From assembly GCA_951406725.2 (NCBI GenBank), contig OX597816.1, positions 181,474,001 to 181,538,000 on the forward strand: a DNA stretch of 64,000 nucleotides. Reading direction: 5' to 3'. Under the pieces are notes generated by a model. That model made no database searches. It saw only the letters and a list, made by a program, of their open reading frames with translations, and had not been told where the DNA came from. The DNA is from Octopus vulgaris (taxonomy: Eukaryota). The position numbers were made by a program, and so were the translations under genes. Of the stretch, positions 1 through 64,000 are shown piece by piece. How positions within the stretch are numbered: the first letter of the stretch is position 1; every line of letters begins with the position of its first letter.

Positions 1-349
1 TGATTAGAAAGGAAGTATAGCTGTGTGTTTAAGATGTTCACTTCACATCTGCACGACTTTGGGCTCGATCTCTGTGCAAAACTCCTCGGTGGACAGAAAC
101 TATATGATAATCTGTCGAAACGATCATTGAAGAATTTAACGTGTCGCTTGATTAAATATCACTACTTGATCGTTGAATGCCTTTAGCAGAGTCTACTGTC
201 AAAAGCATTTGGACCAGGAATCTGGTTTGAGTACAACTTCCCACCAGTATCGCAGCTTTTGAAAAAGATTCATAGATGCTCCCCTTCTTCCCTTGCTTAC
301 GCAGTAAATAAACAATTGCAAATTGAATATGACTTACTTCTATCATAGA

Positions 350-800
350 TCACATAACTTTATTGTGTTAAACGTCATATTATTATTTGATTTCTGAACA
401 CATAAAGTCTAGGTCTTGCAGTAATATTTGAATAATATTTTTCATCTTTGTCTGAAGTGATTATTTTATGTCAAACTCTTTTGCGTACTACGGACTCTAG
501 TGGGTCGCCTCCAGGCACATATGAGAACTAAGTAATGAGCAAGAAATGTCCAAGAACAATACACAGTGCATTAACTACATGAGATTTCGGAAATTGCGTA
601 CACTCACCTATTGACTGCAAACATTTGTTACCTGTTTTCAAGATATGCAAAGTCAAACACCTAGTTGCTTGTAGATTCCAAAGTTTCTTATTCAATAAAA
701 TATAATGTAATGATCAGCTTTGTTGAAAGTCTTGGCAAAGTCTAAGTAGATCCGTCAACGCTGCACTTACCAAAGGAGATATCAAGATTATATCAGAGCT
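350..800 (-). pseudogene. Highly decayed CR1-group LINE reverse transcriptase relic
   Basis: The minus strand near 700-755 reads IYLDFAKTFNKADHYII (consensus IYLDFxKAFDxVxH). Near 360-430 it reads LLQDLD...NNMTFNTIK. Many stops and frameshifts. Confidence 0.7.
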
Positions 801-1321
801 GAAGGTGACGTCTAGTGTAAAAATCATGTTCAGTAATAATGTGATAGTTACAGTTCTTCAGACAATTAATAGATAAGTAATAGCCTGTTATATTCTTTAT
901 GGTATTAGTTATGTGGGTGATAGATCTGTTGATTTGTTTCCTCTCAATTTATTTTTAGAAAGCTGCATTACGGTATGCGATCGATTCTTTCATTTTAGTG
1001 GTTCCGCCTATGTCACTTATTTTCTTTCTTTACATTAACAAACCACTCGATTTCACTTCTAATCTCACAAAGTATTAAACTGATTATGATGTCCTTTATT
1101 CGTCCATATCGTTCTGCAAGCGTGTCAACCCAATGCGACCAAAGCATTCACACCGTACTAGTACTGACAACCTCCATAAACAGATACCTGGAAAACATTC
1201 TTCAATGGGGACATTGACTACTTAGTCAACTTCTGTCGTAACAAGAAGACACATTTGCTTTACCTATCAAAGAAACAATATTGTACTTAACTCTCTGAAT
1301 AGGAATACTATGCCACTTAGA

Positions 1322-1652
1322 GACCCCCTTCGGCAATGAATGACCATGGGATTGCAGCTAGAAAGTTCCCCTCAGAGGTACAGGGCTGGACAAGGTTGTT
1401 TGTGGAAGACCAGCAGTCGCCCATGCAAACAAGCCTTCCCGCCAAGGAAAAGGCAAAGGCCGATACTGCTTCGTACCAGTGTTGTGACTCCTTTTTACAG
1501 CTAAGTGAACTGAAATAATTTGAAATAAAGCCTTCTGCTCAAGAACGCAACGCATAGCCTGGTCCGGTAGTTAAACTCATTACCTCATGATTGTGAGCCC
1601 GGTTCGGAATCGAACTTATTATTGTGAGCCGACTCTTACCACTGAGCCATGC
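1322..1652 (-). mobile_element. tRNA-derived SINE, family D, decayed copy
   Basis: The reverse complement matches the element at 44088-44430 (CATGGCTCAGTGGT head; CCCATGGTCATTCAT...GAAGGGGGTCT tail). Confidence 0.8.
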
Positions 1653-2269
1653 AACCTACAAAGTTACTACGAAAAATAAGCATCACAGTCTCTCAAGGTT
1701 ATCTTACATATACAACATTGCCAAAACCTCTTCTTTAGAGCCAGAATAATACTTTATGATCAGGTCAGTTGCCTACCTTCTGCAAAGTACAAATGCAACC
1801 CTACTGGAGTTCTGCTTCCATGTATAGAACAATAATGTCTACAACAACACCCGACAAAACCCCCACTTAACAACATAAGGATTAAAAAAAACAATACTAG
1901 GCAACAACAGCATCCCAAATATGACCATCCAGCTGAAAGGCAAAACTTCATTCCCTGACATGCTTTGAACACTGCTTCATAGCCGTATTGCTTCTTCTCT
2001 TTGTCTCTTCTGTCGCTACTCTGGGTTTGCAAGCTGCATTCCCCACTTGTTGAAGTCCAGATGACACACACCACTTCACCTTTCATGATTTCTACTGTAA
2101 CTAACGCACCACCTTTCGCAACCCAGCACCCTACAGCCACATACACAACGCGCGCGCACACACAGTTTATACACATATGATCTTTTCTAAATTCAACTTC
2201 TATCAGTATATTTTGAGTTACAATCTAGTTTTAAAATATATATTACTCTTTTTCCTTCTCTTCCCCTTT

Positions 2270-2308
2270 CGTTCCTTCTTTCCTTCTTTCTTTCTTTCTT
2301 TCTTTCCT

Positions 2309-2359
<51 letters not shown>

Positions 2360-2360
2360 C
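2270..2360. repeat. (CTTT)n microsatellite
   Basis: Direct reading. Confidence 0.95.
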
Positions 2361-2389
2361 TTCCTTTCTCTCACTCACAATATTCGGTT

Positions 2390-2422
<33 letters not shown>

Positions 2423-2469
2423 GCATATATATAGATATATATATATATATATACAGATGCAGCACGGAC

Positions 2470-2519
2470 TTTGTCAGTGAACAGGTCGCGGATTTTAGCG
2501 ACGAAAATATTTTGACAAA
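2470..2519 (+). ncRNA. Minimal type I hammerhead ribozyme, G3-C8 core variant
   Basis: TTTGTCA | GTGAACA G | GTCGC ggatttta GCGAC | GAAA ATAT TT | TGACAAA. This gives a 7-bp stem I, a 5-bp stem II and a palindromic stem III. Confidence 0.75.
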
Positions 2520-2628
2520 TTAAACTTAAATGTTGGAGTGAATCGAACGGCTTTTGTGTGTTTCTTAAATGGCTTATAAACACCTTCCACGCTGAAATTG
2601 TTTTCGTTTCAGCACACGATCTCAGATC

Positions 2629-2669
<41 letters not shown>

Positions 2670-2702
2670 TTGCTATGGTGCTATTAAGTTAGACATCCTC
2701 CG

Positions 2703-2760
<58 letters not shown>

Positions 2761-3561
2761 TATAGAAGGAGTACTTGTTGAAAGAGAAATCTTCAGGTGC
2801 TTCCTGAAGATTTCTCTTAGACAGTTCTAGTCCTGTAGACCAATAATAAATTAATTTTACTTTATGTATTGGTCTGTGGTTAACCCCGAAACATATCTAA
2901 GTTTATATATATATATATATATATATATTCTTTTTTTTTCTCTCTCTTCCCATCTCCAAACTCACAGACACCCCCACACACACACACGCACACACACACA
3001 CACACGCACACACGCACACACACGCACACACACGCACACGCACACACACACACACACACACCTCCACAAAACAATCATAAAAAGAATTCTTCTCTAACCT
3101 CCAAGAAACATTTGACCAGCCCTAAACACTCTCTCACAATGATAAACAGAAATACAATTTATGGCCTGCCTCCCCGCCACCACACACTCAGTGACACTGT
3201 GAGATGGTCAAAACTGAAATTCTTTTTTCCCAAGACCTTAGAACCCCCCCCCTTGGGGTCAATATTCTGTCCAGCAGACCAAAAAAAAATTCTTTTCTTC
3301 TTCTTGCCTCTCCCTTTCCCTCTTTTTCTTTAGCACTTATCCCAAATACATAAACACACACACACACGCACACACACATACACACATGCTCTCTCTCTCA
3401 CTTTCTCCTCATCCATCACCCTCTTGTACTGTCTTATATTCCTCCCCACCACTACAAACTCAATACCACTATAAAATGGTCCAAACTCTTCAGCCAGGAA
3501 CTTAGTTTGATTTGAAAACCCCACTAGAATGGGAGAAAGCGCTAATACATGATCTAAGTTA

Positions 3562-4079
3562 TCTATATATATAAAACTCTAGTTGTGTGAGTGTCTGTCC
3601 CCTTCGATTTAGATTCCTAACTCCTCCCACATTTTGCGGTGCAGTTTAACCAAATTCGGGTATCTTATAGTCGTGATTAATATCGAGCCCGTCTGGCTAT
3701 TAGCGCGCGTCTACGATTAGTCTACGATTTTAAAAATAATTTAACATCATTTTTTATTCCATTTTAATGCATAATTTTTCGTGTGTCGATGGCGGCGGAG
3801 TTGGCGTCCACGCTCAAACACCTGCACCTGTGTTTGCTTCTCCCCCTTCTTCCCTCCCTCGTGAAGCTGTGGGGAAGGGAGTGTAAGGAAATCAACGTCG
3901 TAAAGCGTTGTCAAGGAGACCAGCGTTCTTTTAGAACAACGACTTCATGGCTTGAAGACACCAAAACAGAAATGGCTAAGAAAGCCCGAATTGGCATCTA
4001 TAAGGGAAGTAACTCTCCTAAAAATGCTTATATAGTTATTTCCTTTACAAACCCGAGCAACGCGGGGCGATACTGCTAG
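3562..4079 (+). mobile_element. Non-autonomous Helitron-type element
   Basis: 5' TC (TCTATATATATAAA) and 3' CTAG, preceded by the GC hairpin CCCGAGCAACGCGGGG (4052-4067). Inserted between A (3561) and T (4080), with no TSD. Confidence 0.8.
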
Positions 4080-4165
4080 TATGATATATAAAAAATGTAA
4101 TATACAAATAAATATCTGTAAATACAAACCATCCGATTTTCTGAGTACCTCATTTCTTCTAATAT

Positions 4166-4212
<47 letters not shown>

Positions 4213-4578
4213 ATAAGGAAAAGATCGTTAATTTAAAAATAAAATAACGATTTTATCAAGTGGTCAGCATAGAAAAAATAACCTTCAAAGGTAATAATTA
4301 TTAAAATTATAAATTAGGGTATCTGCGAGATACCCTAATTTATAATTATATATATATATATATACACACACATATTCAGAGATCCGGGAGTAGATTTGAT
4401 TGAAGAAAATAATGAGGTCGAAGCGCCGGTGTCTCATAGTCCCTCTACAGCACTAAATTGAATATATTGTAAACACAAGTCGCCTGAAGTGGTTTTTCGA
4501 AGGCGAAATACAACAGCGATTAACAAACTCACGTTAATACTCATATCGATGTTCATATATATATAAATAAATAAATAA

Positions 4579-4648
<70 letters not shown>

Positions 4649-4735
4649 ATAAAACGGTAAGATAACAAAAGAAAGAGACCTCAATATTATGTAAATAGAG
4701 GAAATTTATCTATACAATAGAGGAAATTTATGTAT

Positions 4736-4765
<30 letters not shown>

Positions 4766-4769
<4 letters not shown>

Positions 4770-5104
4770 CGGAGATGTACTCGCATAGCAAGTAATTTGA
4801 TCTGAGATCGTGTGCTGAAACGAAAACAATTGCAGCGTGGAAGGTGTTTATAAGCCATTTAAGAAACACACAAAAGCCGTTCGATTCACTTCAACATTTA
4901 AGTTTACTTTGTCAAAATATTTTCGTCGCTAAAATCCGCGACCTGTTCACTGACAAAAATCCGTGCTGCATCTCGGATGCAGCACGGAACAGGTCGCGGA
5001 TTTTAGCGACGAAAATATTTTGACAAATTAAACTTAAATGTTGAAGTGAATCGAACGGCTTTTGTGTGTTTCTTAAATGGCTTACAAACACCTTCCACGC
5101 TGCA

Positions 5105-5108
<4 letters not shown>
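4766..5108. repeat. Fold-back pair of the G3-C8 hammerhead element, flanked by (TA)n
   Basis: 4766-4972 is the reverse complement of the 2455-2635 family and 4976-5108 is a forward copy. The inversion centre is CCGTGCTGCATC-tcg-GATGCAGCACGG. Confidence 0.9.
4908..4957 (-). ncRNA. Minimal type I hammerhead ribozyme, G3-C8 variant (second intact copy)
   Basis: Reverse complement of 2470-2519. Confidence 0.75.
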
Positions 5109-5145
<37 letters not shown>

Positions 5146-5465
5146 AGTTTGAAAACGCCACTATATAAGATAAGAGTCCACGTGGTGGTGTTTTGTGTGT
5201 GTGGTGGAGTAGCATAATGACTGTCTTGTGCGTTGACTAGAATCGCAGCCGACGATTCTAGTGAAAGCACAAGACAGCCACTATCCTCCCCACACAAAAC
5301 ACCACCACGTGGACTCTGAGACTAGTAAGAAACAATTATGAACTTTTTTATTACATGTAACTTTTAAAAATATTTTTGATAAGGTTTGTTTTTTCAAGAA
5401 CCGAAACATATAGTGGCGTTTCTTTTTTATAAATGTATATCCACTCGTATGCCACCTACACTTTT

Positions 5466-5522
<57 letters not shown>

Positions 5523-6500
5523 TAACGATCTTATCCTTATTTATATATAAAAATAATATATATGTATATATGTATGTCTGCATGTCTGTCCATATATGTA
5601 TGTCTGCATGTCTGTCCATATATGTATGTATGTATGTATGTATGTGTATACAATATTTTCACGTGTGAGTGAATACATTCAACTTTTTGTAGCGCACGAT
5701 ATATTTTCATGTTTACAATTAAAGAGTGTCACATCATATTCCCGAACGGTTAACCGCATTTTGCCTCCCTCTCACTCTCTTTTTATAACCCTATTCCTCT
5801 CCCTCTCCCCTCTCTGTATTTCTCTAACAGCGTGCTTTCTCAGATTTATCATTTGTCTCCCCCCCCCCCTTCCTCTTTCTCTTCCTTTTTAATTGTCCGC
5901 GGTTGAGAAACGTTCGTATTTGTTCCAGCTTCGCCACAGTAAACGCATTTTTTAATTACTTCAGATGGGATTTGGTCTTTCTTTTGTAAAATAAAAATCA
6001 AGCTTTAACTTACCTTTATTTATTTATATTTATTTATTCCATGTCAGGAAGTTGTTGTAGTAACAAAAATAAATATAATGTTAATTCAAAGAAATTCCTA
6101 AGTTATCGCAGTCATGTTGAAAATTTTAGTTTCTTCTTCTCATCCTCTATTTATACTTATTTTTAACTCTTTCTATAGCCTTTAGATTAATTGCGGGTGA
6201 ACTCCCTAACATATTGGATCATGGATGCTATTCTAGAAAACTTCATTCTTATGTAGAGTGAATGTCGGGCGACTAAAGACTAGTGGAGTGTATCTCTACG
6301 AGTTACACATGATAGATTTTGAATACTGCCATGAAACAAGCGTCATTATTTTATACAGTGACTCCACTGCTCAAAAAGTAGGCTGTATAGCTTCACCATG
6401 TTGCTGTTGTTCAGATGAACATTACTGAATGAACAGATCTAGGATTCAAAGTCTTCCTGCCATGATCATCTCGTCTTTTATTCTCGAGTTAACATTATCG

Positions 6501-6556
<56 letters not shown>

Positions 6557-6954
6557 ACTTAAATTGTCTATCTACTTTACCCCACCCCAAACTGATACTA
6601 CCCTCTGTCTTCTCTCAGATTTGAAAAACTAGCCTATAAAATTAAAACTGAACCCCCACCTCATAATTAAATCTGAATAATAGAAATAATCGGTGAAAAA
6701 CTGTCTTTTTTTGAAAAAAATCTCAGTTCCAACTGTAATGTTGTTGGTAAAACATGTTCTTTGTCTATCTCCTTATCCTGTTGGAGATTTTGGATAAAAT
6801 TATACAAATGAGTCGTTCAAATTTAATTAAATTCTATGTTTTTTGTGCAGCTGAAGATTGCTCTACATTTTAAATTGATGTTCAGTTAAATGGAGTTACA
6901 TGAAACGATCGTACTGCATTACCTCTGGATATCCTTGTTGCTTATTTTGATTAT

Positions 6955-6996
<42 letters not shown>

Positions 6997-7139
6997 CTTT
7001 AGTCATGCATTCAACTTAAATATTTATTAAGCCAAGTGCTTATTCTATCGGTTTTTTTGTTGAACTGCAGAGTTATAGGGTCTGAAATACATCAGCATCA
7101 ATTGTCAAGCGGTGGTGGGGGACAAACACAGCCACGAAG

Positions 7140-7299
7140 ACATACATACATTCATACATTACATACATACATGCATACATACATACAAACATGCATACAT
7201 ACATACATACATACATGCATACATACATACATACATACATATATACATGCATACATGCATACATACATACATACATGCATACATACATACATACATACA

Positions 7300-7330
<31 letters not shown>

Positions 7331-7332
7331 CA

Positions 7333-7363
<31 letters not shown>

Positions 7364-7530
7364 CATACATACATACATACATACATACATACATACATAC
7401 ATACATACATACATACATACATACATACATACATACATACATACATACATACATACATACATACATACATACATACATACATACATACATACATACATTA
7501 CATACATACATACATACATATATACATACA

Positions 7531-7561
<31 letters not shown>

Positions 7562-7890
7562 CATACATACATACATACATACATACATACATACATACAT
7601 ACATACATACATACATACATACATACATACATACATACATACATACATACATACATACATACATACATACATACATACATACATACATACATACATACAT
7701 ACATACATACATACATACATACATACATACATACATACATACATACATACATACATACATACATACATACATACATACATGCATACATACATACATACAT
7801 ACAGACATACATACAAACATACATACATACATACATACATATATACATACATACATACATACATACATACATACATACATACATACATAA

Positions 7891-7921
<31 letters not shown>

Positions 7922-8125
7922 CATACATGCATGCATACATACATACATACATACATACATACATACATACAAACATACATACATACATGCAAATACATAC
8001 ATACATACATACATGCATACATACATACATACATACATATATACATGCATACATGCATACATACATACATACATACATACATACATACATACATACATAC
8101 ATACATACATACATACATACATACA

Positions 8126-8156
<31 letters not shown>

Positions 8157-8238
8157 CATACATACATACATACATACATACATGCATACATACATACATA
8201 CATGCATACATACATACATACATATATACATACATACA

Positions 8239-8273
<35 letters not shown>

Positions 8274-8320
8274 CATACATACATACATTACATACATACA
8301 TACATACATATATACATACA

Positions 8321-8351
<31 letters not shown>

Positions 8352-8361
8352 CATACATACA

Positions 8362-8393
<32 letters not shown>

Positions 8394-8403
8394 CATACAT
8401 ACA

Positions 8404-8434
<31 letters not shown>

Positions 8435-8860
8435 CATACATACATACATACATACATACATACATACATACATACATACATACATACATACATACATACA
8501 TACATACATACATACATACATACATACATACATACATACATACATACATACATACATACATACATACATACATACATACATACATACATACATACATACA
8601 TACATACATACATACAAACATACACACATACATACATACATACATACATACATACATACATACATACATACATACATACATACATACATACATACATACA
8701 TACAAACATACACACATACATACATACATACATACATACATACATACATACATACATACATACACACATACATACATACATACATACATACATACATACA
8801 TACATACATACATACATACATACATACAAACATACATACATACATACATACATACATACA

Positions 8861-8891
<31 letters not shown>

Positions 8892-8981
8892 CATACATAC
8901 ATACATACATACATACATACATACATACATACATACATACATACATACATACATACATACATACATACATACATACATACA

Positions 8982-9015
<34 letters not shown>

Positions 9016-9088
9016 CATACATACATACATGCATACATACATACATACATACATATATACATACATACATGCATACATACATACATAC
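7140..9088. repeat. About 1.95-kb (TACA)n tetranucleotide array
   Basis: Direct reading. It generates all the HTYI/MYVC ORFs in the track. Confidence 0.98.
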
Positions 9089-9769
9089 ACGAGCGTGTAG
9101 GCAAACGAAAGAAAGTGGCACTAAACACGTTTGGCGAGAGTTATATATATTGTTTAATAAACAATTCGATTCGGTTCCATGCAACTTCAAGCTTCTTCGT
9201 CTCGTATAACTAACTTAGCTCTTCATGCTTAGTCGAACTAAGCTTGAAAAGCTATGTTCGTATTCCGAGCACACAAAACTTTAAATTGCATGGAACCGAA
9301 TCAAGCACACAAACACACACACACACACACACACATGTATATGTGTGTGTGTGTACTCACACACACACATGTATATGTGTATGTGTGTACTCACACACAC
9401 ACATGTATATGTGTGTGTGTGTACTCACATACAAGAATTTTTGGCGTAATGAGATAAAAAACCAAGGCTGTATGTTCTAATATATATGTTTTTTTTTATC
9501 TCATTACGCAAAAAATTCTTATACACACGCTGACATAGAACCAACGTTGAACCCTTTATTCTCAAAATTACCGAATCTGGAACTTAACTATGGTCTGTCT
9601 ATAGCATTTATTCAGCATTACCTGACACCTTTGGGTCTCAATGACAATATTAACTCTTATAACCTCAATTTCTCGCAATATATATATACATCTAATGTAC
9701 GGTAAAATTTTTAGAAAAAAATTTTGTCGATGGCCAGCATATTAAAAAATACCTTTAAAGGTTAAATTT

Positions 9770-10231
9770 ATAAATAACTTATAAAATAAGGGCAAAAGAA
9801 AAAATTCCAATGCCAAATATGCCGAAAATAGTCAAATTGTCAATAACCATTATAATTTATCACTATTAACATGCGTCTCTAAACAAGTTTCTAGTCCGAA
9901 TCACACGTGTCTCGAGATGTGCTGAAGATTTTCTATTTTGGATATATTTGAGGTACTTAGGTCTGCCTATGACTTAGTGCTTACTTTCTCCATGAGTATG
10001 AGTAAGTATTTCATTTATGTCTTACGTATTTATCGCTGACGAGGAGAAAATTCTTATGAATTAACTCTGAAATTGGGACCAATACGGTAATAACGGAATT
10101 TTTTTAGAAATTTATGTCGGCTTGTTTAGAGACGCATGTTAATAGTGATAAATTATAATGGTTATTGACAATTTGTCTATTTTCGGTATATTTGGCATTA
10201 GAATTTTTTTCTGTTGCCCTTGTTTTATAAG

Positions 10232-10235
<4 letters not shown>
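9770..10235. repeat. Fold-back element with about 115-bp inverted arms, enclosing a hammerhead motif
   Basis: About 9774-9887 is the imperfect reverse complement of 10121-10235. Followed by (TA)n. Confidence 0.85.
10030..10090 (+). ncRNA. Type I hammerhead ribozyme with canonical core
   Basis: TTATCG | CTGACGA | GGAG..AATTC ttat GAATT..CTCT | GAAA TTGG ga CCAA TA | CGGTAA. Predicted cleavage after AUA (10084). Confidence 0.75.
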
Positions 10236-10265
<30 letters not shown>

Positions 10266-10489
10266 GTATGTATGTGTGCATCTATCTAACTTCTGAAACA
10301 GAAATCAATATATGAAACAAACCGAATCAGCATATTAGTAAATACACATGTGCGCACGCACACGCACACACACACACATACACACACAAACACACACACA
10401 CACAAACACTCATACATACACACACACACGCACACACACACGCACGCACACACACATACACACACACATACACACACATACACACACAT

Positions 10490-10536
<47 letters not shown>

Positions 10537-11776
10537 TTTCGGTTATTGAACTGCGGCTTGTCTCAGTCATGCTGGAAGTATTTTAGTCGAACTAATTGAC
10601 CCAGTATCTATTGATTTAATCCTGGTACTTAACTTATCGGTCTCTTTTGCTGAACTACTAAGTTTCTGGGACGTAAACGAGTCACCATATTTTGTCAAGT
10701 GGAGTGGTGGCAGATAAATACAAACACAAAGACTCACACACAGTTTCCGCTTATCAAATTCACTCACAAGCTATTCGTTGTGTATAATAGAGCATACTTA
10801 TCCAAGGTGTTGTGCAAGGGATCGAGCCCGAAACCAAGAGGTTTCAAAACGAGCTTTTTAACCACATAACTATACCTGCATCTGAAATTTTTGTAAATTT
10901 CATACAGAATCTACTTCGATACTTCACATTTCTGTGTTCCTATCCCCGGACAGGCGGCGGGGTGTTGGAATCCTTAGACCCCCGGGCCAAATGCTTAACT
11001 GTGTTTCTCCCGTCCGTTTGTTCTGAGTTCAAATTCCGCCTAGGCTGACTTTGCCTTTCATCCTTTCAGGGTCGTTAAAATATGTACAAGTTTAATACTG
11101 GGATTGATTACATCGACTTCACTACTTCTGGGTAAAAGCATACAAAAACTGCATCCCATTGTCAAGCCATGTTGAGCCAGTGTGGCAGAACAGGCTCATC
11201 AAAACAGTTATGACCCCAAGCTCAAATTCATGGCCATCGCATCAGACCGTGGTTGATGGAGAGGACATGCTGCGGCCCTTGCCCACTCCATTACTCAGAC
11301 AATATCCACCAAGTAGAAAAATGCTTCTTCTGAAACAGAAATCAATATGCAAAACAATTAGCAATTTGTACGATAACTAACCAAGCTAAAATTGTATTGA
11401 TGTAGGCATTTGAAATAGTATTAGATTAAAATACTGATGCGCATAGCATTTATAATGTAAATACTAACATGAAGGGCACTAGCTGTCTGGGTGTAATCGT
11501 CTCTGAGGAGGCGAAGTTAGGCTGGAACAACATCTCTGGCGAACTATCGATATTTTGAATGAGCCTTCTATTTTTAATTTACAAATCTTTGACAAGCTTC
11601 TCAATAACAAAATTTTACAATTACTGTTGTCCTACGTTTAAATATACTTTATAAATGTTATACGCATCGGCACACACACACACACACACACACAGACACA
11701 CACAGACACAGACACACACAAGCACACACAGACACACATATGTATATGTGTGTGTGTACTCATATATATATATATA

Positions 11777-12358
11777 TAATAGAAATATTAAAATTACTAA
11801 GTCTCTCTAAAAGAGAACAACGGCAGCGTTTCCGGAAAATAATAGTTATCGCCATACTAATATGGCATTCTTATAAAAATAAGAATAAAGCTGTCCGCTT
11901 ATTAGCTCCATGAGGCCATCGCCTTAAGTTAGCTATTTGATACACAAACTGTATCCATATAACCTTCGAATAAGAATGCCATATTAGTATGGCGATAACT
12001 ATTATTTTCCGGAAACGCTGCCGCTGTTCTCTTTTAGAGAGACTTAGTAATTTTAATATTTCTATTATTGAAAACAAGTGGATGTATTCCACCGAAGCTA
12101 GGTAAATAAAACCTTCGAACAGAGATTGTCAGAAGCGACACCTACTGGTCTGGCTACGCTACATTGAAAAGGGGCAATACCCCGAAACGCGTCTGTAGCT
12201 GCCGGTCAAGTAGTGTGGAGCGACTGACCTCCCTTGTTCGAAGGTTATATGGATACAGTTTGTGTATCAAATAGCTAACTTAAGGCGATGGCCTCATGGA
12301 GCTAATAAGCGGACAGCTTTATTCTTATTTTTATAAGAATGCCATATTAGTATGGCGA

Positions 12359-12366
<8 letters not shown>
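11777..12366. mobile_element. Retrozyme/Penelope-pLTR-like non-coding element: 363-nt unit plus inverted partial copy
   Basis: 11970-12003 recurs at 12333-12365 (period 363). 11777-11970 is the reverse complement of the unit read across its junction. One HHR per unit; (TA)n on both sides. Confidence 0.75.
12158..12199 (+). ncRNA. Minimal type I hammerhead ribozyme, U3-A8 core variant
   Basis: GCTACA | TTGAAAA | GGGG caata CCCC | GAAA CGCG TC | TGTAGC. Stems I and II are perfect, and the GUC cleavage triplet ends at 12193. Confidence 0.85.
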
Positions 12367-12421
<55 letters not shown>

Positions 12422-12466
12422 ATATGTATTTGTATGTATGTATGCATGTGTGCATCTATCTGTCAG

Positions 12467-12526
<60 letters not shown>

Positions 12527-13288
12527 CGTGCGTGTGTGTATAAAGAAGTTTATACAAGAGCTAATATACGCCATTTTTTACATGGGCTGTGAATAGCTAT
12601 TACGTGCTTGGGTGTATCATTTTATCAGGAATCCCGTGTGTGTGTGTGTGTGTGTGTGTGCCTTTAATGAAAGAAAAAAGAAGCCCACTATCCTGGTTCT
12701 ATCTTTTTTGCTGATTTATGATAATTTGCATGTCAACAAAACACTTCCAAAAAGAGCTTACTCAGAGAATACTACCCGAAAACCTTTCTTCTTTGTCTCT
12801 TGCTCAAATATATGCTCAAATAATGTACACACAGTCTATTTATATCAATTCCGAAAGCGGCATAGCACCACGTAATGTTTCAAACGGAATTATTTACAAA
12901 GGCGGTCTTTCCAGTCTTCTCCACGAGTAAATTATAATAAATATAGTTACGAGGACAGCAAATTCTAAAAACACGACCGCTGATTGGTTAAATTAGTAAA
13001 TCACTACGGAAGTTATGTGAAAAAGTGGGGAGAACACACGCATGAGTATCAAATAGTTTTTTCTTATCTACCAACAAACTTTCTTCAAAATTAGGTGTTT
13101 AATTGAATATTGTGGTTATAATCATTGTTGTTGCCCCACATAACTGCATGTCTTGTTCCTTAATGACTTATTAAACATTGTTGTTAGTGATGTTAAATAT
13201 TTGTAGGATTAACAGTCGTGCAAAGAAAATTATTGTCGGCTACAATCCTTTACACTAAAAGAGTTGTAAAGGTGTTCTCGCACGGTGG

Positions 13289-13352
<64 letters not shown>

Positions 13353-13407
13353 CAGAACTCGTTATGTAGTGCGGGTACATCTTGTACATTTAAATAAAAA
13401 TAAATGA

Positions 13408-13635
13408 GCCCTTTTAAAGCCCGGTTTCCCGGTTTCAGTGGCGTGTTTGTCCCCCAGCTGGATGGGACGCCAGTCCATCGCAGCGTTACTCATTTTTGCC
13501 GGATGAGTGGACTGGGGCAGTGTGAAATGGAGTGCTTTGCTCAAGAGTACAACGCGTCACCCGGTCCAGGAATCGAAACCACAATCTTGCGATCATGATG
13601 CTGACACCCTAACCACTAAACCACGCGCCTCCACT
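13408..13635 (-). mobile_element. tRNA-derived SINE, family E
   Basis: Homologous to 25660-25905. A and B boxes on the minus strand (TGGTTTAGTGG; TTTCGATTCC). Confidence 0.8.
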
Positions 13636-13961
13636 CTTGTACATTTAGTCTTCCTTTATTAAATTAAGGGCAAGTCAGACAGGCGGGGCTCATCCTTCTG
13701 CAAGTAAAACACATGCACGGTAAGCTTGAATGACACCCTGGAAAGTTTTAATGCACGCTTTGCTTACGGTGATCGTCAAAATCGGTTTCAAATTTTGTCA
13801 CAAGGATAGATATTTCAGGGGCGGAGGAAAGTCGATTGCATCGGCCCCCACCACTTGACTGGTACATACTTTATCGATCCCGAAATGAGGAGAAACGGAA
13901 TTTGAACTCAGAATTTAGCCTGTACTATATCATATATCATTTGCATGTATGTATGTATGTA

Positions 13962-13996
<35 letters not shown>

Positions 13997-14085
13997 ATGT
14001 ATGTATGTATTTATGTATGTATTTATGTATGTATGCATGTATGTATGTATGTATGTATGTATGTATTGCTGGAGACAATGTAGGG

Positions 14086-14140
14086 CAACTGCTGTGCTGA
14101 TGACGCCTATTGTGGTAGAAGCACGTGTCAACAGCTGTTG
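14086..14140 (+). ncRNA. Slightly decayed minimal hammerhead ribozyme
   Basis: CAACtGCTGTg | CTGATGA c GCC tattgt GGT a | GAAG CACGTG TC | aACAGCtGTTG. Confidence 0.6.
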
Positions 14141-14320
14141 AGTTAATCAGACTTTAATGTTAAATCAAATTGGAGCCATTCATGACCCTTTAGATCATCT
14201 TCTCTTCTCATTTGTAGCTGGTCTCAAATGCTACCAAATAATTGTTCTACCTTTTCTGGAAACGGATATAATTTCAATAAATCAAGAATTTATCTTGCAT
14301 GGTAGTGTGCATGGGGGTAA

Positions 14321-14351
<31 letters not shown>

Positions 14352-14353
<2 letters not shown>

Positions 14354-14900
14354 AGCTGAATAACCCGTCGTTGCCGGGCAATTTTTATAATAGAATGTCT
14401 CATATAAATGTTTGTTTATTCCATATCAGACCATGCGTTCTCCGACAGATCGGCTTCTTGATCAGGACAAATTTGTGCAATTTTTCACAAAAAAACTTCG
14501 TTGAGGACTTTCCCCTCTTCTTAAATTACTTACATGTTTGTTCGACCGTTTCACAAGGCTTTATTCATTAAAACTTATTAAAACTTTAGAAGTTCTTACA
14601 ACTTTGGTCGTTGTAATGCTTTGCTTTCGCTTGTTTAATAAAAAGTGCTCCACGTGGTGATTTTGCTTTCAATTTGTGATAAACAGCTATCATGCAGGAA
14701 ATGCCAGTTTCCAAATCCTGTTTTCTCATTAGGTAAAACTGATTAAACCCTAAACCTCAGTAACAGTTTCCTGCAATTTTTCTAGAACAAATAAATAACA
14801 AAATCAGATTTAATGTGGAAAATTATTTCGATATAACAAATTTGAAAATTTGACAATATGCGACAGAAACAGGGAGGACCCTACCAAAGTAGGGAAACAG
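14352..14900 (-). mobile_element. Helitron-type 3' end fragment
   Basis: The minus strand ends GCCCGGCAACGACGGG-TTATTCAG-CTGG|T, which is a hairpin plus CTRR and resembles 4052-4079. The 5' extent is uncertain. Confidence 0.55.
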
Positions 14901-14915
14901 AGAGTTAGGGGACAT

Positions 14916-14978
<63 letters not shown>

Positions 14979-15664
14979 TTACAAACGTATACATTGGTAA
15001 TCACGAGGTTTAAATGGTATATAGTAGACATATGTATGTACGTACATATGTATATAGATATATATGCATGTGTGTGTATGTGTGTTTGTGTGTGTCTGTA
15101 TGTGAGTGTTTTTTTTGCGATTGACAGCAGAAAAGCCTCCTACCCCCTCTCTCCTTAAAGCTACATATTCCTCACACCCACCTTTCTTTCCCTTCCTCGG
15201 CGTTTTAAAAGTTACTTATGTATATGTGCATTTGTGTGTGTGTAAGTGTGTGTGTGTGTGTGTATGTATGTATGCATGTATCTATGTATTTATGAAAGTG
15301 TGTATGCAGCGTCGCGTGTATATCACTGAATGACAACTGTATTAACGTTACCATCCCATTGTTACTCCATATTTGTCGCTTGCACAACGCTATTCTTCCC
15401 TACCCTGATATCAGCCACACTCACTATGTCACCACATTTCCCTCACACTAACACTCTTTCCCCCTTCTCATTTTATCAAATAATAGCCCAACCCCACTAG
15501 GGGGCCCATTATAGATTTTTTATTGAAATATAATTAGCCTATAATTGAACTGGATGTTAGTTTAACATGTATACAAAGTTCCGTCAAGATATGTTCGCTG
15601 GTGTAGGCACCCAGATGGTAACAGACAGAACGACAGACAGAAATAGCCATTTATGTATAAGATG

Positions 15665-15761
<97 letters not shown>

Positions 15762-15777
15762 GGTATAAATATATATG

Positions 15778-15811
<34 letters not shown>

Positions 15812-15828
15812 CATGGTATAAATATATA

Positions 15829-15877
<49 letters not shown>

Positions 15878-18800
15878 GCACACGGACGGACGGACACACA
15901 CACCTGCGCTCACACCTATATACGTATATACATTAAACAGCGTATATGAAGAATTATAGAAGGATATTAAAAAAAATGATAGCCTTTGTTATCTCTTCCA
16001 TTGTCAGAAAACAGGCTATTGGCTTGACCTAGTTTCGAAAACTGTCGGATTCATATTCAAAAGTCACGTACCCGTTTCTTTTTATAGTTATTTATATGCA
16101 CTAAATGTAGCATTTCATGTATATCAGCTGTTCTGATTTGCACAATTTAATGCTTTGGTGGATACTGGTTCGTTTTATTAATTTTAATCGTATTTGACAG
16201 CATGTATAGCAATTCTAAATGTGTACAAAAGAATCTTAATATTTTTAGCCAACCTTGTGAAAATTTGACAACTGTAAACAAAAAGGACTAAAAAGAAGAA
16301 AATGCTCATTACACCTGGTTTTGGATACTAGATTTATTGCGAAATAACAAAACCATTAATCAAAGTTTCAAAATATTGCGTTTACCTTCACAAACTTCTA
16401 TAATTATCCCTGCTGTTGTTTAAGCTTAACCCTAAAGAACTGATATTGTCAGTCTTTAATTTAGGATGCACCTGTGAGTGTGTGAATTATTTATTATTAA
16501 CCATCACATTTTTCGATCCCAGCCCCTTATAGTTTAATTAATTCTTTGTCTTCCTTACAGTTTATAGAAATAATTAAGATCTGCCGTTAGTGTTCACCAT
16601 AGAGTTTCTATAAGCCATCTTGCAAATAAAATCATAGCAAATATAAAACGCTACACATATATCGAATCTTTCATTTAATCAATGTTTAAGCATTTAGAAA
16701 CACCTCTCTCTCTGTTTATATATATATATATATATATATATACGCACACCTAATACACGTGCATTTTATCCTCTGGCTTTTTTGTCTTTTTTGTCTTCTT
16801 TCATCTTTTCCTTATTTTCTCAGTCACTCTTGTGCCTTCCTCTAATCTGACGAAGGACTATATCCGAAGCGTGATGGTTTTATTTTATGATTTTATTCCT
16901 TTCATAAACGCCAACCCAATATTAACCCGGAACGTTCCTTTGACTCCTGTTGTTTTTGTATCTGCGTTGCAAAAGTCCGGGCAAGGTTGTTTATGGAATC
17001 CAGCAGTCACCCATGCATACCAGCCTCCCCTGAGTCCGATATAGTTTGGCACAAGTGACATCGCAACACATTTCTACAGCTGAGTGAATTGGAGCAGAGT
17101 GAAATAAAGTGTCTTGCTCAAGAACGCAACGCAGAGCCCCATCCGGGAATCGAACTTACTACCTCATAATTGTGAGTCCGATCCTCTAAACACTGAGCTA
17201 TGCATTAGGGTAGAGACGGGATGTTCTTCGCTGGAACATCTTTAAACATATGTATTTTCAACTTAATCTGACCTGTGCTTAAACAACAACAACTTCAACA
17301 CAGTCTGAACGTGGTGTTTTCCTCCTTCAAATGTTTTCATATGACGATACGTTTCTGCCAGTTTATTTTTGAGGGAATCTTAATTTAGCCGACAATTCCA
17401 AGGTATCCGACCAGATTTACAAGAGAGAACCAATGAGGAACAAACCCCAAATCCCTCTGAAATCATACCCTGATGTCTTAATAGAAAAACATACGTTGAA
17501 AGGGGGGGTGGAGACAGGATGGTTATGGCTGGATTGGCTTTGGTTGCAAGTCTACTCGATCAGGGATGACTTGAAGCTAATCAACAACATCCACGATCGC
17601 TTCCACGCCAACAACAGCTACAACCACATTTTCAATAATACCAGACGCGTGGTGAAATTTTTTCACGATGTCTAATATTCAAGAGTAAATATTTTTGAAA
17701 GGTAACGTGGTCACAACAGCTTAATATTTCCAGTATTTTCGACGAGGGAAAACCATGTCATCTAAATGAGTATTTATCAACAAAATATCTTTAAAAGTTT
17801 TAGAAAGGAATTACAGTCTTTTTGTTGTTTAACCTGTACATTTTTTTTTGGAATGTTTGACACAAATTCTTGTTGGACAACTTTATGTACACTAAGAAAA
17901 TTTGTGTTTGCATTTGATGCGTGTGGACAAATATTTTTACGGATGCGATTAAGAATGTGTGAGTGAAGATAAAAGCAAAACAAAACACCTGCAGCCAATA
18001 ATATTTTTCTAAACAATTACTCAACTCGAAAAGAATCACGTATGAACATTGCTTAGATTATTGTTATCTGTTCTACCTAAGGAGCGAACACATCAATTCA
18101 ACGAACTTTCCGATCAAATATTATCAAGATTACACACTTAGTGATATTAGAGAACTTTTATGCAGGTATTAAGTTATATGTGTAACGTAATGTTTTCTAC
18201 AAAATCGATGGTGAGTATAAATTTCCATTATTATTTAATTTTTTTCTACAACAAACACGAATCCATTGATTTCCCCCCTTTTAATAAGAAAAGAATGAAA
18301 GGTATAATGTGTTTATATTGCTGCAATTTTCGTCTTACCATTTGTTTATTAATCAATATAGTTACTTGATTAATTCTTAATATGTATTGCAAGCTCTAAG
18401 GTGGCGAGCTGGCAAAATAGTTGTGGCGCTGGAAAAACGAAATGCTTAGCCCCCCACCCAGCTTCACATTCGGAGTTCAAATCTAGCCGAGGTCGACTTT
18501 GCCTTTCATCATTTCAGAATCGATATGTACTAGGGTCGACGTAATCGACTTTTCCCTCCTCCGAAATTGTTGTCCTTGTTCCAAAATTTGAAACCAATAT
18601 CTATTGTAAGCTCTTTTTTTTTCTGCAATAGCTTGTTATAAATGGAATCCATCACACACTTTATAAATATAACAGTCGGATTCATTACAGTTTCCAAAGA
18701 CACTAAGTTTTACGTTCTTTCGTGAAGAGTTTTAAAGATGATATTTATTTCAAAATTGTTTCGCAATAAATAAGATATTCTTATCAATGTTGAGCAGTGG

Positions 18801-19072
18801 AACAAATAGAAGCTTTCTTGGATTCCGAGTTCCTTTCCCAACCAAGCTTTCCGTGCAGATATTGACACGTGGATTTCCAAACTATATCGATTTCACCAGT
18901 TTTCGTGAAGTGATAGGTCGTGTCTGCTATATATCTCTTATTATATATAAAGAGGAAGATAAGCTTTCAGCACATATTTTTTTGTTACTCGAAAGTAAAC
19001 ATTTCATTTCCGCTGCCCTTGAGAACAAAGAAAAAACAAAAACAAAACAACAATAATAACATACATTGATGC

Positions 19073-19655
19073 CAGCAGTGGCTGTGTGGTAAGTAGCTTG
19101 CTAACCAACCACATGGTTCCGGGTTCAGTCCCACTGCGTGGCATCTTGGGCAAGCCTCGGGCCGACCAATGCCTTGTGAGTGGATTTGGTAGACGGAAAC
19201 TGAAAGAAGCCTGTCGTATATATATATAGGCGCAGGAGTGGCTGTGTGGTAAGTAGCTTGCTAACCAACCACATGGTTCCGGGTTCAGTCCCACTGCGTG
19301 GCATCTTGGGCAAGTGTCTTCTGCTATAGCCTCGGGCCGACCAATGCCTTGTGAGTGGATTTGGTAGACGGAAACTGAAAGAAGCCTGTCGTATATATGT
19401 ATATATATATAAGTGTGTGTGAATATGTTTGTGTGTCTGTGTTTGTTCCCCTAGCATTGCTGGACAACCGATGCTGGTGTGTTTACGTCCCCGTCACTTA
19501 GCTGTTCGGCAAAAAGAGACCGATAGAATAAGTCCTGGGCTTACAAAAGAATAAGTCCCGGGGGTCGATTTGCTCGACTAAAAGGCGGTGCTCCAGCATG
19601 GCCGCAGTCAAAATGACTGCAACAAGTAAAAAGAGTAAAAAAAAAAAAAAGAGTA
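19073..19655 (+). mobile_element. tRNA-derived SINE, family A (full copy 19229-19655, preceded by a tandem 5' half)
   Basis: A box TGGCTGTGTGG, B box GGTTCAGTCC, internal microsatellite and (AGTAAAAG)n tail. More than 15 related copies occur in the window. Confidence 0.9.
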
Positions 19656-20042
19656 TGTATGTATGTAAATCCCTAAACTCTGTTTGTTCTAATGTCATTA
19701 AGATTAAACACAATGTGAACATTGATATCGCGAGTAAATTTCGATTTCATCCAATGAATTTATTTGTAGGATAGATTGTCATTCACCAATGATTCATTTG
19801 AGAAAATTAGCCCATGTACACAAAACAGATAAATAGATAAATATATTCAAACTTAAGCCAAAAGGTTCACGACGGGCTTCTTTCAGTTTCCGTCTACCAA
19901 ATCCACTCACAAAACTTTGGTCGGCCCGAGGCTACATTAGAAGATACTTACCCAAGGTGCCACGCAGTGAGACTGAACCGACTGAACTCGGAACCATGTA
20001 GTTGCGAAGCAAGCTTCTTATCACACAGCCACACCCGCGCCT

Positions 20043-20073
<31 letters not shown>

Positions 20074-20392
20074 TCAGATAATTCCAATGGCCAAAACCCG
20101 CGGACGAGCCATTTGCTTCCCACTTCTGACTTCGCATAGTTTTCTTACATTTCAATGTGTCACCTGTCTTTATTTATTAAGATTAATGGACAACTTTGTT
20201 TAATACATTACAAATACTATACAGTTATTCATATCTCATCTCTGTATGCTTATACAATTGTATATGTGTGAGTTGACTATTAGTTTTTATTTTTATTTTG
20301 TATGTTGGTGCCTAGCTCCAGGCCACAGGTCATATCTGATCAAGCAGTTGTATGTCGGATCAAATGTTGCTATTGTTCGGTGGAGCTTGTGA

Positions 20393-20631
20393 TACATACA
20401 TACATACATACATACATACATACATACATACAATGTATAGATACATACATACATACATACATACATACATACATGCATACACACATACATACACACATAC
20501 ATGCATACATACATACACACATACATACATACATACACACATACATACAATGTATACATACATACATACATACATACATACATACATACATACATACATA
20601 CATGCATATATACATACATACATGCATGCAT

Positions 20632-20666
<35 letters not shown>

Positions 20667-20736
20667 CACATGCATACATACATGCATACATACATGCGTA
20701 CATACATACACACATAGATATATACATACATACATA
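20393..20736. repeat. Degenerate (TACA)n array
   Basis: Direct reading. Confidence 0.95.
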
Positions 20737-22249
20737 AGAACCGACAGTATAGTAGAAGCTATAGCCACAATGAGAAGAATGGTGGAATGTCGTAGTGAAA
20801 ACCTCAATAAAATGTAAACATAATAGACGTGGCGAAGTGATTTGGGGTTGAGAAAAGGAGATCCACAACCTTTCTCTCATTTCATTCGTCCTTACGTTCT
20901 GAGTTCAAGTTCCGCCGAGGTCGACTTTGCTTGTCATCCTTTCGAGGTCGATAAAATAAGTACCAGTTGAATACTGGGGTCAATGTAATCGCTTGACCTC
21001 CTCCCCTAAAATTTCAGACCTTCTGACTATAGTAGAAAGAATTATTGTTGTTGTTGTCGTCGTCGTCTTCTTGGCTTTTAACAGGTGGAGAGCTGAACCA
21101 TCCTGGGGTACAGAGGATCGCAATCTAGACTAGAGTCTGAAAGTTTACCACACTATAGTGGGTTACACCATGGTTCCTCTGCTTTGTGGCAGAAGTAGGA
21201 AGAAAGAGTGAGAGAAAGTTGTGGTGAAAGACGACAGCAGGGTTCACCCCCTCCCCTGCCGGAGCATCGTGGAGCTTCGGTGTTTTTGCTCAATAAACAC
21301 TCACAATGCCCGGTCTGAGAATCGAAACCGCATTCTTACGACCGCGAGTCCGCTGCCCTAACCACCGGCCATTGCGCTTCCACTGTTGTCGTTGCTGTTA
21401 TTGTTGATGTTTTATTATATAAGCTATGATAACTTTGAAAACTGCTGCCACCTATCATAGATTGTAGTTCTATCAAAAAAGAAATAAAAAATTCTTGGAG
21501 ATTTTTTCATTGAATCAAGTTCTATACCAGTTCTACAAAGAAGCTCCGTTTATCGGTTCCATGAAGAAGCTACTGCGATGTAGAGCCATTGCTCCAACAA
21601 ATTGCTTTCATTGATATGAAATATGCTGATTTACGTAGCGAAAGTCAACAACCAATATCGCACAGCAAATAAAGGCAACAACAGTTGAGTAGAATCTGCC
21701 ATCAAGATAATTGCCAAAAAATGTGATGCACGATTGAAGCAAACGTTATCACAATTACACTGAGAAGAGACTGCCTCCACTGCTTGAACAAACGGTAGCC
21801 GCTTAAGGACATGGTCGAAATGAATAAAGTATATAAAAAGCTGAAAACACGGATGACAGTAAGATAAAAGTTCAGTACTTACACTGATAAAGCACTCATT
21901 GAAAGGACTCTTGTGACACAAATAAATAGAATAAACTACTAACTTGATGTTATCTGTGATCAACCAAGTTGGTAAAGGACACCTAGTACAAATTCAAGCA
22001 CCCAGCTTTTGGACATTAAATGTCTTATTGTGTTGTGTGTTGCAGTCAGCATTTACCAATAGGCTGAAACAAAGAGATCGATCCAAATGATAACTCGTGG
22101 CTAGTTGATGTTCCGATAGGGACATCAGCAGGGTAACACATTGGAAGTTGAATACAAGCAATAGATGCAAAGATAATAATGAATTTACGAACCCCCAACT
22201 GCGAGTTTATGATAGTCTATCCAAAATTTGCAGAAGCTGCCGATGAAAG

Positions 22250-22800
22250 ATATTCACAGATAAACCAATTCGCCTTAAATGTGAACTACGAATGATATGT
22301 CAGAAGCTTTGCTGTTGTCAGAAATTTCATGAACATTCGACGATCAACGATAAATTTTCCTTAAAACCACAAGTTGCATATCGCAGCATTAAATATCATA
22401 TTATCAATGCTTATCCCCAGGGTAGTCTGGAATCCTTTAGAGACAGAGTTTGTGTGGAATCTAGAATATAAATATACAACTGCATTGCAGGAAGGAACTA
22501 CGTTGTGAGTTCTGTGAATCAAAAGATATTTTCAGTGAAATTCTGCCGATAAAAACTATCGAATGGAATAATGATACAAAACTATGGAATGGAAAGTTAT
22601 ATGGAAGAGATTTTAAGATCGGTTGTTAGAGTGGGCTCATGTTTTACAAGGAAGCTAACCTCATCCTGTTAAAAACACACTGGATTCAATGAACTATCCC
22701 GGTTGATAGCAGCATCAACAAAGCACTACATTCACGGTTAAGATTTGTGGCTAAAAACGTGGAAAAATAAAGTACTGGGCCATAGCATGCTAAAATGTTT
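22250..22800 (+). pseudogene. Very old LINE RT relic
   Basis: Traces of DMSxAF (about 22295) and PQGSLE (about 22415). Confidence 0.35.
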
Positions 22801-22942
22801 TGCCTAAATCAGTCTTTCTCAAGTTTTTTTTTGTCCCATACTCTACTTCAGTCTCCTCCCCCCCAAAGAAAAACAAAAAAAAACATGCACCCAATCACAA
22901 GTGGACAGAAATAGTCAAAGATATAATATATATATATATATA

Positions 22943-23038
<96 letters not shown>

Positions 23039-23151
23039 GCAAAAACAATTAAGATCCAAGTGAATTCCAATGAATTCACATGAATGTGGTACCTAACTTA
23101 GATGTACCAGAATTCATTTATGGTGTTAACCATAAAATAATGTGGGGTGAT

Positions 23152-23304
23152 TATAACCAAGAAAAAAGCAACAAGAATGGATTAGTAGTTTAGTACAATT
23201 GTTTCATACTAAGAACAATTTTATTTGAAGCTGCAAATAAAATTGTTCTTAGTATGAAACAATTGTACTAAACTACTAATCCATTCTTGTTGCTTTTTTC
23301 TTGG

Positions 23305-23309
<5 letters not shown>
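23152..23309. repeat. Perfect 76-bp inverted repeat with a 6-nt spacer, containing the 3' half of a hammerhead
   Basis: Arms are 23152-23227 and 23234-23309. GAAA CAATTG TA at 23256-23267. Family relatives at 50135-50270 and 50945-51130. Confidence 0.9.
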
Positions 23310-23356
<47 letters not shown>

Positions 23357-23444
23357 TAGTCAACAGATGCGAGCAAGGGAATCTCAGGAGGATCCCAAGT
23401 AAGCAGATATGGTGACAATGATTCAGATATATATATACATACAT

Positions 23445-24000
23445 GGTGGCTGCCCCCTCGTTATCGAGTATGGCCATTGCACAAAGCTTAATCAATGTTG
23501 TTATCGTGCAATGCCTATGCAAGAAGATTTTTTTTAAAGTGAGGAAAGGCTGTGCACTGAGTCAATCCCACTCACTAAGCAACAGCAGCCATAATCCAAA
23601 TAGAAAGAACAAGTCAACATCATCGGTAACCACTGAGCCGCAGGTTTTATGTCGGAGTTATTCCAGTTACCTGAGTTACCTTCTCCTAGAAGGATGCCCT
23701 GACAAAGGCTGGGAGTCCTTCACTCCCAATGGTTTAACCGCGCGATCGGGTATTCAGTCCGATTATTTCTATGTCCCAGCGCATGATACAGCCTTCAGAG
23801 ATTTATTGGATGGCCGTTGACTCTCAAGAGTTCCTCCGCCCTTTGACGGGTTTTGTTTTTCATCCCGCAGGGTGTCCAATAAACACTCTCCTCACCAAGC
23901 TTTCTTGGTGAGGTTGCCAGTTTAGTCGCCGACGACCCGACCATGTAACAGGTTGTACTGGGTTACATGTTACCAGTAGCATTCGAAAGTGACCTGACAT
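23445..24000 (-). mobile_element. RTE-clade LINE 5' UTR-like fragment
   Basis: The minus strand carries GGGCATCCTTCTAGGAGAAGGTAACTC...AAACC, which resembles the conserved RTE 5' UTR motif. An HDV-like fold lies at its 5' end. Confidence 0.55.
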
Positions 24001-24067
24001 GAATATATACATACGTACATATTTACATACATACATACATACATACATATAATTGGAGAAGACAAGC

Positions 24068-24142
<75 letters not shown>

Positions 24143-24203
24143 CAGAGCAAACTTACTCTGATTACATAGACTCAAAGACTTAGAGGGTAGAAGACGTTAC
24201 AAG

Positions 24204-24320
24204 TCCGACAGCTGTTTCTGGGGCTCGGATTTACTTCATAATGTTGGCTGATCGAAATTTGCAGTCACATATGAAAGCAAATAAATATTGGTAAAATCCA
24301 GAGCCCCCTTTATCAGGGTG
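24204..24320 (-). ncRNA. Decayed hammerhead with long stem II
   Basis: Minus strand: CTGATAA ag GGGGCTCtGGATTTtAC...GTAAATCCGAGCCCC a GAAA CAGCTG TC GGA. Confidence 0.55.
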
Positions 24321-24519
24321 GATAGATAAGAACCTATTGTATCAGATCATTACGCAGGGAAAGGTCTAAGTTCAAATTCTGCCGAGGCCTACTTTGGTTT
24401 TTATCTCTTTCAGGATCTATAAAATAATTACAATTTGAGCATCGGGATCGATGTAATCGATTTGCCCTCTCCCTAAAATTTCTGATCTGCTGCCAAAATT
24501 TTAAGCCATTATAAGTGAA

Positions 24520-24752
24520 CTTATTTCTTTACTACCCACAAGGAGCTAAACACAGAGGACAAACAAGGAACGACAAAGGGATTAAGTCGATTACATCGAC
24601 CCCAGTGCATAACTGGTACTTAATTTATCGACCCCGAAAGGATGAAAAGCAAAATCGACCCCGGCGGAATTCGAACTCAGAACGTAACGGCAGACGAAAT
24701 ACCGCTAAGCATGTCACCCGGCGTGCTAACGTTTCTGCCAGCTCGCCGCCTT
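24520..24752 (-). mobile_element. tRNA-derived SINE, family B
   Basis: Reverse complement of GGCGGCGAGCTGGCAGAAACGTTAGC...GAGTTCGAATTCC... Confidence 0.85.
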
Positions 24753-25427
24753 AAGGATCTATTATATTGAAGGATCATAACTTGAAGATTTGTCACGACA
24801 AGACTGAATTCTTTCTCAACGAATTTAACTATAGTTAAGTAGTGAGAAAAAAGGAAGAAAGAGAGAAAGAAAGAGAGAGGGAGAGGGAGAAGGAGAGGTA
24901 GAGAGACAGAGAGAGGGAGAGGGAGAGATAGAGAGACAGAGAAAGATTAATTAAAATTATTGTTGTACCGAGGAGAGAAAAATAAAGGATCAATTACAAT
25001 GTTAATTAAATTTGGTGGAGGTAAAAATGTGATAACTCCAAAGTATTAATTGTTTAAAAGTATAATTATGTATGCAATGAGAAGACAGAAATATTAGTTG
25101 GGGGGTAATAAATAATATGATGTTGGCAATAACGGGAGCAATCCTGGACATGTTTTAGTTTTATTAGATTGTGTTAGTCTTTCCCAGTATGGGTCAGATA
25201 TTTATAGTGATAGACGATTACTATCCAGAGCAGGGCTTCTCCATCTTTTTTGCCCTGCGATGCGCTTCGATTTTTAAAAAATAAAAAACCCTGCGCCATA
25301 CCATCAATCAGACAAAGTTAGTATACAGTATATAGAATATACTTTTTCAATATCAGTGTCAATCGATACTGGAAAAAGTATATGTATTTGTGAAGGGAAC
25401 CGACTTCTCATCGACAACTATGATTGT

Positions 25428-25472
25428 CATACGCCGATGACGGGTCAATACCCTGAAACTCGAGTCCGTGTG
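25428..25472 (+). ncRNA. Minimal type I hammerhead (U4C core change) at the tip of a rod-like hairpin
   Basis: CATACG | CCGATGA c GGGT caat ACCC t | GAAA CTCGAG TC | CGTGTG. Flanks 25384-25399 pair with 25502-25517. Confidence 0.7.
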
Positions 25473-25659
25473 TATCATAAGTTGAAGACGGGAAGGATGG
25501 CTTCCCTTCGCAAATACTGATAGGGCACAGAAAGTGTGTCTATAGCCAGCTGGAGGAGGTGTCCTCCTGGGGCTACAAACTACAGTAACATCCACCCTTA
25601 GGGGTTAGCCATATTCAAATGGCAAATATACGTCACGATATATATATATATATATAGAC

Positions 25660-25905
25660 GCGCCCTTTTAAAGCCTAGCCAGGCTCATGGGCCCGGTTTC
25701 CCGGTTTCTATGGCGTATGTGTTCTCCAGCTGGACGGGATGCCAGTCCATCGCAGCGTTACTCACTTTTGCCAGCTGAGTGGACTGGAGCAACGTGAAAT
25801 GAAGTGTTTTGCTCAAGAACACAATGCATCACCCGGTCCAGGAATCGAAAGCACAATCTCACGATATTGATGCTGACACCCTAACCATTAAGCCACGCGC
25901 CTCCA
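25660..25905 (-). mobile_element. tRNA-derived SINE, family E
   Basis: tRNA-like head followed by a GTGTTCTTGAGCAA core shared with family D. Confidence 0.85.
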
Positions 25906-26250
25906 CTTACGGCATATAGGTATACTGAAAAAAATAGTTTAAAATCTTTATTCCAATTTTTTTCACGTTTGTTTCTTATTTACGTCCCATTCTGAGGTCA
26001 CCTCAGAACGAGGCGAACATAAGATTGTTGCGCTCCATCTTGACAAGAACTGATTAAAGATATACATGAGATGCGCACCTCTTGATATCTGATAATATGA
26101 TACACCGTATTTACTCATGTATGAGGTGCACCCCTAATTTAGTGTTAATTCTTAGTAGAAAATTTTTGCCGATTCGCTAAGTTGCAAGAACGTAAACAAA
26201 CCAACACCCGTTGTAAACTGGTGTTGCGGGACAAACACAAAACCAGACAG

Positions 26251-26295
<45 letters not shown>

Positions 26296-26298
<3 letters not shown>

Positions 26299-27144
26299 GG
26301 TGGTGTCCAAAAGTAACCGGAAACGTTCTCTGTGAGACAAACCCGTTGTAGTTCAGGCTTCTGCCGCTAGAAGTCACTTGATGCAACCCTCAGGCATCAG
26401 TCTGCCGACCGGAGTCGTCGTCGTCGTCTTCGGTCGTACTGTCACGTGATGCTTCTTTGCTTTCCAGTGCTTCTTTCCTGCGCGTCGATTTTTTCGATGG
26501 CTGAAACGAAGGAACAGCGTGCTTCCGTGAAATTTTGTTTTCTTCTGGGGAAAACCGCAGCCAGAACAGTTGTCATACTTCAAACAGCTTACAACGACGC
26601 TGCTATGAGCAAAACACAAGTTTACGAGTGGCTCGAACGCTTTAAGAATGGTCACTTGTCGCTTGAAGACCAAACTCGTTCGGGACGACCGTCGACCTCC
26701 TGAACGAATGAAAATTCAAGAAATGATCTTGGAAGGCCATCATCGAATTGCCGATGAATTCTGAGCGAGGAATTACGAATGAAAAGAGTTTCAGCAAAAT
26801 TTGTGCCTCACTCACGGAAGATCAAAAGCAGCTGCGACTGAATGCGTGTCGTGAACTAAAAGAATAGATGGAAGTTGTTCTGAGCCTTTTTCAATGGTCA
26901 TCACTGGTGACGAAAGCTGTTGCTCCGGATTTTGCAGATATGGAAGAGGGGAAGAAAACACGATGGAGGCGTTAAAAGGCACAACTTCGCAAGAGTTCCA
27001 GCACTGCTTCGAATAGTGGGAAAAGCCCCTGGACCGATGCATTACTTCAAATGGAGAATACTTTGAAGGCGAAAAAGTATAAACATGTGAAACAAAGTGA
27101 ATAAAATAATATTGCGAAATTCCGATTCCTTTTGGGTACTCATT

Positions 27145-27146
<2 letters not shown>
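26296..27146 (+). mobile_element. Internally deleted mariner element with transposase pseudogene
   Basis: EQRASVKFCFLLGKTA...VYEWLERFKNG...RSGRPSTS (mariner HTH), VSAKFVPH, VITGDES and C-terminal DRCITSNGEYFEG. Imperfect TIRs of about 27 bp. Confidence 0.9.
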
Positions 27147-27213
<67 letters not shown>

Positions 27214-27622
27214 GCATATATATGTATATTTACACGATAGGCCTCTTTCAGTTTCCGTCGACTAAATCCACTCACAATGCTTTTGATCCTTTGCCCAGGA
27301 GCCACGCAATGGGACTGAACCCAAAACCATGTGGGTGGAAAGCAAACTTCTTACCACACACACACACACATACACACACACTCTCTCTCACACACACACC
27401 TGCATCTATAGAATACACATACGTATTATTATTATTGGGGCAAAATGCTTCGAGGCATTTCGTCCATCCTTACATTCTGAGTTCAAATTCTGCCGAGGTC
27501 GACTTTGCCTTTCATCCTTTCGGAGTAGATTAAATAAGTACCAGTGAAATACTAGGGTCAATGTGATTGACTTACCCCCTCCCGCCAAATTTCAGCCCTT
27601 GTACCTATAGTAGAAAGGATTA

Positions 27623-27659
<37 letters not shown>

Positions 27660-27660
<1 letters not shown>

Positions 27661-28184
27661 GAGTGAGAGAGCAGTGCATGCCATCAAAGTGACACTGAGG
27701 TAAAATATACGAAGCCCAGTATACCCACCATGACTACCCGTCTGATAAGGGTACACCAGGCACGTGCATCACAACCATATGTACGTGACATGGTGATCTC
27801 ATACCAAGATAAACAGCGCATGACCTTGCAGGTGGGGCCCAGTCACAATTTTCTTCAGGTCAGAGTAGCCCATTCGCTCAAAAGGTCCCTGAATAAGAAC
27901 TGTTTAAGGATGTTGAACGAACCAACCATGTTTCCAAAGGTGAATTATTCAAACCCCAAAGAATTCCTCTCAACACATGGTTATGATGCTCCCCCACTGC
28001 TTCTGCTCGTGGTCAGAGATGCACATATTGTCAGCCACCAAGGGACACGCTCAAGTAGCTGAGGTCAAGGCTGTGGTATTGAGCAGAACATTTGCTGTAG
28101 CCTATCTTTTATACCAAGACAAAACAATGTGTATGATAACTCTTCCAATCAGTTAAGATCAGGAGCCATGAGAACCACTATCTA

Positions 28185-28185
<1 letters not shown>
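27660..28185. repeat. Unclassified interspersed repeat embedded in (TAT)n
   Basis: Flanked by (TAT)n on both sides. 27965-28022 is homologous to 34713-34770. Confidence 0.6.
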
Positions 28186-28239
<54 letters not shown>

Positions 28240-28562
28240 TTTACTTGTTTCAGTCATTTGACTGTGGCCATGCTGGAGCACCGCCTTTAGTCGAGCAAAT
28301 CGACCCCGGGACTTATTCTATCCGGTTCTTTTGTCAAACCGCAAGGTTACGGGGACGTAAACATACCAGTATCGGTTGTCAAGCGATGTTGGAGGAACAA
28401 ACACAGACACACAAGCATGTACATACACGTACATATATATATATACATATACATATAAACGACAGGCTTCTTTCAGCTTCAGTCTACCAAATCCACTCAC
28501 AAGGTTTTGGTCGGTCCGAGGCTATAGTAGGAGATACTTGCCCAATGTGCCACGTAGTGGGA

Positions 28563-28658
<96 letters not shown>

Positions 28659-30391
28659 ATTATTATAATTATTATTATTATTATTATTTTAATTTTTGCT
28701 GTTCACTTATCCGAAGTCCTTAAATTCTCTCGTCAGTGGTAGTCAGATATATGGTTAAAAAAGCAAAAACAAAAAAACTAACAAAAGACAGAGACAGAGA
28801 ACAACTAACGCGGTGTATTAGTTTGACGCTAAGGAAATATGGAAGAAGTCTTAAAGAAACCTCAACTTAAGAACTGTATGTTACCTAAATTAATTATCCA
28901 TTAGTGACCACTGAATAAACTTCTCCCTTATTTTCCCTGGACACCCTACATAGAGCTGGGACCTCATTTGCAAAATCGCTTTTGTTTGCTTTAATGAAAT
29001 ACACAGATATTCGTTTGTTTTATAGGCACATCGCTTTAAGACTCCCGTGTTTAACTCTAATGCCTGGATCTCGTCTTAAACATTAAAATTATCGATATAT
29101 TTGAGTTGCTTTTAAAGCCTCTATCTTAGAATCATTTCTTTCGTACCTTCAATCTGTCATAGCATTCGATGCAGGGTTTGTACTCTCGTCTATGATGAAT
29201 GAACCGACTAAAGAGAGCAGCTTCTACTATTATGTACCTTCATTAGCTTCTTCTTGTTCTTTCAATGTAGCAAATTTGTTTTGAAAGCTATGAGCTAGAG
29301 TAACAAACAAACAAACAAATAATGAAATGAAATAAAACGAATGTGTGTGTGTGTGTCTGATTCCTAACTCAGTGGGGTCTGCACCCTGCTGAGTTATACA
29401 GGTCAGTTCAGTTTAGCCATACAGCCAATCATAATGAGCTTCTTTTATAGTTTGGAAACGCTGTATATATATAAAATTTTATTTGAGTTGGAAACTTCTT
29501 TAAAGGATTAAAAGAAGTTAATAATTTGCCTGAATTTACTATCTTTAATTTACTGATTAAATGACTGGAGTTGGAGACGACCAGACTTCTGATCAACACG
29601 AAATGTCTTACAAGGTAAATCATTCCTTTCTAACGATTCAAACAGAATTTTAAAACAAAAACAAACTTGTGAAGGATATCACACACTAGTTTAAAGAAAC
29701 TTTATTTGATATCGTTTCTGGATAATGGTGTGTAAGAACATTTTGAATTTTCAAAATTGTATGTATTTGTACACACACACACACTCACACACACACACAC
29801 ACACACACACACATGCGTACCTATGTACATATACATACATACATGCAAACATACATAAAAGCCTATATTTTGTTTGATTTTATTATTAACACTCACATAT
29901 GAGTTCAAATTCCGCAAGGGTCGACTTCGCCTTTCATCCTTTCGGGGTCGATTAAAGAAGCACCAGTCATGCACTGGGGTCGGCAATCGACTTAATCCCT
30001 TCCCCCAAATTTGAAGATTATTAACACACACACACACACACACATATGTGCTTCATTTTGCTATTTCATTTTGATTGCCTCCTCCTTCTCTCTCTTTCTC
30101 TCTCTCTCGAGTTATCTATTTACACACACACATATACACACAGACTTATACGCATATACACACAGACTTATACGCATATACACACATCCGCACGCGAACA
30201 CACACACACACACACACACATTACTTTTTCATATAACGACCTGAAATGACTTCCTTCTCTTTTTCATTCTTTTCTCATTTCCATTTATATTTATTTAATT
30301 TTTTTTTATTTATATATTTATTTATTCTTTTTCCTGGTCTGATGTTTTGGATCGCAGCCACACTGTAGCGCCATCTTCTTATTTCAGTCTG

Positions 30392-30463
<72 letters not shown>

Positions 30464-30526
30464 AGACACAGACACAGACACACACACACAGACACACACA
30501 CACACAGACACACAGACACACACACA

Positions 30527-30565
<39 letters not shown>

Positions 30566-30588
30566 ACACACACACACACACACACACG

Positions 30589-30664
<76 letters not shown>
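30392..30664. repeat. (CA)n/(CAGA) microsatellite
   Basis: Direct reading. Confidence 0.95.
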
Positions 30665-30666
<2 letters not shown>

Positions 30667-31302
30667 ATGTGCTTCGGAGGAGTTTGCGTCCACCAAATTC
30701 CACTTACCCGGCACCTACACGCCTAAAACTGCAAAAGAAGACATCATGCGCCCCCTGGCGCGTAGTAGGCTGTGTGGTAAGAAGCTTGCTTCCCAACCAG
30801 ATGGTTTCTAGGTTCAGTCGCAATGTGTGGCACTTTGGGCCAAGGGTATTCTATTCTAGCCTTGATCCAACCAAAGCCTTGTGAGCGGATTTGACGGAAA
30901 CTGAAAGAAGCCAGTCGAATATATATACAACAATACCTCACTTTATGAGGATTCGCTTTACGAGAGCCCGGGTTTACGAGTTTTATTTTTCAAGCACAAG
31001 ATCCAAATATTGAACGAAGTACAAAGGTTTCTACTACCATAACAAATGCTTCTGCGTGTTATCGAGACATTTATAGAGAGCGACACAAAGCTTCCTCTAA
31101 GCAAACAAGTCTAGAGCTGCTTTTTTTTAAAGAAATCTACAAGTCTGTCAACGAGTGCTTGTGAATCAGCGATCGTGTCTGGAAGTGATGGTGTACGCGT
31201 GTCTGTGGAGTGCTCAGCCACTTGCACATTAATTTAACGAGCAAGCTGTTCCGTTGATCGGATCAACTGGAACCCTCGTTGTTGTACCCGACGGAGTGCC
31301 AG

Positions 31303-31350
<48 letters not shown>

Positions 31351-31862
31351 CTATGTATGCATGTCTTTGTGTCTGTATTTGTCACCCCCACCACCACCGC
31401 TTGACAACATGCGTTGGTGTGTTTGCGTCTCCGTAACTTAGCAGTTCTGCAAAAGAAACCGATAGAATAAGTACCTGGCTTAAAAAACAAGTACTGTGGC
31501 AGATTCGTTCGTCCAACCACATCGAACTATTTTATTTCATTCGTCACCAAAAACGATCGATTTTATTTCATTCGTCACCAAAAATGATCGATTTACGAAA
31601 AAATGTTTTATCTTGATCTCACGATTCTTCTTCTTTCAGATAAATCATTCACCTGGAAAATGGGCTGCCGAGAAGAACATTCCAGGTGATTCCTTGGAGG
31701 TGGATCTGTTGGAAGTGGCTAAACGCCTTATTGTTTTCGGTATGTGCTTATCTATTTACATATTTTGCTAACATGTATTGCGTTTTAGTGATAAAACATG
31801 AGTTTGTCACTAAGAACAGAGGACTGATTGTGAATACGGAATATTATTAATATCCGGGTATA

Positions 31863-32359
31863 CCGTAAATCCTCGAGTATAGTCCGCCCTTGAGTATAAT
31901 ACGCAGGGGATTTTAGGGGACCGTACCTCTGAAAAACCTAAACCTTTTGTATAATACGCACTCCTTCTCTAACTTGAGTCAAGGAGGTCTATATACCGTC
32001 CTTGGTTTGTAAACGTCCTTTATTATTATTGTATATATAACATGATGCAAACGTGTAGCTTTTTTGTGCATTTTGTTTGCAGAAAATAAAGAAATAACAG
32101 TAATAACGTTTAATAAATGTTGCTTACTGCAAGTTATGGATGATTCTTTTATAACTTCATTGCTTTCAGGCTTAGCTTAAGGTATTTTCGCGCCCGACAT
32201 CACAAAATGCGTCTGAATCAACATTGTCGGACAGCAAATAGAGACTCGGACATTGCTTAGAAAATAATTTTCATTTTTAACCTCGTATATAGTACGCACT
32301 AGGGATTTTGACCTTTAAATTTTTTGGGAAAAATGCGGATTATACTTGAGGATTTACGG
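31863..32359. mobile_element. Tc1/mariner-superfamily (pogo/Tigger-like) MITE
   Basis: TIRs CCGTAAATCCTCGAGTATAGTCCGC and GCGGATTATACTTGAGGATTTACGG. TA duplication at 31861-31862 and 32360-32361. Subterminal GTATAATACGCA repeats. Confidence 0.9.
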
Positions 32360-32361
32360 TA

Positions 32362-33300
32362 TTCCCAATGTTAAATGGAAGTCATAATGCCAAGGAATTA
32401 ACTCGTAAACATTCTGAATGTTTTTAGGGGAATTTTGAGCCATTCTTCTCGTAGAACCTGCTTTAGCTCTTTCGGGGACAATGGTGGAGGGGAGCTCATT
32501 ACTTGCTATTCCAGAGATCCAGTGATTGATAGGGACTAATTCAAGTGGTCTGTTTTACTCTTGTGCTCTTTGTGTCAATTTTGAATAACATTAGCTGTGA
32601 GAATCGGCGTATTATATACCTGGAAAGATTTCACTACTATCAAGGAACAGGGTTTTTATCGCAGGATGGAGATGATCTGCCGAAATACTTAAATGATCCT
32701 TGATATTAACCCTGTCGTGTAGAGCAATGAAATGGTCAAGAGAATTTTCTGATATGGCTGCCCAAATCACCGCAGAGCCACAGCCTTATTTTACGGTAGG
32801 GACCAAAGACTCAGGACTGAAGGTTTCTTTGGGCTGTCTCCAGATATAAACTTGCCCTGAGGGAAAAATTCAATGATGATTCATCAGAGATGATGATGTG
32901 ATGACGTGGCTCCATTGAGCTATTGACCACTTCCTCTTGTCTAGTCTCCGCTTTCCCCATTTATCGATGTTGATGGTGTACAGGAGAGGCTTAGCAATTG
33001 TAGCCTCCTCACGGAATACAGTTTTATGGTTCACTCAATGGCTTCAGTTGAATCAGATTGGGCAAGGCACTGGTTTAACTCTGCTGTCACTTATGCTGTC
33101 GTAGTTCGATGGTTTTCAAATACAATACGTTTAACCATTCTGCGGTTTTCTCCGTGAGCCTTGTCTTCTGTCAAGAATTATACTTGCCAGAGATGGTTTT
33201 GTCTTGGTTTTGGAATGCCAGTACGATTTTAGAATTGCTGATAAAGAAGCTCTTTCTACACCACAAGGGTAGGGTCTGTTAGGAGTTACAAAATATTCGG
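32362..33300 (-). pseudogene. Tc1-like DDE transposase relic
   Basis: The minus strand reads ISDESS, VIWAAISE, PFIALHDRVN, IFQVYNTPILTA (consensus FQQDNAPxHTA) and a decayed SPDLNPIE-like region. Confidence 0.75.
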
Positions 33301-33559
33301 CATCTGATATACAGTTTTGTTTCTTCTTTTGTTTTATGATGCAAAATTATGTTTGGTATTTTTTTGCTGCTGTTGTTGCTTAGGCAATATCGGATCTCAG
33401 AGAACAACCTTGTGATCAAATGCATTCAAGCTGTAATCGTCTCACCCTTTTTTTTTATTTATATATAAAAGTACCTACATTATCCATTCTAATGAATACA
33501 AGGTAACGGGGTATATTCCTAGCTATGATAGTTAAGTTTTTTTTTATATGGAAATATAC

Positions 33560-33790
33560 TCTTTTACTCTTTTACTCTTTTACTTGTTTCAGTCATTTGA
33601 CTGCGGCCATGCTGGAGCACCGCCTTTAGTCGAGCAAATCGACCCCGGGACTTATTCTTTCTAAGCCCAGTACTTATTCTATCGGTCTCTTTTGCCGAAC
33701 CGCTAAGTGACGGGGACGTAAACAGACCAGCATCAGTTGTCAAACAGACAAACACAGACACACAAACACACACGCACACACACACATATA

Positions 33791-33862
<72 letters not shown>

Positions 33863-34016
33863 TACGACGGGCTTCTTTCAGTTTCCGTCTACCAAATCCA
33901 CTCACAAGGCATTGGTCGGCCCGAGGCTATAGTAGAAGACACTTGCCCAAGATGCCACGCAGTGGACTGAACCCGGAACCATGTGGTTGGTAAGCAAGCT
34001 ACTTACCACACAGCCA
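33560..34016 (-). mobile_element. tRNA-derived SINE, family A, near-full young copy
   Basis: Near-identical to 38919-39319 in reverse orientation. Confidence 0.9.
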
Positions 34017-34789
34017 GGAAGTCTACGAAAGAAAATAGAGTGTGAAGGGAAAAATTCTTAAAATTTATTCGTATCTCCTTATTGTTGCCGTTGTTGTTGA
34101 GCTACTGCTAATCCTGATTTAACAAACAGGATCAAAGGCATTCAAGACGTTACTTAGTTTATTGACATAAAACTACATTATCCAATGTATATCGGGCAGC
34201 AGGATGTGATCTGAAGGAGATTTAAGTGCTCTTTCTAGCAGATAAAATGATGGCGTAAAAGCACCTTCATTGGCTTGTTCTGGGCGAAGTTCTAAACGAC
34301 TGTAGGAGAAGGGAACATTCTTGAAATCTCATGGTGTCAACTTTACCTAAAGTTTGAGCTCTCAGTTGTTGTATCAGCAGACAAAAGAAAGATTTCAACT
34401 ATCTAATAATCTAAGGGATTATCGAATACAACGATAATGTGATGCAGTTTCGAATCAGAGTGTTTCTTCTAGGAGTCAGTATTCACACATGAATATGAGA
34501 GCCAGCAAGGGAACCATGTCTTTTAGACCAGTGGTTCTCAGTCATTTTTTGCCTTTGAACCCCATTGATTCCGATTTTATTCTACTGGATCCCCATGTTA
34601 AAAAGATCTTATATTTTTATAATTAAATTTTATTAACAATTGTATATAAAAGGTTGTTAAAATACCTTGTGTATTGTTGACGTATAAGTAAATTATTGTT
34701 CATAAAAAGGTATCCCTCTCAGCGCATGGCTATGATGTTGCCCTACTACTCCTGCTCATGATCAGAGATGTAGGATCTTTTCGGTTTGA

Positions 34790-35422
34790 ACGGCAGTTTT
34801 TAACATAATTTCTAGGTAACTAAAAAATTTTAAACTTCGTATACTGATAGAATGTGTTTATAAAACATCTTTTCCTCTTGGCTTTATTGAGAAAATTCTA
34901 TAGTTTGTAAGATATTTGGTCTCTAATTTCTTGTATTTCGGCAATTTCAACCAATCAATGACGTCTATTGAGGTGAAAACATTCTGTGCCGTATGAATAT
35001 GTCCCTCGTTTAAGAAACAGATTGGGTTTATTTACATTTGTGAAGAAAAAAAGATACCCTTCCCCCACCCCTAACCCTAACCCTAACTAACCCTATATCT
35101 ATTTTAGATTTAGGGTTAGTCAGAGGTAAATCTATCTGAAATGTAATGGAAAGTAGATCAGTTTCAAAACATTGATATCCAGGCCAAAAGCAAAATTCGA
35201 AGGATATTGTTGTAATTTCCTTTGATATCCAGATAGAAGCAAATAGGAAATACCAATTACTGACAAAAAACAAAAAACCAAAAAACAAACAAACAAAAAT
35301 TTACACAGAGCAAAGGGTTTTAAATGAGTAGTGCTCAGAAAATTAACATGTACCTTCAAAGAGAATTTTAAAAATTGAAATTACGAAATCTAAATTAGGG
35401 TAGGTATGCTAAAAATTGCCGT
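34790..35422. mobile_element. TIR-bounded non-autonomous element with internal (CCCTAA)n
   Basis: Inverted ends ACGGCAGTTTTTAACATA and TATGCTAAAAATTGCCGT. CCCTAA repeats at 35069-35095 and TTAGGG at about 35110 and about 35395. Confidence 0.55.
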
Positions 35423-35465
35423 GGGAACAATCTAGTGTTTGTTGTGTTGTTCCGATAGATTATTA

Positions 35466-35521
<56 letters not shown>

Positions 35522-35852
35522 CTTTGTGCATGTCTTTTTTTTCTTCATTAATTTAAGTTCATCTCCTTTCAGTTACTAAAAAGACATTAACTTCTCATAA
35601 ACAATAAAATTGGTTTTAACAATTTGCTTTAGAGTAAGACGAGGGATTGGCAGGAAATTGTGGCAACTGCGCAAGGTCATAAATTCAAAAGTGTTGCAAT
35701 TCAGAATAGTTGCAATCGTGCCGCGTAGTAAGTCACAAAATCTACTCATTTCAATTGGCCTACCTTCCTACCTACCTACGTACCTACCTACCTACCTACC
35801 TACCTTCCTACCTATATACCTACTTACCTATACACACGTACGCACACACATA

Positions 35853-35912
<60 letters not shown>

Positions 35913-36482
35913 CACATAAATATATACACACATGTAATGTTTGTGTGTGTGTATTTTGACAAATTTAAATAATTTTACTTACATGTTTTGGTGTAGAATT
36001 TTTTATATGTAACTATATTTGTTTGAATTTTTTATTGTAAAGCGAAAACACGCTTAAAGTTGAATTTTTCCTGGTTCTATAAAGAGAGAAGGTTATGAAA
36101 TTGTTTATTGATAATTTAAATTTTGTGACTTAAAAAAAATACTATTCTTATGTTTTACGTGATATGCTTCTGGGAGGACCCATTCAAATCCCTGCGCTGC
36201 TGTTGTTATCATGAGGTCATTCTCAAAGACCCTGATGGATGGTTGTCTTATTCCTGTCTTACTGAGAGAATCCCCGCACCCCTTCTCTGCTGGTTTGACC
36301 GGCATGTTCATTACTAACGCAAAAAGAGACACTGACATCGTTCACCCTCTTATCATCCCCTACTTCTAGTTGGTGCTGGTCAGATGTCAGCTGACCAGAG
36401 GAAACCCTCAATCTGAACCTGTAGGTCTTTTATGAAGTCTTTTATCTTTTGGGCTACATGTGTCTCTCTAGTACAATACCAG

Positions 36483-36615
36483 AGGGCGAACACTCTCCAG
36501 GGATACAGGCATCCAGCAACAGGACCTACGTAATGCCATGATAGACCGTGAAGTCTGGCGTAGCATGGTAAATTTCATTGTCTCGACCACGGTCGAACAA
36601 TGATGATGATGATGA
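36483..36615 (+). mobile_element. RTE-clade LINE 3' end
   Basis: SRDTGIQQQDLRNAMIDREVWRSMV followed by a (GAT)n tail. Confidence 0.75.
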
Positions 36616-37597
36616 GTGCAACTTCATTCAACTTGTGTGGTATCGAGCCATAAAATTTGACCAGGTCCAGTCACAATACAACTCGGACTGGACCTGTTGT
36701 GCCTCCCTGATGAGCTGTGTCACCACACAAATGGATTTAAGGCATCCGGGAACTCCTAGCTTATTTCCCTTCTGCACCGACGTGTCGCTGTAACTATCGT
36801 TCATCAGAAAGTTGGTGAGTCTCTTGAACACATTGCGCCTACGCTGAGAAAGGAGATCAAGTAATACTGGTCGATATTCTCAGCTCTCTTATTTTTGCGT
36901 GTGCATACCTTTTCATTATATCTCTATGATTGGGAAACCTTCCATCCTTCAAATCACCTTCAGATCCTTTCAAAGTCGATAGAATAGCTTTGAAAAATTC
37001 TTATAAATCTTGTACAGGACTCCACTTGGGGATGGTGTTGAGTTAGATCCTTAACTTCTTTCACTTGTCATGCAAAAGTCCTCGAAGCTCAATTACACTG
37101 TTGGTTTTAGCGATCTCATAAGCCCCTTGCAGGAGCCAATATAGCCCATGATCAGAAGCCTCTTAGCCGTGACCATCCCATCTTTTTCTAGCATCCTGAT
37201 CCCAGGAATATATGATCCAATGTGACCTTTTTTAAGACAGTAGAATGTGATTCCAGGGAGATTTAGCTCTCATTTCTATCAAATCGAGCGACTAATAGAC
37301 GTTCCCTCGTCGACTGGTTATAATTCTAATGTTATTTATCAGTAAAGTATTAAAAATATTTAGTGTTAAAACAATGTGAAATGAATATATATATATATGA
37401 GAATGCAAAAAATGGGACAAGAATGCAACAGGCGACAACAAAACATCTAGACTGTTAGATGATACAAGAAGATACAAGAAAAAACAAGGACGGATCATTC
37501 GGAGTTTTCTTTCATCAGTCGAGTTCTAGATTATCTTTTCAGTTTCGGCTGGTTATTCTCGAGACTGCTCCAATCTGGATATATTTAATTATATATG

Positions 37598-37664
<67 letters not shown>

Positions 37665-37707
37665 TGTATGTATCTATCTATCTATCTCTCTCTCTCTCTC
37701 TCTCTCT

Positions 37708-37786
<79 letters not shown>

Positions 37787-38134
37787 CATGTGTGTGTGTA
37801 TGTATGTGAAAGAGAAGAAACGATTTTTTAATATAGACAATGTACTCTTCTAAAAAGATAAAATAACTTGGTCGCACTTAAGAAAATAACTCGAATATAA
37901 ACAATAGAGTCTTATAAGACACGGTTTTTATTATTTTCCTCTCTTGTCCAGATTGTTAAGTGTAGGTTATGGCACAGAGTGTAGATTATGGCTGTCACTG
38001 CTATTAATTTAGAATTTATTTCGTAAATAACAATTTTAAGCAAATATATAAATGAATACACAAATAAGGCGAAATATTTATCAGTAAACTGTGCCAGTCT
38101 TCATTGTTGTTGCAGAATTATTACAGATAATGAT

Positions 38135-38523
<389 letters not shown>

Positions 38524-38547
38524 CATATGTATGTGTGCATGTGTGTG

Positions 38548-38742
38548 TATGAGGGGTTGCTGAAAAGTTATTGGCTTTAAGGGCAGCGCAAAAGCCTGGT
38601 TGGAGGCCTTATCTTCCGAGTTCTTTTACAGAGCTTGGAAATACTGAAGGACTGCTACAACAAGTGTGTGAAGCTGAGATGCGAATAGATTGAACAAAAT
38701 CACAATTAACTGGTCCTCCTGTATTTTCAGCTCACCCTCGTA
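38548..38742 (+). mobile_element. Mariner-derived MITE
   Basis: TA-bounded TIRs TATGAGGGGTTGCTGAAAA and TTTTCAGCTCACCCTCGTA. Internal remnant of a transposase C-terminus (KCVKLRCE*IE). Confidence 0.75.
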
Positions 38743-38850
38743 TGTGTGTGTGTGTGTGTGTGTGTATAATTTGTGTGTGTGTATATATAATGTATGTATC
38801 TATGTGTGTATATGTATGTGTGTGTATATATATAATATTAATACATATAT

Positions 38851-38914
<64 letters not shown>

Positions 38915-38918
38915 TATA

Positions 38919-39319
38919 GGCGCAGGAGTGGCTGTGTGGTAAGTAGCTTGCTAACCAACCACATGGTTCCGGGTTCAGTCCCACTGCATGGCATCTTGGG
39001 CAAGTGTCTTCTACTATAGCCTCGGGCCAACCAAAGCCTTGTGAGTGGATTTGGTAGACGGAAACTGAAAGAAGCCCGTCGTATATATGTATATATATAT
39101 GTATGTGTGTGTGTCTCTGTGTTTGTCCCCCTAGCATTGCTTGACAACCGATGCTGGTGTGTTTACGTCTCCGTCACCTAGCGGTTCGGCAAAAGAGACT
39201 GATAGAATAAGTACTGGGCTTACCAAGAATAAGTCCCGGGGTCGATTTGCTCGACTAAAGGCGGTGCTCCAGCATGGCCGCAGTCAAATGACTGAAACAA
39301 GTAAAAGAGTAAAAGAGTA
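38919..39319 (+). mobile_element. tRNA-derived SINE, family A, full length
   Basis: A/B boxes, internal microsatellite and (AGTAAAAG)n tail. Confidence 0.9.
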
Positions 39320-39990
39320 ATATATATATTAAGATTTCTTTTGGTAATTTCCTGCATTCTTATACAACGTCGGATGTTTTTTGCCTTTATCTTAATATTG
39401 GGCATATTGTGATATTAGGGGAGAACGAGAAAGTGGCACCAATGTCCTCTCTCGCGCAAGTCCTCTCATTTTGTATATAAAGAAAAAAAAAAAGAAAACT
39501 CTTGTGCTCCAACCCGAAGCTATGTTAAACGACTCTTGTCCAAGTTACCGCACAAATCCCTATGATTTCGGTAAAAACAAAAACCAGACGATCGAATCTT
39601 CGGCAAAGTGGCGTTGCATAATCTCTTCTACTTCTTTCTGTTTTTCTTCTTTTTATTAAATAACATTAATACCAATTCCATTCTTTTCCTATTTCATAAA
39701 CGATTGTTTGTTTCGTAGAGTACGAATCCTTATATTTTTAAAGTAGGAAAATTAAGAAGTTGTTATGCTCTCATCTTTCTCAAGGACATTCTCAATTAAT
39801 TTAAGTGAAATAGTTTTTACCAAGATTTGGTACCTGATCGTGAAATTAGATCTGTGTTACTTTTTGATTTTGACTTTCACCTCACAGACAAACAGTGTTG
39901 ACAAAAATATTTTATACAAGTTTTTCATTAGTCAATTGCCACTCCATATTTCTTGCCTGTATCATCATCATCGTCGTCATCATCATTAAA

Positions 39991-40525
39991 GCGGCGAGCT
40001 GGCAGAAACGTTAGCACGCCGGGCGAAATGCTTAGCAGTATTTCGTCTGCATTACGTTGTGAGTTCAAATTCCGCCGAGGTCGACTTTTCCTTTCATCCT
40101 TTCGGGGTCGATAAATTAAGTACCAGTTACGCACTGGGGTCGATGTAATCGACTTAATACCTATGTCTGTCCTTGTTTGTCCCCTCTGTGTTTAGCCCCT
40201 TGTGGGTAGTAAAGAAATAGGTATTTCGTCTGCCGTTACGTTCTGATTTCAAATTCCGCTGAGGTCGACTTTGCTTTTCACTTTTCGGGCTCTGTTAAAT
40301 AAGTACCAGTTACATACTGGGGTCGATGTAATCGACTCACCCCCTCCCCGAAAATTTCAGGCTTTGCGCCTATAATAGAAAGGATTATTATCATTATTAA
40401 GGCGGTGAGCTGTCAGAATCGTTAGAACGCTGGACGAAATGCTTACCGATATTTCGCTAATCGCTTCGTTCTGAGTTCAAATTCAGCCGAGGTCGACTTT
40501 GCCTTTCATCCTTTCGAGGTCGATA
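39991..40525 (+). mobile_element. Tandem cluster of family B SINE units
   Basis: Three successive TTCAAATTC(C/A)GC(C/T)GAGGTCGACTTT units. A similar dimer lies at 61180-61550, with single copies at 48138-48352, 59015-59205 and 63889-64000. Confidence 0.9.
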
Positions 40526-41589
40526 ACCAGTTGAACATTGTACATTTATTTACTGATTCACCTACCATTGCTTTCGACAAATATAGGAAAGTTTGGGTTT
40601 CGCAGATGAGGTCAAGATAAAACAGAAACATGTCTAGAATTATCTCCCTATAATTACCGAAATATTTAGAAATAATATTAGTCAACGACCAATGTTTTTT
40701 CCTCATTGCATTATTATTTTGCATGAGCTTTTTGATGTTCCCTGCGTTAAATATGTTAACATTAACCAAATTATTGACTCTCATACGCATGCTGTCTGAA
40801 GAGACAGAGCAACTCATGTGACACAACGAGGTATGATTAACGCAGTGAGAAACAAACGATTTATGAATGTATCTCTTGAATGAGGTCTTGTTCCAATAGT
40901 GGCATTTTTTAATCCTATGTCAGACCTGATCGAACAGACCTATAATCAAAATTATCCCAACCGTGACAGCCTCATATTTTCAAATGCAGGGAATCTAGAA
41001 AGACATCTTATCTGTTCATTTCTAAAGTGGTGGGATGTAATTTGAGGGCGATTTGACTGCCATTCCTACTTGGTCGAGGGACTATGTAGATCAGTGAAAG
41101 GCAATCTGCTGTCTGCATGAGGTTCTGAATGGAACACCTGACCAAAAATTACCTTCACTTTTAGTAGTGCGGCCTGCTAAGTTTCATGTATTACTCGAAA
41201 AATGCGGCCATGTCTAACGTAGATTCTCCCTCGTAAGTGCTAAGTGGATGTGAGGTGAATATCTTCCCGGATATGTAACTTTTAACATTTTTAACGATAG
41301 TTGTTTTAACAGAGACATGGTATACACCACAAACATTCATAAATTCACTTCAAATTTAATACACTGCACAAAATACGTCTATACTGTATTTGAAATTAAA
41401 ATCCTGGAGTTGAAATTCCGATACTCTGTCCAACCGATCACTTAGTGTTATGAAAAACAAACAGTCTTAGCTGTGTGGTAAGAAGCTTGCTTTCCAACCA
41501 CACGGTTCCGGGTTCAGTCCTACTGCGTGACACCTTGGGCAAATGTCTTCTATGAGTGGATCAGGTAAACGGAACTGAAATAAACCTGT

Positions 41590-41669
<80 letters not shown>

Positions 41670-43211
41670 TGTGTGTGTGTATTTGTGTGTCTGTGTATGT
41701 CACCCCAACATCGCTTGACAACCGATGCTGGTGTGTTTACGTCTCCGTAACTTAGCGGTTCGGTAAGAGACACCGATAGAATAAGTACATGGCTTACAAA
41801 AAACAAGTCCTGGGGTCAATTTGCCCGACTAAAGGCGGTGCTGCAGCATGGCCGCAGCCACATGACGGAAACAAATAAAAAAAATGAAACTAAAAATACA
41901 ATGCAATAAAGACATGCTGCTAATATTTGTTTTCTTTGCTGATCCAACGAGGGATCTTCTGAATACAGAAATGGAATTTCCCTCAAATCGAAAGCTGTTC
42001 CAGTCATTAGACTGCTGCCAAGCTGGAGCACCGCTCCGAAGGATTTTTTAGTTGAATGAATCGACCTCAGTACTTATTTTTCTTGAAGCCTCTTTGCCGA
42101 ACTGCTAAGTTACGGGGACAAACACACCAGCATCGGTTGTTAAGCGGTGTTAGTGGCAAAGCAAAGACACACGAAGATCGCTAGCCACTACACATTCGTT
42201 ATTTTCTCTCCTTGTTTCTTTCTGTGTTCCTTTCTGTGGAAGAGCGTAGGCTCCAAACGTTAAATACTTTTTCACTTCCCGAGCGTTATACTAATAGATC
42301 TGTTTGTTGTCTACACCATCTGTCTTCGTCTTTTGTGAATTCTCTTATATATATACATATATATATATGCGACGGGCTTCTTTCAGTTTCCGTCTTCCAA
42401 ATCCACTCACGAGGCTTTGGTCAGCCCGGGGCTATAATAGAAGACACTTGCCCGGGATGAAGCTGAATCCAGAATCTTGTGCATGTGAAGCAAACTTCTT
42501 AAAAAAGAAAGTGTGTGCCTGTGTGTCATGACCTACCTCACGTGTAGTATATTCGAAAGAAAGACGGGAAGGTTTCAAGACAGATCTCGCTCGATCAGGG
42601 CTCACCTGGCTACAAACTACAACAACGACAGCCAGTATCTTTCTCACACGCTCATTACAATTCTTCACCCTACGAAAACGATAGTTAAGATAAGAAGAAG
42701 AAGAAAAAAAAAAGGCATACAGTTTAGTGGATACAATTTCAACGAATGAAATGAGTCCTGCTTTTTCAGGACAAGAATAAAAGAAGCCAGTTTTTTTTTT
42801 TCATAGAAAGTTAGAATAGCATGACGGTCAACTGCGTTTAAGCATTTTTAGAATGAAAAGTAAAATGTATTTCCGTTGCTTGCTGTTTCTTTTGAACACT
42901 TTCTCTCTTCTTCTTCTTTTATTTTGTTAATTTATCTACACTTTTCCCATCGATATACACACATAAAAGAAATCTCTAAGTGACAATCTTGTCTTCTTTA
43001 TGTTACAGTATGTATGTATGGTAGAAGTCTCAGGTGAAGTGGAGGGAATAGACAAAAGAATTATCACTTTAAAACTAAGTGGTGCGAGATAAACAACAAC
43101 TGCTGCTCCTCTTACTACAACAACAAAGCTATTTAATCTTATGAATTGCGTGGTTCTCAGTCTTATAAGATACCTTGAAGGCAATACCTCAAACGGGTCT
43201 CAGAACACACA

Positions 43212-43292
<81 letters not shown>

Positions 43293-43734
43293 GTATATAT
43301 ACATATAATATGTGTGTATGTACATACATACGCATATATTTCTCTCTCTCTCTCTCTCATATATATATTGAGGAAGGTAGCTAGTAGTAAGCGAACAGGT
43401 ATTGGACATCAATAATAAGTTAATAGAGCAATGGTTATTTACAATTGTCAAACATTGTTAGTTGGGACTAATATCTCTTTCTTGGGGGTTTGACCTTAGA
43501 GACTTTAGGGCGGAGACGTGGGGATTAATTGTGGAGGGGACAGTTTGGAATTTATATTTTTTTCCTTATTCAATGTATGTCACATAATGAATATATATTT
43601 ATCCCTACAGAGACCCCCTGCTACGGTATGTATGAGAGTGACTGTATGTGTGAGTGAAGCTTTAGTCTGCCAGGTTTGAAAGAAATCTACATATTAAATA
43701 TAAAGCAAAATTTTCAAGGTGCAAGCATGCAGGC

Positions 43735-43768
<34 letters not shown>

Positions 43769-43770
<2 letters not shown>

Positions 43771-43988
43771 GAGGCGCAATGGCCCAGTGGTTAAGGCAGC
43801 GGACTCGCGGTCGTAGGATCGCGGTTTCGATTCCCAGACCGGGCGTTGTGAGTGTTTATTGTGCGAAAACACCTAAAGCTTCACGAGGCTCCGGCAGGGG
43901 GTAGTGATCCCTGCTGTACTCTTTCACCACTCTTTCTCCGTCTCTGCTTCTGTTGGTTAAAACAATGCGAACGCATTGTGACCAGCGA
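43769..43988 (+). mobile_element. tRNA-derived SINE, family C
   Basis: TGGCCCAGTGG A box and GTTTCGATTCC B box. Reverse copies at 50527-50830 and 21190-21382. Confidence 0.85.
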
Positions 43989-44063
43989 TATATATATATG
44001 TATGTATACGTATATATATATATATATATATATATATGCATATATGTATATATGTATATATAG

Positions 44064-44430
44064 GTGAAGGCGCATGGCTCAGTGTGTGAAGGCGCATGGC
44101 TCAGTGGTTAGAGCGTCGAGCTTAAGATCGTGAGGTTGTGAGCTCGAATCCCGGACCGGGCTGCGTGTTGTGTTCTTGAGCAAGGCACTTTATTTCACGT
44201 TGCTCCAGTTCACTCAGCTGTAGAAATGAGTTGCGACGTCACAGGTGCCAAGCTGTATCGACCTTTGTCTTTCCCTTGGACAACACTGGTGGCGTGGAGA
44301 GGGGAGGCTGGTATGCATGGGCGACTGCTGGTCTTCCATAAACAACCTTGCCCGGACTTGTGTCTAGGAGGGTAACTTTCTAGGTGCAATCCCATGGTCA
44401 TTCATGACCGAAGGGGGTCTTTACCCTTTT
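44064..44430 (+). mobile_element. tRNA-derived SINE, family D, full length with duplicated head
   Basis: GTGAAGGCGCATGGCTCAGTG occurs twice, followed by a tRNA-like body, a GTGTTCTTGAGCAAG core and a (CCCTTTA)-like tail. Confidence 0.85.
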
Positions 44431-44512
44431 ACACTTTATATATATGTATATAGGTATATATATGCATATGTATATATATGTATATATATATATATATATA
44501 TATGCATATATG

Positions 44513-44545
<33 letters not shown>

Positions 44546-44546
<1 letters not shown>

Positions 44547-47500
44547 ACTTAGAATAACTTAGAAAGTGTTTGGCCAGTATTGGCCCAGGCCATGTCTAAC
44601 TTAATAGCACCACCAAGCGAAGTCTTTTAATTCAGTATTTGGGCACCAAGGCCCATTCAAGCAGAGAGTTATTGTTTGCGGAGACATATCCGGGTGTGGG
44701 TGGTTTGTCCGGTACTGTTTGAAGGAATTTGTCTAAAGACATCTTGAATTTTGTGTGGTCAGTTTCTGTTTTGACGTGTCCTGGTGTAATGTTGAAGAGA
44801 GCGGGTCCAATTGAGATGAAATAATTGTGCCGTATTGTTGTTATGAGATTTAGATTTTTGTTGTGGACGGATGGCACGTGGTCCAAGCCTTGGATGTATT
44901 TTGAAGGTGATGCCAACATCATTTGGACAGTGGTGATGGAATATTTTCCACATCATACAGATAATGTAGCGTTCACGGCGTCGTTGGAGTGAATACAGTT
45001 TCAGCTTTTCTAGTCGACCCCAGTAGTCGAGGTCTGACATGCCATCTATCATTTTTGTGATTGACCTTTGGGGAGCTTCAACTTTCATAATATTCCGTTT
45101 CGTGTAGGGAGACCACAATGGGCAGCAGTATTCAAGGTGGGGTCGGGCAAAAGTGGAGAAGAGAAGGATAACAGTGTGGGAATCTCTCGACTGGAAGGTT
45201 CTGAGAATCCAGGAACACATTCTGCGGGCCATGTCAACTTTGCTGCATATATGTGTAGCCCAGCTTATGTTGTTGTCCACGGTTACTCCCAAGTCTCTGA
45301 TGTTGTTGGACGCCATGAGAATTTCTCCAGAAGGAAGGGAGTATGGGAGTTTCAGAGCGTCCTCCCTTCCAAAGTGGATCAGTTCGAATTTGTCTTCGTT
45401 TAACAACGTGTTGTTCTTTTCCGCCCATTGGACAACAGCCAGTAGGTCTGACTGAAGGCTTATCCGATCATCCACGCCATTGATGACCTTCTGGAGCTTG
45501 GAATCATCAGTGAAGATTCTGATGTTACTGTGTTTGATCAAGTCAGTAATGTCATTAATGTAGATGATGAAGAGAAGTGGGCCCAACACAGTGCCTGGTG
45601 GGACACCACTACTGACTTTGGCTGGGCTGGATTTGACTCCTTCGACTTCAACATGTTGGGTTCTGTTAGACAGGAAGCACTTGATCTACTGCAGCAGCTT
45701 TCCAGTTACACCAATATTGGACAGCTTTCTCAGAAGGGATCAACCCTGTCAAAGGCCTTGCTGAAATCAAGGTAGATAACATCAGTGTTGGAACCCTCTC
45801 CCAAGACTCTCAAAATGTCATCAATATGATGCAGTAGCTGCGTCAGGCAATCCCTTCCATTACGGAATCCATGCTGGTTGGAGTTCAGCATATTATGACT
45901 CTCAAGGAAGTGAGTCATTCGCGATCTCACCACTCTCTCAAATACCTTAATGATATGAGAGGTGAGTGAGATTGGGCGGTAATTCACGGCAAGCGATTTG
46001 TTTCCTTTTTTGAAAACTGGGACAACAGACAGGGATAGAAGGTCTTCTGGTATATATCCAGCATCCAGTGAGTTCTGCCACAGATTGGCTAGAGGGGGTA
46101 CAAGTTGGTGTTGATACATCTTCAAGACACAAGCAGGGAACCTATCGGGACCTACTGCTGAATTATGCTTGATTCCTTTATTGCTGCTAAGACATCAGGG
46201 GCACTAAAGGTTATGTCCGATAAAGTATATTAAAGAGTAACATCACAGATACAGCCCAGATCAGTCATATCAGGATTGCTGAAAACAGAACAGTATTGTT
46301 TCTGCAGCATCTCTCTCATGGCTTTGGCATTGTCTTGAAGAGTACCATTTTCAACAATCAGAGGGCCAACAGCAGAACCAGTGACTCTGTGTTTTTTTGC
46401 AAATGAAAAGAACACTTTGGGGTTGAGTTTGATCTTCTCAATGGCCCTGGCCACTTCAGCTCTTCTCTGACTATTGATGATAGACATCATGTTGTTTTGG
46501 AGGTTATGTTTTTTAATCTCTAGTGACGTGATGGCAGTCAGGTTGGTGTGTTGCTGTTGACAGTATTTCAGCTTGTTGATTTTTTTGTTAGTTCTTTTAA
46601 TTTTCCTGATGAGAGTTTTTCTATTTCTAGGGATTCTGCACTTAGATTTGTTTGCAGATCTTAATGGGGGGTGTTTTGCACATATGTTCGTAATGGTGTC
46701 TACAAATGACTGCCAGGTCTTTCTGATGTTAGTGGGTGTGTATGTGTGCATGAAGGACCAATTGACTTGTGCAAGATCATTCCTGATCGCTTCCCAGTTT
46801 GCGTTGTGGAAATCCATAGTGTCAAATGGATGGACAGGAAGGATGACGTTTGTTTTGCATTTTGGCCGGTGAAATCTCAGATCACAGAGAACCATGTCAT
46901 GATCAGAGAGTAGAGTTTTCTCCACTGCAATATGGTGGATAGTGTCAGTATGATTGTTGAAAATTAAGTCTAGGACGTTTTTGTGACATCTCGTTGGTTC
47001 GAGCACCAGTTGGGACAGGAAGAAATCATCCATGAAGTCAAGATGCGATCCCACTGCCTCCCTGTCAGGGGTTGAGAGAGAAGAACCTGGCGGCAGGCTG
47101 TTTGTAGACCAGTCAACCCCGGGAAGGTTGAAGTCTCCCATCATTAAAATGTTGTCAGGTTGACACTGCTGAATAAAACATTTTATGCTGTTGAGGCATT
47201 CCTTGAAGCATGGTAGGGGCGTTTGGGGTGGTCTGTAGACCCCAACTACTATTAGGTTGTTGGTTTGACTGAATACAGCGACTGTTTCGCAGTATCCATT
47301 GGAAAATATGTTTATAGCTTCTGTTGAGAATGAATCATGAACATAAATGGCAGTCCCACCCTTTCTTCTGCCAGCACGATCAGCACGAATGGTTTTGAAA
47401 TTTTTAACTTTCACCTCGGCTTCCAAGTGGAGGTTACTAAGATGGGTTTCAGTGAGGACGAAGAAAGGGATGCGGTTTGGATGGGCATCGACCCAGTCCT

Positions 47501-47792
47501 CCAGGATTTTTATCTTCCATTTTTGAGTATTGCTGGGCATTAAGCAAAAATGTTGAGGCAAGAGTGGATGGTTTTAATTGTTTTGGTGTTTTGTTTACTT
47601 GTGTGCTTTTTAATGGCATGTGCAGTGGGGTGATAGTGGTGGATGGTGGTGGGTGATAGCTCGGATGTTTTTTCCAGTTCTTTTGCTAGATTCATTATAG
47701 CTAAAAAAGAGGAAGAAGTTTCCTGTCTAGGGAACTATAGGTGACTGTGGTTGTGGTTATTTCTATATGAGTGGTTATTTCTGTATGAATCA

Positions 47793-47795
<3 letters not shown>
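44546..47795 (-). mobile_element. CR1-group LINE, nearly full ORF2 (APE endonuclease plus RT), frameshifted
   Basis: ORF pieces 46230-47561 (LTETHL, GGTAIYV, VYRPP, GDFNLP, LDLIF, SDH), 45730-46125 (NYRPISLTS, QHGFR, YLDFSKAFD), 44759-45589 (LGPLLF, FTDD, HLEYC) and 44632-44922. 3' tail (TTCTAAGTTA)2. Flanked by TA-rich microsatellite. Confidence 0.95.
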
Positions 47796-47861
<66 letters not shown>

Positions 47862-48411
47862 AGGTACATATGTATATATGTATATATATGTATACATATG
47901 TATATATGTATATATGTATATATATGTATATATATATGTATATGAGTCACATATGTATATATATGTATATATATATATATATATGCATATATATGTATAT
48001 GTATATATATGTATACATATATGTATATATATATAGGTATATATATGTATATAGATGTACGTATATATGTATATATACATATACACATACACACACACAC
48101 ATACACATATATATATGTATATATATATATGTGTGTGTAGAATCGTTAGCACGCCGGGCGAAATGCTTTGCGGTATTTCGTCCGCCGCTGCGTTCTGAGT
48201 TCAAATTCCGCCGAGGTCGACTTTGCCTTTCATCCTTTCGGGGTCGATAGATTAAGCATCAGTTGCGCACTGGGGTCGATGTAATCGACTTAATACCTAT
48301 GTCTGTCCTTGTTTGTCCCCTCTATGTTTAGCCCCTTGTGGGTAGTAAAGAAATATATATGTGTGTGTACATATATGTATATATGTATATATATATATGT
48401 CTATATATGTA

Positions 48412-48455
<44 letters not shown>

Positions 48456-48586
48456 ATACAGGTGGGCTGAGGACAACAACATGCAGTTTAACGCAGGTAA
48501 GTTCCAGGCCCTGCCCTACTGGCACACAAAGGTAAACGATATGCAGACTGGATACACTGGCCCGGGAAGAATTGCAATCCCCATGG

Positions 48587-49807
48587 TCTACAGGGTAGAC
48601 CATAATATCCTACTCTCAAAATTGGCAAATGTTGGAATCCATGGAAAAGTTCTACACTGGATTAAGTATTTCCTGGCGAATAGAACACAACATGTAGTTG
48701 ATGGAGTCCACTCAAGCCCAGCAAAAGTCACCAGCGGTGTCCCCCAGGGGACTGTCTTGGGTCCGCTACTCTTCATAATTTACATAAACGACCTTTCCAG
48801 TGTCGTACATTACTGCAAAGTGAAAATATTTGCTGATGACACTAAGCTCCAACAAATCGTCAATGAAGAAGCAGACCGAACTCAACTCCAGTCTGATCTA
48901 TATGCTGTGAGTCAATGGGCAGACAGAAACAAAATGCAACTGAACGAGGGAAAATTTGAGCTGATGCATTTTGGAAGAAATTCCTCACTAAAACAGCCAT
49001 ACTCTCTTCCTTCAGGGGAACCGCTCACAGCCTCTAACAATATCAGAGACCTGGGAGTAATTGTTGATGACGATCTCAGTTGGAGTGCACACATCAACAA
49101 GAAGGTCGATATAGCTCGTAGGATGAGTTCCTGGATCTTAAGAACTTTCCGGTCCAGAGAACAAGGTGTCATCATACCACTTTTCTCCTCCTTTGTACAG
49201 CCACACCTCGAATACTGCTGCCCACTGTGGTCTCCCCATACAAGACAAAACATATCGAGGATTGAATCACCCCAGAGAGCACTCACTAAACAAATTGAAG
49301 GCATGGCTGCTCTCGATTATTGGGATCGCCTTAAAGCCTTGAAACTCTACTCTCTCCAGCGTCGCCGTGAGCGGTACATCATTTGTACGATGTGGAGAAT
49401 ATACCGCCAACTTTGCCCAAACGACCTGAACATTAGCTTCAAGGTTCATCCAAGACTGGGACCACGGGCCATACGTCCCCTACCCAATTCAAGATCACAG
49501 CATACATGTACACTGCAACATAATTTCTTTTCCTCAACAGGCCCTGCCCTATTTAACATTGTCCCGAAAGAGATCAAAGAGAAAGAGGATCCCATCAACT
49601 TTAAACGGAGTCTGGATAGATTCCTTCAAGGAATACCAGATAAGCCACCCATAATTGGATACAACTCACCCAACAAGAACTCACTACTTGAATGGACCAT
49701 AAACAAAACTTGACTTAAACAGGATTCAAATAATCCTATCAGGTGGTGCTATTAAGTTAGACATGGCCTGGACCAATCTTTGGTCGAAACATATCTAAGT
49801 TTATCTA

Positions 49808-49812
<5 letters not shown>
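48587..49812 (+). mobile_element. 5'-truncated CR1-group LINE with an open RT C-terminal frame (stop at 49713)
   Basis: GVPQGTVLGPLLF, IFADD, PHLEYC, LYSLQRRRER. 3' tail (TATCTAAGTT)2 runs into (TA)n. Confidence 0.95.
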
Positions 49813-49863
<51 letters not shown>

Positions 49864-50292
49864 TATATATATATAAATTTAATAAATAAATATATATATA
49901 TATGTAAATATATATATAAATAGATAAATAAATATATATGTATATAAATATATATATATAAATGAATAAATATATATATATATATGTATATAAATATATT
50001 TATAAATAAATATTTATATATAAATGTATAAATATATATAAATAAATATATATATATATATATAATATATATATATGAATATATATAAAAATATATATAA
50101 ATAAATAAATATATATAAATATATATATAATTTCAGTAAAACAATTAAGATTCAAGTGAGTTCCAATGAATTCACATGAATGTGGTACCTAACTTAGATG
50201 CACCAGATATCTTTATGGTATTAACCATAAAATAATGTGGGGTGATTATAAACAAGAAAAAAGCAACAAGATACATATTTAAATATATATAA

Positions 50293-50362
<70 letters not shown>

Positions 50363-50443
50363 TATAAGATAACAAAAGAAAGAAAGAGACCTCATATATG
50401 TAAATATATCTATACAATATGTTACATTACTCGGTAGTCAAGA

Positions 50444-50524
<81 letters not shown>

Positions 50525-50826
50525 CACGTGATCACGTAACCGACCAGACCATCAGATGTTGCTACACATCGCTGGTCACAATGCGCTTCGCATTGTTTTA
50601 GCCTTCAATGGCGCCACCCCGCTGGCTAAGCGAGCAGGCCAACAGAAGAAAGAGTGAGAGAAAGTTGTGGCGAAAGAGTACAGCAGGGATCACCACCACC
50701 CCCTGCCGGAGCCTTGTAGAGCTTTAGGTGTTTTCGCTCAATAAACACTCACAACGCCCGGTCTGGGAATCGAAACCGCGATCCTATGACCACGAGTCCG
50801 CTGCCCTAACCACTGGGCCATTGCGC

Positions 50827-50872
<46 letters not shown>

Positions 50873-51140
50873 GTGTGTGTGTGTGTATATATATATATTT
50901 TAATTTAGAGATAGATCCCTACATCTCACCAAATAAAAATAATTTTCAGCAAAATTTCAAAAAAAGTTCAGCAAAATTAAGATTCAAATGAAAATGGTAC
51001 TTAAGTTAGATGCACCAGAATTCTGTATGGTGTTATCCATATAAATCCATGGGGTGATTATAAACAAAGTAAGCAACAAGAATATCCTCGATAATTTGGT
51101 ACGATCGTTTCACGCTACATCATTTTATTAAACATTGTAA

Positions 51141-51200
<60 letters not shown>

Positions 51201-51339
51201 TAAATTCAACTTACCTTGAAAGTCACACGCAGTGGCATACGGACAGGTACTCTAAAATACCTCTATACCTCTATACCTCTATACCTAAAATACCTAAAAT
51301 ACCTCTATCAGCATCGCCCTCAATCGAGAACATTAACAA

Positions 51340-53240
51340 CCTTAGAATCAAAGAAGCAACAACTGTAGGACTGTATGAGAACCCTCATAAACTACCAAAG
51401 AGCTGCAGAAGAAGTCTGTGCCATTAAAAACATAAAGATTAATCCTAATGTCTTTTACTCCTTTGCAAAATCCCATAGGACCATTTTTTCCTTTATCGAC
51501 CCACTGGTTGGTGGAAACGGCATCCTTCATAGTGATGCCAAAGACATGGCTGAGGTCAATACAGCTCTGTTTTCAGTGACCCTGATTCAGTTGACTCAAG
51601 CAGATTTGTTTCTTTGAATCCTCAGCGTGTCCTTTCCGACATAACCTTCGACGCCACTGATATCCTAGTAGCAATAAAAGAAATCAAACCTGATTCAGCA
51701 GTGGGTCCGGACAGGTTCCCTGTTAGAGTGCTGAAGAAATGCAGACAGCAACTTGCAGCACCTCTTGCAAATCTCTGGAGGAAGCCACTGGATGCCGGTT
51801 TTATCCCTCAAAACCTTCTCTTCTCCCATCTTTACAAAGGGTAATAAATCGCTCTCCGTAAACTACCGTCCAATCTCAACTCACATATCATCAAAGTATT
51901 TGAGAGAGTGTTGAGATCAAGAATAACAGCCTTCCTCGAACAAAACTCTCTCCTAAATTGCAACCAGCGTGGCTGACGTGGTGGTTGCGACTGTGTAACA
52001 CAGTTCCTCCACCACTTTGATGACATCTTAAGTGCACTAAGTGAGGGCTCCAACGCGGATGTCATATATCTTGATTTCAGCAAGGCCTTTTAACAGAGTC
52101 GACCACAATATACTGTTAAAGAAACTATCCAACGCTGGAGTCGGTGGAAAGCCACTTCAATGGATTAGGTATTTCCTAACAAACAGGACCCAGCATATTG
52201 TGGTTGATGGCATCTACTCAAGACCAGCAAAAGTCATCAGTGGAGTCCCGCATGGTACTGTGCTGGGTCTACTTCTTTTTATTCTCTATATCAATGACAT
52301 TGCAGATTCCATTGAACATAGCACCATTAAAATTTTTGCAGATGACTCTAAGCTCCAGAAAGTCATTAAGGGAGCAGATGATCGAACAATGCTTCAATCG
52401 GATCTATGTGGGCACAAAAAAAAAAAACAAACATTATGCAGTTGAACCAGGAAAAATTTGAGCTCATCCGTTTTGGAAAAGAGGGCACACTCAAACAACC
52501 ATACACACTACTGTCAGGAGACCTGCATGAACCGTCGGATAATATCAGGGACTTAGGTGTAACTGTCGACAGCAACTTTAGCTGGAGTGTGCACATCAAC
52601 AAAAAAGTCAGTGTTGCCCGCAGAATGTGTTCATGGATCCTCAGAACTTTTCAATCTAGGGATCATGAAACCATCATCATTCTCTTCTCCACATTCGCTG
52701 CCCATTGTGGCCCCCCTGCAAAAAACAAGATACAATGAGGATCGAAACGCCACAAAGATCAATCACAAAAAATAAATGGCATGATGGGACTTGATTATTG
52801 GGCTCGACTTAAACAGTTGAAGCTCGATTCTCTGCAACGCCGCCGTAAGCGATATTTTATTTGCACTATGTGGAAAATATTCCAACAATATTATCCAAAT
52901 GATATCGGTATTATGTTTACAATTCACCCAAGACTAGGCCCCTGTGCTATGCGTTCCCTACAAAGGTTGAGGTCCCAATCACATAACAATGCGATACAAT
53001 TTCTTCACAGCAAATGGTCCTGCACTTTTCAATGTTATCCCGAAAGAAATTAAAATAGAAAAAGACACCACAATTTTCAAACGGTACCTGGACAAATTCC
53101 TTCAGAAAGTACTGGATAAACCACCTACACCTGCATACGTCTCAACCAACAACTCTGTTTGAGTGGTCCATGGTGTCCTGAAATAATTAACTAAAAGACT
53201 ACTGAGTTAGTTATGGCCTGAGCCGATAATGGCCGGATTT
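51340..53240 (+). pseudogene. Decayed CR1-group LINE ORF2
   Basis: Frameshifted pieces: GPDRFP, GVPHGTVLG, IFADD, LQRRRKR. Paralogous to the two LINEs above. Confidence 0.9.
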
Positions 53241-54010
53241 TTTATTACGATTATTATTTACTACGATAAGTTGAATTTTTTATTACGATTATACAATTTT
53301 ACATAGAGTGGGACATTACAAGACAAAACAATTACATGAAAATGTTATGAGTTCGAACGAACATTTAAAAAATTTTGATGTTAGTTTATATAATTTAACT
53401 TGATTTTTTTAAAAACTGTCCCTTTTTAAAAAAATTACATACTGAGAGTAGACACCGGCAGCCTGTAAGGTCAAGCAACTCTCTTCCCTCATTGATGATT
53501 GAGTTGGGTTACTAACACCCACCTTTCTCATCACATCCTTCCATCGTTTCTCATACATGTTCCGCGGCAGGGTTTTCCTCTCCAACCCCATCTTGCACTT
53601 TAGGTATGGTACCTGAAATCGGTTAGCAACCCGGGGCCAGAGACGAAGGACCCTGTCACGATACCTTCCAATCTAGTTCGCCATACACATTCTTTCAATA
53701 CTGCAACAGTACAGAAAACATGCCTCACCTTTCTTTGTGAGTCCAGTTGGCGGTATCATCTTTATTAAAGATCTAGCCGACGGCTGTACTCGTCCCACGT
53801 GTTATACGCAACTTATCAAGCTTGACAGCTCCCGACATTGTACAAAAGCGTGCTGAACGGTTTTATCGTCCAGTCCGCACCTTGGATATGTTGGTGACAC
53901 TGACATTCCGTGTGCCCAGATAACTTATCGCGAACAGGTAAAGCGTTCCTGTAGCACTGCCAGCTCATGGACTTTTGGTAATTATCCAAATACCCTGGCC
54001 TGAAAGTCTT
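53240..54010 (-). pseudogene. Tx1/L1-clade LINE 3' relic (zinc-knuckle region)
   Basis: Minus strand: [15 protein letters not shown]...[17 protein letters not shown]. Related to 60460-60620. Confidence 0.7.
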
Positions 54011-54070
54011 TTTGAACAGGTTGGTAAGTTGAAACCAATGTAAGTTATCTAAGTAATATATATATGTATG

Positions 54071-54104
<34 letters not shown>

Positions 54105-54138
54105 TGTATGTATGTATGTATGTATGTATGTATGTATA

Positions 54139-54188
<50 letters not shown>

Positions 54189-54379
54189 ATATATATACTT
54201 ATATATATACTTATATATATACTTATATATATATTTATATATTTATATATATATACTTATATTTATTTTGTAAAATATTATAATATGTTATAAAATATTA
54301 TAATAATCCGTTTCTCGTAGCACTAGGCCACTTGGTGTGGAATAAATATACTATTAAATTAGTATCTAATTCTCTCACC

Positions 54380-54498
<119 letters not shown>

Positions 54499-54687
54499 TT
54501 GTGTGCCTGTGTTTTCCTCCCACCATCGCTTGACAACCGATGCTGGTGTGTTTACATTTCCGTAACTTAGCGGTTCGGCAAAGAGGCCGATAGAATAAGT
54601 ACTAGGCTTACAAAGAATCAGTCCTGGGGTCGATTTGAGGTGGTGCACCAGCATGGCCGCAGTCAAATGACTAAAACAAATAAAAGA

Positions 54688-54739
<52 letters not shown>

Positions 54740-57399
54740 TATATAAATGTGATATAGTTGACGAAGAAATAACAATTATTTAAAGTTCGAGCCGTGGTGA
54801 GGAGAAAACTAATTTATCTTCATGGTTTAAATCCGATCAAGAAGGACAGAGGAGATAATCAGGGAATTTATATTAATGTTAATTACATATTAGAATGTAG
54901 TGTTGGTTGGTGGGTGATTCTCATCTTTAGATAACTACTGACATGTTCCGGTCTTATTTGATCTCATCAGTGAATTATATTCGAACTGTTGCAATCATAT
55001 TTTAGATCGATATCTAAGAGAGAAAATATGGGATCTCTGTGAATAAATATAGAAGAAAATATCCAGAGATGCCTCGTAGAGATTTAATGCATATCCTCTT
55101 AAACGGTTTTAATAGATTAGGGATAGAAATGATAGGTGTAACATTCAGAGGCAGCGAATTGGTAAGGTTCTAGGAGCATCGGGCGAAATTTGTTGAGGCC
55201 TACTTAGGAGGTAGATTTAATTCACCATTTGGTTTAACACCATCAACTGGTATTTGATGTCCTTAACGGAATCGACTCTGTTGCTAGCATTAGAACCAGC
55301 TCATCAGTTTGAGGATACATTCCTCACACCAGTTTTGGAAGCCCAGCAAAGAACCATCGGCACTACTTTGGCCTCCTGCTCTAAGCAATCAAAAGTTTTC
55401 CCCTGGGTTTTAAAGTTAGCGGGGAAATAGTACAAGAACGTGAATGCAGCTCGCTTTGAAGGTAATCACCAGTTGGTATTTAAAAAGCCTACTTCTTCTT
55501 ACTTCTCTTAAATTTCAGCTTTAAAGAACTTGAACAGGAATGACAACCTTCAGATTTATGTTTTTGCTATATAACTAGTAGAAAGAACCTACCTTTAATG
55601 ATTTAGGTTGTAAACTTCCAACTTAAGTTTACAATCGTTAAAACTGTGTAAAGGCGAGAATAAGACACAGCATGGACTTCTATCATAAAATCATGCTCAG
55701 CTCCCCAGCAACTAATGTATTTAGTTTTCTTTTATTGTCTGTAAATGAATCTTAAATAAAAGAATTACCGGAAAATTTCTGTTCAGGGATTTGTCTGTAA
55801 AAAGTTAAGCAACATAAACATTAATGAGGAGACAATATTGAGTCCATGTTACATAAATACCACATTTTTAAGATTATGTGTTTAATATAATCGTAAAATT
55901 AATTTGACCTTCGTAATGTTTTATTTTTAATGACCAAATGTTCGCAGTTTACCAGATGCCATTGTGTTTTATTACAGCAGAAAAATATAGACTGTTTTTA
56001 AATGCACCCTAACATAGCTAACAGTAGAAAGATTTTTCCGTCAACAACATGCACAAGATAAGTTTTATCGAAGAAATAGAAGGAAAAATTCATTAATGGT
56101 GGGGAAACGAATAAAATTTAAAATATGAAAATATTTTCATGACGTAGATGACATACAACTGGTGATTACGAAAAACGAAATTGTCAGTGACAGTTGTCTT
56201 GAATTAAACAAGTATGATGCCATGATTATGTACATAACACAAATCTTTTTGGTGTAGGAAAATTTTTCTTTTTTTCTTTTTCAAAAGAGACAAACGAGTT
56301 GTTTGTTATTAATCTTCTACGTTTACACATCCACGTGTGCACACTTGTTTTGTTTTAGACTACATTTTTTTTCGCTTTACGGCTTGGCTTCCACTTATAC
56401 GTTGGCTATTCTGAATGGGAGGAGACAACGCTAGTTGTAGGCAACATATAGAGTTATTACCAGTGGAAAATTTAAACTAGCGCAAAGAAAATTTCACAAG
56501 TCTGTTGAACAAACAATTTTCAATAAGTAATTCTTGGAAAGAAAAGTCACAAATTCGAAAACGTAATTCCTTGGAAAGGAAAAAGTAAAACATTACACAA
56601 TACGTTTCGGACTTATAAACAATGAAAGTAAGTGTTTATAAATTGTTTTAAATTTTCAACCATTTGCTCAATTTTATACGGTTTCTCGTTTTTAATTTCT
56701 GCCCTGCTAGTTACTTCGTAACTGATAAGGATGTACTGGTGGTCTGTTCTTTCCAGATAAACTGCTTCAAAACTTGTAATGTCATACCGTGCATAACAAG
56801 AGAGTTTTCTGTTCTACCGTGGCTTTATAATATTTTTTTTTTAGTAATTTTACATTCCAATCGTTGCTTTTATATAATCCTCATTTAATGTACTCTACCG
56901 GTCTTGTTGCTTTACTTGCTAATGTTTCTCAGTTACATAAGTTTATTTCAACAGTTTAATCGTCCAAAGTAAATTAAAAGTTTTATAAAAATAAAATCAT
57001 TTAACGATTTAATTAAATACAATTTACAGACATTCCATAGTCTTGGAAGATTCGTCAATTTTATAAACAAAGGTGGAATATTTGAAGAATAATAATGATA
57101 ATCATGCTGCTGGTGATGGCTTCTCAGACTTCAGTATAGACTGGAGTGAAATACCTTGGTCCTGAATACAGTACAACACGTTCGGAGGGGTATTAACTTT
57201 TGACATTCTTGTATCTGGTGACAGCAATTTATTCTTAGTTGCACGGTAATGATTAACGAGCGAAAGTCGTAGTGTAGAAGCGAATCGTCCGAAAGCCGAC
57301 CATTGCAGGGCATTTTGGAAAAATGTCCTCTCCGTAAATTCGTACTGACCAATGCTTTGTGAATAAAATATGGTAGATGGAAACCCCGCTGAGGCCTGT

Positions 57400-57432
<33 letters not shown>

Positions 57433-57791
57433 CAGTTGTACTGAATTGTTCAGGGCTTAGATTAGATCCATCCATGTCTATTATTTTCATCTCTAATATC
57501 TCTGAGTGGTCAATAAAATCAATAGCAGAAACACTAGAATTGATTTAATCGATAATAATTTTTTAACAGCGAGGAGAGCCTCTACGTGTTCAATCTGCGA
57601 GATATAAAACCAAATTTATCTTAAACTAAACCTTATAATTTAAAAACAAGACATTAAATAATGCAGTTCTATATATCCTTGTGAAGATCAGGTGATCATT
57701 GTTTTGAATACTTTTGATCACGTGTCCATTTGGTAAAGTTAAATCAGAGTCTAAACAACAACAAGCACCGAAGTAACTTGATTAAGTTAAA

Positions 57792-57843
<52 letters not shown>

Positions 57844-58131
57844 TCATCATCATCATCATCATCATCATCAATATCATCACTTATTACGTCTATGTATTTA
57901 TTTCATGTTTATTTGTCAGCAGGCTATTTTCTTTCATTCGATAAAACATAGGCGCAGACATGGCTATGTGGTTAAGAACCTCGCTCTGCAAACACGTGGT
58001 GTCGTGTTCAATCCCTCTGTGCGACACTTTGGGCAAGTGACTTCTACTTATGACCTCGGTCCGACGAATTTCTTGCGAGTGAATTTGGTAGACGAGCGCT
58101 GTATGGAATCCCGTCGTGTGTGTATGTGTGC

Positions 58132-58175
<44 letters not shown>

Positions 58176-58325
58176 TGTGTGTGTGATTGTGTGCGGATGT
58201 GTTTTTGTGCTTATCATTCCACCACCCCTTGACAACCGGTGTTGCTTAGTTTACTTCCCCGTAACTTAAAAAGAAATTGATAGAAAAAGTATCGGGTTTA
58301 AAAAAATAACAAGTATTGGGAGCCG

Positions 58326-58415
58326 GTGGAAAAAGGGATCAGAATATAAAGAGTAGAAAAAGGGATCAGAATATAAAGAGTGGAATAAGGGATCAGAATA
58401 TAAAGAGTGGAATAA
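58326..58415. repeat. 27-bp minisatellite, about 3.3 copies
   Basis: Unit GTGGAAAAAGGGATCAGAATATAAAGA. Confidence 0.9.
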
Positions 58416-59639
58416 AAACCACAAGGCATTTTTGTTTGATACTCTGACTATTTTTCAAATAGTTTATTTGCTCTTAGTAATAAGGTTTAGCCCCAAACTA
58501 GTTGTGATTGAGTAAACCTAGAAAAAAAATCTTTCCATATGTGCCCATTACCTCTTTTGTCTTCCCAGACTTAATGTATGAGGCAGTATATCCTCTCTCC
58601 TTTGGGATTGTAGGGTATAATTTGAATGAAAATTGGCTCCGAAGCTGGGAGCAAGCTTCTTTTGTCCTTTTCGATTCTGTTGCTCAACTTTTCACATTTA
58701 CTTGAGCAAAACACTGACTTCTCTACATTTACTTAACTCGCTAAGCACATCACTTAGAAGCACTTTACGAGTTAAGTTGGGAAAGCTGAACAACCTGAAG
58801 GCTGTTCCGAGCTTACAAGCACATGAGGTCAGAGCTTGTTCGGATTTTCAAGGCGTGTAAGCAGTTCAAAGAACACTTTTCTCTGAACGGGATGCTAGGA
58901 CAAGGTGCTGACCTGACATCTGTGAACCTAATAGCCAAACCACCAGACCGTGCGCCTTCCCAAGCTCTGGGAGTAAGTCGTTTAAATTGATGCCAATATT
59001 TTAGTGCCGCAGTTGAATCGTTAGCACAAAAAAGCTTAGCGATATTTCGCCTATCTTTATGTTTTGAGTTCAAATTCCGCTGAGGTCGCCTTTGCCTTTC
59101 ATCCCTTCGGGGTCGATAAAATAAGTACCAGTATATCATTGGGGTCGATGTAATCAACTTACTCCGTCCCCTAAAATTGCTGCCCTTGTGGCAAAATTTG
59201 AAACAACGATCCTGCAGTTGAAAATTAAAAAATAAGTAAATTTTTTTTTTTAATCAGCATCGGCGCAGGCATGACTGCATGATTAAGGAGCCTCGCAACC
59301 ACATGATTTTGGGTTCAGTCTCATTGCGTGGCACCTTCTATTATAGTCCCGGTCGATTAATGCATTGCGAGTGAATTTGGTCAACAGAAATAGTGTGTGT
59401 GAGTCTTCGTGTCTGCGTTTACCCCGCACCACTTGACAACCGGTGTTGGTTTGTTTACATCCCCGTAAAATAGCGATAGAATAAATACCAGCCTTATTGT
59501 TATGTTATTATTTAAATGGTGAGGCGGTGAGCTGGCAGAATCGTTAGCAGGCTGCGGTTAATTTGTCCTTGCCAGAATTTGGTTAGTAATTGTTATTATT
59601 TATTGTTATTGTTGCCATTTATTGTTAAATTTTGAACTT

Positions 59640-61180
59640 ATTGTTCTACGTTCTGTTTTAACAGACGTAGTAGACTGTTGTTCCCCTCCATAAAGAGGGG
59701 AAAATAAATTTTGAAAAAAATATTCTGGAAAATATTTATTTTTGTGAAAATGAATTCGGAGGACGGGTCTTCTAACCGTGACCAAGCTAACCAAAGAGGG
59801 GCTGCAAAACAAGAGAAAATGAACGAAAATGTGAAGGAAAGTCAATGCTGAAAACTGTAAAATGAATAACGGAAAAGTAAACCCAACAGAAGACAACCAA
59901 AAGAAGATTAATTTTGCCACCGCAGCCGGTGTGAGAAAAGATAAATTGAACATAGATCTAGATTCACTACGGCAACACAGAGGTATGTTCGAAAGGGAAG
60001 GTTTTGATATTAAAGCCACCCTCCCTAACGAACTCATCGAAGAAACAAAGAGCTCGAAACCGCTTGTGAGACGCTCTATTTGCTGTCAACAACCGTTAAA
60101 GGGTGAACTACGGATGCCTTGGCTACTGATGCACAGACATGCGCTGAGGCTGAGGCATCTGTGTCTCTACCTGGATGGTGAACGGGTGTGGTCTTCGCTG
60201 CTGAAACAGATGTTTCCCAGGTTCACTAGTTTCGGTGGACGGGTAACCTGGTTCAGTCGCAGATCGAAGGAGTGTCGCAAGGCACTCCTGCTTTTCCGTC
60301 GCTCGGGCAATGCCTGTGGCAGTCGCTCCACCGTTGTCTTTTATAGAGGGTTTGTAGAGGCGGAATGCGATGATACATTGGGGGAGACCCTAGGTTTTGA
60401 CGATAATCAGCTGGCCAGTCTGTTCCAACGTACATTCGGGCCGAAGACCCTGGATCATTTTCAGAAGTCTTTGGCATGGCAGTGTTACCGCGGAGCCTTA
60501 CCTGTCCGGGATTAACTCTCAAGGCACAGTGGCCGAGACACCCCGATCTGTCCAAGATGTGGGCGGGACAAGGAAACCGTCCCGCACGCTATTGCTCAGT
60601 GCCCTGAAGTGTCTGGCTTGTGGGTTTATGCCGAACAACTGATGTCAGGTGGAGGAAGGGTACGGCTGTTGACTGAATCTATAGTGAAAATTAACCCACC
60701 GGATTTCTTAACGAAAGAAGGTAAGAATTGTTTTCTCTCTGTAGTAGCAACTGTGAGAGGGATTAGACGGAGGACAAGAATAAAAGGGATACGGTCAGGC
60801 ACCTTCATCTCTGACCCTGATCTGGTGAATTTTTTCATCTTCCTCCAGAAAGGCAAACAGGGCTGGAGAGGAGATGTTTGACTGATGACATGTTTGGAAA
60901 AAAAATGGAAGAATGTCGCACGAATATTGAGCATGAAAGGCTCCGCGTGAATGCGATTTGGTTTAAAAACCCAGGTCAGTGGTAAGGCGGGGTTCGTGGG
61001 GTCCGTTATAAACCCGCCTCTACTCCATCTGTTATGCCTTATTGTGTCCTATCATCATCCGCATTATATATAATGTATTTAGAATTTTTAAAAGGACCCC
61101 AATCGCATTTCTTGTAAAATCATTCGATTTCATTGTGCAGTCCCTTCTATGGATGTCCTTATCGATAGTAAAAAATAAAA
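59640..61180 (+). mobile_element. Tx1/L1-clade LINE, internally deleted
   Basis: LAWQCYRGALPVRD*L...CPRCGRDKETVPHAIAQCPEVSGLW (CCHC zf-RVT-type). No APE or RT core in between. A-rich 3' end at about 61170-61182. Confidence 0.7.
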
Positions 61181-61659
61181 AATCGTTAGCACGCCGGGTG
61201 AAATGCTTAGCCGTATTTCGTCTGCTGCAACGTTCTGAGTTCAAATTCTGCTGCGGTCGACTTTGCCTTTCATCCTTTCGGGGTCGATTAAATAAGTACC
61301 AGTTACGCACTGGGGTCGATATAATCGACTTAATCCGTTTGTCTGTCCTTGTTTGTTCTCTCTGTGGGCAGTAAAGAAATAGGTATTTCGTCTGCCGCTA
61401 CGTTCTGAGTTCAAATTCCGCCGAGGTCGACTTTGCCTTTCATCCTTTCGGGGTCGATAAATTAAGTACCAGTATATCACTGGGGTCGATCTAATCGACT
61501 TGCCTCCTCCCTCAAAATTTCGGGCCTTGTGGCTAGTGTAGAAAAGATTATTATTTCAATGGCACTGGGGTCTGTTTGTTCGACTAAACTATTGAAGGTG
61601 GTGCTTCAGCATGGCCGCAGTTCATTGACTGAAACTAGTAAAAGATCTGAGTTGAATAC

Positions 61660-61851
61660 CGGATGGCATTTTGACCGGCGTCTTATCGTGCCGTTTCCAT
61701 GACTCCGCTTCGTCGTCTTCAATAATACCATTTTCAATTATTACAATGCCCTCTTCTGAAAATAAAGATTGTTTTCTCCCCCGCGGCTGATGCCGGAAAC
61801 CTCGTTCTGTGTAGATTGCAGACAGTCGACTATTTGTTGATTTCCAAACAA
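61660..61851 (-). CDS. Candidate 192-nt internal coding exon of an unknown host gene
   Basis: Non-repetitive open frame (VVWKSTNSRLSAIYTERGFRHQPRGRKQSLFSEEGIVIIENGIIEDDEAESWKRHDKTPVKMPS), bounded by AG and GTATTC, phase 1-1. The acceptor is weak and no homology was recognised. Confidence 0.35.
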
Positions 61852-62265
61852 CTTCCAAGCAAATTAGCTTTAAAGTTTTTATACAGCAATAATTTGAGAC
61901 AATCGCATTATAGTACAAACTGTGATGTTGAATTGACTGTAGTGTTTATTTTTGAGACTGATCTCGTTGATAAAGCTAAACTGTTTCGAGTCAGCAAGAG
62001 GGTTTATACGTGGTCGCTCTATCTGCTAGAAATAGTAACCAAACTTCCACCAGTCCTACGTCAATGTGTCTATCTTTTATTCTTTTAATATTTTAAGTTG
62101 TTTCTGTCATTTGATTGCGGCTTTGCTGGGGCACTACCTTAAAGAGTTTAGTTGAATAAATTGACTCCAGCACGTCTCATTTTTAAAAAAAAAGTTTTAT
62201 CATTCTATTGGTCTCAGTTGGCGGAATGTAAACAAGTTAACAGCTGTCAAGCGGTGGTGGAACAC

Positions 62266-62313
<48 letters not shown>

Positions 62314-62957
62314 ATTCCTATCGTTAATACTTATATTATATAAGCTCCGATGAGAAAAACTCCAAGAACCCAGAAATCTTTGGAAGTGAGGCCTATTTTT
62401 TATAGAGACAAGAGGACAGTTTTAGGTGCCTTGTGATTGAATTTATTAGACAGAAGCTTTGTGGAAGTCTGTCGTTGTGTGTGTGTGTGTGTCACCCCTC
62501 CCTAAAACCGGTGTTGGCTGGTTTACGTCACAGTAATATATCGGTTCAGCAAAAGAGACCGGCAGAACAAGTACCAGACTTAAAGACAAAAATAAAAATT
62601 GGGGTCGATTTTTTGGACAAAACCCTTCAAGGCGGCACCCCAGTATGGCCGCAATCCAATGACTAAAACAAGTAAAAGATCTGTATTCTTGTACTTACAG
62701 ACATTTAAGCTATTCATCTTCAATTAACGACAGCTGGTTAATTACTCTTGCAAATAACAGGTGTAACCATTTCACCGATCAGTTTGCTTATTAGAAACGT
62801 TTACTCGCTACTTTAACGAGTCAAGAGTTTCGTGAACTGCTTCACGTCTATATTCTCTATTAACTTGACTGCAAAGAGGTTGACCCCTCTTCTAAGCCAT
62901 TCGCCAACATAAACATATATACTTTCTTTCTTTTCTCTGTCTGTCTGTCTGTCTGTC

Positions 62958-63001
<44 letters not shown>

Positions 63002-63617
63002 CCTCTCTCTCTTTCTCTCTCTCTGCACGCATCTGTTTGAAAAAGGATTAGTGTCCGAAATATTAAACTTTCCTTCGCGGCAAGGGCAGGGCTTTGTGAT
63101 TAAGGAGCTAGCGCTGGAACCACGAGGTTTCCGGTTCAGTCCCACTTTGAGCTAGTGTTTCCTGCTATGGACCCGGGCCAACCAATGCTTTGTAAATGTA
63201 TTTTGATGAGGGAAACTGTGTGGAAACTCATCCTATATCTATATGTCTGTGTGTGCTTCTTTGTGTTTGTCCCCCACCCACCGCTTGCGGTTCGGCAAAA
63301 GAGACCGATCGAATAAATATCAAACTTAACCCATCAAAGTAAGCCCCAGCATGGCCGCAGTTGTATAGCTGAAACAAAAGAAACTGAATTATTTGCAATA
63401 AATAAATCGCTTAAAGAGAAGTGGTACGTATTTCGAAATAAGTATTACTAACACGCATGCGCAAGTGTGGCTGTGCGGTAAGAGGTTTGCTTCCTAACCG
63501 CATTGTTCCGGGTTCAGTCTCACTGTGTGACACCTTGGGCAAGTATCTTCTATATGACCTCAGGCCGACCAAAATGTTATAAGTGGATATGGTGGACGGA
63601 GACTGAAAGAAGCCCGT

Positions 63618-63726
<109 letters not shown>

Positions 63727-63727
63727 G

Positions 63728-63842
<115 letters not shown>

Positions 63843-63847
63843 TATAG

Positions 63848-63878
<31 letters not shown>

Positions 63879-64000
63879 TATAGATATAGGCGGCGAGCTG
63901 GCAGAAACGTTAGCGCGCCGGGCGAAATGCTCAGCGGTATTTCGTCTGTCGCTACGTTCTGAGTTCAAATTCCGCCGAGGTTGACTTTGCCTTTCATCCT

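What the first reader, a model, noticed from the sequence alone, without database searches (positions are those of the whole stretch)
11777..12366. 363-nt circularly permuted ribozyme unit: candidate cephalopod retrozyme or circular RNA
Seen: the plus strand from 11971 runs through one U3-A8 hammerhead (12158-12199; perfect stems; GAAA-CGCG-UC) and returns to its own start at 12334, a period of 363 nt. The inverted segment 11777-11970 independently reads across that same end-to-start junction. The HHR caps a long imperfect rod (AACCTTCGAAC 12110-12120 pairs with 12236-12246; GTCAG/CTGAC; CTACT/AGTAG). There is no credible ORF, and (TA)n lies on both sides. Established: non-LTR retrozymes are tandem units of a few hundred nt with minimal HHRs that yield circular RNAs; Penelope pseudo-LTRs give similar tandem and inverted layouts. 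Inference: copied from a circular or multimeric RNA template by a borrowed RT. This is the best candidate for an undescribed system in this window.
Basis: partly seen in the sequence, partly recalled or inferred. Interest (0 to 1): 0.92.

Follow-up and report, generated by a model that had tools for sequence, protein, structure and literature searches.

The report
Penelope-driven hammerhead retrozyme family
This is one copy of a small, protein-free jumping element with a self-cutting RNA motif; it belongs to a known class (retrozymes), and its many copies keep clues to how it was pasted in, probably from an RNA circle by the enzyme of a Penelope-like retrotransposon.

Summary
A 363-nt unit with a U3-A8 type I hammerhead forms a 396-nt forward arm and a 199-nt inverted arm inside (TA)n. 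It belongs to a young, ORF-less family with at least 1,811 ribozyme copies, arrays up to 5.5 units and several subfamilies with covarying stems. This is a non-LTR retrozyme, a known class. No coding Penelope-like element (PLE) carrying this unit was found, but the search was partial. Copies are not randomly permuted: 3' ends sit at unit position ~35 or ~98 (a 63-nt PLE 'tail') and 5' ends are truncated. In head-to-head inserts with both ends at these sites, 63 of 64 pair one of each. A coding Neptune-like PLE in the genome shows the same asymmetry, target and ribozyme variant. Units within an insertion share haplotypes; 11 locus-private variants occur in every unit of an arm, pointing to rolling-circle copying of one monomer. 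Expression, cleavage and circles are not shown. Verdict: new member of a known kind with an unusually clear mechanistic record.

The parts
11762..11778 (.). left (TA)n target remnant
   Evidence: sequence
11776..11974 (-). inverted arm, unit positions 263-363 + 1-98; its 3' end (11776) is the distal start site u98
   Evidence: 197/199 to doubled unit
11776..11838 (-). 63-nt PLE-type tail (u36-98) between the two start sites
   Evidence: family 3' ends at u35 and u98
11970..11974 (.). head-to-head junction, 5-nt overlap of the two arms
   Evidence: 48 of 63 heterotypic junctions overlap by 0-6 nt
11970..12365 (+). forward arm, 1.09 units; 3' end at u32-35 (proximal start site; exact base blurred by TA)
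11971..12333 (+). 363-nt retrozyme unit, 41% GC, no credible ORF
12030..12092 (+). u60-122, nearly invariant between subfamilies A and B (59 of 60 in alignment columns 60-119 versus 84% overall); candidate protein-recognition region (inferred)
12110..12246 (+). long imperfect rod capped by the ribozyme; 5' ends of copies pile up at its 3' base
12158..12199 (+). type I hammerhead, U3-A8 core, palindromic stem III (predicted to work as a dimer), predicted cut 12193/12194
   Evidence: variant described in PMC4209133
12363..12419 (.). right (TA)n target remnant, 28.5 units

Best explanation
A non-autonomous, PLE-mobilised non-LTR retrozyme. (1) Inferred: transcription through a tandem array gives multimers, whose hammerheads pair through the 6-nt palindrome and cut at C17, releasing 363-nt monomers. 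(2) Inferred by analogy with PMC7229834: a host ligase closes the monomer. A lone hammerhead lacks a stable stem III, so the circle should be stable. (3) Signature shown, enzyme inferred: a C-terminal GIY-YIG, Neptune-like PLE protein cuts both strands in (TA)n. The two DNA ends prime at two internal RNA sites, u35 and u98, each ending in CTATTAT, one end per site. (4) Inferred: each cDNA runs round the circle for 0.1-5.5 turns and often stalls at the base of the rod. (5) Shown as a pattern: the two cDNAs are joined head-to-head through short overlaps; single-arm inserts also occur. Odds: about 0.9 for the class and PLE-type integration, about 0.65 for a circular template.
For: Family and no ORF: 1,518 candidates, 40 scored, nearly all matches 96-100% identical; 1,811 exact ribozyme matches, control 0; arrays to 5.5 units. 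Fixed 3' ends into (TA)n: 1,030 exact u98 ends and 306 exact subfamily-A u35 ends. The gap between two start sites is the PLE tail (PMC11167929). Asymmetry: in 118 loci, 83 head-to-head pairs; of the 64 with both ends canonical, 63 are u35+u98, 1 is u98+u98, 0 are u35+u35. The coding Neptune-like family (RT + CX4CX2C + GIY-YIG) ends in (TA)n, has U3-A8 hammerheads and a tail ending CCTATTAT. Of 25 tail-ended copies among 30 loci, 10 had an inverted arm: 9 untailed, 1 unclear, 0 tailed. One template per insertion: at 24 polymorphic sites, segments differ 2.1% within an arm, 2.3% between arms and 18.9% between loci. Of 128 locus-private variants, 101 are in one unit, 11 in all successive units of an arm, 3 in both arms, 1 partial, 12 covered once (58 loci). 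In 30 of 63 pairs neither arm lies inside the other, which excludes simple fold-back copying there. Only 1 of 164 5' ends is near the cut site (about 5 expected), while 31 lie at the rod base (about 10 expected). Stem I, stem II and the palindrome change on both sides across 19 representatives.
Against: No RNA evidence of a circle, a monomer or cleavage. No coding PLE shares sequence with the unit: 70 GIY-YIG loci were compared, so the helper is assigned by shared signatures only. The tail is 63 nt, against about 34 nt in the Neptune-like family and the 30-40 nt in print. An A6G core variant is in 2 of 3 units at L009 and 2 of 2 at L027; a mixed array is not what one circle gives. 19 of 83 head-to-head pairs have at least one non-canonical end. 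In print, hammerhead cleavage was dispensable for PLE insertion in vitro (PMC11167929), metazoan minimal PLE hammerheads cleaved weakly (PMC4209133), and 8 of 9 frog retrozyme dimers did not cleave (10.64898/2026.07.22.740005). Array-wide variants could also come from homogeneous linear multimers or later homogenisation. The covariation counts come from a few related subfamilies, not 19 independent events.
Confidence: 0.72

Rival explanations
1. Same element and PLE machinery, but the template is an uncleaved linear multimer from genomic arrays. The ribozyme is slow or idle and no circle is needed.
For: Internal initiation on unprocessed RNA and no need for cleavage in vitro (PMC11167929); 5' ends ignore the cut site; mixed A6G array at L009; arrays of 4-5.5 units exist as possible sources.
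Against: 11 private variants fill all units of an arm, and one fills four units over both arms at L256. No private variant showed the pattern of one register in both arms but not in the others. This needs frequent passage through a single monomer. The ribozyme stems and palindrome covary.
Confidence: 0.17
2. The unit is the pseudo-LTR of a coding PLE not yet seen, and the copies are its 5'-truncated ends.
For: Full PLE end signature; only 150 of 6,136 GIY-YIG candidates were scored; Xenopus retrozymes resemble pLTRs (10.64898/2026.07.22.740005).
Against: 1,514 places read through u98 into the following unit sequence. Only 34 read through and then leave the unit by u142-147 (I estimate this pattern catches about half of such places). 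None of the 30 fetched runs into an RT frame. PLE-protein tblastn hit 5 of 90 and 2 of 60 family loci, none as ORF-then-unit. No shared non-unit 5' flank was found in 98 loci.
Confidence: 0.07
3. A dispersed minisatellite whose arrays and inversions arose at the DNA level after insertion, by unequal exchange, conversion or fold-back repair.
For: Array-wide shared variants can arise by homogenisation; L009 is mixed; fold-back self-priming was proposed for PLE inversions (PMC3846280).
Against: Fixed RNA-type 3' ends at (TA)n and strict u35/u98 pairing; 30 of 63 pairs cannot be copies of each other; 101 single-unit variants show that units are not generally homogenised.
Confidence: 0.04

Closest known systems
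Non-LTR retrozymes (Cervera and de la Pena 2020, PMC7229834), e.g. mussel Mytilus galloprovincialis repeats of 350-390 nt
   Same: Tandem ORF-less units of a few hundred nt, one type I hammerhead each, GC under 45%, strongly self-paired, thousands of copies, coexisting with PLEs.
   Different: U3-A8 core of the PLE type; short dispersed arrays in (TA)n with fixed PLE-type ends and head-to-head arms, not mentioned in the passages and sections I read; RNA circles not shown here.
EN+ Penelope-like elements, Neptune-like, with pLTR, tail and inverted 5'-truncated arm (PMC8557442, PMC3846280, PMC11167929)
   Same: Two RT start sites, tail on one arm, 5' truncation, inverted arm, microsatellite target, hammerhead with palindromic stem III.
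   Different: No ORF; the unit repeats itself head-to-tail; tail 63 nt rather than 30-40; no sequence match to any PLE end examined.
Xenopus retrozymes as non-autonomous PLE derivatives (bioRxiv 10.64898/2026.07.22.740005)
   Same: Non-autonomous, PLE-dependent model.
   Different: There the link is pLTR homology and co-occurrence. Here there is no homology, and the link is the insertion signature shared with a resident coding family.
U3-A8 minimal hammerheads of Schistosoma Cercyon PLEs (PMC4209133)
   Same: Same core covariation; motifs also found in opposite-strand pairs 100-700 bp apart.
   Different: Here stem I is 6 bp, stem II 4 bp, stem III a 6-nt palindrome, on a long rod in a tandem unit.

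Membership tests
Non-LTR retrozyme | Tandem unit of about 170-400 nt, dimers to multimers | tested here: met
   363/362-nt period; arrays to 5.5 units
Non-LTR retrozyme | Type I hammerhead in each unit | tested here: met
   1,811 exact matches; core nearly invariant in about 110 subfamily-A segments; stems covary; U3-A8 variant; no Rfam hit
Non-LTR retrozyme | No coding capacity, GC under 45% | tested here: met
   six-frame translation; GC 0.41
Non-LTR retrozyme | Expressed as linear and circular monomers | tested here: inconclusive
   only contigs of runs guessed to be RNA were available; these cannot show ends or circles
Non-LTR retrozyme | Self-cleavage | not testable with these tools
   needs an in vitro assay
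pLTR of a coding PLE | Flanks an RT + GIY-YIG ORF | tested here: not met
   the search was partial (150 of 6,136 GIY-YIG candidates scored)
PLE-type integration | Two 3' ends separated by a tail, tail on one arm | tested here: met
PLE-type integration | 5' truncation with inverted arm; microsatellite or AT-rich target | tested here: met
   83 head-to-head pairs in 118 loci; (TA)n after the ends
PLE-type integration | Target-site duplication | tested here: inconclusive
   cannot be read inside (TA)n
Neptune clade (candidate helper, 781-aa ORF) | RT, CX2-5CxxC linker, C-terminal GIY-YIG | tested here: met
   linker definition from PMC8557442
Neptune clade (candidate helper, 781-aa ORF) | RT phylogeny separating Neptune from Nematis | not tested
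   no reference set was fetched
Viroid-like RNA replicon with ribozymes in both polarities | Ribozyme on both strands | tested here: not met
   one hammerhead, plus strand only, by regex; other ribozyme classes covered only by Rfam

The most novel reading that the evidence does not exclude
The family is a genomic record that a retrozyme is integrated by rolling-circle reverse transcription of one RNA circle, with a PLE protein priming the two ends of a double-strand cut at two different start sites on that RNA. This would explain PLE tandems, inversions and the one-sided tail together, argue against fold-back self-priming, and give a 363-nt substrate to test it.
Probability: 0.5. Interest if true: 0.65.

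Novelty: new member of a known kind. Interest (0 to 1): 0.45.

Why it matters
How retrozymes return to DNA, and how PLEs form tandem and inverted inserts, are stated as open in the papers read (PMC7229834 discussion; PMC8557442; PMC11167929). This family gives countable genomic evidence: strict pairing of two start sites, the same asymmetry in a resident coding PLE with intact ORFs, and single-monomer haplotypes in arrays. It turns the proposed circle-plus-PLE model into a direct in vitro test. As a catalogue entry it is modest. My searches found no paper describing an octopus or cephalopod retrozyme, and the text of a 2026 octopus repeat annotation lacks the words retrozyme and ribozyme. Subscription papers, repeat databases and supplements were not seen.

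Tried and rejected
Rfam: 0 matches. RNA: no RNA holder listed. Contigs of four runs guessed to be RNA cover most of the stretch and bridge the predicted cut site, but contigs cannot show ends, strand or circles and may be DNA or read-through; not used as evidence either way. Search for a coding parent: GIY-YIG loci (70 compared; only a separate opposite-strand subfamily B copy at L049, a composite at L078 and 19-26-nt chance hits); Smith-Waterman against 13 PLE 3' regions gave scores at or near shuffled levels in the part of the output shown; read-through-then-diverge pattern; shared 5' flanks, none; other stem II variants, 8 matches, an unrelated older family. L159 looked like a PLE-unit fusion, but the PLE fragment is antisense to the unit piece. 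The bacterial promoter scan is not applicable. Earlier findings: none by place or sequence. One search had end-alignment artefacts and was replaced. Rows dropped before counts: 22 duplicate loci, plus the window's own locus; L111-L140 were not in the end counts, arms under 93% identity or 60 nt and bases near ends or gaps; 2 of 21 rod representatives (one chimeric, one deleted). The 63 includes one pair counted twice (segmental duplicate in L180) and possibly L088/L102. Sets L081-110 and L171-200 were selected on the u98 end. The two sets not selected on ends give 27 of 27 heterotypic.

Full report
Observation. All stated features are present. The unit 11971-12333 is followed by its own first 32 nt. 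The inverted arm 11776-11974 equals unit positions (u) 263-363 plus 1-98 at 197/199. The hammerhead at 12158-12199 has a U3-A8 core, 6-bp stem I, 4-bp stem II and a 6-nt palindrome in place of stem III, with the predicted cut at 12193/12194. It caps a rod with z -6.72. Rfam gave no match. (TA)n lies on both sides. I recognised no PLE ORF among the 63 window frames of 120 aa or more (read by eye).

A dispersed young family. The host genome is 2.8 Gb in 227 contigs. The unit gave 1,518 candidates, of which 40 were scored, nearly all matches at 96-100% identity. A second subfamily is collinear, 362 nt, 84% identical and also tandem, and intermediate ones exist. Exact patterns count 1,811 family ribozymes, 1,514 read-throughs of u98, 1,030 ends at u98 into (TA)n and 306 subfamily-A ends at u35; reversed-pattern controls were 0. 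Arrays reach 5.5 units. Across 19 rod representatives, 8 of 52 pairs change on both sides (1 of 500 shuffles as high), including stem I, stem II and the palindrome, which switches between two self-complementary forms, 9 and 10 sequences. These are related sequences, so this reflects a few events.

Not the end of a coding element, as far as tested. Only 34 places read through u86-105 and then leave the unit by u142-147. The 30 fetched are alternative ends, deletions or indels, and none enters an RT frame. PLE proteins hit 5 of 90 and 2 of 60 family loci, none as ORF followed by unit. Seventy GIY-YIG loci showed no terminal repeat like the unit. The limit is that only 150 of 6,136 GIY-YIG candidates were scored.

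PLE integration signature. 3' ends fall at u35 or u98, both ending CTATTAT and followed by (TA)n, and 5' ends scatter. In a purified PLE, two internal RT start sites define the genomic tail, and both DNA strands are cut and extended (PMC11167929, parts 1-2 of 4 read). Inverted 5'-truncated arms, a tail at one end and microsatellite bias are known PLE traits (PMC8557442 and PMC3846280, passages read). Here the pattern is nearly absolute. In 118 loci there are 83 head-to-head pairs; 63 pair u35 with u98, 1 pairs u98 with u98, none u35 with u35, and 19 have another end. One pair is counted twice and some sets were selected on u98; the two sets not selected on ends give 27 of 27. Junction overlaps are 0-6 nt in 48 of 63. 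In 30 of 63, neither arm can be a copy of the other, as in the window locus, which argues against the fold-back model of PMC3846280 for those inserts.

Candidate helper. The genome holds a young family with a 781-aa RT-CX4CX2C-GIY-YIG frame in many intact copies; I call it Neptune-like from the linker, without a tree. It ends in (TA)n and carries U3-A8 hammerheads with the palindrome of subfamily B. Its tail of about 34 nt ends in CCTATTAT (160 matches). Of 30 loci, 25 end at the tail; 10 of these have an inverted arm, 9 untailed, 1 unclear, none tailed. It shares no detectable sequence with the unit, other PLE families also end in (TA)n, and the tail lengths differ. So the helper class is well supported and the helper family is not identified.

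Circle or multimer. In 58 subfamily-A loci (274 segments), polymorphic sites differ 2.1% within an arm, 2.3% between arms and 18.9% between loci. Of 128 locus-private variants, 101 occur in one unit, 11 in all successive units of an arm (one in four units over both arms, L256), 3 in both arms, 1 partially (a segmental duplicate) and 12 were covered once. A mutation in one unit of a source array can fill a daughter array only through a monomer, so monomer-to-multimer copying is frequent; rolling-circle RT is the simplest route (inference). 5' ends avoid the cut site (1 of 164) and cluster at the rod base (31 of 164), so linear cut monomers are not the usual template. Against: L009 has an A6G core in 2 of 3 units, homogeneous linear multimers cannot be excluded locus by locus, and published PLE and frog retrozyme hammerheads often cleave poorly (PMC4209133, parts 1-2 of 4; 10.64898/2026.07.22.740005, parts 1-3 of 5). 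Expression and circles remain untested.

Comparison and verdict. It works like, and by sequence criteria is, a non-LTR retrozyme (PMC7229834: abstract, passages, sections 14 and 17 read; mussel units 350-390 nt; PLEs proposed as helpers). U3-A8 is a described variant (PMC4209133). Searches for retrozyme with octopus or cephalopod, for PLE inversion with twin priming and for rolling-circle evidence since 2021 (0 papers with all five terms) found no description of such a family or of the private-variant argument. PMC13282606 (passages) lacks the words retrozyme and ribozyme. No supplements were read; they and repeat databases may hold this sequence under another label. An earlier AI note on a shark PLE reads inversions as built at insertion, which agrees but is not evidence. 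Verdict: new member of a known kind, interest 0.45. The strict two-site priming and the monomer haplotypes are what a specialist could use.

Noticed in passing
L061-L077 (e.g. G000:C16:20836744-20839089): Young Neptune-like PLE family with many intact 781-aa RT-GIY-YIG frames, an overlapping upstream frame of up to 479 aa with no Pfam match above cut-off, a long repetitive 3' region and a U3-A8 hammerhead with weak stem I.
   Followed up: partly
L078:2280-4980 (G000:C3:70145279-70147979): Composite insert: tailed retrozyme arm, a 44-nt retrozyme piece, the end of another PLE-like family, then a 5'-truncated Neptune-like copy with an untailed end. Could be one event with template switches (which would tie the helper to the retrozyme) or nested insertions.
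   Followed up: partly
L009:1288-2261 and L027:1461-2324: An A6G change in the ribozyme core in 2 of 3 and 2 of 2 units, at two unlinked loci that differ at u43; probably inactive ribozymes that were still copied.
   Followed up: partly
L272-L275: Another high-copy repeat end (1,341 candidates) with two 3' ends about 90 nt apart, ending in (TA)n; L272 and L275 have an inverted arm ending at the proximal site. No PLE protein hit within 1.5 kb.
   Followed up: partly
L276-L280: An older family (67-79% mutual identity) with a U3-A8 hammerhead but a different stem II, inverted arms and ends at microsatellites; no blastn match to this unit and no PLE protein hit nearby; possibly a second retrozyme.
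   Followed up: partly
(runs X1-X20): The stretch is held at 0.55-0.95 of its words by runs under seven organism labels (A-G), so the family probably spans related species.
   Followed up: no
window 44759-47573 (-), 48349-49713 (+), 52041-52445 (-), 59835-60881 (+): Frames that look like LINE endonuclease and RT fragments (CR1-like and L1/Tx1-like by recalled resemblance; not scanned).
   Followed up: no
window about 7000-9100 and 9324-9433: A roughly 2-kb (CATA)n microsatellite, and a 34-nt tandem repeat whose unit resembles the sequence just left of the insertion at 11730-11761.
   Followed up: no
L159:820-2030 (G000:C1:30482639-30483849): Subfamily B insert abutting a degraded PLE RT fragment in antisense, with part of the junction duplicated and inverted nearby.
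   Followed up: yes

Follow-up and report, generated by a model that had tools for sequence, protein, structure and literature searches.

Metazoan non-LTR retrozymes, as the accessible part of their description presents them (Cervera and de la Pena 2020, PMC7229834), are non-coding tandem units of 150-450 bp (350-390 in the mussel) with one type I hammerhead per unit, a GC content below 50%, no LTR and a strongly self-paired circle, and Penelope-like elements (PLEs) are proposed there as their movers. The retrozymes of Li, Clavereau and Pollet (2026, 10.64898/2026.07.22.740005), whose descriptor covers canonical and minimal cores in the available text, co-occur with EN+ PLEs and are found as monomers, dimers and multimers, and many of their families match the pLTR, the PLE terminal repeat. 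A PLE link for retrozymes has already been proposed (PMC7229834; 10.64898/2026.07.22.740005). EN+ PLEs of the Neptune/Poseidon type, in the portions of the sources available (10.1101/2021.04.23.441226; PMC11167929; Cervera and de la Pena 2014, PMC4209133), have partial tandems, an inverted 5' arm, AT-rich or (TA)n targets and a 30-40-bp one-sided tail, and they carry a type I hammerhead with a palindromic helix III and a U3-A8 variant.

Here we describe an element at positions 25341..25639 (+ strand) of a 64-kb window, i.e. the whole stretch of Octopus vulgaris DNA analysed, which on its sequence is a metazoan non-LTR retrozyme as PMC7229834 defines the class. The unit from which it derives is 352 nt long and non-coding (longest ATG-started frame 57 codons), has a GC content of 44%, one type I hammerhead and no LTR, and its predicted circle is strongly self-paired, folding with a z of -5.8. 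The likeness to the retrozymes of Li et al. extends to unit length, to the co-occurrence with EN+ PLEs and to the presence of monomers, dimers and multimers; partial tandems, inverted 5' arms, (TA)n or AT-rich targets, a one-sided tail, the type I hammerhead, the palindromic helix III and the U3-A8 variant are shared with EN+ PLEs. The family differs from the metazoan retrozymes described in having C4 and a C.U mismatch in its core, and its expression and circles are putative; its dispersed insertions of one to a few units, with fixed twin 3' ends in TA runs, are not mentioned in the accessible part of PMC7229834. Whereas many families of Li et al. match the pLTR, those described here match none of the sampled PLE terminal repeats and are related via a 3' domain of their own, and unlike EN+ PLEs they have no ORF, a tail of 43 nt and a helix I extended into a rod of 130-144 nt. 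As far as its sequence can tell, the element is neither a canonical hammerhead nor an autonomous PLE. It is probably a shortened copy of a 352-nt tandem repeat that is young, encodes no protein and carries a variant hammerhead motif, and a PLE protein with reverse transcriptase (RT) and GIY-YIG domains likely put it into a TA run. What the locus adds, as read from the DNA, is that two elements of the window are homologous, that structure is conserved where sequence is not, that near-identical subfamilies carry canonical and damped cores, and that no family-wide trace of cleavage is present at insertion ends. No paper on retrozyme families of this sort in cephalopods was found in the literature searched.

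The limits of the element were set by homology to 30 fetched genomic loci: similarity to the window copy runs from 25341 to 25639, a fixed 3' end that we call E1, and is followed by a (TA)n run (25640..25656, +), the likely insertion target. The copy is a single arm of subfamily A1 that retains 299 nt of the unit and lacks 53 nt through 5' truncation; it is itself a partial monomer. Many of the fetched loci contain either an inverted arm or an additional unit in direct tandem, repeating every 352 nt; tandem copies, for which the first-pass annotation had suggested a search, are present elsewhere in the genome and not at this locus. The island of about 270 nt, beginning with TG and ending with CA, that had been taken for the element does not coincide with these limits or with the full unit; TG (25357) and CA (25624) are internal to the homologous stretch and were rejected as the ends of a solo LTR or LTR. 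Neither TG...CA termini nor a 4-bp TSD nor a type III hammerhead, as expected of an LTR element or plant LTR retrozyme, was found at this locus. A search of the species' own genome (2.8 Gb, 227 contigs) returned 2,670 first-look candidates; among the 40 that were scored there were full-length matches of 97-100% identity on many contigs. Median identity among copies is 97% in A1, the subfamily with C4 and C.U, and 98% in the subfamily with a canonical core.

The neighbourhood holds other repeats. Window positions 25657-25900, directly after the TA run, belong to a different interspersed repeat, which matches 13419-13628 at 87% as well as other places in the window. Broken frames at 44759-47573 (-) and 48349-49713 (+) are, by motif, what we take to be look-alikes of a LINE endonuclease and reverse transcriptase.

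The hammerhead motif lies at 25428..25472 (+) and, with numbering and consensus from the available part of PMC3088659, has the type I layout noted in the first-pass annotation, including a C at position 4 and a predicted cut after 25466. Helix I (25428-25433 with 25467-25472, 6 bp) leads into the core strand CCGAUGA (25434-25440, C4 at 25435), a helix II with loop 2 of 14 nt (25441-25454), the GAAA strand (25455-25458) and a palindromic helix III of 8 nt (25458..25465), which would form 2 bp in the monomer and a predicted 8 bp in a dimer; the cut is predicted directly after C17 at 25466. The core agrees with the consensus C3 U4 G5 A6 N7 G8 A9 / G12 A13 A14 A15 U16 H17 at all positions but 4, and there is a second departure, absent from the earlier annotation, in that C.U replaces the pair at 10.1/11.1. 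Helix I is prolonged into a predicted rod (25384..25517, ~46 bp including helix I), in which the pairings reported earlier are present: 25384-25399 pairs with 25502-25517 with one G.U, and 25415-25424 pairs with 25474-25484 with one bulged A. The spans given for this rod (134 nt) and for that of an element some 12 kb into the window (12110-12246, 137 nt) are likewise correct. The 268-nt stretch folds with -103.7 kcal/mol against -71.7 for shuffles (z -6.9), and 0 of 200 shuffles folded as well. Rfam returned no hammerhead family for the element up to E 10, and no hammerhead was among the matches listed for the 64-kb window (150 of 209); the assignment as a ribozyme is therefore based on the motif and on its relatives. 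The miRNA matches of Rfam in the window were rejected as microsatellites.

The first-pass annotation left undecided whether the U4C change was decay or a family variant. Near-identical copies carry C4 (34 of 34 aligned copies at 28 top-scoring loci, a sample biased to close copies), and the change is therefore inherited as a subfamily variant rather than the result of decay. Searches with exact core patterns carrying U at 11.1 gave 135 C4 and 8 U4 matches and none for the controls; as C4 lies in a CpG, the 8 U4 matches may have arisen afterwards by C-to-T change. Patterns with a base other than U at 11.1 gave 92 C4 matches, nearly all of them C.A, and 547 U4 matches, and of the 100 U4 matches listed 88 belong to a sister subfamily that is ~90% identical to the C4 + C.U subfamily and has a fully canonical core with G10.1-C11.1. 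The 92 C4 matches all lack that pair. Among 42 cores from a sample whose anchor lay 3' of the ribozyme, 26 were C4 and 16 U4, and strict coupling of C4 to a 10.1/11.1 mismatch was rejected by the existence of a U4 + U.U subfamily (13 of the 42). The core states found are thus canonical, C4 + C.U, C4 + C.A, C4 + U.U and U4 + U.U, in subfamilies that are ~90% identical and each of which has spread; by sequence comparison, C4 multiplied together with the element that carries it, and different core states expanded concurrently. The subfamily tree has 2 of 45 branches starred, too few to order the core changes or to tell a reversion in the canonical sister. On a tree of the 3' domain, position 4 must have changed at least twice; C4 is present in both of the groups that a fully supported branch separates, in three lineages of 352-360 nt and in an autonomous PLE. 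In the accessible part of PMC3088659, U4C is a viroid variant that lowers activity considerably in vitro and allows infection, U10.1-U11.1 and U3-A8 are natural hammerhead variants, and U4C and U10.1-U11.1 are each found in natural ribozymes with reduced but usable activity. In the literature searched we found no transposon subfamily in which C4 is fixed throughout in combination with C.U, C.A or U.U, although Lunse et al. 2017, on PLE hammerhead variants, may cover it.

Helix II has nearly the same sequence in the distant A and C/F lineages (L155:1086-1340, L243:213-470; L140, L212), the canonical form occurring in A2 and F and the U.U form in an A subfamily and C/C2; this would be explained either by parallel change or by exchange of ribozyme modules. 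Separately, near-perfect fold-back elements (L101, L125, L134) contain a string, CCGA...GAAAC, that resembles a hammerhead but lacks the type I arrangement.

The element at 12 kb (11776..12365, strand unassigned) is a two-armed copy of a second young family, B, with a unit of 363 nt, a forward arm at ~11970-12365, an inverted arm at ~11776-11974 and a U3-A8 core at 12164-12170, and it folds beyond chance (z -6.5). It had been described as having no evident sequence identity to the element at 25341..25639. This holds for the rod arms (z 0.6 for the 5' arm, 2.3 for the 3' arm) but not for the 3' domains, which are colinear with 60% identity (z 8.3, 0 of 300 shuffles). Whole-unit alignments of the 352-nt, 363-nt and 360-nt families are also colinear and above shuffles (z 7.9, 12.1 and 6.0), and on this sequence evidence the two window elements are distant homologues. 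The architecture seen as conserved across families is indeed conserved, and it extends further than proposed, to the rod, the ribozyme, three hairpins of the 3' domain and both 3' ends; its source is shared ancestry, however, and the families are not unrelated.

The order of parts is common to 12 subfamily representatives, one copy each, hand-picked from loci already retrieved. Conservation of the rod among relatives was named as a point to check, and 11 of the 12 fold a rod of 129-144 nt (35-46 bp); subfamily H, represented by one worn copy, gave no rod fold. When arms were swapped between representatives, pairing within groups reached -44 to -62 kcal/mol and pairing across groups was poor, e.g. 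-24.6 for the 5' arm of the present element with the 3' arm of the 12-kb element against -55.3 with its own; the cognate arm was the best partner in 8 of 12 rows, the misses being H and three within close sister groups. Both rod arms must therefore have changed together. MAFFT left the outer rod unaligned, so that RNAalifold gives no consensus there and the arm-swap test was used instead; elsewhere RNAalifold returned 35 consensus pairs, located in helix I with its extension, in helix II and in the 3' hairpins, and both partners have changed in 20 of them. A6, A9, GAAA, U16.1 and C17 are invariant in 12 of 12 representatives, rod arms fall to ~50% identity, and helix III is palindromic in 10 of 12. 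In the 3' domain, hairpin 1 (25523..25541, +) is kept with paired changes across the 12 subfamilies, a stem with an inner hairpin follows (25543..25575, +), the motif of its 3' strand being conserved in the superfamily, and the terminal hairpin (25608..25623, +), 140-148 nt from the cut site, has a stem that is invariant in all 12. We infer that the shared architecture was inherited and held by selection on RNA structure. The terminal hairpin probably contributes to the recognition signal for the reverse transcriptase. Because core residues stay invariant while rod arms diverge, and because of the two-sided changes in helices I and II and the helix III palindromes, the ribozyme itself appears to be kept under selection.

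Insertion ends were examined in 119 arms from 76 loci, 40 of which have two or more arms. The 3' ends fall at E1 in 53 arms and at a second site, E2, ~43 nt further on, in another 53, the remaining 13 lying elsewhere; TA-rich sequence follows 68 of the 106 E1/E2 ends. In 39 back-to-back insertions, 32 combine E1 with E2, one combines E1 with E1 and six have an unclassed end, so that where both ends are classed 32 of 33 are mixed (p 8e-9); in a previous sample of 58 loci, some of them shared with this one, 24 of 25 were mixed. The 5' ends, by comparison, are spread over the whole unit, with 5' truncation, partial tandems and inverted 5' arms. These are the features of a PLE-type insertion, together with a one-sided tail and an AT-rich or (TA)n target. 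The available text of Craig et al. (2021, 10.1101/2021.04.23.441226) describes a tail on one side and inverted arms for PLE insertions, and that of Frangieh et al. (2024, PMC11167929) explains this layout by in vitro results in which the RT starts at two internal sites and both strands of the DNA are cleaved and then extended.

We propose that tandem source arrays would be transcribed and that the hammerhead would cut slowly, probably as a dimer via the palindromic helix III, to give 352-nt units that may be circularised. A Penelope protein would bind the conserved 3' hairpin domain and nick both strands of a TA run; reverse transcription would start at the two internal sites E1 and E2, would proceed across the ribozyme either along an uncut multimer or around a circle, and would stop early to give truncated copies. 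The window copy could not yield unit-length RNA by itself, because it has a single E1 arm, one ribozyme and 53 nt missing. Against this scheme stand the 13 of 119 arms that end elsewhere and the lack of any match between a profile of the superfamily and the PLE terminal repeats in 47 loci, which leaves the mobilising element a putative one.

None of the 119 arms starts at the cut site (unit position 127) and the six that start within 5 nt are close to the local background; a genome-wide search for 5' ends at the cut site yielded 13 candidates, all point changes of C17, and junctions that rebuild helix I could escape that search, though not the alignment-based count of arms. Because arms read through the cut site and none starts there, the template is taken to be an uncut multimer or a circle. 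An alternative that we consider unlikely, though it survives better than the others, keeps the same element and the same Penelope-type insertion and makes the ribozyme, with C4 and C.U, an inactive passenger, uncut read-through transcripts of tandem arrays serving as template and no circle being formed. It is supported by the lack of 5' ends at the cut site, the parallel spread of several core states and the considerably lowered in vitro activity of U4C; it also agrees with the accessible results of Frangieh et al. 2024 (PMC11167929), where HHR mutants left in vitro insertion by a purified PLE unchanged and uncut RNA was the main substrate, and of Li et al. (10.64898/2026.07.22.740005), where 8 of 9 Xenopus retrozyme dimers were not cleaved in vitro. 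However, the other core residues are fixed over ~50% divergence, and random decay would not favour the recurrence of C4 across a fully supported branch, three lineages and an autonomous PLE. The fixed residues, the helix III palindromes and the C4 recurrence speak, as sequence features, for activity; two weakening core changes present together speak against it, as does the unconstrained fold, in which the core is predicted to pair with the cleavage site. On balance we place cleavage by the C4/C.U core slightly above even chances, and a circularised unit somewhat below them. Contigs of runs guessed to be RNA (none on record as RNA) cover the unit, and neither strand nor circles are readable from them.

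The genome contains young elements with RT followed by GIY-YIG. One autonomous PLE-like element (L130, G000:C1:27840600-27850400) is an intact-looking tandem with a 4,271-bp unit, in which a 454-aa frame of no Pfam family precedes a 775-aa RT/GIY-YIG frame; its RT match (E 8e-7, 29.5 bits) is just under the curated cut-off of 29.6, and GIY-YIG follows. In the young RT/GIY-YIG elements a cysteine motif precedes the endonuclease, which by sequence would agree with what the available part of Craig et al. (10.1101/2021.04.23.441226) describes for Neptune/Nematis. The element with the 4,271-bp unit has a hammerhead with C4 and U.U, and two 3' ends ~30 nt apart, both into TA, with one of each in the 2 two-armed loci seen. 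The superfamily profile showed no homology to PLE terminal repeats in 47 loci, four matches being neighbouring insertions, and it is for this reason that the helper is deduced from the footprint.

These comparisons also bear on the suggestion that the unit is only the pLTR of an unsampled autonomous PLE, its copies being 5'-truncated stubs. In the accessible text of Li et al. (10.64898/2026.07.22.740005) 21 of 57 Xenopus retrozyme families match PLEs, and PLE stubs have the same footprint in that of Craig et al. (10.1101/2021.04.23.441226); sampling is moreover incomplete, with 150 of 6,136 GIY-YIG candidates scored. Yet the unit holds no RT or GIY-YIG ORF and has no pLTR homology across the 47 loci, what lies upstream of units in the loci examined is another unit, an inverted arm or flank, and arrays of 9 units, longer in sister families, hold no ORF; we therefore think this improbable. 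Lastly, that the element is a TG...CA solo LTR, a MITE or a satellite that multiplied as DNA and resembles a hammerhead by chance can practically be dismissed, for although TG and CA do occur and tandem arrays exist, both dinucleotides are internal, 5' ends are random while 3' ends are fixed, and a sister subfamily has a perfectly canonical core.

Retrozyme copies adjoin PLE insertions in 4 of the 47 PLE loci (L079, L092, L095, L096, L196), and one of them abuts a PLE tail across a TA run, i.e. targets are shared.

A bolder, rather doubtful extension of the retrozyme reading is that these repeats, rather than being trimmed terminal repeats, form an ancient, independent lineage of RNAs that have the size of viroids and parasitise Penelope elements. 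Selection would act on the folded RNA, with its ribozyme rod of 130-144 nt and, 140-148 nt from the cut, a 3' domain for docking. The core would have alternated repeatedly between the canonical form and damped ones (C4, mismatched 10.1/11.1, U3-A8, U3.G8); cutting of multimers would in this way take place in dimers, and the unit circle would last long enough to be copied from two starts.

The family is of use beyond this locus in several ways. Subfamilies ~90% identical with differing cores constitute a natural experiment on the need for hammerhead cutting in Penelope-type transposition, cutting being dispensable in vitro for one PLE (available part of PMC11167929). The conserved 3' hairpin domain and two fixed ends make the unit a compact template that could be put directly into the in vitro PLE assay already available. 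Finally, counts of animal retrozymes may be too low, because cores of the C4/C.U type fail both the canonical consensus and Rfam.

Parts of the 3' domain also occur outside retrozymes. A search for the terminal hairpin gave 18,616 matches, a number that does not represent copies of the element, as 10 of 30 loci read belong to another repeat with the 3' part only. This abundant repeat (L213, L214, L215, L220, L229, L236, L238-L241, around 1501) carries a ~60-nt piece of the retrozyme 3' part, terminal hairpin included, and in the same 10 of 30 loci it ends in a GC hairpin followed by CTAG, which we take to be a Helitron-type 3' end and hence an apparent capture of a retrozyme fragment. At another locus (L248:586-1300) a tandem array with a 119-nt period combines terminal hairpin, tail and TA run but has no ribozyme, i.e. 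the 3' piece alone has been reiterated.
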